A stretch of DNA of 64,000 bases, from IMG/VR virus record IMGVR_UViG_3300042502_000941, positions 1 through 64,000 of that record; one strand, written 5' to 3'. Shown in pieces: positions 1 to 64,000 of the stretch (positions are counted from its first letter, which is position 1; every line of letters begins with the position of its first letter). The translations under genes were made by a program, and so were the position numbers. This DNA is from a virus. A model generated the notes under the pieces. That model saw nothing but the letters and a program-made list of their open reading frames with translations. It was not told where the DNA came from and did not search any database.

Positions 1-402
1 CCGCTGGTACCACTAGATCCGCTTGTACCACTAGTTCCACTTTCGCCACTTGTACCACTTGTACCACTTGTACCACTAGATCCGCTAGATCCACTACTAC
101 CACTACTTCCACTTGTACCACTGGATCCACTTGTACCACTAGATCCACTAGTTCCATTTGTACCACTTGTTCCGTTAGTTCCGTTAGTTCCGCTCGTTCC
201 GCTAAATCCACTCGTTCCGCTAGTACCACTTGATCCAGATGAACCTTTTTCACCACTACTACCACTAGTAGCACTAGTACCACTTAATGCGCTTTCGCCA
301 CTAGTTCCGCTAGTACCGCTTGTTCCGCTTGTTCCGCTTGTTCCGTTAGATCCACTTTGACCGCTACTACCACTTGTGCCTGTGCCAGATATACCACTTG
401 TA
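1..402 (-). repeat. Degenerate 9-nt tandem repeat encoding (G-T/S-S)n
   Basis: Recurring accactagt / accacttgt / tccgcttgt units on the + strand, giving Gly at every third residue on the - strand. Confidence 0.9.
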
Positions 403-791
403 CTTACATTACTACCTATAGCAAAAACATAACCACATGCAGGAAATGAGAATTTTATTGTGGCTGTGTTTTTATTGTTTAAAGTTATGCTTTCAGGTAT
501 TATTTGATTTAAATCTTGATCATATACAATGAACAATACAAATTCCGAATTTAAATTATGATTATATACCCATGTATCTGTTTTTGAATCACATGGAAAT
601 TCTTGTATAGACTGTGTATTTTTTTGTAAATTGGCATTACAATTAATAATAACACGTAATTCTTCGATTATTTTAAGAAACAGTGGTGTAGTAGGATCTT
701 TAAAAGTCGCTGTTAATTTTTTGTAGTCATACAAAGCATTGTCCAATTTTAATGGAGAAACTTCACATGGATCTTTCTTCAATGTTGACAT
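1..791 (-). CDS. Virion fibre-like protein with long collagen-like (Gly-Thr/Ser-Ser)n tract; partial, runs off the window start
   Basis: Not in the ORF track; translated by hand from ATG at 791: MSTLKKDPCEVSPLKLDNALYDYKK...TWVYNHNLNSEFVLFIVYDQDLNQIIPESITLNNKNTATIKFSFPACGYVFAIG, then SGISGTGTSGSSGQSGSNGTSGTSGTSG... with no stop seen. The TATTTATT motif lies 4 nt upstream of the ATG. Confidence 0.85.
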   Translation of the reverse strand, partial: MSTLKKDPCEVSPLKLDNALYDYKKLTATFKDPTTPLFLKIIEELRVIINCNANLQKNTQSIQEFPCDSKTDTWVYNHNLNSEFVLFIVYDQDLNQIIPESITLNNKNTATIKFSFPACGYVFAIGSNVSTSGISGTGTSGSSGQSGSNGTSGTSGTSGTSGTSGESALSGTSATSGSSGEKGSSGSSGTSGTSGFSGTSGTNGTNGTSGTNGTSGSSGTSGSSGTSGSSGSSGSSGSSGTSGTSGTSGESGTSGTSGSSGTS

Positions 792-795
792 TTTT

Positions 796-803
796 AATAA
801 ATA
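796..803 (-). promoter_or_regulatory. Putative phage late promoter TATTTATT
   Basis: + strand aataaata; 4 nt upstream of the ATG at 791, the same spacing as other copies. Confidence 0.55.
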
Positions 804-862
804 TAAAGAAAACCATTAAGCAATACCAACAAAATGTATAAAAATTGAAATACTAATTATTA

Positions 863-2251
863 TTAATTAAATAGAGTAATTGGTATTCGTCTCCATTGTG
901 ATGTGCTATAAATATAAAAATAATTACCATCATAACTTACCCATCCATCTTCTCCATAATCAGATGACTGATATGGCACTTGATGATAGAATTTATCAGG
1001 AAATCTTTGAAATATTCTGAAAGCTGTATTTATAGGTCTTTTATTAGCTGTAGTGTATACAGGATTACCATTACAGTCATATCCACTTATATATGTTTGA
1101 CTACTATAATCATAGTCAAATGTAGCAATTTCTCTTTTTAACCACCCAGATGGATATTGATATACGTAAATATACTTACTGTCATATGCTAACCATCCAT
1201 TTTCACCATAATCAGTAATAGATTTAGGTGCTGGGTGAAATGGCGTATTTACTATATTTTGATAATTTGACGGTATTTTGTTATAACCATCTAAATTGGT
1301 TACTTCATTTGGCTTTAATGCCATTGTACCTTGACCAGTTACATCGGTATAATCCAATGGACTGTCTTTTAGATTGCTATTGTTTTTAATAATATTAGTT
1401 GTAATTGTGCCCATTTCACTCGCACTAGCAACAGCATTTTCTTGCATCATTACTTTTCTTACGGTAAATAGCTTTTGGGTAGTATTTTTTACCCCGTTTA
1501 AATTTGTTATATAATTTTCATTTAACAAGTAAGCGTTGACATTTATATCGAACGTTGTTTTGATATTACGATCTTCGCCGTCGTTAACTTCTTGTTCGAT
1601 GCTATAACTGTCTATCCTAGCTCTAAATTTAAATCTCTCAGCGTCACCCCAGTAGTCTTTAGCTGCGTAGTTTATTTGTTCCAGTAACTTATTATTTTGA
1701 TCTACATAATCAGTCCAAATGATGCATTCGTATGTTATATTTACGTGAACTGGTAAACTTACGCTATAAATTTGTTTGGTTGGTTTGCTAGTAAAAACAC
1801 CTTTATTCATTAGATCAAAACGATCATACTTGTTTTTTTCACTATAATTCATTATAGTTTCGTAGTTTAGATAACGATTAAACGTGGCAAGTTCTTTGTT
1901 ATTTTCAACACTTTTTCTACGAAACATTATGGCTGGCAACAATATTTTGCCTTGATTATCTCTAATATGACCAAACTTTTTCATAGCAAACCATCTTTCA
2001 GGATTGCCATATATAACTGGTACTTTTACAACTTCACCATTATCATTAACTTGAAGTCTGAGTGTATCATTCAAAGTATTAATAATAGCTGTATCAATAT
2101 CTAATAAAGTAACCGTGAAATTTTTCTGTTTATCAGTATCACGGCGAGTTGCATTGGCTCTATTATAAAGCTTTTTACTATCTGATTGAGCTGATGCGTT
2201 TTCAATCGGATTTGGCGGTGGATTTACATTAGTATTTGGACCCCATGCCAT
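863..2251 (-). CDS. Tail completion / sheath terminator protein (T4 gp15-like) with C-terminal repeat extension
   Basis: KVPVIYGNPERW...LPAIMF...PVHVNITYECIIWT...NKLLEQI resembles gp15-family proteins; it follows the two neck genes; two ~42-aa repeats at the C-terminus. Confidence 0.6.
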   Translation of the reverse strand: MAWGPNTNVNPPPNPIENASAQSDSKKLYNRANATRRDTDKQKNFTVTLLDIDTAIINTLNDTLRLQVNDNGEVVKVPVIYGNPERWFAMKKFGHIRDNQGKILLPAIMFRRKSVENNKELATFNRYLNYETIMNYSEKNKYDRFDLMNKGVFTSKPTKQIYSVSLPVHVNITYECIIWTDYVDQNNKLLEQINYAAKDYWGDAERFKFRARIDSYSIEQEVNDGEDRNIKTTFDINVNAYLLNENYITNLNGVKNTTQKLFTVRKVMMQENAVASASEMGTITTNIIKNNSNLKDSPLDYTDVTGQGTMALKPNEVTNLDGYNKIPSNYQNIVNTPFHPAPKSITDYGENGWLAYDSKYIYVYQYPSGWLKREIATFDYDYSSQTYISGYDCNGNPVYTTANKRPINTAFRIFQRFPDKFYHQVPYQSSDYGEDGWVSYDGNYFYIYSTSQWRRIPITLFN

Positions 2252-2254
2252 AAA

Positions 2255-2824
2255 TTATGTTTGTCTTTCTACGAGGTTAAGTTTGCTTAGTCTTGTGTAA
2301 TGAGTATTAACAATTAAACTCAAAGACTTGTCTGGATGACCACCCGCAAATTGTTCTTGGATAACATTATCAATTTCGTAATAACGTTGATTGTACAAAA
2401 CCAAATCGCCAATTTCTGGAAAATAGTTGGTGGTAATACAATCACGTTCTCTGAATCTATAAACAATGTCTTGTTTTCTATCAGGTCCATAACCTTGATT
2501 TTCAGTATTAATATCTTCACGTTGAACAAGACAACTCAAATCAATACCCGAATAGAACACCTTTCCTTTGTCACTGCTACTTTCACCATAAATATTGGTA
2601 TTGGTTTCATAAGCAGCAATCTTAAATACTTGAACAACACATTCAATTATATCACCTATTAATTCAGAACTAACGCTGTTCAAGAAGTTTAAGTCTCTTG
2701 AAGAAAAATATCTACCAGGTGAATAGTTGTTATTATAAATACCAACATCTGTGCGAGTTGATGTCCAATATTCTTTAAATTTTGGATCCGTTTTTGGATA
2801 CTGTGGAGATACAGGTGCAGCCAT
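2255..2824 (-). CDS. Neck / head-completion protein (T4 gp14-like)
   Basis: TNIYGES, FPEIGDLVLYNQRYYEIDNV motif; position between the gp13-like and gp15-like genes. Confidence 0.6.
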   Translation of the reverse strand: MAAPVSPQYPKTDPKFKEYWTSTRTDVGIYNNNYSPGRYFSSRDLNFLNSVSSELIGDIIECVVQVFKIAAYETNTNIYGESSSDKGKVFYSGIDLSCLVQREDINTENQGYGPDRKQDIVYRFRERDCITTNYFPEIGDLVLYNQRYYEIDNVIQEQFAGGHPDKSLSLIVNTHYTRLSKLNLVERQT

Positions 2825-2829
2825 ATGTT

Positions 2830-4053
2830 TTATCCTATATAAATATGTAAAGGTACACGGGACAACATCTTATTCATTTCTTCACTTTCTTTTCCTTTAT
2901 TTTCTAATTGATTAACACGAAGTGTCTTTTCCAACATATCTCTTAGTTTTTCAAGCAATGAATCTTTTTCTTCTTTGGCTTCGGATCGTAATTCAGCGCC
3001 ATCAAGAGTTACTTCTCCACCAGGAATTGGTACTGTACTATATTTTTGAAGAATCCGACCCAATGTTTCCTTACACAACGCTAAGAAATATTTTTTAATC
3101 CACTGTTTACCAGGCTGATTAATTTTACAATATGTGCAGTATTCGTATGGAATATCACTGGGGTCACTAATATATTCATAACGAGATCCACTATAAAAGT
3201 TGGTAATATCACGTTCACTTTCAACGATGTAATCTATATATACCTTGAAATTTTCAGATGGTATTGGAAATATTCTCAACTTGTTATTACCTAAAATTTC
3301 AAAACTATAAGCGCTTTTACGAACCATATCATTGAATTCAATGGCCTGTACACGTTCCAAATCTTCAAAAATAGGAGTCATCAAGAATTGTGTAGCAGGA
3401 CTATAAGCCCCAAATCCCATTTCACCGAGTACGTTACTGTAACTCATTCCTGTCATACTAAATGGATCGTATATACGAGCAATTGCTGGGGGTCTATTAT
3501 GAAATATTCTTTTTACTTCAATTCGTGACCCAGTTAAATGTTCAATGTCTCGACCAATTAAGGTATTCAAGTCATAAACCTGATGTGTTTTGCCAGGGTT
3601 GATACTACCACTAATAGTTACATAGTTACGCTTAACTTCATATTCACCGCCAACAAGTGCTTCGGCTCCATATTGTTTGCTCAGTTGAACTATAAAAGGT
3701 AAACCAGTACTCTTTACGCCCATCCCCGTTAAATTTTTATATTTATTTTGAGGCAATCCCTGTAAATCAACCATGTTGTTAACAATATTAAATTCATTAA
3801 CTACACGGTTATATTCTAGTACAGATTCTTCAAAACATGCGTAGAAATTAACGTCGATCATTTCAATATCAACGATTGGATACCCCAACCGTTTTGCTGC
3901 CCACATCGCACTGCTACTACAATCATTTGCAAATGTGGTTTCAGCTCCAACGCAACTTTCGTTTAGATAATAGCCAAATGGCACAGTGTTTATATTAACA
4001 CTACTACCACTCCCGGGCCATCTTACCCTATCTTGGTCCAAATTAGCACTCAT
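2830..4053 (-). CDS. Neck protein (T4 gp13-like head-tail adaptor)
   Basis: AKRLGYPIVDIE and QWIKKYFLALCKETLGRILQKYSTVPIPGGEVTLDGAELRSEAKEE are typical of gp13-like neck proteins. Confidence 0.75.
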   Translation of the reverse strand: MSANLDQDRVRWPGSGSSVNINTVPFGYYLNESCVGAETTFANDCSSSAMWAAKRLGYPIVDIEMIDVNFYACFEESVLEYNRVVNEFNIVNNMVDLQGLPQNKYKNLTGMGVKSTGLPFIVQLSKQYGAEALVGGEYEVKRNYVTISGSINPGKTHQVYDLNTLIGRDIEHLTGSRIEVKRIFHNRPPAIARIYDPFSMTGMSYSNVLGEMGFGAYSPATQFLMTPIFEDLERVQAIEFNDMVRKSAYSFEILGNNKLRIFPIPSENFKVYIDYIVESERDITNFYSGSRYEYISDPSDIPYEYCTYCKINQPGKQWIKKYFLALCKETLGRILQKYSTVPIPGGEVTLDGAELRSEAKEEKDSLLEKLRDMLEKTLRVNQLENKGKESEEMNKMLSRVPLHIYIG

Positions 4054-4057
4054 TGAT

Positions 4058-4065
4058 TATAAATA
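4058..4065 (-). promoter_or_regulatory. Putative phage late promoter TATTTATA
   Basis: + strand tataaata, 4 nt upstream of the ATG at 4053. Confidence 0.6.
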
Positions 4066-4092
4066 TCTCTGGAGTGAGATAATACAACTAAA

Positions 4093-5322
4093 TTAGTGGA
4101 TTAATAACCAAGTACCCACTACATCTGCTCTATTTGCACTATCGTCGCCGTCACCTGGTTTAACTATAACATTCCACTTTGGTTTATCTCCCACAGGAAT
4201 TTTCATCATTTCATCGTAGGTAATGACACTGTCTTCAGAAACATTATACTTTAATGCTAACTTTTTCTTTAAAATATCAATAGCGGATGGGGATTTATAA
4301 ACCAACTTTTTAATTGTTTTATTTGGCTTATCTGGATCTGGTACTTCTTCTCTATCAACTAAATCAGCAAACATTTGCTTTGGTACTACAGTTGAATGTT
4401 TAGTTGTTTTAAAATCGACTTGTTTTTCTTGATCAGGTTTTGCACCCGCACTAAAATTCATCTTGAAATTGACTGGTTTATCACCTTTAGCCACATCTGC
4501 CATTTTAGTATAAGCATAAAAGTCTACGTTGGGAAATGTTTTTGCAACACTATATGCTAGGTTTACATAATCAGGACTAAAGAAATCGCCTGAATCATGC
4601 CATCTAATCACAGTTTTTACATTTTTCTTTGAATTTTTTTCAACTGCTGCACGAATTTCGTTTGATAACATATTTTTATAACCATCCGGATCGTTCAACA
4701 AAAAGTTAAGTTGTCTTGTTTGCGATGTGTTAACTGGTACATATTGTACATAACCGCCTTTTTTAGCATAACAATAAACTTTGCATGCACCTGCGCCTGG
4801 ACACGTATTTATGATAACAAATTTTTGATTCTTTTCGTCATAACCAAGTCCTTGTAAAGCTGGCAATCCTATATTATAAAACTGAGTACTTTCACCGCCA
4901 CTGTGTGAAATTTTTTCATTTTGTTTTAAAATCTTATCAGGACGTGTGGTGATATGGGTTTTTAGTTTGTTTAAATCAAACCTACGGCCACTTGGATCTA
5001 CAATTTGTATCTCTCTGGCAAGCTTTGGATGTACATATGGATACTTGAATTTATCAGTTGGATCTTTTGTAGTAGTATACTTTTGTTTACCTTTTTTATC
5101 CAATTTAGGCAATCCAGTTTTCTTATAAACTGCAGGTTGACCGGCCGATCTGTCTAAATATCCTTGTAATTCATCGGATGGCAATTCTGTGGTGCCAGCG
5201 CCTAACATATCAGCTTCGTCTAATTCTTGTGCAACAAATGAATCTAATGACTGTACAGCCGATGCTGGTAATCCTAGACTTTCATACATTTTAACTTCGG
5301 TTAGCAAATCGATTAATTTCAT
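4093..5322 (-). CDS. GP88-like phage protein (Cys-triad, radical-SAM-like fold)
   Basis: TCPGAGACKVYCYAKKG, IRWHDSGDFFS and FYAYTK match the gene product 88 family. Start placed at ATG 5322 (MKLIDLLTE) rather than TTG 5349. Confidence 0.7.
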   Translation of the reverse strand: MKLIDLLTEVKMYESLGLPASAVQSLDSFVAQELDEADMLGAGTTELPSDELQGYLDRSAGQPAVYKKTGLPKLDKKGKQKYTTTKDPTDKFKYPYVHPKLAREIQIVDPSGRRFDLNKLKTHITTRPDKILKQNEKISHSGGESTQFYNIGLPALQGLGYDEKNQKFVIINTCPGAGACKVYCYAKKGGYVQYVPVNTSQTRQLNFLLNDPDGYKNMLSNEIRAAVEKNSKKNVKTVIRWHDSGDFFSPDYVNLAYSVAKTFPNVDFYAYTKMADVAKGDKPVNFKMNFSAGAKPDQEKQVDFKTTKHSTVVPKQMFADLVDREEVPDPDKPNKTIKKLVYKSPSAIDILKKKLALKYNVSEDSVITYDEMMKIPVGDKPKWNVIVKPGDGDDSANRADVVGTWLLIH

Positions 5323-5390
5323 ATGTGTTTTGTTATTCTTACTTTTCAACTGCCGTTACCTTTTATTACACGGTTATACTTTTCTTTGAG

Positions 5391-5428
5391 TATAAATATC
5401 AGTTTTATTATAAAAAGTAATATTTATA
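5391..5428. promoter_or_regulatory. Divergent pair of putative late promoters (TATTTATA on - at 5391-5398 and on + at 5421-5428)
   Basis: Two back-to-back copies between divergent genes; the + copy lies 4 nt upstream of ATG 5433. Confidence 0.6.
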
Positions 5429-5432
5429 TTAT

Positions 5433-6398
5433 ATGAACTTTAAAAAGCAACTGTTTTATACTATTGTAATTTTGATATTAACTGGATGTATTTCATCAGA
5501 GGTTAAATCAGCAAAGCAAGTTAGTGTGGCACAAGATGCCGTTGCAAAACAAGAAGCCAAAGTAGACAATACAATGGTAGAATTGGAAAAAGTAGAAAAA
5601 GGTAAAATAGTACAAACTTCTTCTTTATCAATTGGTATTCAACATTCGTTAAGTCAAGTAACTAATGCGCCTATACAAGTAGAAACAGCTAAATCTTTGA
5701 ATGAACGAGTAATTTCTATCGTTGGTTCTCCACACATAGATGAAATTAAAAGAATTAAAGCTACAGTTGATCTGCTTAATTCTCAAGTAGCTGAAGAACG
5801 AAAAAAAGGTGATCAATTATTATCACAACGGGACGAAATCATAAACAAATTACAAAAAGAAAAGTCTGCTTTAAAAGAAAAGTATGATGATGAACTTTGG
5901 CAAATGACTGATAAAGCAAAAGAAATTGCAAAAGAAGCAGATCAAAGCAAGGCTACACTTGATACAATGAGTGGTATGTTTGGATTAAATGCTGTATTTT
6001 GGGGTTTAAAAAAGTTCTTTATTAGTGCTTTAACCGCAATTATCATATTTGTTGTAGTATTCGTTATACTTAGAATATTAGCAACAGTACATCCAGCAGC
6101 TGGTGCAGTATTTAGTATATTCAATATGATCGGATCCGGACTATTAAGTTTGGTAAAAGTATTAACTCCACATGCATTTGAAATATCTAACTTTGCTTCA
6201 AAAGACAAAGTTGATGAATATAAGTCCCCACTTACTAAGATAGTTGATGTAATTCAAGAACTCAAAGAAAAGCAAAAAGAATCTCCTGACAGAGTATATC
6301 CATTGACCGAAGTGTTAAAGAGATTTGACAAAGAAATGGACAACTCTGAAAAAGATTTGATTGATGATATCTTGAAAGAACAAAAGTGGACGAAGTGA
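5433..6398 (+). CDS. Lipoprotein with long coiled coil and C-terminal transmembrane segment(s); spanin-like topology
   Basis: MNFKK + hydrophobic stretch + lipobox LTGC (Cys19); helical E/K/Q-rich region to about aa 180; hydrophobic FFISALTAIIIFVVVFVILRILA followed by an amphipathic helix. Confidence 0.55.
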   Translation: MNFKKQLFYTIVILILTGCISSEVKSAKQVSVAQDAVAKQEAKVDNTMVELEKVEKGKIVQTSSLSIGIQHSLSQVTNAPIQVETAKSLNERVISIVGSPHIDEIKRIKATVDLLNSQVAEERKKGDQLLSQRDEIINKLQKEKSALKEKYDDELWQMTDKAKEIAKEADQSKATLDTMSGMFGLNAVFWGLKKFFISALTAIIIFVVVFVILRILATVHPAAGAVFSIFNMIGSGLLSLVKVLTPHAFEISNFASKDKVDEYKSPLTKIVDVIQELKEKQKESPDRVYPLTEVLKRFDKEMDNSEKDLIDDILKEQKWTK

Positions 6399-6467
6399 GA
6401 TAATTAAATATATTTATTATATAATTGTTTTAGGTGTTAAACTCGTTTTAAATAACCAAAAACAAAT

Positions 6468-6857
6468 ATGGACACAAATACTGTACAAGTAATTTCAGAA
6501 AAAGTATTAGAATCAACAGCGCAAGATATGACAGGCAAATATGTCTGGATGTTCTTAGCCGGTTTAGTAATTCTAATATTCAAATCAAGCATTGAAAAGT
6601 TAGCAGCTGCGCTTTTTATGTTTATTGGATCCGATTATAAAGAAGATGACGTTGTATATGTTGATGGTAAACCAGGAAGAATTGTACGTGTAGGTTTAAC
6701 CAAAACGGTATTCTTTATATATGATGTAGTAGATGGTAAGGTTGTAGGTGGCAGTAAATTAGTTATTCAAAATGAAAGATTGGCCGGTCTAAATATAGAA
6801 AAACCACTACCTCAGTTGGATTTGGCTCGTTTCAAAAAAGAAAACAAACAAGACTAA
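6468..6857 (+). CDS. Small membrane protein with MscS-like beta domain
   Basis: TM segment YVWMFLAGLVILIF, then DYKEDDVVYVDGKPGRIVRVGLTKTVF, matching the MscS middle-domain pattern (GD.V.v.g..G.V..Igl..T); lacks the C-terminal cage domain. Confidence 0.55.
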   Translation: MDTNTVQVISEKVLESTAQDMTGKYVWMFLAGLVILIFKSSIEKLAAALFMFIGSDYKEDDVVYVDGKPGRIVRVGLTKTVFFIYDVVDGKVVGGSKLVIQNERLAGLNIEKPLPQLDLARFKKENKQD

Positions 6858-6864
6858 TTTACTT

Positions 6865-8643
6865 ATGGCAATCAATATTTTTACCCACATTAAACGAGGG
6901 TTGTATGATAACGTATACAATTGCATCGAAAAAGAAAAAATAGACGTTAATCAGAGAGATGACGATACCGGCAATCCACCATTGGTTGTTGCAGTAGAAG
7001 AAAATCAAATAGAAATAGTCAAATTGTTATTAAATCGTGGCGCCGATGTAAATGTAAAAGATTGGACAAGCAAAAATACTGCATTAGATATATCTGAACA
7101 AAAAGGGTTTAAACACATTTCAGAATTATTGCAAGGTCGAGGTGCAAAATATAGTAGTGGTAGCAGTTTTCATTTGGCTGCTAAGAATGGTGATATTGTT
7201 TCTATTGAAGAAATGTTGAGTAAAAAACAAGATATCAATGAAGTTGACGCTGGTAAAGGTTGGACAGCACTACACTATGCGGTTAATTATGGACAAAAAC
7301 ATTTGGTTGAATATTTAATTGTTAAAGGTGCTGATGTCAACAAGAAAGATTTCTTAGGTAAAAACAATCCAATAGATGTGTTATCCAATGTTAATAGAGG
7401 TGAAATTGTTAAGTTGTTAAATAAAAATGGCGCTAAATCTGCTGGTGGTGTTAATATTCATTTTTGTGCTGAAACCGGTGATTTTGAAGGTGTACAGTCA
7501 TTTTTTGATAAAGACGGTAAAATTAATGGTAGAGATGAAAAGAATGGATGGATGCCATTACATTACGCCGTTAATGCTAACGATGTTGATATGACGGAGT
7601 TTTTGGTACATTTGGGTGCAAATGTTAATGGTGCAGATTTTAAGGGAGAAATTGCTCCGTTAGACATTGCATTCAAGACAGGCAATGTAGAAATGCAAAG
7701 TTATTTACAAGCCAAAGGTGCTTTAAGAAAGAAGAAACACGATACGGGTGGTAATGGTAAAGATGTAAACATTTATATTACAGATGAAGTTAAGAAACAA
7801 ATTGCGTTATTCATTGAAAAACGCAATCGTGAAGAAGAAGCAATAAAGAAACTAGAAGCAGAACAGACTGCAAAAGAACCAAAAAAGAAAGATGCACCAA
7901 CAAAAAAGATTAACTGGAAAGACTTTTTAAAATTAAAGAATATGCCGGTTGTAGAAAAGAAAGAAGAACAACCAAAGGTTGAAGTACCAAAACCAGTTAA
8001 ACAAATAGTTCGTAAAGTTGACAAGATCGACGTGGAAGTCAAATCAGGACGATTACAATTAGATACTGAACAAGAAGGTTTCATATTCTTTATGGATATT
8101 GTGGCTTACAGTAAAAAAACCACAGATGAACAAAAGAAGGCTTGTAAAGACTTGGGTACACTAGTTAAATCTACAATGCAATATAAAACAGCTAATGCTC
8201 TTGAAAAGTTGATTATATTACCCACCGGAGATGGTATGGTAATGGGATTTTTCACGTATCTAGAAGATGCAATGAATTGTGCCGTTGCTATAGCTAAAGC
8301 AGTAAAAGATAGACCCGACTTACAAATGAGAATGGGTGTACACTGTGGACCTGTAATTCCAATGGAAGATATCAATGGAAATCTTAATATAAGCGGTGAT
8401 GGAATCAATTATGCTCAAAGAGTAATGGATGCGGGTGAAACAAATCATTTATTAGTTAGTTCAGCTGTAATGTTGAAATATGATAGACCAGCATACGTTT
8501 TGGTAAATGATTTGGGGGATGTAATTGTAAAACACGGTGTAATAATGCATTTGTACAGTTTACACGGTACCGAGTTTGGTAACAAAGAATTTCCATCAAG
8601 TAGAGTAAAAAAAGCAGAACCAACAACAAATAAACCATTATGA
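6865..8643 (+). CDS. Ankyrin-repeat protein fused to a class III nucleotidyl (adenylate/guanylate-type) cyclase
   Basis: Ankyrin repeats (GNPPLVVAV, GWTALHYAV, GWMPLHYAV, GADVN) to about aa 290. Cyclase motifs FMDIVAYS (D411), TGDG (D456), MRMGVHCGPV, GINYAQRV (N515, R519), VKHG. Confidence 0.9.
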   Translation: MAINIFTHIKRGLYDNVYNCIEKEKIDVNQRDDDTGNPPLVVAVEENQIEIVKLLLNRGADVNVKDWTSKNTALDISEQKGFKHISELLQGRGAKYSSGSSFHLAAKNGDIVSIEEMLSKKQDINEVDAGKGWTALHYAVNYGQKHLVEYLIVKGADVNKKDFLGKNNPIDVLSNVNRGEIVKLLNKNGAKSAGGVNIHFCAETGDFEGVQSFFDKDGKINGRDEKNGWMPLHYAVNANDVDMTEFLVHLGANVNGADFKGEIAPLDIAFKTGNVEMQSYLQAKGALRKKKHDTGGNGKDVNIYITDEVKKQIALFIEKRNREEEAIKKLEAEQTAKEPKKKDAPTKKINWKDFLKLKNMPVVEKKEEQPKVEVPKPVKQIVRKVDKIDVEVKSGRLQLDTEQEGFIFFMDIVAYSKKTTDEQKKACKDLGTLVKSTMQYKTANALEKLIILPTGDGMVMGFFTYLEDAMNCAVAIAKAVKDRPDLQMRMGVHCGPVIPMEDINGNLNISGDGINYAQRVMDAGETNHLLVSSAVMLKYDRPAYVLVNDLGDVIVKHGVIMHLYSLHGTEFGNKEFPSSRVKKAEPTTNKPL

Positions 8644-16843: not shown

Positions 16844-18742
16844 CTATTCTTTTATATTTTGTTCGTCCATGAAAGAATTTTTGTTTCCTTCCATCAAACT
16901 TTCTTTTTCTTGATCCAACGTTTTTAACAAATCTGTCAGCCCCTTAATAGACTCCACAGACAATGGCGATCCATTTTTATATTTGTGCGATACTGATAAA
17001 TCACTGCGTCTATTGTTTTCTAATGTGCCTAGTGGATCTTCCCCAAAAGGATATTTACTGGCATCTTTTCTACCAGTTTGATCACGTTTTTCTGATAACT
17101 TTGGGGGAGTTGATGGTTCACCACCAGCTTCAGCGCCGGTATCTTTACCACTATCATCTCCTCCTTCAGGAGCAGTGTCAGTCCCAGGCTCACTACCACC
17201 TGGTTCAGCTCCGCCACCACCGCCGCTTTCACCCTCCTTATCTTTTTTATTTAAAAAGGATAGAGCTGGATCATTGCCTTCTTCTTCAATCTGCTTAAAT
17301 CTATAATTTCCTTTAGCGTCGTCGATTAGTTGTTTTTGCAGAGTTATCATATCATGATCTGATAAACCAAAGATATTTTCATAAATCCATTTCTTAGAAA
17401 ATACTTTTTGTTCTTGCATATCTTTGCAAAGTTCCACTTTGCTCTTATATACATCGATTTTTTCTTTTTCAAATATAGTGGACGGATTAGTTAATTCCAG
17501 TGTAAAATCTACTAATGATTCGTCTCTATATCCTTGGCTATATAAATGAATAACCGCAATTTTATTCAATTCACTAACCATAATACGTTGTATACGTTCT
17601 ACTGTTCTAGCAAATCTTATGTCTTCAGCTGCTAATGTAGCTTTACCACTCAATGATTCATCATATCCCAAAAATGCTTTGGGTATCTTAAGTGCTGCCA
17701 TCATTTTATTACGAAGATACTCAATGTCATCGGTACCAGTCCACTCTAATCCAGATAAATTTTCAATACTGGTTCCACTATCACTACCACGAACAGGCAA
17801 GAAAAAGTCCTCTACCATGTTTTGTAGATTGAATCTTAAATTATAATCTCCGGTTTCTTGATCCAAATATGGTACCTTTTTCATTTGGTCCATAATACGT
17901 TGCATATGATTGTCAACTTCATTTGGTGGAATATTACCAATATCAACTTTGAAAATGCGTTTTTCAGGCGCACGCATAATACGATGAATTAACATTGCGT
18001 CTTCCATCAAACTCAATTGTTTCCAAACACGTCGGGCGCCTTCTAAAGTACTTTTTCCATATGGGAGAAAGTTACTATCGCTCAATAATCTAAAATGAGC
18101 AATTTGATAGTTCTCCAAATCCTCCATCTTGTTTCCATATGGCAAATTGACTTGAAATTTAACAAAGTTTTTATTGGTCAAATGTGCATTTTCTACACGT
18201 GTTACATAATATGTACTCAATGGTTCTACCAAATAAACACCATATTCAGGGCTAATATGAAGTCGTAGATAAAAATCACCATATTTAACCATACACCGTG
18301 ACCAACTCCATAAATTAAACTCTATGTTCAAAATATCATAGAATAGATTGTGCAAAATGTTTTTAATTTCATCGTTGGAAGATTTGATATGAATTACTTC
18401 ACCCATTTCATTTCGGGTTGTACATTCATCTGCATAAATGTCCAACGCAGATGATAGAATTGGATCCATATCCATTGTATCATAATCACGAAATAGTTCT
18501 ACACGACTGCTTTGATATGATAAATTAAAATCTCTAGTATATTGATTATACGAAGTAGTACGTAATCTATTAAACCTGTCTCTTAAACTATTACGATCTG
18601 TAGCGTACTGAATTTCATCAGTATCAATAACTTTTAGTTTTTTACCACCAATGTTGCGAACGATCACGTCGTTTGAAAACAAACGCTTCAAACGAGCGAA
18701 TAAAGACCGACTCCGTAATTCTTGAAAAGATTTATCTGACAT
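16844..18742 (-). CDS. gp20: Portal protein (T4 gp20-like)
   Basis: ALDIYADE, KQLSLMEDAMLIHRIMRAPEKRIFKVDIGN, EDFFLPVRG, DIEYLRNKMMAALKIP, EDIRFARTVERIQ. Confidence 0.96.
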   Translation of the reverse strand: MSDKSFQELRSRSLFARLKRLFSNDVIVRNIGGKKLKVIDTDEIQYATDRNSLRDRFNRLRTTSYNQYTRDFNLSYQSSRVELFRDYDTMDMDPILSSALDIYADECTTRNEMGEVIHIKSSNDEIKNILHNLFYDILNIEFNLWSWSRCMVKYGDFYLRLHISPEYGVYLVEPLSTYYVTRVENAHLTNKNFVKFQVNLPYGNKMEDLENYQIAHFRLLSDSNFLPYGKSTLEGARRVWKQLSLMEDAMLIHRIMRAPEKRIFKVDIGNIPPNEVDNHMQRIMDQMKKVPYLDQETGDYNLRFNLQNMVEDFFLPVRGSDSGTSIENLSGLEWTGTDDIEYLRNKMMAALKIPKAFLGYDESLSGKATLAAEDIRFARTVERIQRIMVSELNKIAVIHLYSQGYRDESLVDFTLELTNPSTIFEKEKIDVYKSKVELCKDMQEQKVFSKKWIYENIFGLSDHDMITLQKQLIDDAKGNYRFKQIEEEGNDPALSFLNKKDKEGESGGGGGAEPGGSEPGTDTAPEGGDDSGKDTGAEAGGEPSTPPKLSEKRDQTGRKDASKYPFGEDPLGTLENNRRSDLSVSHKYKNGSPLSVESIKGLTDLLKTLDQEKESLMEGNKNSFMDEQNIKE

Positions 18743-18768
18743 ATGATTTATCTATAATATATAAGTAT

Positions 18769-20358
18769 TTACATCAACCAAGTTAAACTTTCTTTTTTGT
18801 CATTTACCGTGAAATCCATAGTTTTATGATGATCTGGTACCGCGCTTACTTGTTTCGGAATTGAAATTTGACTTGAGACTTTTGATATTTTTGAAATGAT
18901 TGCACGGTTATAAGCTATTTGTTCATTTCTAAGCTTCAACGCTGTTTCACGTATCCACAATCCAATTCCAATTGCCATAACTAAATCGTCATTATAACCC
19001 CTCATCGCTTCTGCTTTGGGTCCGTTCCAAACGAACACATTCAGTTCTTCATATAATCTTTTAGACTTCATAATCACTTGTTTTTGTCTAAAAAATAACT
19101 CCAAATTACTTACGATTAAAGGTCTATTTTTACTAGTTGTTGTAAATCCAGGAATTAACTTTTTATCAGCTGTATTTAATTTATTAGAATATGTTTTTTC
19201 TACATCAATCACCGTCAAATCAGTTGCGCTATAAAACGTATTTTGATAGTCTCGGTCAATAATTTGTTGTAATGTAGCCCACCCTATAGTGTTATTTTCT
19301 ACCACCAATAAAGCATTGTTATATTCAGTAGCAACACTAACCAATAAGTTTCCATAATCTTTTGTAGTTAACTGACCTTTATATTCAGCTACTTGTTCCA
19401 ATGTTTCTATATCTATAACGTGGAATGCACTAAAATCACCACCGTCTCCTCTAGCACAGTCAGCTGTCAATATGTAGTTTTTACTATAATTAGGATAATC
19501 CCAGATCCATAGGTCTTGATTGTTACCTCGCTTTTCAACAGGATCTTTTAGATGTGTTTGTTTGTAAAACTCAAGAATATCTACACTTACAACTTGATTA
19601 CCAGATGTACTAAAGTCGCAATCACATTCTTGTGCTGCACCTTTTACTCCTGACAACTCAGTTTGTTTATCTCTCCACGTTTGATCTCTTTCTGGGTGTA
19701 AATGCCAAGGTAATCTAATTGTTTTAAAATTATTCTTGCCTTCTTCAGATTCAACCCAAATTTTATGGAAGAAATTGCCAACACCGTTTGGCGTACTTAG
19801 TATAATAGCTCTACCACCAGTAGACAGTGTATATTGAGAAGACAGCCAAATTTCTTCAATACCATCGATAAATGCGGCTTCGTCGATAATTAGTAAAGAT
19901 AGTGCTGATGAACGACCTGCTGTGCCGGCGGATGAAACTGCTTTGATTTGTGAACCATTTTTTAATCGTAATGACAATCTATTATCTTCTACACAAGGAA
20001 CTTTTAACCAACTTGGAAGGTTATCGTTTGCAAATCTTACCTTAGTGACAATTTCTTTCGCTGTTTCTTGCGTAATACTAATACAAAGAATGTTCTTATC
20101 ATTATGAAATGTCATTAACCACAAACTATAAGCGGCTGTAAGGGTACTGATACCCATCTGACGACTCTTAAGAACAATGTTTAATTGATTATCAACAAAG
20201 TTTTGTAAAGCATCTTCTTGAAATGGATATAGTTCAAATGCAACCGTGCCTCTAATAGGATGTTGAATCTTAACATACTTCTTCATAAAGTATATAGGAT
20301 CCTCTATACACTTCTTATACTCTTGTTTTATTATTTCTCTGAGATTTGGCTGACTCAT
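18769..20358 (-). CDS. gp17: Terminase large subunit (T4 gp17-like)
   Basis: Walker A KSRQMGIST, Walker B LLIIDEAAF, STPNG, nuclease motifs LTADCARG and NDDLVMA; no intein evident. Confidence 0.96.
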   Translation of the reverse strand: MSQPNLREIIKQEYKKCIEDPIYFMKKYVKIQHPIRGTVAFELYPFQEDALQNFVDNQLNIVLKSRQMGISTLTAAYSLWLMTFHNDKNILCISITQETAKEIVTKVRFANDNLPSWLKVPCVEDNRLSLRLKNGSQIKAVSSAGTAGRSSALSLLIIDEAAFIDGIEEIWLSSQYTLSTGGRAIILSTPNGVGNFFHKIWVESEEGKNNFKTIRLPWHLHPERDQTWRDKQTELSGVKGAAQECDCDFSTSGNQVVSVDILEFYKQTHLKDPVEKRGNNQDLWIWDYPNYSKNYILTADCARGDGGDFSAFHVIDIETLEQVAEYKGQLTTKDYGNLLVSVATEYNNALLVVENNTIGWATLQQIIDRDYQNTFYSATDLTVIDVEKTYSNKLNTADKKLIPGFTTTSKNRPLIVSNLELFFRQKQVIMKSKRLYEELNVFVWNGPKAEAMRGYNDDLVMAIGIGLWIRETALKLRNEQIAYNRAIISKISKVSSQISIPKQVSAVPDHHKTMDFTVNDKKESLTWLM

Positions 20359-20962
20359 ATTTTTCTTCGTATTCTTTTATCTTAGGGGTCAGTTCATCTA
20401 ATCGTATATCAATAACCCCTATATCTTTAATTAAATCTTCAAATATTTTATTGTAATCTATATTGCCATCCCATTTTTCAAATGATCCATCTTCTTCAAG
20501 AAATGTAACATCTTTATCTTTATTTTCTTCACAGAACTTTTTACTTTCTTCAAACTTTTTCTTATAATCTTCTAAAATACTACGTTCATTTTTTAAATCC
20601 TGCAGTTCATTATAGACATCAAACATACCCATCAATTTTAACTCAGTTTGAAAATTAATAAAACAGTCGTAACAATATCCAGTTTTAGGCCAAACTCGGT
20701 CGTCCAAATAATTGCCCCATCGAACATCCATATTACACGTTTTACAACGTTTTTCATTAATAATCGTGGCACGTTTTGAAACTCTGCGTTTACTATTATT
20801 CTTCCAAACCCATTTGTGTCCTTGACTATCCTCCCATTCTTCACCTTCTTTGCGTTTATTGTTCTCCAAATTGGCATCGTAGCCAACTTGTACGAATGGA
20901 CGATTGCCTTCTAGGTAATCTTTAACGATGCCTAGATTACTTTTACCTGATGCTTTCTTCAT
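20315..20962 (-). CDS. Hypothetical protein with two CxxC pairs (possible Zn finger)
   Basis: CKTC...CYDC; overlaps the terminase start. Confidence 0.7.
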   Translation of the reverse strand: MKKASGKSNLGIVKDYLEGNRPFVQVGYDANLENNKRKEGEEWEDSQGHKWVWKNNSKRRVSKRATIINEKRCKTCNMDVRWGNYLDDRVWPKTGYCYDCFINFQTELKLMGMFDVYNELQDLKNERSILEDYKKKFEESKKFCEENKDKDVTFLEEDGSFEKWDGNIDYNKIFEDLIKDIGVIDIRLDELTPKIKEYEEKYESAKSQRNNKTRV

Positions 20963-20980
20963 AACAAATACGTATTTAAT

Positions 20981-22015
20981 TTATTTCTTAAACTTACTTC
21001 CAAGACCTTTTATAATAAAACTTCCTGTAATTTTAAATGGATCACTGTAAATACTTGAATCTCTCACAACTATACCTTCGTGTTTTTCTAAATCGCCAAT
21101 TTCACTGGTAGCATTTTTTAATATTTCGTCTCCCAATTTAATTGTGGTTAAATAAACAATAGTATCATTAACTATTTTATTTACATCTTGACCGGCAAAA
21201 TCTTGACTGATATTTTTACTATCAACCGATTTTAAAAATTGTTCACGGGTAATCAGTGGCGTTTTAAACTGTAATCCTTTTAACCAGTCTTTCAAAGACT
21301 TAGTTACAGCTTCACCTGTGGGATACAACGTAACTGATTGCGTCAAAACACTCGCTAGGTTTGGTTTTGATTTGAAAGTAGTATCAACACTACCCAATAC
21401 CTTAAAACCACTCTTCATAGCAACCACATTTAATTTGTTTATATAAGATTGCATAGCTGTTTTATCATACGGTATTTCAACAGCTTCTCTTGATTTAACA
21501 CTTCCATCTTTACCAAAAGTTTTTGGCTTAATTTCTTTTAACCCGTGAATAGCTAAAAAGTTTCCAATTTCTCCATATCCAAGTACATTTGTTTGACCCT
21601 CTACATATTCAATGTTGAATAGTATATTAGGATTATCTAATAAACCCAATGTCTTTAACTCAGTTTGTGTAGATGAAATTGCTGCGTCGAATATATTAAT
21701 AACTTTAGCCCCTATATTGACAAATCCATGACCAGCTCCAAATCTTGTTTGTAAGTCCTCAGGTCGCATTCCTTTAATATCAAGCGGTTTTGCTGATCCA
21801 CGATCCATTACAAATTGACCGTTTACCATACGAATACTTGCATTAACACCGTCAATCTTTACACTGCCAGCTCCTTGTTTTAAAGATTTAACTGATTTTG
21901 CAAATACATCTACCAATTTAGCGCCTGTATCGGCAAAATCAAATGGGTGTGCCATATGTCCACCAACACCGCCTTCACTAATTACTTCGTTTAATATATT
22001 ATTTAGTCTTATCAT
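20981..22015 (-). CDS. Putative ATP-dependent RNA/DNA ligase-like nucleotidyltransferase
   Basis: Motif I KIDGVN (K53), motif III-like LFNIEYV, motif IV EGIVVR and motif V-like FKITG in the expected order. Confidence 0.55.
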   Translation of the reverse strand: MIRLNNILNEVISEGGVGGHMAHPFDFADTGAKLVDVFAKSVKSLKQGAGSVKIDGVNASIRMVNGQFVMDRGSAKPLDIKGMRPEDLQTRFGAGHGFVNIGAKVINIFDAAISSTQTELKTLGLLDNPNILFNIEYVEGQTNVLGYGEIGNFLAIHGLKEIKPKTFGKDGSVKSREAVEIPYDKTAMQSYINKLNVVAMKSGFKVLGSVDTTFKSKPNLASVLTQSVTLYPTGEAVTKSLKDWLKGLQFKTPLITREQFLKSVDSKNISQDFAGQDVNKIVNDTIVYLTTIKLGDEILKNATSEIGDLEKHEGIVVRDSSIYSDPFKITGSFIIKGLGSKFKK

Positions 22016-22772
22016 ATGGTTTTAAAAATGTTTTATCAAATACAGGAATTGCTTTTTTGTAAGAACTCTTTGTTTCATCAAGAGCATTATCTGTAAATTG
22101 CCAATTCCAAAATAATTCATTTGGCGTTTTGAATCCAAAAAATTGTAATACTTCTTTTTGTGTTTGAGTAACATCTTTTCCATTCCAATTTTGACCAGTA
22201 GCAATAAATCCTGAATCTATATCTTTTACTATATTACTTTCACCCAAAGTAGAATGTCTGTTCTCAATCCACGTCAATCTCTCAATTAATTTCTGATAAA
22301 AACCGTTGGCTTGTCCCCATCTCACACTAGCAAAAAATAAAACGACATCACTTTCAAATAATTCTTTACTTATTTTCCATAATTCATCACTTTTATTATT
22401 TATACTAGCCCAGCAACGATGATCACCTGTAGGATTTTTCTCTTTATCTTTTAATGAAGAATCTTTTGTTCCACAATGATTTCCCCATTTAGATGATACG
22501 TTACCCTCACACGGAAATATGTTTAACTTGGTTGTATCAATCAAAGTTACTTTTTCTTTACCAAGTAATTCTTGTATTTTAAATGCAAGTTGTGTACTTT
22601 TAGCAATATCATCTTTATGTCCACTCCATCTATTACTAGTAGTTAATAATAGTACTTTGTTTTTGGTACGTAAATAATCTATTGTTTTTTTGTATTTACG
22701 AGCATAAAGATCCATATCTTGCTCGCTCTGAGGAAGTTTGGCTTCTAATAATAAATCGGTTAAACTGATCAT
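21999..22772 (-). CDS. Flavodoxin-fold NAD(P)H-dependent FMN reductase / iron-sulfur flavoprotein-like protein
   Basis: KVLLLTTSNR...ST.LA, LNIFPCEG...HCG...RCW, ELFESDVVLFFASVRWG...QKLIERL. Confidence 0.75.
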   Translation of the reverse strand: MISLTDLLLEAKLPQSEQDMDLYARKYKKTIDYLRTKNKVLLLTTSNRWSGHKDDIAKSTQLAFKIQELLGKEKVTLIDTTKLNIFPCEGNVSSKWGNHCGTKDSSLKDKEKNPTGDHRCWASINNKSDELWKISKELFESDVVLFFASVRWGQANGFYQKLIERLTWIENRHSTLGESNIVKDIDSGFIATGQNWNGKDVTQTQKEVLQFFGFKTPNELFWNWQFTDNALDETKSSYKKAIPVFDKTFLKPYDKTK

Positions 22773-23059
22773 TTTGCTAATTGGTCTAGTTTAGATTGCA
22801 TAGTCATACCACGTATAACTTCAGGCGTACCACCATTATCTCTATTAAAATAACGCTTATAATTACTTAATGCTACATCCAATTTAGCTTTATCAATAGT
22901 CCCTTCAGATAACATTTTTTTTACCATTTCCAAATTATTAACCACTAATACATTGGTATCAGTGATAACTCTGTCGATTAATATTAATAGGGATGGATCA
23001 ATTGATTCTTTAACTTGTGGTTTGGTTAAATCTTCAATGATTTTAGTCAGTCGTATCAT
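22769..23059 (-). CDS. Small hypothetical protein
   Basis: 96 aa, N-terminus MIRLTKIIE; TATTTATA (23064-23071) lies 4 nt upstream; overlaps the start of the next gene. Confidence 0.7.
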   Translation of the reverse strand: MIRLTKIIEDLTKPQVKESIDPSLLILIDRVITDTNVLVVNNLEMVKKMLSEGTIDKAKLDVALSNYKRYFNRDNGGTPEVIRGMTMQSKLDQLAK

Positions 23060-23084
23060 AATATATAAATATACCCATCAAATA

Positions 23085-23113
23085 AAAAACCCCGCTTATT
23101 TCTAAGCGGGGTT
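23085..23113 (-). terminator. Intrinsic terminator after the tail sheath gene
   Basis: aaccccgctta-tttc-taagcggggtt hairpin followed by a U tract on the - strand. Confidence 0.85.
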
Positions 23114-23134
23114 CGTTATTATATTTACTTTAGA

Positions 23135-26100
23135 TTAGGAACTAAAACTAGCACCTGTTGGTAGAATGTTGAAATCAAGAATAATGAATTCAGCAGTTCT
23201 AGTTGGTTGGATGAAGATTTGTCCGTAAAGAACATTACGATCAATCAAGTCAGGAGTATTGTTTTCATCGTCCATTTTGACTTGGAATGCGTAGATACCG
23301 TTACGTTGTTGTACTGATTCCAAGTATGGAGTTACAATACTCAAGAAACGATTTCTTGTAGAAGCAACGTTTTGTTCGAATACCAAGTAGTTGCTTGAAC
23401 TTGCGATAAACTTCTTCAAGTTGATCAACAAACGACGTACATTGATACGATCCAAAGCGCTTGGGGCGATTTGTAGAGTCTTTTGACCCCATACACAGAT
23501 ACCTTGACCGGGGAATGCTGCGATTGGATTTACACGACCTTCGTACAACGTATCACGTTCACCGTGGGTTACACGATCAAGTACTTGTACAGCGGTTGCA
23601 ATACCACCACGGTTTAGACCTGCTGGAGCGTACCATTCAGCAGCGGAGTTATCGTTAGCAGCGTAAACTGCTGGTAATACCACTGAAGGAGGAACATTGA
23701 TAATCTTGTTGGTGTTAGTATCTAGGATCTTAACCCAAGGATAATAAGTACCTACATAATTACTGTCGATTGTGGCTACACTGTTGATAGCTGCATCAAT
23801 CAATCCTACGGTTTGATTGCTTGCTGGGAACACTACGTTATCCATAATGTAGAAACAATCTTGACGAGTTTCACACATATCGATAACCAATTCAGTTACA
23901 TAACTGTGTTGTTCACGGAATATACCTGGGGTTACAATCAAGTTGATATCAAATTCATCTGGATTACCGATTGCAGCAATAGATTGCTTATAAGCGATAC
24001 TACCAGGACTATTGATATTTGTACAATCTAAACCTTGTGTATTACCAGCTGTAATATTACCACCCACATTGATTGGAATTGCTGGCCATTGACCTTCAAA
24101 TCCGCCTTGGAATCCAAGTACGAACTTACGTAGTCTGACATATGTAGATTCATTTACAGCGTCGTAAACACTTGGAATACTACCACTCAATGTTGGAGAT
24201 AGTAATGATCCTGTACTCACGTATGTACCCTGAGCATAGAATTTACTATTTGTTGTACCCCATACCTTATCTTCTAAATCGAAGTCGATATTTGCACCAT
24301 TACTATCAGTTGATCCATAGTATGGCAATGGCTTGAAGTATTGCTTAGTGTTATTTTCTACACCTACACCAAATGAAGATGTTGGATATAGAGCTTGAAT
24401 TTCAGTGTCAGTACCTGGTACACTACCAAATACTGTACCTGATGGATACTTACCAGGCCCTAGACCGTAGATACTTGCCTTACTGTATTGTATAGCAGGT
24501 ACATAACTACTTGCAGTACTATCAATAGGTGTACTATATGATTCAAATCCGTATGGTACGCAACTTACTGGGTAAGAAACGTCACTGGCTTCAATTCTGA
24601 TATACTTACTTAATGTGGTAAAATCACCGAATTGAATTATTTTACCAGCATAAGTGATATATGCATATCTGTTACCAATTCTACGAGCAACATAGTTTGC
24701 GGATTCTGGATCCAAATTCAAGTTTTGATAGATTTCCAAATACTTTGGCTTCTTATCAGTATCACTATAAGCACGTACTGATAGTGTGAAACTACCCCAT
24801 TCACTGCCTGGGACAGTACCAGACAACTTAACGTTGCTGATTTCAATCTTGAACTTAGTGTTACTTGGTGTGCCATCGCTCAAAGTGTGAACTTTGAACA
24901 ACTTGAACTTAGTTGGTGAAGCGGCTACATCAGCACTACCTTTGAATGGAGCAATCTTTTGACTGTAGATCCAAGGGGTAGAAGCATTGGTGATGCTAAA
25001 TTGACTATCGCCGTTATTCAAATCAGTACTATATTGATCGACAAACTTTAGAGGTTCGCCAACAATTGAACTTCCTGATAGATTGCTTGTGCCTACTTGT
25101 AGTTTCCATCCATAAGCACTTGTCTTTTCAGCTACGAACTTCTTGATGCTATCTTCGAATAGAACGTAGTTGTAAGCAGCTTCAACTTTTTGACCAGCCA
25201 CTTGTTTATTAGGATTGCCAACGGTTGGATCCATACCAAATACGTCTTTGATATAGTTATTATCGTTTTCATTTAAACTGAAGTCGTAGTAACCATATGT
25301 ACCAGCACTTGTGCCACCAGCTGTATTTGTATAACTATACTTTAATGCCAAGTTGTAAACATTTGCATTAGGGTCGATTACATTCTTATATGGGAATGTA
25401 CTACTTGTCAATTGGCTCAATGTTGAGGTATTGAATCCGTATACTTCATAATCATTGCTAAATTGTGTAGAAGCATTTTGGGTATTTGCTAATACTGACA
25501 AGATCAACTTTTGACGACCTGTTAGTACTGGATTACATTGATCTGGGCTTGCATTGTCTTGACTTGTAAATGCGCCACTATACTTACCGAAGTCACCACT
25601 TATCACACCTATTACTTGTAGACCGGCTACACAACTTCCAACACCACGTAGTGAATGGAAACTACCACTTTGTAGTGTTAGTGTTGTGCCTGCTTCTACA
25701 TTGAAGTTTGATAAATTGTAAGCGATATTACCATTGAAGTAAGATGAACTTACTAGATCAACGGTTGTTGTACTTTCATCAAATGCTGTGGCCACGGATG
25801 TTTCGGCATCTATATTTGCGCCTTGTAAACTTGATGTCAACAAGAAGAATTTAGTACCAACTGGCTTTGCATTACCATTTGCTAGAGTAGCGGTACTAAA
25901 TTTACGTACTAATAACCCAGAAGAAACTGTACCGATATCAACTGTTTTATTAGCGTACAAGATACTACCACTTAACTTACCTACACCGTCAGCGTCATCT
26001 GCAGTTACACCACTTGTTACAGCTGCGGATCCGAATTTTACATTCAACGATCCACTGATTGTCATCGTCGAAATATCAATGCGTTGTACCAATTGAATTG

Positions 26101-27049
26101 AAGAACTCAATCCAGCACCACTCAAACTCGCAGTTGTAAATGATAATGATGAATTTGCACCGTAGTTAGCAAAAACCAAACCAAATGTATTTGGAGCAGT
26201 AAATGATGCGGTTAAGTAATTATTGTTTGAACTATCAAATGTTAGTTTGAACTTACTTGAACCACCACCTCCGACAGTAACACTACCACTTATACGCGAT
26301 TTATCAAAATCAAATGCGGCCAAAGAATGATCTACTGAAGATCCCGCTTTTGCAACTTTACCGTTTCTGGCAACAACAGAGCTGCTAAACAATTCATAAT
26401 GTCTTGTGGAAACAACTTTGTATACTTTACCCAAACTGGATGAAGTTGCCAAAGAAGCTGAAAGTGCATTGATTCCAGTAACACTTCCGACTGTAGCTAA
26501 ATATGATGAAATTTCAGCAGTTGTTGCTCTCGTAAATGTAGCTGATCCTGTTATACCACTGCCTACTGAACCCTTAATTTCAGCCGAACCAGTGATGTTA
26601 ACAGCGGTACTAGTTTGTTGATAATTAACGTTTGATACATAGTCAGTAGTATCAATATACATAAATGAAGCTGTTGTGATAGCTCCTTTATCAGCGTTTC
26701 TGTCCCAGATACCTGGTTGGGCATATACAATCAATGGATTCTTTTGCCAGTAACCGGTTAGACCACCTACACGAACAATAGTAACTATACCTTGTTGTAG
26801 TAGATATTCTTTCGCTGTGTATGGTCCATAATACACACCATCAGCGACACCGAATCTTGTTTCCAAGTCGGATACGCTGGTTATTGTATTTGGAAAAAAC
26901 GCTGGTCCGTCAGCGAATGGAGCAATAATTGCTCCTCCAATGTTTGCTACTCCTTGAGCCAGACCGGAGAGGTCATTTTCACGTGTGAATACACCTGGGC
27001 TTACTATATTTTGTGTTGGGGCGAATCTTCCGCCTTCTGTTATTGGCAT
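23135..27049 (-). CDS. gp18: Contractile tail sheath protein (T4 gp18-like), enlarged
   Basis: VSPGVFTRENDLS N-terminus; YYPWVKI, VPPS, EWYAPAGLNRG, WGQKTLQ, ALDRINVRRLL, FIQPTRTAEFIILDF C-terminus; 1304 aa. Confidence 0.96.
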   Translation of the reverse strand: MPITEGGRFAPTQNIVSPGVFTRENDLSGLAQGVANIGGAIIAPFADGPAFFPNTITSVSDLETRFGVADGVYYGPYTAKEYLLQQGIVTIVRVGGLTGYWQKNPLIVYAQPGIWDRNADKGAITTASFMYIDTTDYVSNVNYQQTSTAVNITGSAEIKGSVGSGITGSATFTRATTAEISSYLATVGSVTGINALSASLATSSSLGKVYKVVSTRHYELFSSSVVARNGKVAKAGSSVDHSLAAFDFDKSRISGSVTVGGGGSSKFKLTFDSSNNNYLTASFTAPNTFGLVFANYGANSSLSFTTASLSGAGLSSSIQLVQRIDISTMTISGSLNVKFGSAAVTSGVTADDADGVGKLSGSILYANKTVDIGTVSSGLLVRKFSTATLANGNAKPVGTKFFLLTSSLQGANIDAETSVATAFDESTTTVDLVSSSYFNGNIAYNLSNFNVEAGTTLTLQSGSFHSLRGVGSCVAGLQVIGVISGDFGKYSGAFTSQDNASPDQCNPVLTGRQKLILSVLANTQNASTQFSNDYEVYGFNTSTLSQLTSSTFPYKNVIDPNANVYNLALKYSYTNTAGGTSAGTYGYYDFSLNENDNNYIKDVFGMDPTVGNPNKQVAGQKVEAAYNYVLFEDSIKKFVAEKTSAYGWKLQVGTSNLSGSSIVGEPLKFVDQYSTDLNNGDSQFSITNASTPWIYSQKIAPFKGSADVAASPTKFKLFKVHTLSDGTPSNTKFKIEISNVKLSGTVPGSEWGSFTLSVRAYSDTDKKPKYLEIYQNLNLDPESANYVARRIGNRYAYITYAGKIIQFGDFTTLSKYIRIEASDVSYPVSCVPYGFESYSTPIDSTASSYVPAIQYSKASIYGLGPGKYPSGTVFGSVPGTDTEIQALYPTSSFGVGVENNTKQYFKPLPYYGSTDSNGANIDFDLEDKVWGTTNSKFYAQGTYVSTGSLLSPTLSGSIPSVYDAVNESTYVRLRKFVLGFQGGFEGQWPAIPINVGGNITAGNTQGLDCTNINSPGSIAYKQSIAAIGNPDEFDINLIVTPGIFREQHSYVTELVIDMCETRQDCFYIMDNVVFPASNQTVGLIDAAINSVATIDSNYVGTYYPWVKILDTNTNKIINVPPSVVLPAVYAANDNSAAEWYAPAGLNRGGIATAVQVLDRVTHGERDTLYEGRVNPIAAFPGQGICVWGQKTLQIAPSALDRINVRRLLINLKKFIASSSNYLVFEQNVASTRNRFLSIVTPYLESVQQRNGIYAFQVKMDDENNTPDLIDRNVLYGQIFIQPTRTAEFIILDFNILPTGASFSS

Positions 27050-27082
27050 AATATTAATATCCTTTCGAAGTTATATTTAATT

Positions 27083-27090
27083 TATAAATA
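27083..27090 (-). promoter_or_regulatory. Putative late promoter TATTTATA, with a short leader containing SD-like GAAAGGA
   Basis: + strand tataaata at 27083-27090; tcctttc at 27060-27066. Confidence 0.55.
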
Positions 27091-27128
27091 TAACTGAAAA
27101 ATCCAAGAACTAACTATTTATTATATCT

Positions 27129-29273
27129 TTAAATTTTTTGTTCTATTAATAATTGATCGATAACATCAATAACCATCTTTGGGGTTATTTCTTTGGTACA
27201 TTCAAATTCTTCTTTTTTATCTGATTTTGGACACCATTTCCAATTTCCCTTATCAAATAAAGAATCATTCCAACATCCTGTACATACTGAGTGATTTTGC
27301 ACTCTATATGGAGTTTCAAATTCAGCATATGGATAAGAAAACCCACTAATAAGTACAACTGGCTTTTTAACTGCCCAAGCTAACCAAGATAAGCCAGATG
27401 GTAAACCAATAAAGAATTCGCTGTGGTGTATCTGATTCATACGATCCACAAGTGGTTTATCTCCTGTATAATCTAACGCATTTGATGGCATATTGTTGAC
27501 ACAATCCCGGCCATTACCAAATACTTTATGTTTATCGATACAAATTACTTCAAAATCTTTGGATTTAAGATACTCGATTACTTTTTCCCATCCGCCTTTA
27601 TTATTCCAATATTTGGCTTGACAGGTACTTTGTGTTGCGATAGTAACATATCTTTTCTTTAGTGGTCGTTCTTTGATTTTAAAATCAATCAAAGGCGACT
27701 CTGGTTCATATGGCAATCCCAAATAATCACTTGCTATTTTTTGCAGTGGTTGTTTTCTAGGATCAGATTTACATCTATCATTGTTTGCTCCATTTTCGTC
27801 AACATAATATCCCAATTTGTAAGTAGCGAATACATCCGATACAAATTTGTTATTGTCAATAAACTTAATTTTAGGATATTTTTTCTCAAAAATATTTTTT
27901 AAAGGCAATTTTACGTAAAGATCGCATTCGTGTTTCTTTCTGAATTGTTCTATGATAGGCATCCAAGCTAATTGATCGCCTAAAGAAAAACTTTCATATT
28001 CAATCAATACCTTTTTATTCTTTAAATTAAATTTATAAGTTTCTACCAATTCATTTGTCTTATTATCTTTAATATGAATTTCATAAGGAATGTAATATGT
28101 AAAATTACAACTTCCCCACCAATTATGTTTTAAATCAGTTTCGTACTTAATCGTGTCGTCGTCACTATTATAGAATGTGACGTGGAAACTTTGATCTGTA
28201 TCCAATGGATTGTCTACTTCTATCTTAGCTGCGTCATTGAACGTATATTTAAATATAGCTTTTGTTTTAATACTTTGTTCATTCTTTTTTATATTTTCAT
28301 AAACATTAATATGACGAATGGCGAATAATCTTTCGGTATAGTGATCATATAAATCAATTAATTGATGCACGCGATTGAAGTAAGAATTTTCGTTTGCGGA
28401 TTGAAGTGCTTTATTTTTATACGTGTCATAATCACTAGTTATCGTTTGTACAGCAGACTTGATTTGTTCTACATTGCGATCAACTACAATCATACCGTTA
28501 TATGATTTTTCTTCAAATGTACCTACTACAGGTAAACCACAACTCATTGCTTCTAACAAAGTTAAATTGGGATGTCCGGCTTCTAATTCAGATGGGTGTA
28601 AAAATATAGAATGATCATTGTATAAATTAATTAATTGTTCCTCCGTTAAATCAAATAGCTTGGTTAATTTATCGTAATTATTTAATTCAGAATCTAAATG
28701 ATCAAAGAACTTTTTATTATTTGATGGACCAGCAATTGTAATTGGATATCCTAATTCTTTAGCAACTTTAATTGCGTATACAAATCCCTTTCTGTCATAA
28801 GATTGATTATTCGCATAACCATTATTTGCAACGCATAACAATTTATTTACATCGTTTTTATTATTTTTGCACACGAATACATCTGTGTTAACCGCGTGAG
28901 AAAAGTAACGTAATTTCTTACTGCCAAAATAATCAACCAAATATTTGGCTGGACATGTTGATAGTACACTGTTCTCAATAGCTTGAAGGTTTTCTTTATA
29001 TACATCTGACTCTTTACCATATAAATAAGAATGGTGATCGTGTAAACTAAAGATATACGGTATACCACGTTTATGACATTCGTTCGCAAGATTTGCTACG
29101 TGGACGTGTACAATTGTGTCATCCGCATAATGAATTTCATTCAAATATTTTATTTGACAATCCAATCCTTTATTATTTAGAAGCTGGTAGTAATCCCAAA
29201 TAATTTTTTCAACCGCTCCCCATCCATTGGGTGGAATAGGCAATAAACCCAGATTAACTTGTATAATTTTCAT
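27129..29273 (-). CDS. GT4 glycosyltransferase fused to a TibC/Aah-type protein O-heptosyltransferase
   Basis: N-terminal GT-B: IPPNGWGAVE, HPSELEAGHPNLTLLEAMSCGLPVV. C-terminal: SLGDQLAW, QSTCQAKYWNN..GW..V, FFIGLPSGLSWLAWA, VLISGFS, four-Cys iron finger CTGCWND...WCP...FECTKEI. Confidence 0.85.
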   Translation of the reverse strand: MKIIQVNLGLLPIPPNGWGAVEKIIWDYYQLLNNKGLDCQIKYLNEIHYADDTIVHVHVANLANECHKRGIPYIFSLHDHHSYLYGKESDVYKENLQAIENSVLSTCPAKYLVDYFGSKKLRYFSHAVNTDVFVCKNNKNDVNKLLCVANNGYANNQSYDRKGFVYAIKVAKELGYPITIAGPSNNKKFFDHLDSELNNYDKLTKLFDLTEEQLINLYNDHSIFLHPSELEAGHPNLTLLEAMSCGLPVVGTFEEKSYNGMIVVDRNVEQIKSAVQTITSDYDTYKNKALQSANENSYFNRVHQLIDLYDHYTERLFAIRHINVYENIKKNEQSIKTKAIFKYTFNDAAKIEVDNPLDTDQSFHVTFYNSDDDTIKYETDLKHNWWGSCNFTYYIPYEIHIKDNKTNELVETYKFNLKNKKVLIEYESFSLGDQLAWMPIIEQFRKKHECDLYVKLPLKNIFEKKYPKIKFIDNNKFVSDVFATYKLGYYVDENGANNDRCKSDPRKQPLQKIASDYLGLPYEPESPLIDFKIKERPLKKRYVTIATQSTCQAKYWNNKGGWEKVIEYLKSKDFEVICIDKHKVFGNGRDCVNNMPSNALDYTGDKPLVDRMNQIHHSEFFIGLPSGLSWLAWAVKKPVVLISGFSYPYAEFETPYRVQNHSVCTGCWNDSLFDKGNWKWCPKSDKKEEFECTKEITPKMVIDVIDQLLIEQKI

Positions 29274-31282
29274 TGTGTAATATCAATAGAACCGTTAATA
29301 TCTATATCCTCAAGTCGTCTAAAAGATTTTTTATAACTCCTCAACAAAATTTTATTTTGATCATATAGATTGTTTTCGATTTCGTAAAAGTTATCATTTT
29401 CAAAATCATTTGCTAAATAGAAGCAAACTTTATCTGATACATTGTATGTATGATAATTCTCCATTGTTCCGTTCTTTTTTATTATTATCTCATTTATTCT
29501 ATCATCTACTTTATTATTAATATAAGTTAAAACGCCAAACTTATTTATATTCTTCATTCTCAGTACAGATAGATATTCTACCATCGAGAATAAATTATTC
29601 TTACTATTACTTAAATAAGTTTCTTCGTTGTTTGTATAATCTATGTGTAAATCATTTTTATAAGAAATTAGTTTGTTATAATAAAATTGTTCTAATCCAT
29701 TTGAAATATTCTTTTTAGTAACAAAATCCATATAATCATCCGGCGTATAATATTTGAATTTTTCCAAAAAGAATTGAGTATTAATTCCATGGAACACTGT
29801 CTTAAATGTATCTCCCTCTAATGCTTTATCATAAAAAAAGAATGCTTTTTTATTAATCAGGATATCATCAACGTCATATAACTTTGAAAAATCTAAATCT
29901 GAAATAATCATATCATAATTAAAGCAAATTGCATTTTTATATCCAATTTTATTTGCTAGAGATATACCGTTATAATAGTTTATTAATACAGCGAGTCCAT
30001 GATAGTTGTCACAATCCGATGGTGGAAAGTATAAACTAATTTTAGTGTTATTTAAATCGTATGTCCACCTATTATAGAAGTTGTGTTTTAAAATAGGATT
30101 ATTTGCATCATAAACATAGTGATCAGCTGCTTTTTGTAAATTCACACTAGCTGGATAATGTGATGACAATAATACTTTATACCCAGCTTTTTTAGCTTGA
30201 TTAATTGATTCTAGTGTCGTATCTTCAACAGCTTTAAAATTTGGATGCGTTGATATAATAACTACTGTATCTTTACTTGATGTTTTGTTAGAAATTAAAT
30301 TAACCACTTCCAAATCTGAATTCATCCCCAATTTATTTTTTATAAGTTTTACATTGCGGTTAAAATTGGTTTCATCCAAATACTTTATATTTTCAAACAC
30401 ATTATATCGGTTGAGATAAACAGGCAAATTATATAATAGCGATGGTATATTATAAGAGATAGCTTCTTTAATTACAATTGGAGCTGTTTCTTTATCGGTA
30501 GCGTGTCCTCTACTAGTGAATAAAAACAAATCCATACAACTATAGAAGTTCTCTACATCTTTTCTTTCACCCCAGACTTTTACGTTGGATGGTAAATTTT
30601 CTAATATAGGCTGCCAATATGTTTTAAAGTTGTCGGCCATATTACCCAAACAATGAAATTGAACGTTTTCATTTTCCATTGCTCGAGCGTATTCTACAAA
30701 TTCTTTTTGATTTTTCCGTGGCGTAAATAATCCGACATGCAATACATGTTTTTTAGTTTCATCCAATCCCAAAAAGTTTAGTCCCTCCGTTCTATTTTTT
30801 CTACGTTTAACTGCAATTGGATACTCAATAACCGCCGTGTTTACATTTAACGATTCAAGATTTTGTTTTTGATAATTACTTACAAAAGTAAACTGATCTG
30901 GAAAAACTCTTTTTTTCTTAGGATCAAAGCTGCTATCGTGTGATGTTTCAACGATCAGATATTCTCTATCTTTATTATACAATTTAGTCGCTAAATTAAC
31001 ATCCATAAAATACTCTGGCATTTCTTCAAGATGAATAATATCAGGCTTTATGTCATCTATTAGTTTAAATAATTCAAACTTGTTTGACGAGAGTGTGTAA
31101 AATCTTCCTCCGCATATTTTTTGAAGTTGTTTTCGTTGTACAACCAAAACCCCTCCCGTAATATCATCATATTCCACACAATATATTTCATAATCATTTA
31201 TCAATGATTGTATCTTTTTTAACAAAAACTGAGGCAATCCGCCAGTGGAAAGATGTGGCGCTATAAACAATATTTTTTTCAT
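29270..31282 (-). CDS. GT4-family glycosyltransferase with additional C-terminal domain
   Basis: ILFIAPHLSTGGLPQ, HVGLFTPRKNQ, DLFLFTS...ETAPIVIKEA; second domain unassigned. Confidence 0.8.
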   Translation of the reverse strand: MKKILFIAPHLSTGGLPQFLLKKIQSLINDYEIYCVEYDDITGGVLVVQRKQLQKICGGRFYTLSSNKFELFKLIDDIKPDIIHLEEMPEYFMDVNLATKLYNKDREYLIVETSHDSSFDPKKKRVFPDQFTFVSNYQKQNLESLNVNTAVIEYPIAVKRRKNRTEGLNFLGLDETKKHVLHVGLFTPRKNQKEFVEYARAMENENVQFHCLGNMADNFKTYWQPILENLPSNVKVWGERKDVENFYSCMDLFLFTSRGHATDKETAPIVIKEAISYNIPSLLYNLPVYLNRYNVFENIKYLDETNFNRNVKLIKNKLGMNSDLEVVNLISNKTSSKDTVVIISTHPNFKAVEDTTLESINQAKKAGYKVLLSSHYPASVNLQKAADHYVYDANNPILKHNFYNRWTYDLNNTKISLYFPPSDCDNYHGLAVLINYYNGISLANKIGYKNAICFNYDMIISDLDFSKLYDVDDILINKKAFFFYDKALEGDTFKTVFHGINTQFFLEKFKYYTPDDYMDFVTKKNISNGLEQFYYNKLISYKNDLHIDYTNNEETYLSNSKNNLFSMVEYLSVLRMKNINKFGVLTYINNKVDDRINEIIIKKNGTMENYHTYNVSDKVCFYLANDFENDNFYEIENNLYDQNKILLRSYKKSFRRLEDIDINGSIDITQ

Positions 31283-31285
31283 AAT

Positions 31286-32248
31286 TTACTTGTTGAGATA
31301 GATCGCATTCATATGTGATAGATTATGATCCAAAGCATTTTCTTTGTGAATCAATTTATATCCTAAATTTTTAAATCTATTAATTATCTTTGGAACATTT
31401 ATACCATCGTTGTAATGAAATTCAAAAAATATACTATGGACATTTTTAAAAAATTCGTTGCTCGTACTTTCAAAAAATGTATATTCAGCTCCTTCAATAT
31501 CAATTTTAAAATATGTTGGTAATTCCAAGTTATTATTTGCTACAAATTTTTCTAAATTAATAGCATCCACTTCAAATGTACCTGTATCACTAATCTTGGA
31601 TCCTACCGTCCATTCTGTAGTACCAAATTTTACTTTTTTAAAAGTACCATCGATTGCATTATTAAATGTCGTTACATTTTTTCCATACTTATCTAAGTTA
31701 TAATTCAAATATCCAAAAATCTCTGGATGTGGTTCAAATGCATATATTTTTTTAACATTATAATTAGAGCACGCAATTGAGAATGATCCTATGTTAGCTC
31801 CTAAATCATAAACAATATCGTTATCTTTTATTTTGAAATTATCTAAAAAATAATCATCATTAAAAAAAGTATGATATGGTTGATATGTAACATCGCCATC
31901 TTTAGATTTTAAATCTAAACATCTAAACTTTTTAGATCCGTGATAATTTTTACTAAACAAAAGATTATTATTATTTACGTCGGTTATTTCTATGGAAAAA
32001 CCAGGATGAGTTTTATTAAATACATCTTTTATGAAAAATAAACGACGTTCATACGTCCACAAATCATAACCGACTGTGCAATGATGGTACAATAAATGTG
32101 ATATGAGATTGGAATCTAAACTTCTAATTGTTATTAAGAATTCGCAATTAGTATTGATATCACTTATAGTTTGAAATAATCCATCTTCCGAAATTTCAAT
32201 AGTTATATTTCCGAATTTTTCTAGATAAATTGTATCTGATAATGACAT
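31286..32248 (-). CDS. FkbM-family SAM-dependent methyltransferase
   Basis: VYDLGANIGSFS, IYAFEP, FKIDIEGAE, FFEFH. Confidence 0.9.
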   Translation of the reverse strand: MSLSDTIYLEKFGNITIEISEDGLFQTISDINTNCEFLITIRSLDSNLISHLLYHHCTVGYDLWTYERRLFFIKDVFNKTHPGFSIEITDVNNNNLLFSKNYHGSKKFRCLDLKSKDGDVTYQPYHTFFNDDYFLDNFKIKDNDIVYDLGANIGSFSIACSNYNVKKIYAFEPHPEIFGYLNYNLDKYGKNVTTFNNAIDGTFKKVKFGTTEWTVGSKISDTGTFEVDAINLEKFVANNNLELPTYFKIDIEGAEYTFFESTSNEFFKNVHSIFFEFHYNDGINVPKIINRFKNLGYKLIHKENALDHNLSHMNAIYLNK

Positions 32249-32249
32249 A

Positions 32250-35200
32250 TTAAATATATACTACTTTACTAAACCCATTATCTTTTTTTATTTCTATTTG
32301 ATTATCAACCATATCACGCATTTGATCCAAATGACTGATTACCCAAATAAAATCAAATTGATGTTTTAAATAGTTAAATAACGCACCCATTTGACCCAAA
32401 TGATCACTGTCAGCACATCCGAAACCTTCGTCGATACAAATGATATTTGGTCTTGGTAAATTGCTAATATTAATCAATGCGACTCTAATGGCTAGACCAC
32501 TCACAAACTTCTCCATACCACTAGCCATTTCAAGAGGCCACTGACGATCATCATATACGATATTAGTCATAATGTTCTTACCATCAGTTTGGAGTGTAAT
32601 TGTAAATTCGACCAACTGTTGAAGAATGTTATTAACTTCTTTTTCAATTTCCGGTAGAGTTTTAGTTATGATTTCATATGGAATGCCGTCACGACTAACA
32701 ACAGTTGTGTAATGTTTAAAAGATTCATAACTAGATTCAAGGTCTTTTACTTTTTGTAACTGATCGGTTACATTTTTATATTGCAATTCAAGTCTTCCTT
32801 TTTCAGTGGAAGATGAAAACAACTTTGAATTAATAGACTTAATATTTGTGTCTAGGTTTTTAATTATATCTTTTTGAACCCCTATTTCTTTCAATGTGGT
32901 ATTATTATTTTCAATAATATCTTTATTTGTATAAAAAATATTAATATTATCAGTTACACTTTTGACCGTAGCTTGAATTTTAATTAGATCATTTTCTAAT
33001 TTAAGAATTGTATTTGAAATTATACTTCTAGTTTTGTCAAAATTTACTTTTTCTAGATTTATCTTCTGACATTCTTTGAATTTGGATTCCACGTCACCAC
33101 ACCCATCCAAAGCCAACTTTAATGCATTGTATTCATCAAAAATAATTTTGGCTTTAGACTTATCATTATCTAATTCAGCTTTAACTTTAATTGCATCTTT
33201 TACGAATACGTTATTAACACAATATGAACAATTTGGATCGTATTTATGATCCTCTAATTTTTTTAATTTGTCCATTTTATTTTTTACAACGATCTTGAGA
33301 TTATTCAATTCATTGGTTTTATTATCAAAATTTTGTTTGACCTGTTTGTAACTATCATAATCTTGATCAATGTTTTCACAGTTTGATAGTGAAAAAGATA
33401 ATGCTGAAATCTTTACTTCAATGTCTTTCAATTTATCTTTTTGATTTTTGACATTAACATTAGTCTGTTCAATCTGACTTTCAATCTTAATCTTATCACT
33501 TTCCAAGTCTGAAATATTAAAATCAAAACTTACTGTTTTGGTGATATTATTAGACAGTTCCAGTAACATATTGTTATGGGACTCTTTCAACAATTCGTGT
33601 TTCTTTATTTCTTCATTATACTCTGTGATTTTAGTATTATTATAATCTATACTACCAGATACAACTTCTAATTCCTGAATAAGTTGATCTTTGCTAATAT
33701 TCTTTAATAATATATTTGTTTCCTTAAACTTATCATTTGCAATTGTATAAAGTTGGTCGAATACATCCAATCCCATAAACTGACATAAAAGATCTTTGCG
33801 TTCTGTTTGACCCAAGTCGATAAATGATCCAACTTTGCTGTTTTGAATACTCAGTACAGTAAGAATAAAGTCTTCATATGTACCAACATAATCTCTAATG
33901 ATGTCATTAGTACTACGCCGAGCTTCGCCGTTCAAAGGAGATTCATTTCCATTCTCCATCTTATAGAATTTAACTTCTACTTTAACATTTCCTTTTTTAT
34001 CAGCCTTACCTTCACGTTGGATGAAATAATCAATTCCGTTTACTTCAAAATTAAACTTACAACGAAAACTCATTTTCTGAGTATTTAATACGTGAACAGC
34101 TTTGTACCCTTTGCTGAATTTGTCAAATATACAAAACGCCAATGCATCCATAATACTCGATTTACCACTAGCATTTGGTGCAAATAGTCCAATAGTACCA
34201 TTCAATTTAGCAAAATCAATTACATTTCCTTCGCCGTAACTGAACATATTATCAAACTCAAATTTCTTTGGTTTCCACCGAATGTTCTTGGGAGCTTTAT
34301 CTTTGGGTACTTCTTTATTGATAGTCTTATTGAGATCCTTTACCATCTCAATTACAGATTTATCAATGTTTTTAGATATCAAATTATCTTCAATTAACTT
34401 GTTTTGATAATCAACATCGAAAATATTATGTATATCAAATGATTTACCTGAATTTAAATTTATATCATTTAACGCATCATCTGCTCTAACATATGTAGTT
34501 TCAATGAGAGTAGATTTACACTTGAGATCATTTACAACCTCTTTTACCTGTGACGGAATAGATTCACGACAAATGATTCGAAGAGTAACTTTTTTAGGAA
34601 TATCAGAAATATCGGTAATTAACTTGCCTTTATCTACTTCAACCGTATAATACCCATATTCATTTACAAGTTCATAATGCTTATAAGTCTTATGATTTAG
34701 ATTCCATATAAGTAATCCGTGTCCTTTGAGGTCTTCACCGTGATTTTGTTGAATCATAGATCCAGCATACACAATAACGGGTAATGATTCATCTTCGTTG
34801 TACTCTTGTAACATTTGATGTTTATGAATATCACCAAGCATAGCAATATGATGTCCATTAAATGTTTCATTTGTAACGGATCTATTATTAACCGTATAAC
34901 CAATGTCGGTTACAGCATTATATACTGGTCCGTGAAACAAAGCGATGTGGTGATCTGTTTCGTCACGATATTTAGTTGGAATGTCCGTATATTTAATATA
35001 TTTTTCAGGCGCATCCCAATCAAAAACACTGAGATTATTAAACAAAATATTTTCGTAACGATAAACATCTGTCTTTTTTAGATAATATAAATTGGGATGA
35101 TTTAACGCATCAACAATTGGTGTAATACAATCTAATCTGGATTTATTAGCAAGAGTAGCATCGTGATTTCCAGCTGTCAAAATTACAGGAACTCTATCAG

Positions 35201-35441
35201 CACAACTTTTTAGAAAATCACTTCCTAGTTTGACACACTCAGGACTTAGATCGGATTTATTGTGAAACAAATCTCCAGCAATTACCAGAATAGCGTCTAA
35301 TGTTTTTGCTTTGTCCAACGCTTTATAGAGCTTCTCAAATACCAAAGTATACTCATCGTGACGTTTTGTTAAACGAATATGAATATCAGCAATATGAATC
35401 ACTGAATTAATTTTTTTATCCGTGCGTTTTAATACAATCAT
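32250..35441 (-). CDS. Fused recombination nuclease-ATPase (SbcD/Mre11/gp47 + SbcC/Rad50/gp46)
   Basis: Phosphoesterase motifs IADIH, AGDLFH, AGNHD, LGDIHK; Walker A APNASGKSS; coiled coil with CSYC zinc hook; signature ASGMEK; Walker B ICIDEGFG; ISH. Confidence 0.92.
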   Translation of the reverse strand: MIVLKRTDKKINSVIHIADIHIRLTKRHDEYTLVFEKLYKALDKAKTLDAILVIAGDLFHNKSDLSPECVKLGSDFLKSCADRVPVILTAGNHDATLANKSRLDCITPIVDALNHPNLYYLKKTDVYRYENILFNNLSVFDWDAPEKYIKYTDIPTKYRDETDHHIALFHGPVYNAVTDIGYTVNNRSVTNETFNGHHIAMLGDIHKHQMLQEYNEDESLPVIVYAGSMIQQNHGEDLKGHGLLIWNLNHKTYKHYELVNEYGYYTVEVDKGKLITDISDIPKKVTLRIICRESIPSQVKEVVNDLKCKSTLIETTYVRADDALNDINLNSGKSFDIHNIFDVDYQNKLIEDNLISKNIDKSVIEMVKDLNKTINKEVPKDKAPKNIRWKPKKFEFDNMFSYGEGNVIDFAKLNGTIGLFAPNASGKSSIMDALAFCIFDKFSKGYKAVHVLNTQKMSFRCKFNFEVNGIDYFIQREGKADKKGNVKVEVKFYKMENGNESPLNGEARRSTNDIIRDYVGTYEDFILTVLSIQNSKVGSFIDLGQTERKDLLCQFMGLDVFDQLYTIANDKFKETNILLKNISKDQLIQELEVVSGSIDYNNTKITEYNEEIKKHELLKESHNNMLLELSNNITKTVSFDFNISDLESDKIKIESQIEQTNVNVKNQKDKLKDIEVKISALSFSLSNCENIDQDYDSYKQVKQNFDNKTNELNNLKIVVKNKMDKLKKLEDHKYDPNCSYCVNNVFVKDAIKVKAELDNDKSKAKIIFDEYNALKLALDGCGDVESKFKECQKINLEKVNFDKTRSIISNTILKLENDLIKIQATVKSVTDNINIFYTNKDIIENNNTTLKEIGVQKDIIKNLDTNIKSINSKLFSSSTEKGRLELQYKNVTDQLQKVKDLESSYESFKHYTTVVSRDGIPYEIITKTLPEIEKEVNNILQQLVEFTITLQTDGKNIMTNIVYDDRQWPLEMASGMEKFVSGLAIRVALINISNLPRPNIICIDEGFGCADSDHLGQMGALFNYLKHQFDFIWVISHLDQMRDMVDNQIEIKKDNGFSKVVYI

Positions 35442-36358
35442 AGTTTAACCATTAATTTAAATTTATATAGTAGACTCTCATCCATTCTAACACCGCTGTG
35501 TATGGTTTGCCAAGTCTTTTCGTGACCTAATTCATTTGGATCCTTACCATCAGGCCGAATCAAATAAGTTTCTATATTATTCTCAAGTAAAAAATCACAA
35601 ATTCTCAGACTCGATGTTAACGCGTCGTTATCCAACAGTACATTTACTCTGGGTGGTTTATTTTCTATCAACTTCATTCTGAGTGTTTTGGATAAAGTTT
35701 TACCAAAAAGGGGTATCGCATTATATTTTACGGACATAGCATCAAATACGCCTTCAACCAATGTAATCGGTTGATTAAAATCTGTAAATAACTCAAATCC
35801 TATAATATCCTTGCTACCATCACATAATCTATATTTTAGATAACCATCACAAAATGATCTACCGCAGTAAAAGTTAAGTTTTCCCACTGAGTCATATGAT
35901 GGTATAATAACCCTATTAATAAATGCACCACTATTACAATATCCAATATTATATCTAACTATATCAAGTGTAGTTATGTTTCGATTTAAACAATAACTTA
36001 AAGCACGTTTATATTCAATATCACTATTTGATTTACATAAAGGTTTAAATTCATCGGGTAAATTTAGTATCTTTTTTTCTTCTTTTACTACAAAGTCATT
36101 TCGTTTTGGCGCATCTTTACACAAAATGTCATAATATTCTTTAGAGGCTTTTACTTTTTTAAGAAGACTATAAAAACTTTTCCCACTAAAATTACAGACC
36201 CAACATTGATAAAACCCAGTTTTGGTGTTTATATTTAACTTCCGTTTATGATGTTTGCAGTTGGGACAAAAAACAATAATTTCTTCACCTCCCTTTTGGA
36301 CGCGAACCTTTTGTTTAAATAATCTTGATAAAGTGTCAACCACAGTCATTTTAAACAC
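35438..36358 (-). CDS. DNA primase (Zn finger + TOPRIM)
   Basis: CPNC...CWVC; RVIIPSYD; LVEGVFDAM; LLDNDA; KDPNE. Confidence 0.85.
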   Translation of the reverse strand: MFKMTVVDTLSRLFKQKVRVQKGGEEIIVFCPNCKHHKRKLNINTKTGFYQCWVCNFSGKSFYSLLKKVKASKEYYDILCKDAPKRNDFVVKEEKKILNLPDEFKPLCKSNSDIEYKRALSYCLNRNITTLDIVRYNIGYCNSGAFINRVIIPSYDSVGKLNFYCGRSFCDGYLKYRLCDGSKDIIGFELFTDFNQPITLVEGVFDAMSVKYNAIPLFGKTLSKTLRMKLIENKPPRVNVLLDNDALTSSLRICDFLLENNIETYLIRPDGKDPNELGHEKTWQTIHSGVRMDESLLYKFKLMVKL

Positions 36359-36378
36359 TATAACACAGATTTTTCGAT

Positions 36379-36891
36379 TTACAACTTTTTATATAAAGAA
36401 CAAACTATTCCATCGTACATATCACCATTTCGTGCATCCCAATTGCCTTTTTTATTTAATACAGTAAATTTGGTAACAGCAGGTAATATCTTTTCGAGTT
36501 CTATTTTCACAAAATCTTTTGATTTAACCCCTTTAATTCTACACTTGCCAAACAACTGTTTGCGTATAGTGTTAACAGACAATAAATTTACTTTGATTTT
36601 GAAGTGTTCTTCGATAATGTAAGCAAACACTGCATTGTGACGGGCTAATGTGATAATAACTTGTTGTGATGTAAATCCGCCGGCAAAACCACTAAGAGCA
36701 GCTTCTAAATTAATGTCGGTAACATCTTTAATTAACTGATTTTTTTCCAATTCGGATATAACAAAGTAAGTTTTTTCTTTTGTAGTTTCAAACTTTTTTG
36801 TATCTATATAGCCAGCATCTAAGACGTTTCCGTCTTTACTAAATGCCCACCCTGTAACTGATGTAGATGAATCTAAACCTAATATAACCAT
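36379..36891 (-). CDS. ruvC: RuvC-like Holliday junction resolvase
   Basis: ILGLDSSTSVTGWA, INLEAAL and DMYDGI give the acidic residues of the RNase H fold. Confidence 0.75.
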   Translation of the reverse strand: MVILGLDSSTSVTGWAFSKDGNVLDAGYIDTKKFETTKEKTYFVISELEKNQLIKDVTDINLEAALSGFAGGFTSQQVIITLARHNAVFAYIIEEHFKIKVNLLSVNTIRKQLFGKCRIKGVKSKDFVKIELEKILPAVTKFTVLNKKGNWDARNGDMYDGIVCSLYKKL

Positions 36892-36903
36892 TTAAAATAC
36901 ATA

Positions 36904-37212
36904 TCAACGGAAATATCGTTTCGTATTAAATCCTGGCAAGGTGTCAACGTAATTCAACGCTTCTTTATTAAAATTTACTTCTTGATTGTCGATTGATGTA
37001 AGAAATCCTGGATTAACTGTATATTTGCGAGATTTTTGTGAATAACCCATTTCTCCTTGTAATCCATCCAACATAGTACCACCTGGTATAAATCTTGTAG
37101 CTTTATATGCATTAAACGTACCGCCAGCTTTTTGTTTGGCTAGAAATCTAGCTTCCAAGCTGGTCTTTAATGATTCACGGTCGATTACTTTTGCGTCTGG
37201 TGATGTTGCCAT
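36904..37212 (-). CDS. Hypothetical protein
   Basis: 102-aa ORF; TATTTATT at 37231-37238 upstream. Confidence 0.65.
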   Translation of the reverse strand: MATSPDAKVIDRESLKTSLEARFLAKQKAGGTFNAYKATRFIPGGTMLDGLQGEMGYSQKSRKYTVNPGFLTSIDNQEVNFNKEALNYVDTLPGFNTKRYFR

Positions 37213-37241
37213 ATATTTGTTTTATTATATAATAAATATAA

Positions 37242-39818
37242 TTAAGTATCCCATTTAACAGAAATATTTATTGGAATTTCACCCGTATTTTTAATTGGGT
37301 GTGCTAATTTAGCTACTGCGACCAGATCACATCCACTGTATAATCCGACGGTGGTTATATATGGCGCTAAATAAGATCCCGTTGGATCAATTGATGAACT
37401 ATATTGATAATTGAAAAATGGTTGTTTGACATAATTCTTAATTGATTTACCTGTTTGATTGTCTAAGAATCTAATGATATCATCATAATTATTACGATTA
37501 CTTAATGTGGACAAATAAGATTTATAGTTAGTGAAATTTAATTTTTCGATGAAATACTTCCACATCATTTTACCATCGTTAACATCCACTCTACCATTAC
37601 TGTCTATGTCCAAATTCTTTTCGGCTAATAGATTTTTTAAAGTTGGGGTTAATAGATTTGTATTGTAGTCTGAATAAGATGATGTATAAAACCCAAAGAT
37701 ATTCTGTTCTACATCATTGGATATCATATTCAAATACCACTTTTCAGAACCTGGGACAGTATTCTTGTAGTTTATATATCTTAAAATGATGTCCAAATTT
37801 TCAAAGTTAAATGTGCTTTTGTTAAATACACAATAATTTATAAGAGATGAAGTTGTAGATGTAGGATTAGTGGATATATTAAATTCACCAGGTATTATTG
37901 TGCAAATATATTGTTTCTCATAAGATGTTATGAGTGTTCTGTAATCCATATACAAAGATGGTTGATTTGGATCGACAGGATCTCTTGTTAATAGATTCAA
38001 TACGCTACCTGTATTATTCAAAATCAAACTATTATTGTTATAAAAAATATTGCCAACTGGATAATTTGTCTTTAAGTCAGAACTATCGTATATATAAGCT
38101 TTACCAACGATGTCAGTGTATGTATCAGACTCCATCTGCAATGCAATTTTTGCTTTGATGCTACCACTACCATAAACCGTATCTTCTATTTGAAAATATA
38201 CAACATCAGCCGATTCAGTACAGTTCTCAGGATTAAATGATGATGTATTTATATAACTTGGATCATTATAACTACCCGATTCGGTTATCAATGGAATGCT
38301 TAAATACAAATCGTTATTTAGTGGAATTGGGGATCCAACTATCAAATTTGGTTCTGATAAAGCTACTGAATATCCAAATGCGCTAAATGGTTTATTATAC
38401 TCTTTTCGTTTGGCAATAGGATCTGTGGTAATCGGTGTTACGACGGAATTGCTAACATTGTAATATAAACACTGACCGCAATAACTTGATTCTCCATAAT
38501 CATTTACATCATAGAATTTATCGTAATATTTAACTGAACTAGAAATATAAAGCGAACTAAATGGGAAATATGGTTTAGGCGAACCAATTAACACTTTATT
38601 ATTGTGAGTCGAAACTGAATATCCCATCATATTATCTTTGAAAGTTATTTCATCACCGTAAAGTTTTTTAATAAACAGATACTGATTGGATCCTGTTGGA
38701 CACAGTCCGTTTTCATAAATATAAGTCGCTCCTCTTTGTCTCAGTGTCGTAGATCCTGAATATTCATAGTATAAAAGATCATTGGGCGAACCCACGGTTA
38801 AAACATTTTTATGTAAAGATACAGAATAACCAAATCTATTTTTTTTCTGAGCGGCCGACAAACTTCCAGATGGATATAAATCAAATTCAAAACCTTCCAA
38901 TTTCAAATATTCAGATCCTGTTATATTTTGGAATCTCTGAGATAGATGCCAACCGCCGGATCCAGATGTAAATAAAAATACTTTGCTAGCTGATACTTGG
39001 TTAGACCCAACCACCAACTTATCTTCACTATATTTGTCTATACAAACACTAAATCCAAACGACGATTGATATGGGTCTAAAATAATACTACTACTTAATT
39101 TTTGTACCAAATCGTAGTTATTATTTACATTCTTAAAAACATAAACGCATCCTCTACCATTATTATAGCCAGGCGCGCCGACCGCTAAATAATTGTTTGA
39201 AATACTAACAGATTTGCCAAATTGAGAATTTATGGATGATGTTAAATAAGCAATTGGAGTTGAGCTTATTTGATAAGTACTTGTAGTTTCTTTAGTAAAC
39301 TCATTAGATTTATCTGTTATACGTCCGTTTTCATATATATAGTTTGGGTCTATTTCGTATATATTTACTTGATTTTGTGTGAAGAAATGTCTAGTATCAA
39401 GACTTTGACTTAGTGAAATATCACTCGCTGCGAGAAAATAATCACTAACATCTAAAGATTCTCCATATTTGCTTTGATAAACAAATCTACTTTGATCTTC
39501 AATTGTTAAATAACTGCAGGATGAATCTATGTTTGGTAAACTACCGCTATTAGCGATTAAAGAACTTGTATTTACCATACTACTACTTTGTTCGGTATAA
39601 TATGGGGTAAACAAATTTAAATTTTCGTTTACTAAAGTTTTAATTACTTCATAATTTGATTGAAATTGATTTTTACGAATTAAAAATATTTGACCTTTGC
39701 GAGAAAACCCCTCTGAATAATCCCAGTTTTTAGTTGGTGGGTTTCCTATTGCTATTATACTGCCATTAGTAGCAACAGCGGATCCGTATCGTTCGTTATA
39801 TATGTTAATTAAACTCAT
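37242..39818 (-). CDS. Virion protein with FG-GAP (beta-propeller) repeats, EF-hand/dockerin-like loop and tail-collar-like C-terminus
   Basis: FGKSVSISNNYLAVGAP, FGFSVCI, FGYSVSLH...VGSP, FGYSVAL...VGSP; LDIDSNGRVDVND; PYITTVGLY...LVAVAKL. Confidence 0.75.
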   Translation of the reverse strand: MSLINIYNERYGSAVATNGSIIAIGNPPTKNWDYSEGFSRKGQIFLIRKNQFQSNYEVIKTLVNENLNLFTPYYTEQSSSMVNTSSLIANSGSLPNIDSSCSYLTIEDQSRFVYQSKYGESLDVSDYFLAASDISLSQSLDTRHFFTQNQVNIYEIDPNYIYENGRITDKSNEFTKETTSTYQISSTPIAYLTSSINSQFGKSVSISNNYLAVGAPGYNNGRGCVYVFKNVNNNYDLVQKLSSSIILDPYQSSFGFSVCIDKYSEDKLVVGSNQVSASKVFLFTSGSGGWHLSQRFQNITGSEYLKLEGFEFDLYPSGSLSAAQKKNRFGYSVSLHKNVLTVGSPNDLLYYEYSGSTTLRQRGATYIYENGLCPTGSNQYLFIKKLYGDEITFKDNMMGYSVSTHNNKVLIGSPKPYFPFSSLYISSSVKYYDKFYDVNDYGESSYCGQCLYYNVSNSVVTPITTDPIAKRKEYNKPFSAFGYSVALSEPNLIVGSPIPLNNDLYLSIPLITESGSYNDPSYINTSSFNPENCTESADVVYFQIEDTVYGSGSIKAKIALQMESDTYTDIVGKAYIYDSSDLKTNYPVGNIFYNNNSLILNNTGSVLNLLTRDPVDPNQPSLYMDYRTLITSYEKQYICTIIPGEFNISTNPTSTTSSLINYCVFNKSTFNFENLDIILRYINYKNTVPGSEKWYLNMISNDVEQNIFGFYTSSYSDYNTNLLTPTLKNLLAEKNLDIDSNGRVDVNDGKMMWKYFIEKLNFTNYKSYLSTLSNRNNYDDIIRFLDNQTGKSIKNYVKQPFFNYQYSSSIDPTGSYLAPYITTVGLYSGCDLVAVAKLAHPIKNTGEIPINISVKWDT

Positions 39819-39819
39819 A

Positions 39820-40518
39820 CTATGTATTCAATAAATAATAACCCAAACCATAACTACCTTGGTTTTCTACAGTATCTTCATTATCCGTCGTAAATTCGTA
39901 ACTATTAATAAAATAAGTTCCGCCTAATATCAAATTGTGATTGCCATCATCTAATATGTTAGAAACGATGTCTCCTGATTGATTGTATATTACAACTGAA
40001 TTTCTTTTAATGCCGTCGCCAGTTTGTGGAACTGATAATCTATACAACGAAAAATCATTAGTCAAATCCAATTTAGTACGTTGGTGATCGTAATCGTCAA
40101 ATCCAAATATATTGTAACTATTGTTGTAATTATTATAATACATTTTATTTACAGTATTATAAACTTGACCTTTATACGTCCCATTAACATTTACAGGATT
40201 AACCGTTGGATTCCAATTAACACTTGATGATGGATAAAAAACAGAACTTGAATTTACATATTTACCCACTGAAAAATCAATTTGTGAGGATTCCTCAAAT
40301 TGTGTAATTGCTAAATATGCAGTATTTGATGAAATCTCTTCACAACTTCCTGATTTATTATTGTCGCACGCAATATAAGACAATTGTATAGGAAATATAC
40401 TATCGTCGATACCATCTATACCAGAAAGAAGATTATTTAAAACGTTATTAAACGTCTTTTCCTTAGAAACAGTAAATCTGGTTACTAGTACGTCTTGTGT
40501 TTTAAAAAATTTGATCAT
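39820..40518 (-). CDS. Hypothetical structural (baseplate-region) protein
   Basis: LSVPQ..GDGIKRNSV...DDGNHNL; TATTTATA (40524-40531) lies 5 nt upstream. Confidence 0.65.
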   Translation of the reverse strand: MIKFFKTQDVLVTRFTVSKEKTFNNVLNNLLSGIDGIDDSIFPIQLSYIACDNNKSGSCEEISSNTAYLAITQFEESSQIDFSVGKYVNSSSVFYPSSSVNWNPTVNPVNVNGTYKGQVYNTVNKMYYNNYNNSYNIFGFDDYDHQRTKLDLTNDFSLYRLSVPQTGDGIKRNSVVIYNQSGDIVSNILDDGNHNLILGGTYFINSYEFTTDNEDTVENQGSYGLGYYLLNT

Positions 40519-40554
40519 TCTATTATAAATAGAATAAAAACAAACTATTATATA

Positions 40555-41673
40555 TTAGAAATCAATCCGCACCTTAATCAATAATTCGTTGTCAAAAGAT
40601 TTCATTGTAGGTTGACTAATTTTACCAATTGCCAATAGTTCATTATTATCATTATACAAACCGACCGAGGTAATATAGGTTCTTGGATTATTAATCAAAT
40701 CTTGATAAATAATAGTTCCTTTAGTCAAACCATCTGTTCCATCGGAAACAAAAGTTGGATTGTTGCTATAATTAAATTCTTTATTTTTTACACGGATAAA
40801 GTAATTTGTAGACGGTACAAATTCAGACTTTCTGACTCCCATCGTTGATTTGGATCTTCTAAGAGCATTATAAAAATCTCTTGTCCATACTTTCCAATAT
40901 CCACTTCGATTTGTAGAAGTTACGTTATTAGAATAATTAGCTCTATTTAAAATTTGTTGTCCTGCTGTAATACCAACGTGTTTGTCTAAATTTATTGCGT
41001 TAAATACGATGGTGCCGTTTGATGGATATACCAAACCTATACCGGCATAAACCGGCGATCCATTTTTCAAATAAGGCGTAGCAATGCCGTTTACAATGGA
41101 ACCTGAAATTAAGTTATATGAAGTTTGTTGTTTATTCACTACCTGTGAATCGTCAATAAATGTGAATTTCTTAGGACCAACTGAACCACTAAAAGAAATC
41201 TGTATTTGCCCCGCGTCTATTTGATCTTTAAATTTGTCAGCTGCATAATTTATTACATAAATAGCTGCACTGTCAACTATATTATCTACACTTCCAGATG
41301 CAAAACTGAATAAAGTATCGCCTGGTTGTAAAAGGGTATTTCTATATTGAGAATAGATAACTTTCGTTTCATTTGTCAATACGGGGGTTGAATAAGTGGT
41401 CACATCGAATCGTGAACTACCACTGTTTGCATAATCGCCATATGCTACATCAAAATATAAATCTCCGCCTGAGTAAATATCAAGATAATATTGACCATTT
41501 CTCACATCATATGGACTAGAACCAGTAAGTTGATTAGCTTGACCAGTAACACCTGATTGTGTTACAAAGGTAGATTGACTAACAAATAAACTACCAGTTC
41601 CAAATAAACCGGAAGATACTTGATTTATTCTACCGACTACAATGTCGTCATTATTAAATGTACTAAATATCAT
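40555..41673 (-). CDS. Structural protein whose C-terminus is paralogous to that of 37242-39818
   Basis: EFNYSNNPTF...TYITSVGLYNDNNELLAIGKISQP...VRIDF. Confidence 0.7.
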   Translation of the reverse strand: MIFSTFNNDDIVVGRINQVSSGLFGTGSLFVSQSTFVTQSGVTGQANQLTGSSPYDVRNGQYYLDIYSGGDLYFDVAYGDYANSGSSRFDVTTYSTPVLTNETKVIYSQYRNTLLQPGDTLFSFASGSVDNIVDSAAIYVINYAADKFKDQIDAGQIQISFSGSVGPKKFTFIDDSQVVNKQQTSYNLISGSIVNGIATPYLKNGSPVYAGIGLVYPSNGTIVFNAINLDKHVGITAGQQILNRANYSNNVTSTNRSGYWKVWTRDFYNALRRSKSTMGVRKSEFVPSTNYFIRVKNKEFNYSNNPTFVSDGTDGLTKGTIIYQDLINNPRTYITSVGLYNDNNELLAIGKISQPTMKSFDNELLIKVRIDF

Positions 41674-41675
41674 AA

Positions 41676-42317
41676 TTATGTTGTTGTTGGAACTTTAACT
41701 GTCACTGTAATGGATGTATTACCACCACTTTCATTGCCAATAATTGTAATATTAGTGGTTGTTGTTTTAGACAAACCAGCGTTTGGTACAAATCTGAATT
41801 TATTACCAATTACTACTTGCGAAGTTTGTGAAGTTAAATCTCCTGAAAAAGTAGGAACTGTAGCACTGGTCGAATTCAAACTATTTGTTTCGGTCACAAT
41901 CAATGTCCCAACATTTTTATTTGCCAAAATCGATGTGTATCCAAGCGTAACATTGTAAGTTGGGTTTGTACTAGGACTAATTAAAATTTCCCCCGTGTAA
42001 TCTCTATCTACAGTAATTACACTTTGAGCTACACTTATAGTTGGTACAGATGTTATTCCGTCATTCAAAGTCACTAACTTATATTTCATTGACTGTGATT
42101 CATCGGTAATCGGTTCCATAATAGGAGTGTTACGAATAGCTATATCGTAATACGCGCTACCCAATGGATGATTTGGATTAAACTGGGTGTAATCAATTTC
42201 ATCGTCAGCCAAAGCGAACGCTGTAATGTTTAACCCACCCGTTTTTGCAAGAATTTCTCTTCCTTTTTTAGTCAATACAGCATTCACTGTAAGAATGTTG
42301 TTATTTAAATATGCCAT
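41676..42317 (-). CDS. Structural protein, tail-collar/baseplate-like
   Basis: VLTKKGREILAK...ITAFALADDEIDY; Thr-rich beta C-terminus. Confidence 0.65.
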   Translation of the reverse strand: MAYLNNNILTVNAVLTKKGREILAKTGGLNITAFALADDEIDYTQFNPNHPLGSAYYDIAIRNTPIMEPITDESQSMKYKLVTLNDGITSVPTISVAQSVITVDRDYTGEILISPSTNPTYNVTLGYTSILANKNVGTLIVTETNSLNSTSATVPTFSGDLTSQTSQVVIGNKFRFVPNAGLSKTTTTNITIIGNESGGNTSITVTVKVPTTT

Positions 42318-42363
42318 ATATAATAATTATTGATAAGTTTTAATTTTTACTCAAAAATGTGAA

Positions 42364-45300
42364 TTATAAATTCATTATGTATCTTTCCAAACTCGCGCTG
42401 GTTAGTAAAGAAGCGGTTAATGGTAATTGTATGAATAATGAGTCAGTACTACTAATTGAGCCAGTTGTATCACCATATGAAGGAGCATTATTGGTTTCGA
42501 TATTCAAACTTAAAAATCCTGGTATGGTAATAACAGGCGAACTTCCATTTGTAACGCCTTTTCTATTTACAGTACTGTTCTTATCATTTTTACCTTTAAT
42601 ATAAGTATAATATGCAATATCGCCTTTTGTATTCAACTTCAATCCACTCAAAAGTTGCGTCTTAGAACCACTTACCGCTTGATATTTGGTTCGACTTCCA
42701 ACAAATGTAAACTTACTTAAATGTCTATTAGAATATCCTGTATTAAATACGCCTTTATAGTAGTTTTTCAGGTACTTACTTCCGGTAACTTGAACATTAA
42801 ATCCTATATAATCCGACGTGCCGGATGTGCCGGATGTGCCGGATGTACCGGATGTACCGGATGTACCGGACGTACCTGAGATGCCGGATGTACCTGAGAT
42901 GCCAGATGAACCTACAGAATATCCCGACCCAGAACCAATAACTTGAACTTCGTCAAATGAAGAAGTAAATGTTACTAAAAATCCATCATTATTAACAGAT
43001 TGATAATAATCTTTTTTGCCTACATTAACTGTGTCTCGTACATTATATCCATTTGAATCAATATATACATATTTTCCATACTTTGCATAAATAAAATCAC
43101 GGTCGTCGATTGTGTCTTTAATTTCTAGACGAGAGTAATTATAAGTATTTTCATCTCTGGTAATATTATTAACGTTAGAACTAGTTACTATAGCGAAGTT
43201 TGCAATATCAACCGTATTTAATAAAGAAGATGTAAATGTTGTCTTGTTATTAAAGTATATGTCAAATTCGTTATTTGTTAAAAATTCCACATCTCTGTAG
43301 TTAAACTTTTTACGTTCAAACAAGCTTGGTTCTAATACAAGGCCTGTCAATAAATTAGATCTAGACGGTTTTAAATTTTTTACAACATCAAATATAGAAA
43401 AATCAATGTAGAATTTATATGTACTATAAAATTCTTGTGGGTATATATATTTTTCATTTATTTCGCCGAATTCACGTTGTAATTTAGTCAATCCATCATA
43501 ATTTTGTTTGTTTAAATTTTGAGGTTCACCTATAATATCGGCTATACCATCCAAACCTATAAAATTCTCTATTTTTTGATTTAAATAGTTATATGGACTT
43601 ATAAAAAATCCTGATAAGATAGAATCGTCACCTAAACTGTCTTGAATTCTCGTCGAATAATCATACGGCGTTAAATTAGACAAAGCTGTTTCGGTTATTT
43701 TGTTTATTTTACCATTAATTTTGAAATTTGGTCCAAAGTTATTGGTGTTTATAGTTTGTTTAAGATCGATTTTATCAAATTGATATGGGAACTGAGTAAT
43801 CATTACATTCGAACAAGTTGGATAGCTATAATACTTTTCTGTTTGTCCAAAATTATAAGCAAAGAATTGCGTATTATAATAAATATTTTGATTATGTACG
43901 GTTGTACTAATCGATGTAGATGAATACAAATCTACAGGCGTGTCGAAACTCCATAAATAAAACAAATTAGAATAAACATTTTCTTTATTTGGTATTGATA
44001 TCGAATCTAAATTATAAGAATGTTCATCGAAATATTCATTATTAAGTGGTTCTTTTAAAATTTTGATTTTATCCAAATTTCCTATAAAAGAAACAGAAGA
44101 CGAATAATTACCTATATAATAACTACCCGATGAAAACTTCTTGTTTGTATTATAATTTATAAGTTTACGCTTTGTTGATGAGAAATTCTTAACGCTTCCA
44201 TCATATTGATTAATGGATAGACTGTATATGTATGGAATAAATTCATTTGTCGAATTAATAAAATAAGAAGCTGTTAATATTGTTTTTTGAGATGCTAATG
44301 TGACATAATCGCCATCGTCTTCTATCACAAAATCACCGTCGTCTTCTATAATAAAAGGAGTATCTTCATTAGTGGTTTTAATTGAACGAACCCGCAACTT
44401 ATCGAAATCTCCAAGAACAGGCTCACGCTTTAACATAGCAGTGAAAATGCCGCCGTTTAATAATGGTATTTCATTTAATATCAAACTAGACGTGGTGTTA
44501 CCCAATTCATATGGATGTATTTCAAATACTAATTGACCACTGTTAACTTGCTTTGATTTTTTTATAAATAAATTCCAATCAGACTTTTTATTTCTATATT
44601 TCGACATCAATTGTATCTTGTCGTCGAAGTTATAATTAGTCGATTTAAATCTAAAAGAAAATTCAATTGTAGATATACCATTAAATTTTGATGTGTATTC
44701 GGTGCTACTGGTGAATGTATTAATATTGGATCCAGATGCGTAGTAGCTACTAGTGGTATAAATAAAATCACTACTAGTATGTTGAAAATTCAAGAAATTA
44801 TTTTCCTTGAAATCTGTCATATAAATAATATCATCGTATACGAAGTAATTATCACGATTGGAAAAAGCGTCAGCACTTCCATACTCTCTGGTAGATATTA
44901 ATCCAGATGGAATGCCAAACATAGTACGTATCATTTCAAATGAATTGATAGTACCCTTGGATTTATATACAGATGAAATGTTATTTGCAAATCGATTTAA
45001 AATTGATTTTGTATAATCGAAATAAGAAGCGGAGTTGTAACCTGAAATTTCTTGATTATTTAAATATAATTGATTTAAATCACTTTGAGAAAATTTGTCA
45101 ATGTCAACGTTCCAATTAAAACTGTTCAATAATTCATCTATATAATTCTTTGGATAGTAACTTGAATCATTGTTAGAAATAGGATATGTTTTAGGAAACT
45201 TCTTGATAAAGACTAATATATTATCAAAAAAATGTCCGGTCATTGCGGTGAATTTTATGTAATCCGCTGAATCGGAGTCATCCTTTACATATTCAGGAAG

Positions 45301-47010
45301 TTGATATACCAAACTATTATAGTTATCCGAATCATATGTAATAGCCTCATCGATTTTGTTGTCTATACTGGATGAATTAAAAAACAAATAGGATTCGTAT
45401 TCATCAAATGTATCCAGCAATGTGATTTGTTGAGATGTCTTCTGATTAACCAACTGACTATAAGAAGATGAAATTGTCGCACTTGTATTTGTTGCGGAAT
45501 TAATAGTCGATTTCTTAACGGACTCAAGTTGATTATAATCTTTGATTTTATTCTTAGCAATTTTAGTACGTAATTCAGCTGATGAATAATTAATAAAATT
45601 GTTGAAATCTGTATAATCTATATACAAATCATTATACTTTTCTTTTAATCTTACTGTTGCTTTGTCCAGAGTAAACGCGTCATTACTTTGATATCTTTCT
45701 GTAGATGGATGCGACGTATTAACTTGAACATCAAAATTTATATCGTTTAAAAATACTTTTCTTGATATCTTCGAAGTAAATAAGTTAACTTTAAAATAAA
45801 TTGGAGCAATTGATATGTTTGATATCCAACATGTCGATTTTATATTATATTGTAAAGGTAATGGAGCATCTAATTTTACTTGTATGTTAAAAGTATCATC
45901 TATTGAATTTAAATAATTTGTATGATCTAGAATTTTTATTAAATTTCCATTGTCAAAATTCAATGCGTTCTTATAATAACCATAATATTTTGTTCTATAA
46001 TTTTCTAATAAATTAGTTACATTCGGCAATATCCAATCGGTATAAATCGTTTGTTCAAATAATCCCAATATATTTTGTAAATCGATATCATTTATAGAAC
46101 TTTTTTGTAATACTCTATCTTGTGATACTTTTAATGTGATGATTCTGAAAGACTCTAATATTTCTTGATTGGTAAATTCTACATTGTTATATGTGTATAT
46201 AAAATTGTTAATTTGTTCCTGTACACCTGAAAATTTACTTGTCTGTAAAATCGTAGTATCAGTATCACTATTTAATTTAATTACAGAATTATATCCAACG
46301 TATGTTGATGTTATAAATTCCTGCAATTCAGCTTCACTTTTTAGACCTAACTTCAAACAAATATCTGTATAATTATACTTATTTTTATTTAACAGAAAGT
46401 CTTGTTCGATTGGATTGTTTTTAATAATATCAATTAAATCTTGATATATTCTCAATAACAAATATTTTTTATCAGCAAATGATCTTATCTTAACCGCATC
46501 TAACCTAGATGATTCATTTTTAGTTGTGTCAAATGCATAAGATAACCGTATTTCAGTTCTACTTGGAGATATCTCTTTTATAACCAATTTATTTGTCGGA
46601 TTGCCGGCTATATTTCTAACTGGATTATACAACAAGTAATACAAACCTGGACCAACTCCACTAGCATTTAAATCAAATTGTGGGTGTAATAAAATATCAT
46701 TTTTGTGAGATACAATATTTGTAAATGGATTTGCGAATTGATACGATCTCAACTCATTATTTATATCTCTATAACTTCCTTGTAATATGGAATATGTAAC
46801 GGATGGAATTACTCTGTTAAAACTTACAAGTTGTTGATTATTATTATAAAGAGTAAATTCAAACAAGTCGTCGTCGGATTCTCCATAAAATACATCATTA
46901 CTTACAACTTGTTGTTCGTACAAAGACTGCAAATTGGCATTGAAATAAGATGCACTTGTAATACCCTTATTCAAATCATTATCGTTTATTGTCAAATAGT
47001 CGTAAGGCAT
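42364..47010 (-). CDS. Large baseplate/structural protein (1548 aa) with probable LamG-like domain and (GTS)n tract
   Basis: Lies in the baseplate cluster; STIEFSFRFK...FIGNLDKIKI resembles LamG; YKSKGT...IRTMFGIP resembles wedge/tail proteins. Confidence 0.65.
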   Translation of the reverse strand: MPYDYLTINDNDLNKGITSASYFNANLQSLYEQQVVSNDVFYGESDDDLFEFTLYNNNQQLVSFNRVIPSVTYSILQGSYRDINNELRSYQFANPFTNIVSHKNDILLHPQFDLNASGVGPGLYYLLYNPVRNIAGNPTNKLVIKEISPSRTEIRLSYAFDTTKNESSRLDAVKIRSFADKKYLLLRIYQDLIDIIKNNPIEQDFLLNKNKYNYTDICLKLGLKSEAELQEFITSTYVGYNSVIKLNSDTDTTILQTSKFSGVQEQINNFIYTYNNVEFTNQEILESFRIITLKVSQDRVLQKSSINDIDLQNILGLFEQTIYTDWILPNVTNLLENYRTKYYGYYKNALNFDNGNLIKILDHTNYLNSIDDTFNIQVKLDAPLPLQYNIKSTCWISNISIAPIYFKVNLFTSKISRKVFLNDINFDVQVNTSHPSTERYQSNDAFTLDKATVRLKEKYNDLYIDYTDFNNFINYSSAELRTKIAKNKIKDYNQLESVKKSTINSATNTSATISSSYSQLVNQKTSQQITLLDTFDEYESYLFFNSSSIDNKIDEAITYDSDNYNSLVYQLPEYVKDDSDSADYIKFTAMTGHFFDNILVFIKKFPKTYPISNNDSSYYPKNYIDELLNSFNWNVDIDKFSQSDLNQLYLNNQEISGYNSASYFDYTKSILNRFANNISSVYKSKGTINSFEMIRTMFGIPSGLISTREYGSADAFSNRDNYFVYDDIIYMTDFKENNFLNFQHTSSDFIYTTSSYYASGSNINTFTSSTEYTSKFNGISTIEFSFRFKSTNYNFDDKIQLMSKYRNKKSDWNLFIKKSKQVNSGQLVFEIHPYELGNTTSSLILNEIPLLNGGIFTAMLKREPVLGDFDKLRVRSIKTTNEDTPFIIEDDGDFVIEDDGDYVTLASQKTILTASYFINSTNEFIPYIYSLSINQYDGSVKNFSSTKRKLINYNTNKKFSSGSYYIGNYSSSVSFIGNLDKIKILKEPLNNEYFDEHSYNLDSISIPNKENVYSNLFYLWSFDTPVDLYSSTSISTTVHNQNIYYNTQFFAYNFGQTEKYYSYPTCSNVMITQFPYQFDKIDLKQTINTNNFGPNFKINGKINKITETALSNLTPYDYSTRIQDSLGDDSILSGFFISPYNYLNQKIENFIGLDGIADIIGEPQNLNKQNYDGLTKLQREFGEINEKYIYPQEFYSTYKFYIDFSIFDVVKNLKPSRSNLLTGLVLEPSLFERKKFNYRDVEFLTNNEFDIYFNNKTTFTSSLLNTVDIANFAIVTSSNVNNITRDENTYNYSRLEIKDTIDDRDFIYAKYGKYVYIDSNGYNVRDTVNVGKKDYYQSVNNDGFLVTFTSSFDEVQVIGSGSGYSVGSSGISGTSGISGTSGTSGTSGTSGTSGTSGTSDYIGFNVQVTGSKYLKNYYKGVFNTGYSNRHLSKFTFVGSRTKYQAVSGSKTQLLSGLKLNTKGDIAYYTYIKGKNDKNSTVNRKGVTNGSSPVITIPGFLSLNIETNNAPSYGDTTGSISSTDSLFIQLPLTASLLTSASLERYIMNL
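42814..42910 (-). repeat. GC-rich 9-nt tandem repeat encoding SGISGTSGISGTSGTSGTSGTSGTSGTSGTS
   Basis: gccggatgt / accggatgt units directly visible. Confidence 0.9.
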
Positions 47011-47011
47011 A

Positions 47012-47488
47012 TTAAGAAGTTAATGGTAAAAATGGATAGTCGTCGCCAAAATCGGAAAGTACAGTTCCTTGTCCCAATTTGATTCGCAAACCAATAATTT
47101 CGTTTTTCATAGCCGCAATAACTTGTTTGTCATCGTTATTTTCATATTTTTCCACCAAGCTATTTACCGTTTGATTTAAGATTCTATTTTCTTCGATCAG
47201 ATTATTATATTGAATTATAACATCTGTCAAATTTCTCTTTTCTTCGACAGCGGTTGTTTGTAATTCAGTGAATTCTACTGTCGATGTATCGGCAATTTTG
47301 TTTTCATTATATAAAAAACTTTTAATTGGCAATTTAATATAATTAAATTTACCATCAAATGATTGTGATATATTGTAAACTAATTGGTCATTTCCAAAAT
47401 TATCAAAGTTATTTTGAAATGTACCGAAGTCTTTAAATGTTTGTATATCACTTAATGATACGTTATATACTAATGGTATATTTGCCAT
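47012..47488 (-). CDS. Hypothetical protein with coiled coil (baseplate region)
   Basis: 158-aa ORF spaced 1 nt from both neighbours. Confidence 0.7.
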   Translation of the reverse strand: MANIPLVYNVSLSDIQTFKDFGTFQNNFDNFGNDQLVYNISQSFDGKFNYIKLPIKSFLYNENKIADTSTVEFTELQTTAVEEKRNLTDVIIQYNNLIEENRILNQTVNSLVEKYENNDDKQVIAAMKNEIIGLRIKLGQGTVLSDFGDDYPFLPLTS

Positions 47489-47489
47489 A

Positions 47490-49382
47490 CTAACGAGTTA
47501 TTTTAAATATTTTCCCAGTATCAACGATGTCAACTGTTCCATCTTTGTACTCTACCTTAATAAATACTGTTAAATAACGTTCTTGCGGTAATCCGCTAGT
47601 ATTTAATTTAAAATAATTACCATATGAAGCATCGCAACTTAATTTAGTATAATCGTCAAAATTAATTAAAACCTCTTCGGATTCAGCATCTTTTACCATA
47701 TAATAGGAAGAAGTTGGTAAATACTTAGGAGTGACCATCGCGGGTTGTTGATATGATTTATTAAATGTCTTTAAAGGATATTTATCTCTTGCAAAAACAA
47801 ATATTTTAGCAACACTACCAGCTTTATATGCACTGTTTAATGACTGCAAGGTAATTAGATTTTGTATAGAAGATGACACCGGTTTTAAACTGCCTGTGCT
47901 AAATACAGTATCATTCCATCCGACATCGATATATGGACTATAAATAGTATTGGTATCTTTACTGAAGAACTGTAACAATCCATTGGTTGGTTGAAGAGGA
48001 GGCGTACTTATTTCAAATGAACTCAATAACATAAGTCCCTGATTTGGAATACAACCACATAGCCAAGAACGGACAATCTGTGTTATATCCATTGATATAT
48101 CACTTTGATTACCATAACTGAATGACTGACTACAAATCAATCCGTTGTTGACCAATGATGGAAACGAAGTGGAGTTGCAAATCCATTTTGGTTTGTTTGT
48201 ATAAGAAGTTGGAACTTTATAATACCAAGTACCGCCTTGATTTTGAAAACTAGCACTTGAATATGAAGATGTTAATAGATAATTTACTTGTTGATAACTA
48301 TTTGTTATTTTATTACCATACCATAAATTACTACCTGAGTAACTTCTATTGTTCCAAGTAGCTCCTAGTTGAGAACCATCGTCTGCATATCTACCGTTTC
48401 CATTTTCCCAACTTTGACTTATTGGATAAGCATATATAGAGTAATTTAGCGGAAGATTTCTCATACCGCATGCTTTTAAATTGAGTGTAAATTTTAACTT
48501 TGAACTGCTAATTTCATTCGTAGAAATAGACTGACTTAATGTGTTTAAGTCAAACTTAATTAATGTTCTACTAAACTCTGGATAGTTTAAGTATATAGCT
48601 GTCGAAGGAGCTTTAAAAGACCCACTATATTTACCTTTGAAATAACCGGCAAAATTTGTGACATCTGTGTAATACAATTTACTGGAAGTTAAAGTTTCTA
48701 TATACAACTTAGAATTAGAACCACTAAAACTTCCTGTAAATGATCCTGAATTAAAAGCTCTTACCGGCGAATAAAAACTGGAGCTACACGGTATGCCTGT
48801 GTTTGATTTTCCTAATAGTTTCCCTCTTAAATTTTTAAAGCTTCCTGTACCTGTCAAAGACGAAGTTAATGGACTTGTTGTATATGTCCGTTTGTTTACT
48901 TTTAATTTTGTAAAAAAACTACCAACTCTCACAGAGCCAGAAAAACTACCTGTACTCCAACTTCCTGTAAAGAATGAGTAACTAGTTATATTCATACTAC
49001 CTGAAAATGATCCGGATGCATAATTTGCCGATCCAGAAATATAAAGTGGTTTTTTTGGGTTAGTAGTTACATTAGATAATCTACCTGTAAAATTAGCAAT
49101 AAATGATGTATTTGGTATTACAGAAGATGTAAGATTAAAAGCATACCACTTACTACCAGAATAAATGAACAGTGAAGACGTGGTGTATGACAACCATCCA
49201 TTATTACCATATGAAGAGGCGGTAAGAGGTGCAGTGTGCCAATTTGGATCTGTGTACACAGTTTTTTTGCCTGTGTTCGACGCATATACTTCTAACACCT
49301 CGTCTATTCCAAAATTTTTGTTTTGGAATTTGTTGGAATTGTTAATATAAGTGTCTTGAGATGGATAAATGAAAATATGCAT
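47490..49382 (-). CDS. Virion protein with DNRLRE-like domain split by a TGSF/SGS-rich insertion
   Basis: IYPSQDTYI...NFG.DE.LEV and SRTLIKFDL...YPISQSWENG...MDITQIVRSWL...NQGLML...FFSKDT...PYI. Confidence 0.65.
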   Translation of the reverse strand: MHIFIYPSQDTYINNSNKFQNKNFGIDEVLEVYASNTGKKTVYTDPNWHTAPLTASSYGNNGWLSYTTSSLFIYSGSKWYAFNLTSSVIPNTSFIANFTGRLSNVTTNPKKPLYISGSANYASGSFSGSMNITSYSFFTGSWSTGSFSGSVRVGSFFTKLKVNKRTYTTSPLTSSLTGTGSFKNLRGKLLGKSNTGIPCSSSFYSPVRAFNSGSFTGSFSGSNSKLYIETLTSSKLYYTDVTNFAGYFKGKYSGSFKAPSTAIYLNYPEFSRTLIKFDLNTLSQSISTNEISSSKLKFTLNLKACGMRNLPLNYSIYAYPISQSWENGNGRYADDGSQLGATWNNRSYSGSNLWYGNKITNSYQQVNYLLTSSYSSASFQNQGGTWYYKVPTSYTNKPKWICNSTSFPSLVNNGLICSQSFSYGNQSDISMDITQIVRSWLCGCIPNQGLMLLSSFEISTPPLQPTNGLLQFFSKDTNTIYSPYIDVGWNDTVFSTGSLKPVSSSIQNLITLQSLNSAYKAGSVAKIFVFARDKYPLKTFNKSYQQPAMVTPKYLPTSSYYMVKDAESEEVLINFDDYTKLSCDASYGNYFKLNTSGLPQERYLTVFIKVEYKDGTVDIVDTGKIFKITR

Positions 49383-49383
49383 A

Positions 49384-51369
49384 TTATACTACCAATCCTT
49401 TTATATCGTTGTCGGGATATTTAATTTCAAATACTGATGGGTCTTTTGATGGATAGAGAATATTATTTTGTGTAGCAATACTTACATTATATGCTATAGG
49501 TGAATAATTACCATCATCAATTGTTAAATTCTTAATCTTCAACTCAATTACAGATTGGACCCCTTCGTTTTTCATTATTTCAAAATTGAGTTGACTGAGA
49601 TTTATCGGTTGGTTAAAACTAATATTATCAATATTCAAATAGTTTTTTACAGATTGAATACAATTGTTTAATACATCTCGTTTATTAAAGCCAGTGAATA
49701 CTGTAATTTTAAAATCGAATCCTAAATTGATAATATAACCATCAATAATATTGATTTTGTCCGTGAGTATTTTGAAATTATTTAGATAACTTATTAAATT
49801 TTGTAACGTAGCTGGATTCAATGTTGTCAAATTTTTATTAACATCATACCCTAACAAATAAAGATTGTTTGTAAATGGATTACTCGATTCCAAAAACTTT
49901 CTTCTATCTAGTGGATTTAATGGATTTAAATCTAATGTTTCATTTCCGTCTTCGGTTATTACGCCTTTTATTAATTGGTTATATTGAACTCGTCTATTTG
50001 AATTGCTTTCAACATATGCTTTTGAAATATTACCTAAATAAGATGGCAATGAATATACTCTTAGTAGAATATCATCGGAAGTAACCATTCTATTTTGAGC
50101 GGAAAAGTTTAATATAGCATTTTGTCGTATTTCCTCATTTGTATCCGCGTCATTACCACCAGTTGATGAAAGTGGATTATTTACTCTCAATGAATTTTTA
50201 AAATTGTTTAATAGAATCACTTCGCTATCAGTTAAACTGGTCACGTCATTTAAATAATCCGTACTAGCAATCTTATTTATTTCATCGGAATTTACATTTG
50301 AATCTAAACCACCACCAACAACATAATTAACTGTCAATGTTGTATTTGATGGAGACACACCGTATGAATTGGCCTTTAATACATTTGTACCGTCTAAAGA
50401 TATATTTAGATTCTTTAAATTGGATAAAGCTACACCAACATTAGTTGGATTTGGTATAATAACTGTATTTTCGTAATTTTCTGTATTCGCCCCAAATTGA
50501 ATATAAGTAAAATTATTCTGATCTACCGTTGTAATAAATCTACGTTCGGTTCTTAGATACTTTAAAATCTTAGGAGTTTCATTTCTATATGGTGATAACG
50601 TTTGATTGGTAAGAGGTACATTATCAATCAATAGTGGAATTGTATCTTGTGCTAGATACTGTGTTTCATAGTAATTGTTGCCATTAGAATCCACCACACT
50701 TATTATTTTAACCACATTAGTTTCATCTAACTTTATTTTTAAAAATGATTGTGGATCGCCAACACTAAATGTTTTTGTTGTTATTCTACCAGAATAACAT
50801 TGTGTGGATTTCTTTATCAGGTAAAATAATGGTGCTCCTGTATTATCACGATTGTAAACACTTATTTGTCTTGGTGAAAATAAAGTATCTTGACTAAAAT
50901 CTACACTTTCTTCGACTATAAATGACACACCTGATACACTAGATAGTTGTGTATATGGTTTTAAAATCAAACAGTATCGTTCATCAGGTACATATTCGCC
51001 ATTAACGCCCGAAGTACGTGTCGCGGGCAACAATTGAAACAATTCTACATTAGTGGATGATACCGAAGATACCTTTGGTTTATATCCCAAAAATTGAGCT
51101 TGGTTTATAATATTTTTACGTTCACCCGCGAATTGAATAAAACTTTCTTTAAATTGATAATCAGTGTAATATGACAATACATCTCCCACAAAAGACGCTT
51201 GTTCGATAAAGATTTGGCCTGGTGAACTTTCACTAAAATCTTTATAACTTTGTGGATAATACTGTTTAGTGAAATCAATTAGTTGTTGTTTTAAAGAAGT
51301 AAAATCACGATTTAAATACAAAACGTCTTTTGTATTAGCCTTGAAGGTTTTGTTAATTAATTGTTGCAT
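49384..51369 (-). CDS. gp6: Baseplate wedge protein (T4 gp6-like)
   Basis: YLNRDFTSLKQQLI...YKDFSESSPG...VGDVLSYYTD, AQFLGYKP, GGNDADTNEEIR...FSAQNRMVT..D. Confidence 0.88.
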   Translation of the reverse strand: MQQLINKTFKANTKDVLYLNRDFTSLKQQLIDFTKQYYPQSYKDFSESSPGQIFIEQASFVGDVLSYYTDYQFKESFIQFAGERKNIINQAQFLGYKPKVSSVSSTNVELFQLLPATRTSGVNGEYVPDERYCLILKPYTQLSSVSGVSFIVEESVDFSQDTLFSPRQISVYNRDNTGAPLFYLIKKSTQCYSGRITTKTFSVGDPQSFLKIKLDETNVVKIISVVDSNGNNYYETQYLAQDTIPLLIDNVPLTNQTLSPYRNETPKILKYLRTERRFITTVDQNNFTYIQFGANTENYENTVIIPNPTNVGVALSNLKNLNISLDGTNVLKANSYGVSPSNTTLTVNYVVGGGLDSNVNSDEINKIASTDYLNDVTSLTDSEVILLNNFKNSLRVNNPLSSTGGNDADTNEEIRQNAILNFSAQNRMVTSDDILLRVYSLPSYLGNISKAYVESNSNRRVQYNQLIKGVITEDGNETLDLNPLNPLDRRKFLESSNPFTNNLYLLGYDVNKNLTTLNPATLQNLISYLNNFKILTDKINIIDGYIINLGFDFKITVFTGFNKRDVLNNCIQSVKNYLNIDNISFNQPINLSQLNFEIMKNEGVQSVIELKIKNLTIDDGNYSPIAYNVSIATQNNILYPSKDPSVFEIKYPDNDIKGLVV

Positions 51370-51770
51370 TATATATTATTGTTTGTGATGATCACTTCAG
51401 TTGTGGATTGTAATTCTTTGTAACTAAAGGCTACTTTTATAAATATTTTATTATAATTATTATTTACAACATCATTTTCCAATAATTGAACTTTAACGTC
51501 TTCAACTATTATACCGTTCATAAATCTATTTACATCATTTTGAATAAGATTTACTAACATCGGCAACATTTCACCCAATTCATTTTGATCAAACAACACT
51601 TTATATAATGAAGAACCAAATGCATTATTAAACCTACGTTCTCCAGGTTTGGTTAATAAAAGATTCCGTATATTACTAGAAACTTGTGAAATAGTATCAG
51701 TATTTGTTTCAAAATAACCATCTTGACCCAATCTAAACGGTATTTTAAGTCCTAGTGCTTTTTTAGCCAT
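51369..51770 (-). CDS. gp25: Baseplate protein (gp25/GPW-like)
   Basis: QVSSNIRNLLLTKPGERRFNNAFGSSLYKVLFD. Confidence 0.88.
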   Translation of the reverse strand: MAKKALGLKIPFRLGQDGYFETNTDTISQVSSNIRNLLLTKPGERRFNNAFGSSLYKVLFDQNELGEMLPMLVNLIQNDVNRFMNGIIVEDVKVQLLENDVVNNNYNKIFIKVAFSYKELQSTTEVIITNNNI

Positions 51771-51772
51771 AA

Positions 51773-52243
51773 TTAAACCTTAGACTTTTTACTATCCACT
51801 GCTTTTAGTAAAGCACGATAATCTCTGTTTATCGCTGAATAAACGCCTTTTACAGGAGCAGGAGCATTTTCAGGCACTTTGGTTTCTGTAATAACTTCTT
51901 GTGTACTGTTTCCATATCCACCCATCATACTAACCATACTGCCTTCTTGTGGCACACCACCGGTGGTTTGGTTTAAAATATCATTCAACATTGGGTTACT
52001 GGTATACTTTACAAACTTTTTCGTGGGTTTAACTGGTTCCTCAACAACCGCAGATTCATTCATCACATCCAATTCTTTTAGAATTTGTTGTTCTAAATCA
52101 GAATCAGATGATTTTTTCTTGGATTGAATAACTTCTTTAGAGAATATTTCTGCCAATTGAAGTTTAAGTTCAGATTGTACTACGTTTCGTACCTCTTGTT
52201 GTACTGTTTTCTTAATGAATTCTTTTAATATATCTATTTTCAT
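51773..52243 (-). CDS. Hypothetical protein
   Basis: 156-aa ORF; NPMLNDILNQT and RDYRALLKA segments. Confidence 0.7.
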   Translation of the reverse strand: MKIDILKEFIKKTVQQEVRNVVQSELKLQLAEIFSKEVIQSKKKSSDSDLEQQILKELDVMNESAVVEEPVKPTKKFVKYTSNPMLNDILNQTTGGVPQEGSMVSMMGGYGNSTQEVITETKVPENAPAPVKGVYSAINRDYRALLKAVDSKKSKV

Positions 52244-52260
52244 ATTATTATATATAATTA

Positions 52261-53508
52261 TTAACCCAAACGAGATTTAGGTAAATTTAATAATGCTTGT
52301 GCGCCTTTTGTATCAGATGGTCTGGGTATCTTGATAGTCTTGATACGGGGTGTACTGGGTGGTTTTGGTATATTTGGTTTAGGCATTCCTTTTTTAACAC
52401 TTGCTAATTTAGCAGCAGCTGCACCAACTGCTCCTCCTGATACAGCTCCAATTAAAGCACCTTTTCCACCCCCAACTATTCCACCTATTCCGGCTCCTAA
52501 TCCACCACCGGCTAATGCTGCTCCTGTTACACCACCAACAGATAATCCGGCACCAAGTGCTGTACCACTCAATCCGCCTATTAATGCTCCTTTACCGCCT
52601 CCAGCTAAGGCCCCTACTCCAGCACCAAGAGCACCACCTAACAATCCACCTTTTAACCCTTTAGCTAATTTGGACGTGGATTCAATTATACCTGTTTTAG
52701 CATTTACAATTTTTTCATTTCCAGCTATAGATTCAGGACTAAACTTATCAGGCGACCAATCCTTACCCAATCCATCCGGTTTACCAAATGCGCTTTGTGC
52801 TTTATCGGCGGCACCTTGAACTTCAGACGTAGTATTACTTGTAGCGCCCTGGGTTTTTGAAGCTGCTTGTTGCGCTACATTCGCGTCTAACCCCTTTGCT
52901 TCTTGGGTGGGGAGTTTTATGTTAGGATTGTCTACCAAAGGAGCTTTATTGGCAACTCCTGATATCGTTTGTGTAGGCGGACCAGGCAACGCTGGATCTG
53001 GATCGGTAAATGGATCTTGTATTTCTACTTTAATTCCCCTACCCGACACATTAATTTGATCTGCTAGTGTTCGTAAAAGAGATTCTCTTGCTTCTTTAAA
53101 TGCATAATTAAAAGCTTCTTCAGGAGTTTTACCTATAGCAATTAAACTTTTATTGGCAGCAGCTATAATTACTCGTAAAGTTTTACCAGTTGACGTTATT
53201 CTTGGAACTTTAACATCTCCGCTCAAAACTAAAAATGCTCTAAAAAGACCAGATACTTCATCTCGGACTGTTGTTGAAAAGTTTCCATTTAAATCAAAAC
53301 TCCATTCACTTGGAAAAGATGCATCAGGTGATAGATTTCTTATGGGTACATCAAATACAGATGAAGCTGATTGATCAGTTTTTAAATTTGGATTAACTAA
53401 ATCAATTTTAGAATAAAAAGCATTTATTGCTTTTCTATATTGATTAGCATTAAATACCGTGCCATTCCAAGACACTACTTGTTTATAAGATACATAATAA
53501 TTGCTCAT
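52261..53508 (-). CDS. Glycine-zipper protein, possibly membrane-inserting
   Basis: About 80 aa of GxxxG repeats (GGLLGGALGAGVGALAGGGKGALIGG, occurring twice), then a basic Pro-rich tail. Confidence 0.65.
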   Translation of the reverse strand: MSNYYVSYKQVVSWNGTVFNANQYRKAINAFYSKIDLVNPNLKTDQSASSVFDVPIRNLSPDASFPSEWSFDLNGNFSTTVRDEVSGLFRAFLVLSGDVKVPRITSTGKTLRVIIAAANKSLIAIGKTPEEAFNYAFKEARESLLRTLADQINVSGRGIKVEIQDPFTDPDPALPGPPTQTISGVANKAPLVDNPNIKLPTQEAKGLDANVAQQAASKTQGATSNTTSEVQGAADKAQSAFGKPDGLGKDWSPDKFSPESIAGNEKIVNAKTGIIESTSKLAKGLKGGLLGGALGAGVGALAGGGKGALIGGLSGTALGAGLSVGGVTGAALAGGGLGAGIGGIVGGGKGALIGAVSGGAVGAAAAKLASVKKGMPKPNIPKPPSTPRIKTIKIPRPSDTKGAQALLNLPKSRLG

Positions 53509-53513
53509 GGTAT

Positions 53514-55190
53514 TTAATTCTGAAATTCAAATTCGACTTGTACTGGCCCTTCTCGACGATTTCTACCTTTGAAATCCCCCACAACTCCAGCACCTGTAAC
53601 AGTATTAATTTTTATTGGATCTTTACACTCTCCGCCACTACCAGCTGGTTTAACTCCATTGCTACCAGGCGCATATCCGCCTCCGGTAACAAATACACGT
53701 CTACTTAGTGTCTTGTGTAAATTATCTCTTAATAATTGTAGTTTAATTTGTTGTACTGGTATTTGTGTTTGATCTGGATTAGCATCTCTTGTATTCTCTG
53801 GAGTTGCATTTCCTGATCTAGGATGTGTATGTGGATGTGGATGCACATGATGAGACCAATGAACGTGGTCCAATAACCAATTACAAAGATCATACATCCA
53901 ATCTACAGTTGTTTGACCTAACAATGCTGGTTCATTTGTTTCTCCATATTGTCCCAAAAATATTTGTGGCGCATTAATACAAGCGGTATTATTTGTAGTT
54001 ATAACTACATTATCATTAGCATCCACTGTATATTCACTATCAGTAGTTATGGCATACCGTTTTTTACTAAAATGTAATGTTTCTGCGAATCTACTACTTA
54101 GTACCAATCTATCTGTATTTATTACAATTTGATCGCTGTTTAAAGTTGGAAACTTAAATGATGTCGAACCTTTTGGATTGAATCTTATTTGTTCTTCTGT
54201 TGACTCTCCATTTGACGTTATACCAAATATACTTTTATAAACTGTAGTTTTCCATTCACTTGATGTTTTGCCACTTGTTAGCTGAATAGTGGACCCGTCG
54301 TTGTTAATATCTTCTGGTATTTGTCCGCCAAAATTCTTTTCAACCGGTGTAATTTTACGAATAGGTGGCAACTTAGGATGTAATTGTTGTGGTTCATCCA
54401 AAGCAATATTTCGTTGTCTATTTCTAATAGTAAGTTTAGGATTACCATATCCACCGCCGATTGAGTCTTTCAATAAATTACCATTCAAATCGTAAGATGA
54501 ATATACACCTTTATCATTTTGTCTATTATCATCATATGCACTAAATCTAATTGACTGACCAAATCTACTTTCTATTATAGTATCCCCTTCATTTTTCTTG
54601 ACCAATCGTATAAATGGATTTGAAATGAAATATTGTCCTACATATCCTATATTATTATACTTCGAATAAATTGGAGCGGATGTATAAGTGGCTCTATTAC
54701 CATCAAAATAAAAAGGGACAGCCGGCGTTCCATCTTCGCTATATACTGTTTCAACTGTATAATCAATATTATTGGGGAAGTTGAATTTGTTTAATGGTTT
54801 ACTATAATAATAATTGTTTCCAACCTTTTGCACCAATACCAATTCATTAACCAGTGGATATTGTGTTATAGTTTGTTCAAGTGGTATAGCCCAAGGTAAT
54901 TTTTCAACCGATGATTTTTTTTCTTGTGATAATATTCTTACTTTAGCACGTCCAATATAAGAAAAATCCACATCGTTTTCATTTGCTGGTTCATTCTTAT
55001 AATTAAGCGGAACCGTTTGCGGATTTATTTTTTGTTTATACGCATCTTGTAATTTTATATGAGTTTCGTCAAAAATTATATCGACTACGACAGCAAGTTG
55101 TATGGGTGAGCGAATATCAACCAAATCTTTTATTTGTTGATCATTTAACTGTGGTGATTTATTTGATTTGGATACGTCTGTGCTTACCAT
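53514..55190 (-). CDS. Baseplate hub / central spike protein (gp5/gpV-like)
   Basis: OB-fold-like N-terminus (AVVVDI...IGRAKVR...YPLVNELVLV), EGDTIIESRFGQSIRF, QIVINTDRLVL, EPALLG, His-rich tip motif; upstream of gp25 and gp6. Confidence 0.7.
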   Translation of the reverse strand: MVSTDVSKSNKSPQLNDQQIKDLVDIRSPIQLAVVVDIIFDETHIKLQDAYKQKINPQTVPLNYKNEPANENDVDFSYIGRAKVRILSQEKKSSVEKLPWAIPLEQTITQYPLVNELVLVQKVGNNYYYSKPLNKFNFPNNIDYTVETVYSEDGTPAVPFYFDGNRATYTSAPIYSKYNNIGYVGQYFISNPFIRLVKKNEGDTIIESRFGQSIRFSAYDDNRQNDKGVYSSYDLNGNLLKDSIGGGYGNPKLTIRNRQRNIALDEPQQLHPKLPPIRKITPVEKNFGGQIPEDINNDGSTIQLTSGKTSSEWKTTVYKSIFGITSNGESTEEQIRFNPKGSTSFKFPTLNSDQIVINTDRLVLSSRFAETLHFSKKRYAITTDSEYTVDANDNVVITTNNTACINAPQIFLGQYGETNEPALLGQTTVDWMYDLCNWLLDHVHWSHHVHPHPHTHPRSGNATPENTRDANPDQTQIPVQQIKLQLLRDNLHKTLSRRVFVTGGGYAPGSNGVKPAGSGGECKDPIKINTVTGAGVVGDFKGRNRREGPVQVEFEFQN

Positions 55191-55191
55191 A

Positions 55192-55533
55192 TTATTCGCC
55201 TTTACTGATTGTTATAACTTCCTCCATCAATTGTTTACGTTCGTCTTCACTTAATATCATAGAAGAACCTTCGCCGCTAGCTTCACCTTTAGCCACCAAA
55301 CGTTGTACAACAGACGCTAACTTAACTAACTGTTCATCGTTTTTAATTCCTACATCATAGTAATCTTTAATCATAGGAACTATGATGGTAGCATCATTGA
55401 TGGTTTTGATCAAACTCCGTAACTCCGATATTAATATATCGATTTGATCTTTTTTATTCTCTGAATTTTTCACTATATCCTTACAAAGACCCGAAAAATT
55501 CTTTCCTTTGTAAATTTCAAAATTTAAGTCCAT
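55192..55533 (-). CDS. Small helical protein (possibly terminase small subunit-like)
   Basis: 113 aa, helical; TATTTATA (55539-55546) lies 5 nt upstream. The function is a guess. Confidence 0.45.
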   Translation of the reverse strand: MDLNFEIYKGKNFSGLCKDIVKNSENKKDQIDILISELRSLIKTINDATIIVPMIKDYYDVGIKNDEQLVKLASVVQRLVAKGEASGEGSSMILSEDERKQLMEEVITISKGE

Positions 55534-55547
55534 ATATCTATAAATAG

Positions 55548-55573
55548 AAAAACCACTCCATTTGGAGTGGTTT
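55548..55573 (-). terminator. Intrinsic terminator after the sigma-like gene
   Basis: aaaccactcca-tt-tggagtggttt inverted repeat with a U tract on the - strand. Confidence 0.8.
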
Positions 55574-55590
55574 ATTTGTTTTGTTTTGTG

Positions 55591-56601
55591 TTATACTTTA
55601 CCGCTGTCTGCGTAATTTTTCATAACTACATTTTGATATGATTTCATCTTATTAATGATTTTAGTAATTTGTTGTGTTTTGCAATTACTTAATTCTCTTA
55701 TATATAAGTACAGTGTTTTTTTATTAAAATTTTCTATTCTATCACTACTACGAAATAATTCGATTACTGCATATGCTATATTAAGATCTTTTTGTTTGGT
55801 AAATATCTTTGTTAGATTTTTTTCCCAATAGTTAATTAACAATTTCATAAACTCTTGTGTTTGAATAGTCTTATGATGTGCATCTTCTGTTTGCAAACAA
55901 ACGCAGTCGTCACCTGGCGTGTCACTGATGTCTACATGTTGATTGAATCGTTTATAATTGTTATTATTATGAAATATCAAATAGTTTTTAGCAACAATAC
56001 TGAAATAACTAAAAGCTTTGCCTTTACCCGCTTCAAATTTATGCATATTAGAAACTAAATGCGTTACAGTTTCTTTTTGAATTTCTAATGGACTATTATC
56101 AAAATAAGTAAATTTGAATGTATTGAATATGTTTTCAACTAATTTATCAAAACTATACTTTATACGATTTTCATATATTTCGTTTCTTATTACCATATCT
56201 GTTGCTAAATTATACTCAATAATTGCTTCCTCAGTCTTTTTAGAAAAATAAATCTTTTCTTTTTTGTTTCTACCACGTCGTTTTTTTCTAACATCTGTTA
56301 ATTCTTCTACTTCTTTATTAATAGCGTTTAGATCATTAATTACTATTATATCTTTACTGGTAATATTTCTTGGAACATTAATTTCAGATAAGTTTTTAGA
56401 TTCGTATGTAATATCTAATTTTACTTTATTATTTTTTTTAGGCGGTTGGTGTGTAACTACTTTTTTAAAAGATGTTATTTTGGTTGGTTTTTTGATTTTT
56501 TTGTTAACACTATTTACCATAGAAGTAATTTTACGTTTTTTATCTGCTACTACTTTAGTCGTTTTTTTATTTACAACTTTACTTTTTTTTGTTTGTTTCA
56601 T
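55591..56601 (-). CDS. Phage late-transcription sigma factor (gp55-like) with Lys-rich N-terminal extension
   Basis: YFSKKTEEAIIEYN...KLVENI...LVSNMHKFEAGKGKAFSYFSIVAKNYL resembles sigma region 2 and the gp55 pattern F...K...F.YF..I; no region 4 evident. Confidence 0.6.
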   Translation of the reverse strand: MKQTKKSKVVNKKTTKVVADKKRKITSMVNSVNKKIKKPTKITSFKKVVTHQPPKKNNKVKLDITYESKNLSEINVPRNITSKDIIVINDLNAINKEVEELTDVRKKRRGRNKKEKIYFSKKTEEAIIEYNLATDMVIRNEIYENRIKYSFDKLVENIFNTFKFTYFDNSPLEIQKETVTHLVSNMHKFEAGKGKAFSYFSIVAKNYLIFHNNNNYKRFNQHVDISDTPGDDCVCLQTEDAHHKTIQTQEFMKLLINYWEKNLTKIFTKQKDLNIAYAVIELFRSSDRIENFNKKTLYLYIRELSNCKTQQITKIINKMKSYQNVVMKNYADSGKV

Positions 56602-56614
56602 TCAAGTAATAATA

Positions 56615-56896
56615 TCAAACGTTATCGGTTTCTTCTTCTTTTACTTTTTTATTCAAAGTTTCCATTGTTTGTTTTAAATCGGAAAAGAGAAAACCAACGT
56701 CGTCATCTTTTTCAAAGATACCACGGTTATCAATAGCTTTCAATTTATTATAAGTATTTTCTACCGATTTTTTAAAGTTTATTATCCAGTCTTCCAAAAT
56801 GTCAATCTGGTTAAATAACTTTTTCGATGTGATTAATAAAAACACATTAACTGCTACTGATATAAACAGTAATATTAATAACAAAATTTCAATCAT
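56615..56896 (-). CDS. Small membrane-anchored coiled-coil protein
   Basis: Start reassigned to ATG 56896 (MIEILLLILLFISVAVNVFLLI), which overlaps the stop of the upstream 47-aa ORF (ATGATTGA). Confidence 0.7.
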   Translation of the reverse strand: MIEILLLILLFISVAVNVFLLITSKKLFNQIDILEDWIINFKKSVENTYNKLKAIDNRGIFEKDDDVGFLFSDLKQTMETLNKKVKEEETDNV

Positions 56897-57032
56897 TGTC
56901 TGTAGGTAGTTCGTCGTCCACTTCCACAAATTCCGATATATAGTCTAAAGCGTCATTCAATGTTTTCCAACACGATTCGTCGTATGATCTTTTGATCAGC
57001 CTATACAATTCTTTAAGTTCAGTTTCATCCAT
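56889..57032 (-). CDS. Small acidic hypothetical protein (47 aa), below the ORF track cutoff
   Basis: Hand translation MDETELKELYRLIKRSYDESCWKTLNDALDYISEFVEVDDELPTDND*; coupled to the next gene; variant motif TAATTATA 3 nt upstream. Confidence 0.65.
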   Translation of the reverse strand: MDETELKELYRLIKRSYDESCWKTLNDALDYISEFVEVDDELPTDND

Positions 57033-57089
57033 GCGTATAATTACATATATATGTAACCGTGACAAATTGATAAAAAAATTATTTTAATA

Positions 57090-58124
57090 TTAAAAACTAA
57101 ACATACCTCTTAATCCTGTTTTACCTTTTCGCTCAACTATTTTTTCAACCTCAACAGGCTTTTCCACTATACGTTCAACTATTTTTTCAACCTCAACAGG
57201 CTTTTCCACTATACGTTCAACTATTTTTTCAACCTCAACAGGCTTTTCAACTATGCGCTCAACTGTTGAATGTGTTGGTTTGTCGGCGGACTCATCTGTG
57301 GGTTTTTCTTGTTTTTTGTATAATTCATAATTTTTGTCATTTTCTGAATAAACTTTATTTGTGCTTATATTATATGCCAATAATAATACAACAGCAAGTG
57401 GATCAAATACCGTAATAAGTACTACAATAAACCACTTTACTACGTTTTGGATCGTTGTATCAAATTGATCAGCAACAAATTTAAACGTTATAATATCTTT
57501 CTTCTGACTGTTATCTACCTTTAACTTGAAAATATCATCATCCACAGCTGTTGATTTAGCACTATAGGTTTTGATTTTATCATTTTCGTTTTCTAACTGT
57601 TTATTGAGATCTGTAATTTGATCGTTGATTTGATTTTGAATATTTTGTAATTGAATTGGATTACGAGCAATTAGTACATTTGTAAGCACTTCATTTAATC
57701 TATTTTCTTGACTACTTCTTAACGTATACAATTTTTCTATAGATTTTTTTGTAGACTCAATTTTACCAATCTCTTCTTTTTTTTGAGATTCTAATGTTGA
57801 AATTTTATTCAATGACAATTCAGTTTCCAAAGATGATTTTTGAAAAGCCGCCGTTAAAAACCCAAATATACCCAATGATGTTATAGCCATCAATGCGAAT
57901 ACTGCAGTTATCATATAAATTTTCATTAGAATATTAGCATAGTTCCAATATCTAAATAACCAAGATGTTGTTACCAATTTACCCAGTTCTAAAGAGGATG
58001 CCATTATCATAACAGCAATCGTTGCGCCTGAAAATAATAATCCTATACCATATACGCTAAAATAAGCAGCACATCCAGCGATTAAAAGTGATGTGAATAT
58101 TACCAAATGTTTAAACTGTATCAT
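57090..58124 (-). CDS. Multi-pass membrane protein with coiled coil and C-terminal VEK repeats
   Basis: Three N-terminal hydrophobic segments, a ~120-aa coiled coil, TM WFIVVLITVFDPLAVVLLLA; TATTTATA (58128-58135) lies 3 nt upstream. Confidence 0.75.
   Translation of the reverse strand: MIQFKHLVIFTSLLIAGCAAYFSVYGIGLLFSGATIAVMIMASSLELGKLVTTSWLFRYWNYANILMKIYMITAVFALMAITSLGIFGFLTAAFQKSSLETELSLNKISTLESQKKEEIGKIESTKKSIEKLYTLRSSQENRLNEVLTNVLIARNPIQLQNIQNQINDQITDLNKQLENENDKIKTYSAKSTAVDDDIFKLKVDNSQKKDIITFKFVADQFDTTIQNVVKWFIVVLITVFDPLAVVLLLAYNISTNKVYSENDKNYELYKKQEKPTDESADKPTHSTVERIVEKPVEVEKIVERIVEKPVEVEKIVERIVEKPVEVEKIVERKGKTGLRGMFSF
57133..57264 (-). repeat. 42-nt tandem repeat x3 encoding ERIVEKPVEVEKIV
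   Basis: Units start at 57133, 57175 and 57217; the first two are identical. Confidence 0.92.
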
Positions 58125-58145
58125 ATCTATAAATATCTACAAAAT

Positions 58146-58177
58146 AAAAACCCCATCCAATTAAATGAACGGGGTTT
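58146..58177 (-). terminator. Intrinsic terminator after hsp20
   Basis: On - strand AAACCCCGUUCA-UUUAAU-UGGAUGGGGUUUUU, a stem with G-U pairs followed by a U tract. Confidence 0.7.
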
Positions 58178-58203
58178 AATATAACCTTGATTGAATATGA
58201 ATA

Positions 58204-58686
58204 TTACTCAATCTTTATTTTTTTGGTTTCTGGAATTGTAGGTTTGATCTTTGACAATGTAACCTTTAACAACCCATTTTCAAATTTTGCGGATGGATTT
58301 CTGCGATCAATTTGATCACCTAATGTAAAACTTCGTTTGAAATTGCTATGTTTTAATTCTCTACGAATATACTTTCCTGTAAATTCCCTATCATCAATCT
58401 TTTTAATCTTTTGACCACTAATAGTAAGAACATTTTCTTGTACATCAACTGAAACATCTTCTTTAGAGAGACCAGGAATCTCTGCTAGAATTTCCACTCG
58501 ATCATTGTAATCAACAACGTCTACACGTGGATAACTTTGTTTTTCAAAGAAACCAACTCCCAATTCTTTATTTAATTCTGGGAAATGTGCCGCGAATACT
58601 TCATCGAATACACGGTCAAATGGCGTTAAAAACTCATCACGATCAACGTGACGTAATGCAAACGGACTATATTTAATTACTGACAT
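58204..58686 (-). CDS. hsp20: Small heat shock protein (Hsp20/alpha-crystallin)
   Basis: YPRVDV...AEIPGLSKEDVSVDVQENVLTISG...RRE...FKRSFTL...AKFENGLLKVTL. Confidence 0.95.
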   Translation of the reverse strand: MSVIKYSPFALRHVDRDEFLTPFDRVFDEVFAAHFPELNKELGVGFFEKQSYPRVDVVDYNDRVEILAEIPGLSKEDVSVDVQENVLTISGQKIKKIDDREFTGKYIRRELKHSNFKRSFTLGDQIDRRNPSAKFENGLLKVTLSKIKPTIPETKKIKIE

Positions 58687-58818
58687 ATATTTACCTTTCT
58701 TTTAATAATTCAATTGAACTTATTAACCTAATAGCCTCACTCGAGCACTATAGTAGATAATACACACGTACTATCTAAAAATATATATAAACGAACTTCT
58801 GAAAAATGTCAATATTTT

Positions 58819-60765
58819 TTATCCAACAGACGAAACTCCGCCTGTTTGGCATAAATTGATGTAATTTTCAGCATTTGGATTATTATTATTTCTTCTCAAA
58901 AATAAGATATAAAACTTTGCATTTCCTAATATAGCATTGCTTGTTACAACTGTATAAGTGCCTGAAAATTGTCCAGATGTACAATCATATGACTGATCGC
59001 CAGCTGGATCTACTGTCCAAGAAATATTAATGGTATATCCATCTTGGGATATAGTTGTAGGTAATGTACATTCTGTATTTGGTAAAGCATTGACAACCGC
59101 CTTCGCAAAAGTTTTATCAGCCGATGTACCAGTTTTATAGGCAATTATTACCACGGTACCAGATTTTATCTGCGTCCAACTTTCCAACATATTGGAATTG
59201 TAATTTACACATCCTAAATTACTTGTTACAGGCGTAACTACAGTGGGTGTTACCGGAGAAATAACGCATGAATTTTTATCAAAACTAGCTATAATTTCAC
59301 AATTCTGTGATTGCGGTGAATATCCTGGTGGTAAGGTTAGACTAACCGAACCTTTAGCAGTAAAGGTTTTTGGCTGAAGTGTATTTTGATAATTAGAAAT
59401 CCCAAAACCAATGTTAATTTTACGTGTACTGTTAGCTGAAATAGAAAACATCCCAGTTGGAGTAAAATCAACGGTACTAATTAACGAATTTAAAGCAGTT
59501 CCATCTAAGTTAGTCCAAGTAGGACTGATAGTAGCTAATAACTCCGCATTGTTATTATTTGTCATTATGAAACTACCACTGTGTTTTATTTGTGTAGTTG
59601 TAGTTGGATTACAAACTGGTTGAGTATAACCATCTCCGCAATCCAAGTAACCACATCTTGGGCCTGTAAATGAAATATTGGTTGGAAAATTACCAACTAG
59701 TGTTGGTAGTGCCGTACACGTTGAGGTAGTTGAATCTTGATCACCTAAAATGTAAAGTGTAATTTGACCAAATGTTGATGTATTTTCAAACGAGTATTGG
59801 TATGTAGGATTTGTTCCGCCTAAGCTAGTAGCTGTTACCAATCCAGTATAAAAATATCCAAGTGGACCATCAGGGGTGGTTGATTTTTGTAAAATCAATC
59901 CAGCGAAGGTCAACGTTCTAGTATATCCTAAATTGTCTTTATATGATATAACTGGCAAAAGTTGTCCACTCGATTTATAAGTTGTAATGTTTGGATTCGG
60001 CAATAAACTATTTAAGTTATTCAATGTGGTAGACAAATCTGTTATCTTTGTATTCGTATACCCATTGGTAGTTTTATCATTATTTATTTTCTGGAACAAC
60101 AAAGAACTTGCTGTAGGTAAATCTACATCGGATATTGTGTATGTATAGGTTGTATTATCAATAACCGTACTTGTACAAGTGCCTATAAACATACTAGATG
60201 TAAACGCATTTGACAAACAATCCTTACAAACCAATTTATATGCGTTTGTATTAACTAAATTATAAAATGATTCAATGTTATCACCTGATTTAGCGTAAGA
60301 AAACATCTTATTCCACCCAGAATCTACAATAGGTGTAACGACATCTGACTTAGAATATAGTGTGTATTGATAAACTTTGTCTTGTATATTATTAGTCAAA
60401 AAGTTATTATTTTGTACTACACTTGGCGAGTAAATTTTAACAGTAGCGACACCAGTAGAAGCAGCTACACTGAAAGAACTACTTATATAAGAAGCACCAT
60501 AAAATTCACTAAACTTTATTGGTCGCCGATTGTCTTTATTTATGAATCCAACTCCTAAAGGTTTTGTAATATTAATCGTACTTGAATCAGAGTTTGAATT
60601 GCCAATTCTATTTTGCAATTGGTAATAACTTTGCGATATAGAAAAATTATTTGAGCCTGGATTATAAACGTTGCTTAATAAACTGTTGATCGAAAGATTT
60701 TCGCTATTATTTGTTTCACTTTTGAAACTCAATGGACCAGATCTGTTTAATATATTGACAGGCAT
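58819..60765 (-). CDS. Ser/Thr/Cys-rich virion or fibre-associated protein
   Basis: 648 aa, beta-rich; N-terminal SGPLSF...IKFSEFYG; directly follows the S74 tail fibre gene. Confidence 0.6.
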   Translation of the reverse strand: MPVNILNRSGPLSFKSETNNSENLSINSLLSNVYNPGSNNFSISQSYYQLQNRIGNSNSDSSTINITKPLGVGFINKDNRRPIKFSEFYGASYISSSFSVAASTGVATVKIYSPSVVQNNNFLTNNIQDKVYQYTLYSKSDVVTPIVDSGWNKMFSYAKSGDNIESFYNLVNTNAYKLVCKDCLSNAFTSSMFIGTCTSTVIDNTTYTYTISDVDLPTASSLLFQKINNDKTTNGYTNTKITDLSTTLNNLNSLLPNPNITTYKSSGQLLPVISYKDNLGYTRTLTFAGLILQKSTTPDGPLGYFYTGLVTATSLGGTNPTYQYSFENTSTFGQITLYILGDQDSTTSTCTALPTLVGNFPTNISFTGPRCGYLDCGDGYTQPVCNPTTTTQIKHSGSFIMTNNNNAELLATISPTWTNLDGTALNSLISTVDFTPTGMFSISANSTRKINIGFGISNYQNTLQPKTFTAKGSVSLTLPPGYSPQSQNCEIIASFDKNSCVISPVTPTVVTPVTSNLGCVNYNSNMLESWTQIKSGTVVIIAYKTGTSADKTFAKAVVNALPNTECTLPTTISQDGYTINISWTVDPAGDQSYDCTSGQFSGTYTVVTSNAILGNAKFYILFLRRNNNNPNAENYINLCQTGGVSSVG

Positions 60766-60779
60766 ATATCCTATATATA

Positions 60780-62270
60780 TTAAGATTCGATCTTATTTTT
60801 TAGTTCTTGAACTTCTTTGTGTAGTTCTTGAATAGATTTTAATAACAATGCGATAAGTGGATTATATTTTACAACTTTATATCCTTCAAGATTTTCAGTT
60901 ACTAAATCAGGATACAATTCTTCAATTTGTTGAGCAATAACACCAAAGTCTTGTTTTCCATTTGACTTCCAATTAAATTCTATTGGACGTATTTGATTAA
61001 CTTTAGATAAAGCATTTTCTATAGTTTTGATATTGTCTTTGAGTCTTATATCGGACGAAGCGAATGTTGAAAGTGCAACTATATCACCTCTCACGTCCAA
61101 TTGACCACTGCCACTTACACGTAACAATTTTGTTTGATTGCTACCTGATGTAATTAGAAATACATTGGTATTTGGGTTGTAACCTGTTGGCCAACCAGTG
61201 GATCCACTTAAATGTAAATGTAATTGAGCATTTACATTATCAGAACTTACTATGTTACCCACACTTAATAGTCTTTGTCTTGCGCCTAATATTCCCCATC
61301 CTGATTTACCAGACTGCCAAATTACATCTTTGCCTGGTAACGCTGATGTATTTATATGAGATCCTGAATAATAAATTGCAAAATTAGCAGTTGTTCTTAA
61401 ATAATTATTAGAAGTTTGTAATCCTAATCCAGAGACCGATTGTCCAGATGCCGAATGTTGAATAATTTGTTCGCCAGCAGTAGAAAATTGCAGAGGATTA
61501 TTCGCAGTTACTCTGCCAGCTGCCATACTACCTAAATTATTAATAGTACTATTTCTTACAAGATAATTAGTAGAACCCAATGCACTTGTTCCTGACCAAT
61601 ATGAAAATTGATTTGTAGTACCTGTACCTGTTATATTTCCACCTGAATTTAAAGAATAAGATGCGGTTTTAGCACAACTAGCTGTGCCATAAAATGCTAC
61701 TTTTCTATTGGCATTATAATGATTTGAAGCGCTGATGTAACCTTTTATACTAGCTGAAACACTTCCTGAAAATTGTCCTTTTGAAATTCCACTGAAACTA
61801 CCTGTTAGTTTTGAATTTTTACTAATTATAGTTCCATACAAACTTCCACTAAAACTACCACTAGCATTTGCTTTTTTAGTTAATATGTAACCGTTAAAAC
61901 TACCACTCAACGATCCAGATGTTTGGGATTTACCTGTAGTTAATCCTTTAAAACTGCCTGTGAAACTACCTGTATTACGGCCATTAAAATTTCCACTAAA
62001 ACTACCTGAATGTTTTCCTTTAAAACTGCCTGTAAAACTACCAGTAAAAATACCTTTTAATGTTTTTGCGGATCCAGAAAAACTTCCTGTGTAAGATCCC
62101 GTAACATCTGATAAAAATGTAACTATATCGCCAAATGTACTTTTTCGAGAGTACAAGTTATTGGATGATCCAGATTCAATTGTTAAAATTAAATCCTTAG
62201 CTGTTAATGTGTTGTATCTTACAAGATCACTAACTTTTATTTGTTGTATTAAATTGCAGGTAGTTGACAT
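60780..62270 (-). CDS. Tail fibre protein with C-terminal intramolecular chaperone (peptidase S74)
   Basis: SSDIRLKDNIKTIENALSKVNQIRP..FNWK...GVIAQ...YPDLV...VKYNPLIALLLKSIQEL; (T/S)GSF repeats in the shaft. Confidence 0.85.
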   Translation of the reverse strand: MSTTCNLIQQIKVSDLVRYNTLTAKDLILTIESGSSNNLYSRKSTFGDIVTFLSDVTGSYTGSFSGSAKTLKGIFTGSFTGSFKGKHSGSFSGNFNGRNTGSFTGSFKGLTTGKSQTSGSLSGSFNGYILTKKANASGSFSGSLYGTIISKNSKLTGSFSGISKGQFSGSVSASIKGYISASNHYNANRKVAFYGTASCAKTASYSLNSGGNITGTGTTNQFSYWSGTSALGSTNYLVRNSTINNLGSMAAGRVTANNPLQFSTAGEQIIQHSASGQSVSGLGLQTSNNYLRTTANFAIYYSGSHINTSALPGKDVIWQSGKSGWGILGARQRLLSVGNIVSSDNVNAQLHLHLSGSTGWPTGYNPNTNVFLITSGSNQTKLLRVSGSGQLDVRGDIVALSTFASSDIRLKDNIKTIENALSKVNQIRPIEFNWKSNGKQDFGVIAQQIEELYPDLVTENLEGYKVVKYNPLIALLLKSIQELHKEVQELKNKIES

Positions 62271-62272
62271 AA

Positions 62273-62815
62273 TTACTTCCAGGCGTAAATTTTAATATAC
62301 CACTTTGACGTATCGATGTTATATTGCGATATTACACTAGTACTACTATTGTAATCATATGTGGTAATACTAGTGAAAGTGGGTACTATTACTAATATAT
62401 TACTTGAACGTGAAACAACACTACATATTGGTTTTGTTTCATTATTAAAAAATGAAGTTACATCAACTTCTTGGTTTATAACAAATCTACCATCATTAGC
62501 TGCGCATTGTAAAACTACTCTTACTAAAGATGGTGTTGAAGAAAAACCATGCGAAAAAGAAAATACATTTCCCAACGAATATGTATAAATATTATTCAAG
62601 TCTGTTGTGGTGTTAAATAAAGACGTTGTATAACCAGATATACCATCTGAATTAACATAATCTTTTAAATCTGATAAAGTGGATTTTCTAGAATATTTTG
62701 AACCACCTGTATTTTCAATAAGCATCAATTGGTCTGCGGCTTTTATATTATTATAGCTCGCAAGATCACTGACTTTTATTAATTGAACATTTAAACTGTT
62801 ACACGGCGTTGACAT
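62273..62815 (-). CDS. Short fibre-associated protein sharing its N-terminal module with 60780-62270
   Basis: QLIKVSDLASY...YSRKSTLSDL versus QQIKVSDLVRY...YSRKSTFGDI; TATTTATA (62820-62827) lies 4 nt upstream. Confidence 0.7.
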   Translation of the reverse strand: MSTPCNSLNVQLIKVSDLASYNNIKAADQLMLIENTGGSKYSRKSTLSDLKDYVNSDGISGYTTSLFNTTTDLNNIYTYSLGNVFSFSHGFSSTPSLVRVVLQCAANDGRFVINQEVDVTSFFNNETKPICSVVSRSSNILVIVPTFTSITTYDYNSSTSVISQYNIDTSKWYIKIYAWK

Positions 62816-62834
62816 ATTTTATAAATATAAAGTA

Positions 62835-63998
62835 TTAAGAGTAAGAAGCTGCGATCTTATTTATAAGAATTTCACTGCCCATCAATATGATGGAATATAG
62901 ATCTCTGGATCCATTTGATGGATTTGACGCTGCACCACTTGGCCACTTTAAAGAATTGGTAGTACCGGTTTGCCAGATAAATGATGTACCGCCACTATTA
63001 TTATAGAAATATAAATAACACACTTTCTTCTGTGTGAGATTTACATTAAATGTTTGAGCGGCTGTAGCCGTTAGATAAATCATATCATAATCATCAAAAC
63101 TCAAATTAGTTGTTGCAGCTGCAATAGTAGCACTTACAGTTGTATAATCTTTTTGATAATTGCCTTTAAAAGATCCAGTTATAATAGCACTATCTGTTTT
63201 GGAAATATACGAACCATTATCAACTTTGATACTTCCATATGAATACATCTTGCTACCACTGATAGATCCATACGCACGCATATCACCGCTACTGGATACA
63301 TAAAATGTATTTGCAAAACTACTTGATCCATATTGTACCAATATTGCGGTTTGTTTATTTTCTACACCAACTGGTGCTCCGCCAACAAATTTACCAGCTA
63401 ATACTGATCCAGCAACGTTCGCTGCTTGATTACTACCACTAAACATTCTAATTTGCAACTTAGCACGTAAATACTTGTCTATAGAACCAGTTGGCTCTGC
63501 TGGAGGTTGTACGCCTATACCAACTGAACCATCTCTCGCAGCTGAATCTGACTGGATATATGGCCAGAAGTAAAAACCATTGCGTACTTGTTTAAGTGCA
63601 ACCATTACACCTGCTGTGCCAGATACACCATTCCAACTTCCGCCACCTGATATACCACCCGATAAAGGTGTATCCGATATTCTTGTTGTAATGGTACTAT
63701 TTTTAAGATGATAGGATCCTGTGGTAATACTCAATGTCAAACTACCACTAGTAACAGATGATATAAACCATTGATCTTGGTTTGGATAACCGGTTGATCT
63801 GTTTTTATTTTGTAATACAAACGCAGCTGAACTATATATACCAGATCCTCTATTGACCACTGTCAAATTAGATTGTGCATATTTAGCGGAAGCTGATATA
63901 TAAAAATTAATTTGTCCAGACTCATTTTTATAAAATAGTGGGGATGTTGTTAATCTATTACCGAAAAAATATGGTACAGCACTTGAACTATTTAAAGA
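62835..63998 (-). CDS. Tail fibre-like protein; partial, starts beyond the window end
   Basis: The frame stays open from 63998 (SLNSSSAVPYFFGNR...) through the track ORF; GSVGIG motif, SGS/TGS-rich, C-terminal LKWPSGAA...RDLYSI. Confidence 0.7.
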   Translation of the reverse strand, partial: SLNSSSAVPYFFGNRLTTSPLFYKNESGQINFYISASAKYAQSNLTVVNRGSGIYSSAAFVLQNKNRSTGYPNQDQWFISSVTSGSLTLSITTGSYHLKNSTITTRISDTPLSGGISGGGSWNGVSGTAGVMVALKQVRNGFYFWPYIQSDSAARDGSVGIGVQPPAEPTGSIDKYLRAKLQIRMFSGSNQAANVAGSVLAGKFVGGAPVGVENKQTAILVQYGSSSFANTFYVSSSGDMRAYGSISGSKMYSYGSIKVDNGSYISKTDSAIITGSFKGNYQKDYTTVSATIAAATTNLSFDDYDMIYLTATAAQTFNVNLTQKKVCYLYFYNNSGGTSFIWQTGTTNSLKWPSGAASNPSNGSRDLYSIILMGSEILINKIAASYS

Positions 63999-64000
63999 TC

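What the first reader, a model, noticed from the sequence alone, without database searches (positions are those of the whole stretch)
8077..8600. Cyclase has an intact catalytic core but non-canonical base-specificity residues
Seen: metal-binding D411 and D456 and transition-state N515 and R519 are present. By hand alignment, the positions that are Lys/Asp in adenylate cyclases and Glu/Cys in guanylate cyclases are Leu452 (LPTGDG) and Asn508. Established: these positions set base selectivity, and Pycsar enzymes making cUMP or cCMP are class III cyclases with altered pockets. Inference: the product may be neither cAMP nor cGMP, or could be made from a modified nucleotide.
Basis: partly seen in the sequence, partly recalled or inferred. 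Interest (0 to 1): 0.7.

Follow-up and report, generated by a model that had tools for sequence, protein, structure and literature searches.

The report
Phage ankyrin-fused nucleotide cyclase, Leu/Asn pocket
A large uncultured phage carries a well-conserved gene joining ankyrin repeats to an apparently working cyclic-nucleotide-making enzyme whose two "base-choosing" residues are unusual, but they are the norm for a big untested enzyme subfamily, so its product stays unknown.

Summary
ORF 6865-8643 (+), 592 aa, has ankyrin repeats, a charged linker and a class III cyclase domain. That domain has D411, D456, N515 and R519, with Leu452 and Asn508 where adenylate cyclases have Lys/Asp.

The fold is a canonical class III cyclase: pLDDT 92 and Z about 20 to Rv1264, Ma1120 and Rv1900c.

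Leu/Asn is not a phage oddity. Among the query plus its 150 best relatives, Leu is in 132 of 151 and Asn in 147 of 151. These belong to a large uncharacterised subfamily, mostly in soil Verrucomicrobiota and Acidobacteriota.

The gene is under strong purifying selection in 58 related viral contigs.

Nothing ties it to Pycsar: no PADLOC cyclase match, no cNMP-binding partner, different pocket residues. The Mom neighbour is not a conserved partner.

New here: seven related phages and one complete 296-kb genome also carry a canonical Lys/Thr adenylate cyclase, in the same cassette in the seven. This hints weakly at non-redundant roles.

The product cannot be inferred; a purine cNMP is likeliest. 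This scan has reported the same gene family before on other DNA, with the same verdict.

The parts
6865..8643 (+). Ankyrin-cyclase gene, 592 aa plus stop
   Evidence: ORF list and translation. Related viral loci at 73-98% identity: 51 of the 57 listed hold a full-length ORF, 5 are cut by contig ends, and L016 is interrupted before residue 151. dN/dS is 0.03-0.18 in all three regions.
6865..7734 (+). Ankyrin-repeat region, residues 1-290 (about nine helix pairs in the model)
   Evidence: Pfam Ank_2 5.7e-34 and Ank 7.7e-33. The full-length AF2 model shows paired helices from residue 5 to 283, pLDDT mostly 70-94.
7735..8064 (+). Lys/Glu-rich linker, residues 291-400: one long helix (307-337), then a low-confidence stretch
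   Evidence: Full-length model: helix 307-337; pLDDT below 50 at 290-306, 337-348 and 360-395. The linker has the highest dN of the three regions but still dN/dS 0.06-0.18.
8065..8604 (+). Class III nucleotide cyclase catalytic domain, residues 401-580
   Evidence: AF2 domain model: pLDDT 92.2, pTM 0.87. Foldseek top hits are 3et6, 1ybt and 5oyh at E about 1e-11. VIA-align gives Z 19-20 to 1y10, 3et6, 4wp9 and 1ybu. A profile of the family hits 3mr7 at 7.1e-12 and 1ybt at 2.3e-9. PF00211 scores 23.4 bits.
8095..8097 (+). D411, first metal-binding Asp (FFMDIV)
   Evidence: Aligned to the FADIVGF Asp of 5o5k. Present in 151/151.
8218..8220 (+). L452, at the position of the adenine-selecting Lys or guanine-selecting Glu (four residues before D456)
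   Evidence: with the gap caveat. Leu in 132/151, Ile 15, Arg 2, Val 2. Leu in 16/16 phage orthologues and in the second phage lineage.
8230..8232 (+). D456, second metal-binding Asp (TGDG)
   Evidence: Present in 151/151.
8386..8388 (+). N508, at the position of the adenylate-cyclase Asp/Thr or guanylate-cyclase Cys (seven residues before N515)
   Evidence: Asn in 147/151, Asp 3, Thr 1. Asn in 16/16 orthologues and in the second lineage.
8407..8421 (+). N515 to R519 (NYAQR), the transition-state Asn and Arg
   Evidence: N in 149/151 and R in 151/151.
6468..6857 (+). Context: 129-aa small membrane protein with a weak MscS beta-domain match. It ends 8 nt before the cyclase start codon.
   Evidence: PF00924 E 0.044, below the cut-off. 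It lies directly upstream of the cyclase in most related loci. In G001 its 88% homologue sits two genes before the canonical cyclase instead.
5433..6398 (+). Context: 321-aa coiled-coil/membrane protein, first gene of the + strand island
   Evidence: No Pfam family above cut-off. It keeps its place upstream in relatives down to 73% identity. A 77% homologue lies in G001 next to the canonical cyclase.
8640..8852 (+). Context: 70-aa ORF whose ATG overlaps the cyclase stop codon (ATGA)
   Evidence: Sequence. Found at the same place in 44 of 58 related loci at 64-100% identity. No PHROG match.

Best explanation
The gene encodes a working class III nucleotide cyclase carried by a large T4-like phage.

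Shown:
- The C-terminal 180 residues have the class III fold.
- Every residue used for catalysis is present: two metal Asp, and the transition-state Asn and Arg. R489 and K556 are also invariant; from recall, these correspond to the phosphate-binding Arg and Lys of other class III enzymes.
- Leu452 and Asn508 are the fixed signature of a large, uncharacterised subfamily whose nearest solved relatives are mycobacterial-type soluble adenylate cyclases.
- The whole protein is under strong purifying selection in many phages.

Inferred:
- It acts as a head-to-tail homodimer that converts an NTP into a 3',5'-cyclic NMP inside the infected cell.
- The ankyrin domain binds a host or phage protein that places or switches the enzyme.
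- With a hydrophobic Leu and an amide Asn in place of the charged pair, base choice must rest on Asn508 and pocket shape. The likeliest product is a purine cNMP: cAMP, possibly with relaxed ATP/GTP discrimination.
- The signal would act on host receptors, because the phage encodes no cNMP-binding domain.
For: - Fold and catalytic residues.
- Subfamily signature: L452 in 132/151 and N508 in 147/151; invariant D411, G455-D456-G457, R489, G491, G495, D502, G511, R519, M521, H528, G551, K556 and H557.
- Subfamily size: 4552 representatives at E<=1e-3 and 516 at E<=1e-30.
- Family assignment of relatives: 71 of 74 match PF00211, with TPR fusions in 27 and protein-kinase fusions in 16.
- Selection: dN/dS in the cyclase region is 0.032-0.082 where dS could be estimated, and 12 key residues are identical in 16/16 sequences.
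- A second phage lineage with 492-526-aa ankyrin-cyclases keeps ILPTGDG, N508, N515 and R519. It groups with the window's lineage (12-row side, SH-aLRT 93).
- Closest solved sequences are adenylate cyclases: 3mr7 (Lys/Asp), Rv1900c (Asn at the Lys position in the alignment) and Ma1120.
- A class III cyclase with a Gln/Asn pair is reported to make cAMP with guanylate cyclase side activity (passage in bioRxiv 10.1101/2024.03.06.583649; the primary paper on Rv0386 is recalled, not seen).
- No PF00027 domain in G000, G001 (100% complete), G002 or G003.
Against: - No member of the Leu/Asn subfamily has a measured product in any paper my searches found, so the purine call is an extrapolation from 18-26% identical enzymes.
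- The strict conservation of Leu and Asn argues for a purposeful pocket rather than a relaxed one.
- Seven related phage loci and the complete genome G001 also encode a canonical Lys/Thr adenylate cyclase. In the seven loci it lies in the same cassette. If both enzymes made cAMP, that would be partly redundant.
- Dimer formation and the real geometry of the pocket were not modelled.
- The Pfam match is marginal.
Confidence: 0.5

Rival explanations
1. One reading: the Leu/Asn pocket selects a different substrate, so the enzyme makes a signal other than cAMP. This could be cGMP alone, a cyclic pyrimidine (cUMP or cCMP), or another nucleotide product. The phage would use this as a second signal that does not overlap with cAMP.
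For: - Both base-selecting positions differ from every characterised adenylate or guanylate pair and are held fixed across the subfamily.
- Further family-specific invariant residues, D502 and N504, sit in the hairpin next to the pocket.
- A canonical Lys/Thr adenylate cyclase lies in the same cassette directly downstream of the ankyrin-cyclase in L024, L026, L040, L043, L045, L046 and L047, and elsewhere in the complete genome G001. This fits two different products.
- Asn side chains read uracil in PycTIR and in some CD-NTases (PMC11224242 discussion).
- Changes in a few pocket residues switch the product among Pycsar-related cyclases (bioRxiv 10.64898/2026.08.12.744502 passages).
Against: - No sequence tie to PycC: no PADLOC cyclase model matches at E<=1. 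PDB chain 7r65 (from recall, a PycC) is not hit at E<=10 by this domain, though the canonical phage cyclase does hit it.
- The bulky residues said to narrow the pocket for pyrimidines (Tyr50/Asp94/Arg97 in BcPycC, Arg142/Gln144 in EaPycC) have no counterpart at the matching offsets here.
- No dedicated receptor is encoded by the phage.
- Two cyclases can differ in regulation only.
- Solved class IIIc relatives without the Lys are annotated as adenylate cyclases.
Confidence: 0.3
2. The domain does not act as a cyclase in vivo. It would be a nucleotide-binding or scaffold module, or would carry out another nucleotidyl-transfer reaction. The ankyrin part would then do the real work, for example sequestering a host protein.
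For: - The Pfam match is marginal and covers only half of the domain.
- Base-binding residues are non-canonical.
- No receptor or phosphodiesterase is encoded in the window.
- No activity has been reported for any family member.
Against: - All catalytic residues are invariant across 151 sequences, including both metal Asp, Asn, Arg and the invariant R489 and K556. Such conservation is hard to explain without catalysis.
- dN/dS in the cyclase region is as low as or lower than in the ankyrin region.
- The fold matches active cyclases at Z about 20 over the whole domain.
Confidence: 0.1
3. The enzyme cyclises a modified nucleotide made by the phage. This reading was suggested by the Mom-like DNA-modification gene next door.
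For: A Mom-family gene (PF25680, 1.8e-44) starts 247 nt after the cyclase stop codon in the window.
Against: - The adjacency is not conserved. Mom follows directly in 38 of 58 loci. It is pushed about 3 kb away by inserted genes in five, follows at +901 in one, and is not seen within the downstream flank held in twelve, eight of these with about 8 kb held (L005, L006, L048, L051-L054, L058).
- In G001 the cyclase lies among unrelated genes.
- Mom has its own consensus promoter.
- From established knowledge of phage Mu, Mom acts on DNA, not on the NTP pool (recalled).
Confidence: 0.03

Closest known systems
Mycobacterium tuberculosis Rv1900c (LipJ) cyclase homology domain, PDB 1ybt/1ybu
   Same: - Class III fold: Z 19.2-19.5, rmsd 2.3-2.6 over 158-166 residues; Foldseek 1.7e-11; profile E 2.3e-9.
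- Soluble homodimer-type domain.
- It also lacks the Lys: Asn sits four residues before the GDG Asp in the alignment.
- A similar hairpin (VRD...TDVAG against the family consensus VaDiN...NVAG).
   Different: - Only 22-23% identical.
- It keeps the Asp at the second position, where the phage enzyme has Asn.
- Its transition-state Asn position reads His in the alignment (VHIGAR).
- It is fused to an alpha/beta hydrolase, not to ankyrin repeats.
- Its measured adenylate cyclase activity is recalled, not read here (PMC549627 is not held).
Ruegeria (Silicibacter) pomeroyi cyclase, PDB 3mr7
   Same: Best sequence match among solved structures: phmmer 2.7e-4, family profile 7.1e-12 over profile positions 26-182, Z 18.5 at 26% identity. 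It shares TGDGM, the C-A pair of the following helix, RxGIxxG and NxAxR.
   Different: It has the canonical Lys and Asp at the two selecting positions. It is a structural-genomics entry, and no activity data were seen.
Mycobacterium avium Ma1120 (PDB 4wp9, 5d0e and others) and Rv1264 (1y10/1y11)
   Same: Top structural matches, Z 19.6-20.3. Ma1120 shows that the residues at these two positions tune the ATP/GTP preference (PMC4215837: abstract, Introduction and Discussion read).
   Different: Ma1120 has Lys101/Asp157. Identity is 14-20%. Neither has an ankyrin fusion, and both are bacterial rather than phage proteins.
Mycobacterial cyclase with a Gln/Asn pair (Rv0386 type)
   Same: It has Asn at the second selecting position and no Lys at the first. 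It is reported to make cAMP with a guanylate cyclase side activity that depends on the Gln/Asn pair (passage in bioRxiv 10.1101/2024.03.06.583649).
   Different: The first position is polar Gln, not Leu. Its sequence was not compared here because none was available from a tool. The primary paper was not seen.
Pycsar pyrimidine cyclases (PycC) and the cGMP-making PucC
   Same: Same superfamily and dimeric scaffold. They show that changes in pocket residues change the product (PMC11224242 passages; bioRxiv 10.64898/2026.08.12.744502 passages).
   Different: - No PADLOC cyclase match.
- No adjacent cNMP-binding TM or TIR effector.
- Pocket residues differ at the matching offsets.
- Encoded by a phage, not in a bacterial defence operon.
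- Fused to ankyrin repeats.
Canonical class IIIb adenylate cyclase of related phages (479 aa; G001:C1:273399-274838 and L024/L026/L040/L043/L045/L046/L047)
   Same: Phage-borne class III cyclase. In the seven listed loci it lies in the same gene island, next to the same two membrane-protein genes.
   Different: - Strong PF00211 match, 5.8e-27.
- Best solved relative is P. aeruginosa CyaB 3r5g, 5e-30, with Lys (DKFIGD) and Thr (YTVTGD) at the selecting positions.
- N-terminal membrane region with a weak HAMP match; no ankyrin repeats.
- Absent from the window.

Membership tests
Class III nucleotidyl cyclase (Pfam PF00211) | Match to the family model above the curated cut-off | tested here: met
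   23.4 bits against a cut-off of 21.9, covering residues 479-567 only. 25.3 bits in the six-frame search. 71 of 74 close relatives match, best 4e-30. The match is marginal for this protein taken alone.
Class III nucleotidyl cyclase (Pfam PF00211) | Cyclase catalytic fold over the whole domain | tested here: met
   AF2 pLDDT 92.2. Foldseek gives 189 PDB matches at E<=0.001, and the listed top ranks are all cyclases. VIA-align Z is 17.3-20.3 for the 50 entries shown, all cyclases, spanning model residues 10-186.
Class III nucleotidyl cyclase (Pfam PF00211) | Two metal-binding Asp residues | tested here: met
   D411 and D456, each in 151/151.
Class III nucleotidyl cyclase (Pfam PF00211) | Transition-state Asn and Arg (NxxxR) | tested here: met
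   N515 and R519, in 149/151 and 151/151.
Class III nucleotidyl cyclase (Pfam PF00211) | Base-selecting pair of a characterised type (Lys with Asp or Thr for ATP; Glu with Cys/Ser/Thr/Gly for GTP) | tested here: not met
   Leu452 and Asn508. No Lys, Glu, Asp or Cys lies within one residue of either position.
Class III nucleotidyl cyclase (Pfam PF00211) | Head-to-tail dimer with active sites at the interface | not testable with these tools
   Only single chains could be predicted.
Class III nucleotidyl cyclase (Pfam PF00211) | Measured NTP cyclase activity | not testable with these tools
   This needs an enzyme assay. No paper on this subfamily was found.
Pycsar pyrimidine cyclase (PycC) | Sequence match to defence-system cyclase models or solved PycC | tested here: not met
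   PADLOC at E<=1 returned only three families, all on the ankyrin part. That PADLOC holds PycC models is recalled. phmmer against PDB at E<=10 lists nine sequences, none of them 7r65. 7r65 is in the library, since the canonical phage cyclase hits it at 8.2e-5. PycC structures are not among the 50 entries shown by VIA-align; that alone is inconclusive.
Pycsar pyrimidine cyclase (PycC) | Operon partner with a cyclic-nucleotide-binding domain fused to a TM or TIR effector | tested here: not met
   No PF00027 match in the two upstream membrane proteins or the other neighbours at E<=0.1. None in any of four phage records, including the complete G001.
Pycsar pyrimidine cyclase (PycC) | Pyrimidine-selecting pocket residues (EaPycC F100/R142/Q144; BcPycC Y50/D94/R97) | tested here: inconclusive
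   By offset from the metal Asp residues, the EaPycC positions read F409, L452 and T454 here, so the Arg and Gln are absent. No residue-level alignment to a PycC could be made, and the paper's Supplementary Fig. 2d could not be seen.
DUF2652 cyclase-like proteins (PMC4886424) | Match to the DUF2652 model | tested here: not met
   DUF2652 is not among the ten Pfam families found at E<=1. Passages of the paper were read.
Leu/Asn ('LPTGDG...N') subfamily of class III cyclases (defined here, uncharacterised) | Full-domain similarity plus the shared invariant set (DIVxYS, LPTGDG, RMG, DIN, NxSG/NVAG, GINxAQRVMD, H528, VKHG) | tested here: met
   Best non-phage representatives are 45-50% identical at E 1e-46 to 1e-36 over residues 21-200 of the 208-aa query. 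All invariant columns are kept by the phage protein. The phage proteins form one side of a branch within the tree of 98 rows.

The most novel reading that the evidence does not exclude
The Leu/Asn subfamily makes a cyclic nucleotide that is neither cAMP nor cGMP. Large aquatic phages deploy it through an ankyrin-targeted enzyme. In some phages it works side by side with a canonical adenylate cyclase and a possible HD phosphohydrolase, as a two-signal programme that takes over or mutes host signalling. This would add a new product class to class III cyclases outside Pycsar. It would also assign a function to hundreds of orphan cyclases in soil Verrucomicrobiota and Acidobacteriota.
Probability: 0.2. 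Interest if true: 0.8.

Novelty: new variant of a known kind. Interest (0 to 1): 0.45.

Why it matters
Class III cyclases are usually annotated as adenylate cyclases by default. Here a subfamily with at least 516 representative clusters, plus two lineages of phage ankyrin fusions, fixes a Leu/Asn pair where every characterised enzyme has a polar or charged pair. Its product is therefore an open and directly testable question.

A phage that brings its own cyclase, and in some relatives two different ones, into the host would be a clear case of viral control of second-messenger signalling. One enzyme assay with four NTPs would settle the chemistry for the whole subfamily.

If the answer is cAMP, the finding is an ordinary accessory gene with an unusual fusion.

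Tried and rejected
- **Pycsar membership:** rejected.
- **DUF2652 cyclase-like family:** a different family.
- **Mom linkage or a modified-nucleotide substrate:** the adjacency is not conserved.
- **Phage-encoded receptor or anti-Pycsar-type nuclease:** no PF00027 and no PF12706 in G000-G003. Three of these four records are incomplete.
- **Isolated phage genomes:** tblastn of the whole protein found 12 records, all matching the ankyrin part only and none covering the cyclase domain.
- **Conserved partners of the bacterial homologues:** among 241 neighbouring ORFs of 75 loci, the only large cluster (27 ORFs in 20 loci) looks like tandem paralogues. I did not confirm this by a family search, and no recurrent receptor-like neighbour stood out.
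- **ESM Atlas:** returned only cyclase clusters and added nothing.
- **NCBIfam:** gave only sub-threshold matches, LipJ at 30.5 bits against a cut-off of 800.
- **HD-motif 258-aa ORF of relatives:** no Pfam family at E<=1 and no meaningful PDB match. The only hit is a weak PHROG 'phosphohydrolase' match at E 0.0032, so calling it a phosphodiesterase is only a lead.
- **Literature:** six searches found no paper on a Leu/Asn-type class III cyclase or on a phage ankyrin-cyclase. Subscription journals are largely not held. PMC2447327 gave no passages for my terms.
- **Full-length model:** pTM 0.38, so it says nothing about contacts between the ankyrin and cyclase parts.
- **Tree:** it used the window, 7 phage loci and the first 90 of the 150 representatives. 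The other 60 (P0092-P0151) were left out, and support is SH-aLRT only.
- **Bias in the genome search:** the genome-contig scan used peptide patterns that include the LPTGDGM motif itself, so its taxon spread is biased towards Leu-type members.
Full report
**What is there.** The finding lies in ORF 6865..8643 on the + strand, 592 aa.
- Pfam finds ankyrin repeats in the first half (Ank_2 5.7e-34). It also gives a marginal match to the class III cyclase family: PF00211, 23.4 bits against a cut-off of 21.9, covering residues 479-567 only.
Span 8077-8600 corresponds to residues 405-579.
- The window is part of an 83-kb IMG/VR viral record estimated at 31% complete.
- Its major capsid protein (9723-11561, - strand) is 50% identical to those of Microcystis phage Mel-JY01 and the Flavobacterium 'immuto' phages. 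This is therefore a large T4-like phage of an unknown aquatic host.

**Is the domain a cyclase, and are the positions right?** An AlphaFold2 model of residues 385-592, built on 35 aligned sequences, has pLDDT 92.2 and pTM 0.87.
- Foldseek against the PDB gives only cyclases at the top: 3et6, 1ybt and 5oyh at about 1e-11.
- VIA-align gives Z 17.3-20.3 for the 50 entries shown, all cyclases. The top ones are Rv1264, a Chlamydomonas guanylate cyclase, Ma1120, RhGC and Rv1900c.
- phmmer against PDB sequences aligns IILPTGDGMV with IVKTTGDGML of 3mr7 without a gap, and NISGDGINYAQR with DIFGDAVNVAAR. L452 therefore sits on the Lys and N508 on the Asp.
- A profile of the family hits 3mr7 at 7.1e-12 and Rv1900c at 2.3e-9, and aligns N508 with the Asp of Rv1900c.
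- In two profile alignments HMMER puts a one-residue gap at L452. The conclusion survives a shift of one residue either way, because 450-454 are I-I-L-P-T and 505-510 are G-N-L-N-I-S.

**How unusual is Leu/Asn?** It is not unusual within this domain's own family.
- An exhaustive HMMER search of 1.84 billion representatives with the 208-aa domain found 4552 proteins at E<=1e-3, 1997 at E<=1e-10 and 516 at E<=1e-30.
- I aligned the query with the best 150. Position 452 is Leu in 132, Ile in 15, Arg in 2 and Val in 2. Position 508 is Asn in 147, Asp in 3 and Thr in 1.
- D411, D456 and R519 are invariant, and N515 is present in 149. A further set is also invariant: G455, G457, R489, G491, G495, D502, G511, M521, H528, G551, K556 and H557.
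- Of 74 relatives scanned, 71 match PF00211. Many are fused to TPR repeats (TPR_2 in 27) or to Ser/Thr kinase domains (16).
The 79 best loci are almost all from soil Verrucomicrobiota (Chthoniobacterales, Udaeobacter) and Acidobacteriota, often several per genome. The seed patterns contain the LPTGDGM motif, so this spread is biased.
- The commonest bacterial form is about 790-810 aa with the cyclase domain at the N-terminus.
- I found no paper that characterises any member. The DUF2652 'cyclase-like' family is a different family.

**Is the phage gene functional?** The search for related loci returned 58 viral loci encoding a close relative.
- 57 of them were listed by my BLAST. 51 hold a full-length ORF at 73-98% identity, five are cut by contig ends, and one (L016) is interrupted before residue 151.
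- Pairwise dN/dS against eight orthologues is 0.04-0.08 for the ankyrin part, 0.06-0.18 for the linker and 0.03-0.08 for the cyclase part, wherever dS could be estimated.
- Twelve key residues are identical in all 16 sequences compared.
- A second, more distant lineage of phage ankyrin-cyclases (492-526 aa) includes Tara Oceans sequences and has 10 viral loci. It is about 35% identical overall and keeps ILPTGDG, N508, N515 and R519.
- In a tree of 98 domain sequences the two phage lineages share one side of a branch, SH-aLRT 93. That side has twelve rows, one of which is a 187-aa fragment. One origin of the fusion is therefore not excluded.
- The full-length model shows about nine helix pairs (residues 5-283), a long helix at 307-337, a low-confidence linker and the cyclase domain. 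It gives no reliable inter-domain contact (pTM 0.38).

**Does it look like Pycsar, or like a user of modified nucleotides?**
- PADLOC models match only the ankyrin part.
- The two upstream membrane proteins and the other neighbours have no cNMP-binding domain. Neither PF00027 nor the MBL-fold family PF12706 is found in G000 or three related records, one of them 296 kb and 100% complete by CheckV.
- In EaPycC the CTP-selecting residues are F100, R142 and Q144 beside metal Asp D102 and D146. In BcPycC the UTP-selecting residues are Y50, D94 and R97 (PMC11224242 passages; the supplementary figure was not seen). At the same offsets the phage protein has F409, L452 and T454. The Phe is common to class III enzymes, while the Arg and Gln are missing.
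- The Mom-family gene that follows in the window (PF25680, 1.8e-44) follows directly in 38 of 58 loci. It is displaced by inserted genes in seven, follows at +901 in one, and is not seen within the downstream flank held in ten more, eight of these with about 8 kb held. It also has its own perfect sigma-70 consensus. I see no support for a modified substrate.

**A point that bears on the product.** Searching related records for PF00211 revealed a second cyclase in the complete genome G001.
- It is 479 aa with a strong Pfam match, 5.8e-27. Its best solved relative is P. aeruginosa CyaB (3r5g, 5e-30). It has Lys and Thr at the two selecting positions, so it is a canonical class IIIb adenylate cyclase.
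- In G001 it lies just after homologues of the window's 321-aa and 129-aa membrane proteins (77% and 88% identity) and a 213-aa ORF. It is followed by a 258-aa ORF with His-Asp motifs. The ankyrin-cyclase sits 15 kb upstream.
- In L024, L026, L043, L045 and L046 the order is ankyrin-cyclase, 213-aa ORF, canonical cyclase, 258-aa ORF, Mom. The two membrane-protein genes lie upstream wherever that flank is held. L040 and L047 show the same order but no Mom within the flank held. L035 shows the start of the same insert, and L008 has only the 258-aa ORF.
- The window's own phage lacks the insert. Only the 70-aa coupled ORF lies between the cyclase and Mom.
- Two cyclases with different pockets side by side fit different products, but they fit different regulation equally well.

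**Mechanism and odds.** I take the protein to be an active cyclase, at about 0.8.
- Its Leu/Asn pocket cannot form the two hydrogen bonds that fix adenine in Lys/Asp enzymes. That role of Lys and Asp is described in the PMC4215837 Discussion.
- Asn508 can donate and accept hydrogen bonds, so adenine N6, guanine O6 and uracil N3/O4 are all possible partners. This is my inference.
- The nearest solved relatives are adenylate cyclases, and one of them lacks the Lys. A Gln/Asn enzyme is reported to make cAMP with a cGMP side activity (secondary passage). I therefore put a purine product, chiefly cAMP, at about 0.5 overall, a distinct product at about 0.3, no cyclase activity at about 0.1 and a modified substrate at about 0.03.
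- The ankyrin domain most likely binds a host or phage protein. The recurring 129-aa MscS-like protein and the 70-aa coupled ORF are candidate partners, but nothing shows that they sense a nucleotide.

**Comparison and novelty.** The protein works like a soluble class III cyclase. It meets every defining feature that could be tested except the canonical base-selecting pair.
- It belongs to a coherent, uncharacterised Leu/Asn subfamily, and it is not a Pycsar cyclase.
- JGI already labels close relatives 'ankyrin repeat protein/class 3 adenylate cyclase'.
- This scan has reported the same gene family on other DNA several times, and follow-ups reached the same verdict. I consulted those notes after my own analysis, and they did not change it.
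- I rate the finding as a new variant of a known kind, of moderate interest. One four-NTP assay would decide whether it is ordinary (cAMP) or opens a new product class.

Noticed in passing
L024, L026, L040, L043, L045, L046, L047 (and G001:C1:271418-275621 = L154:11418-15621); insertion point corresponds to window 8643-8890: Relatives carry a roughly 2.7-kb insert downstream of the ankyrin-cyclase; in five of the seven loci Mom is seen on its far side. The insert holds a 213-aa ORF, a canonical Lys/Thr class IIIb adenylate cyclase (479 aa, CyaB-like, with an N-terminal membrane region) and a 258-aa ORF with His-Asp motifs. That last ORF has only a weak PHROG phosphohydrolase hit, E 0.0032. The window lacks the insert.
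   Followed up: partly
window 8640-8852 (+): A 70-aa ORF starts with an ATG that overlaps the cyclase stop codon (ATGA). It is at the same place in 44 of 58 related loci at 64-100% identity, so it diverges faster than the cyclase. It has no PHROG match. It may be a translationally coupled partner or regulator.
   Followed up: partly
window 6468-6857 (+); G001:C1:272378-272761; L141:6465-6779, L142:9291-9611, L145:12502-12810: The 129-aa MscS-like membrane protein travels with phage cyclases. It lies directly upstream of the ankyrin-cyclase in most relatives. In G001 it lies next to the canonical cyclase instead. A 33-35% homologue lies within 1-8 kb of the second-lineage ankyrin-cyclases.
   Followed up: partly
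G001:C1:256047-257822 (L048, L152, L153): In the complete 296-kb phage the ankyrin-cyclase is 89% identical to the window's, although the capsid protein is only 71% identical. It sits among unrelated genes (helicase, amidoligase-like, phosphoribosyltransferase-like), far from the capsid gene. The gene appears to move between phage genomes.
   Followed up: partly
window 8856-8883 (+) and 9671-9698 (+): A perfect TTGACA-16-TATAAT consensus ends just before the Mom-like gene. It is the only 12/12 match in 5300-9800, although the total count of promoter-like sites is no higher than in shuffles. A strong terminator-like hairpin (12 pairs plus a T run) follows Mom.
   Followed up: no
window 4093-5349 (-) and the matching places in L009, L017, L021, L025 and others: The GP88-like gene (PF17338, 3.3e-33) is a variable spot. 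Relatives are 56-100% identical over the full length, or keep only a match of about 40 aa where another sequence has taken its place.
   Followed up: no
L016:7284-8624: Among the 57 loci listed, this is the only one whose ankyrin-cyclase ORF is interrupted (it opens only at residue 151) although upstream sequence is present. This could be a sequencing error or a truncated copy.
   Followed up: no
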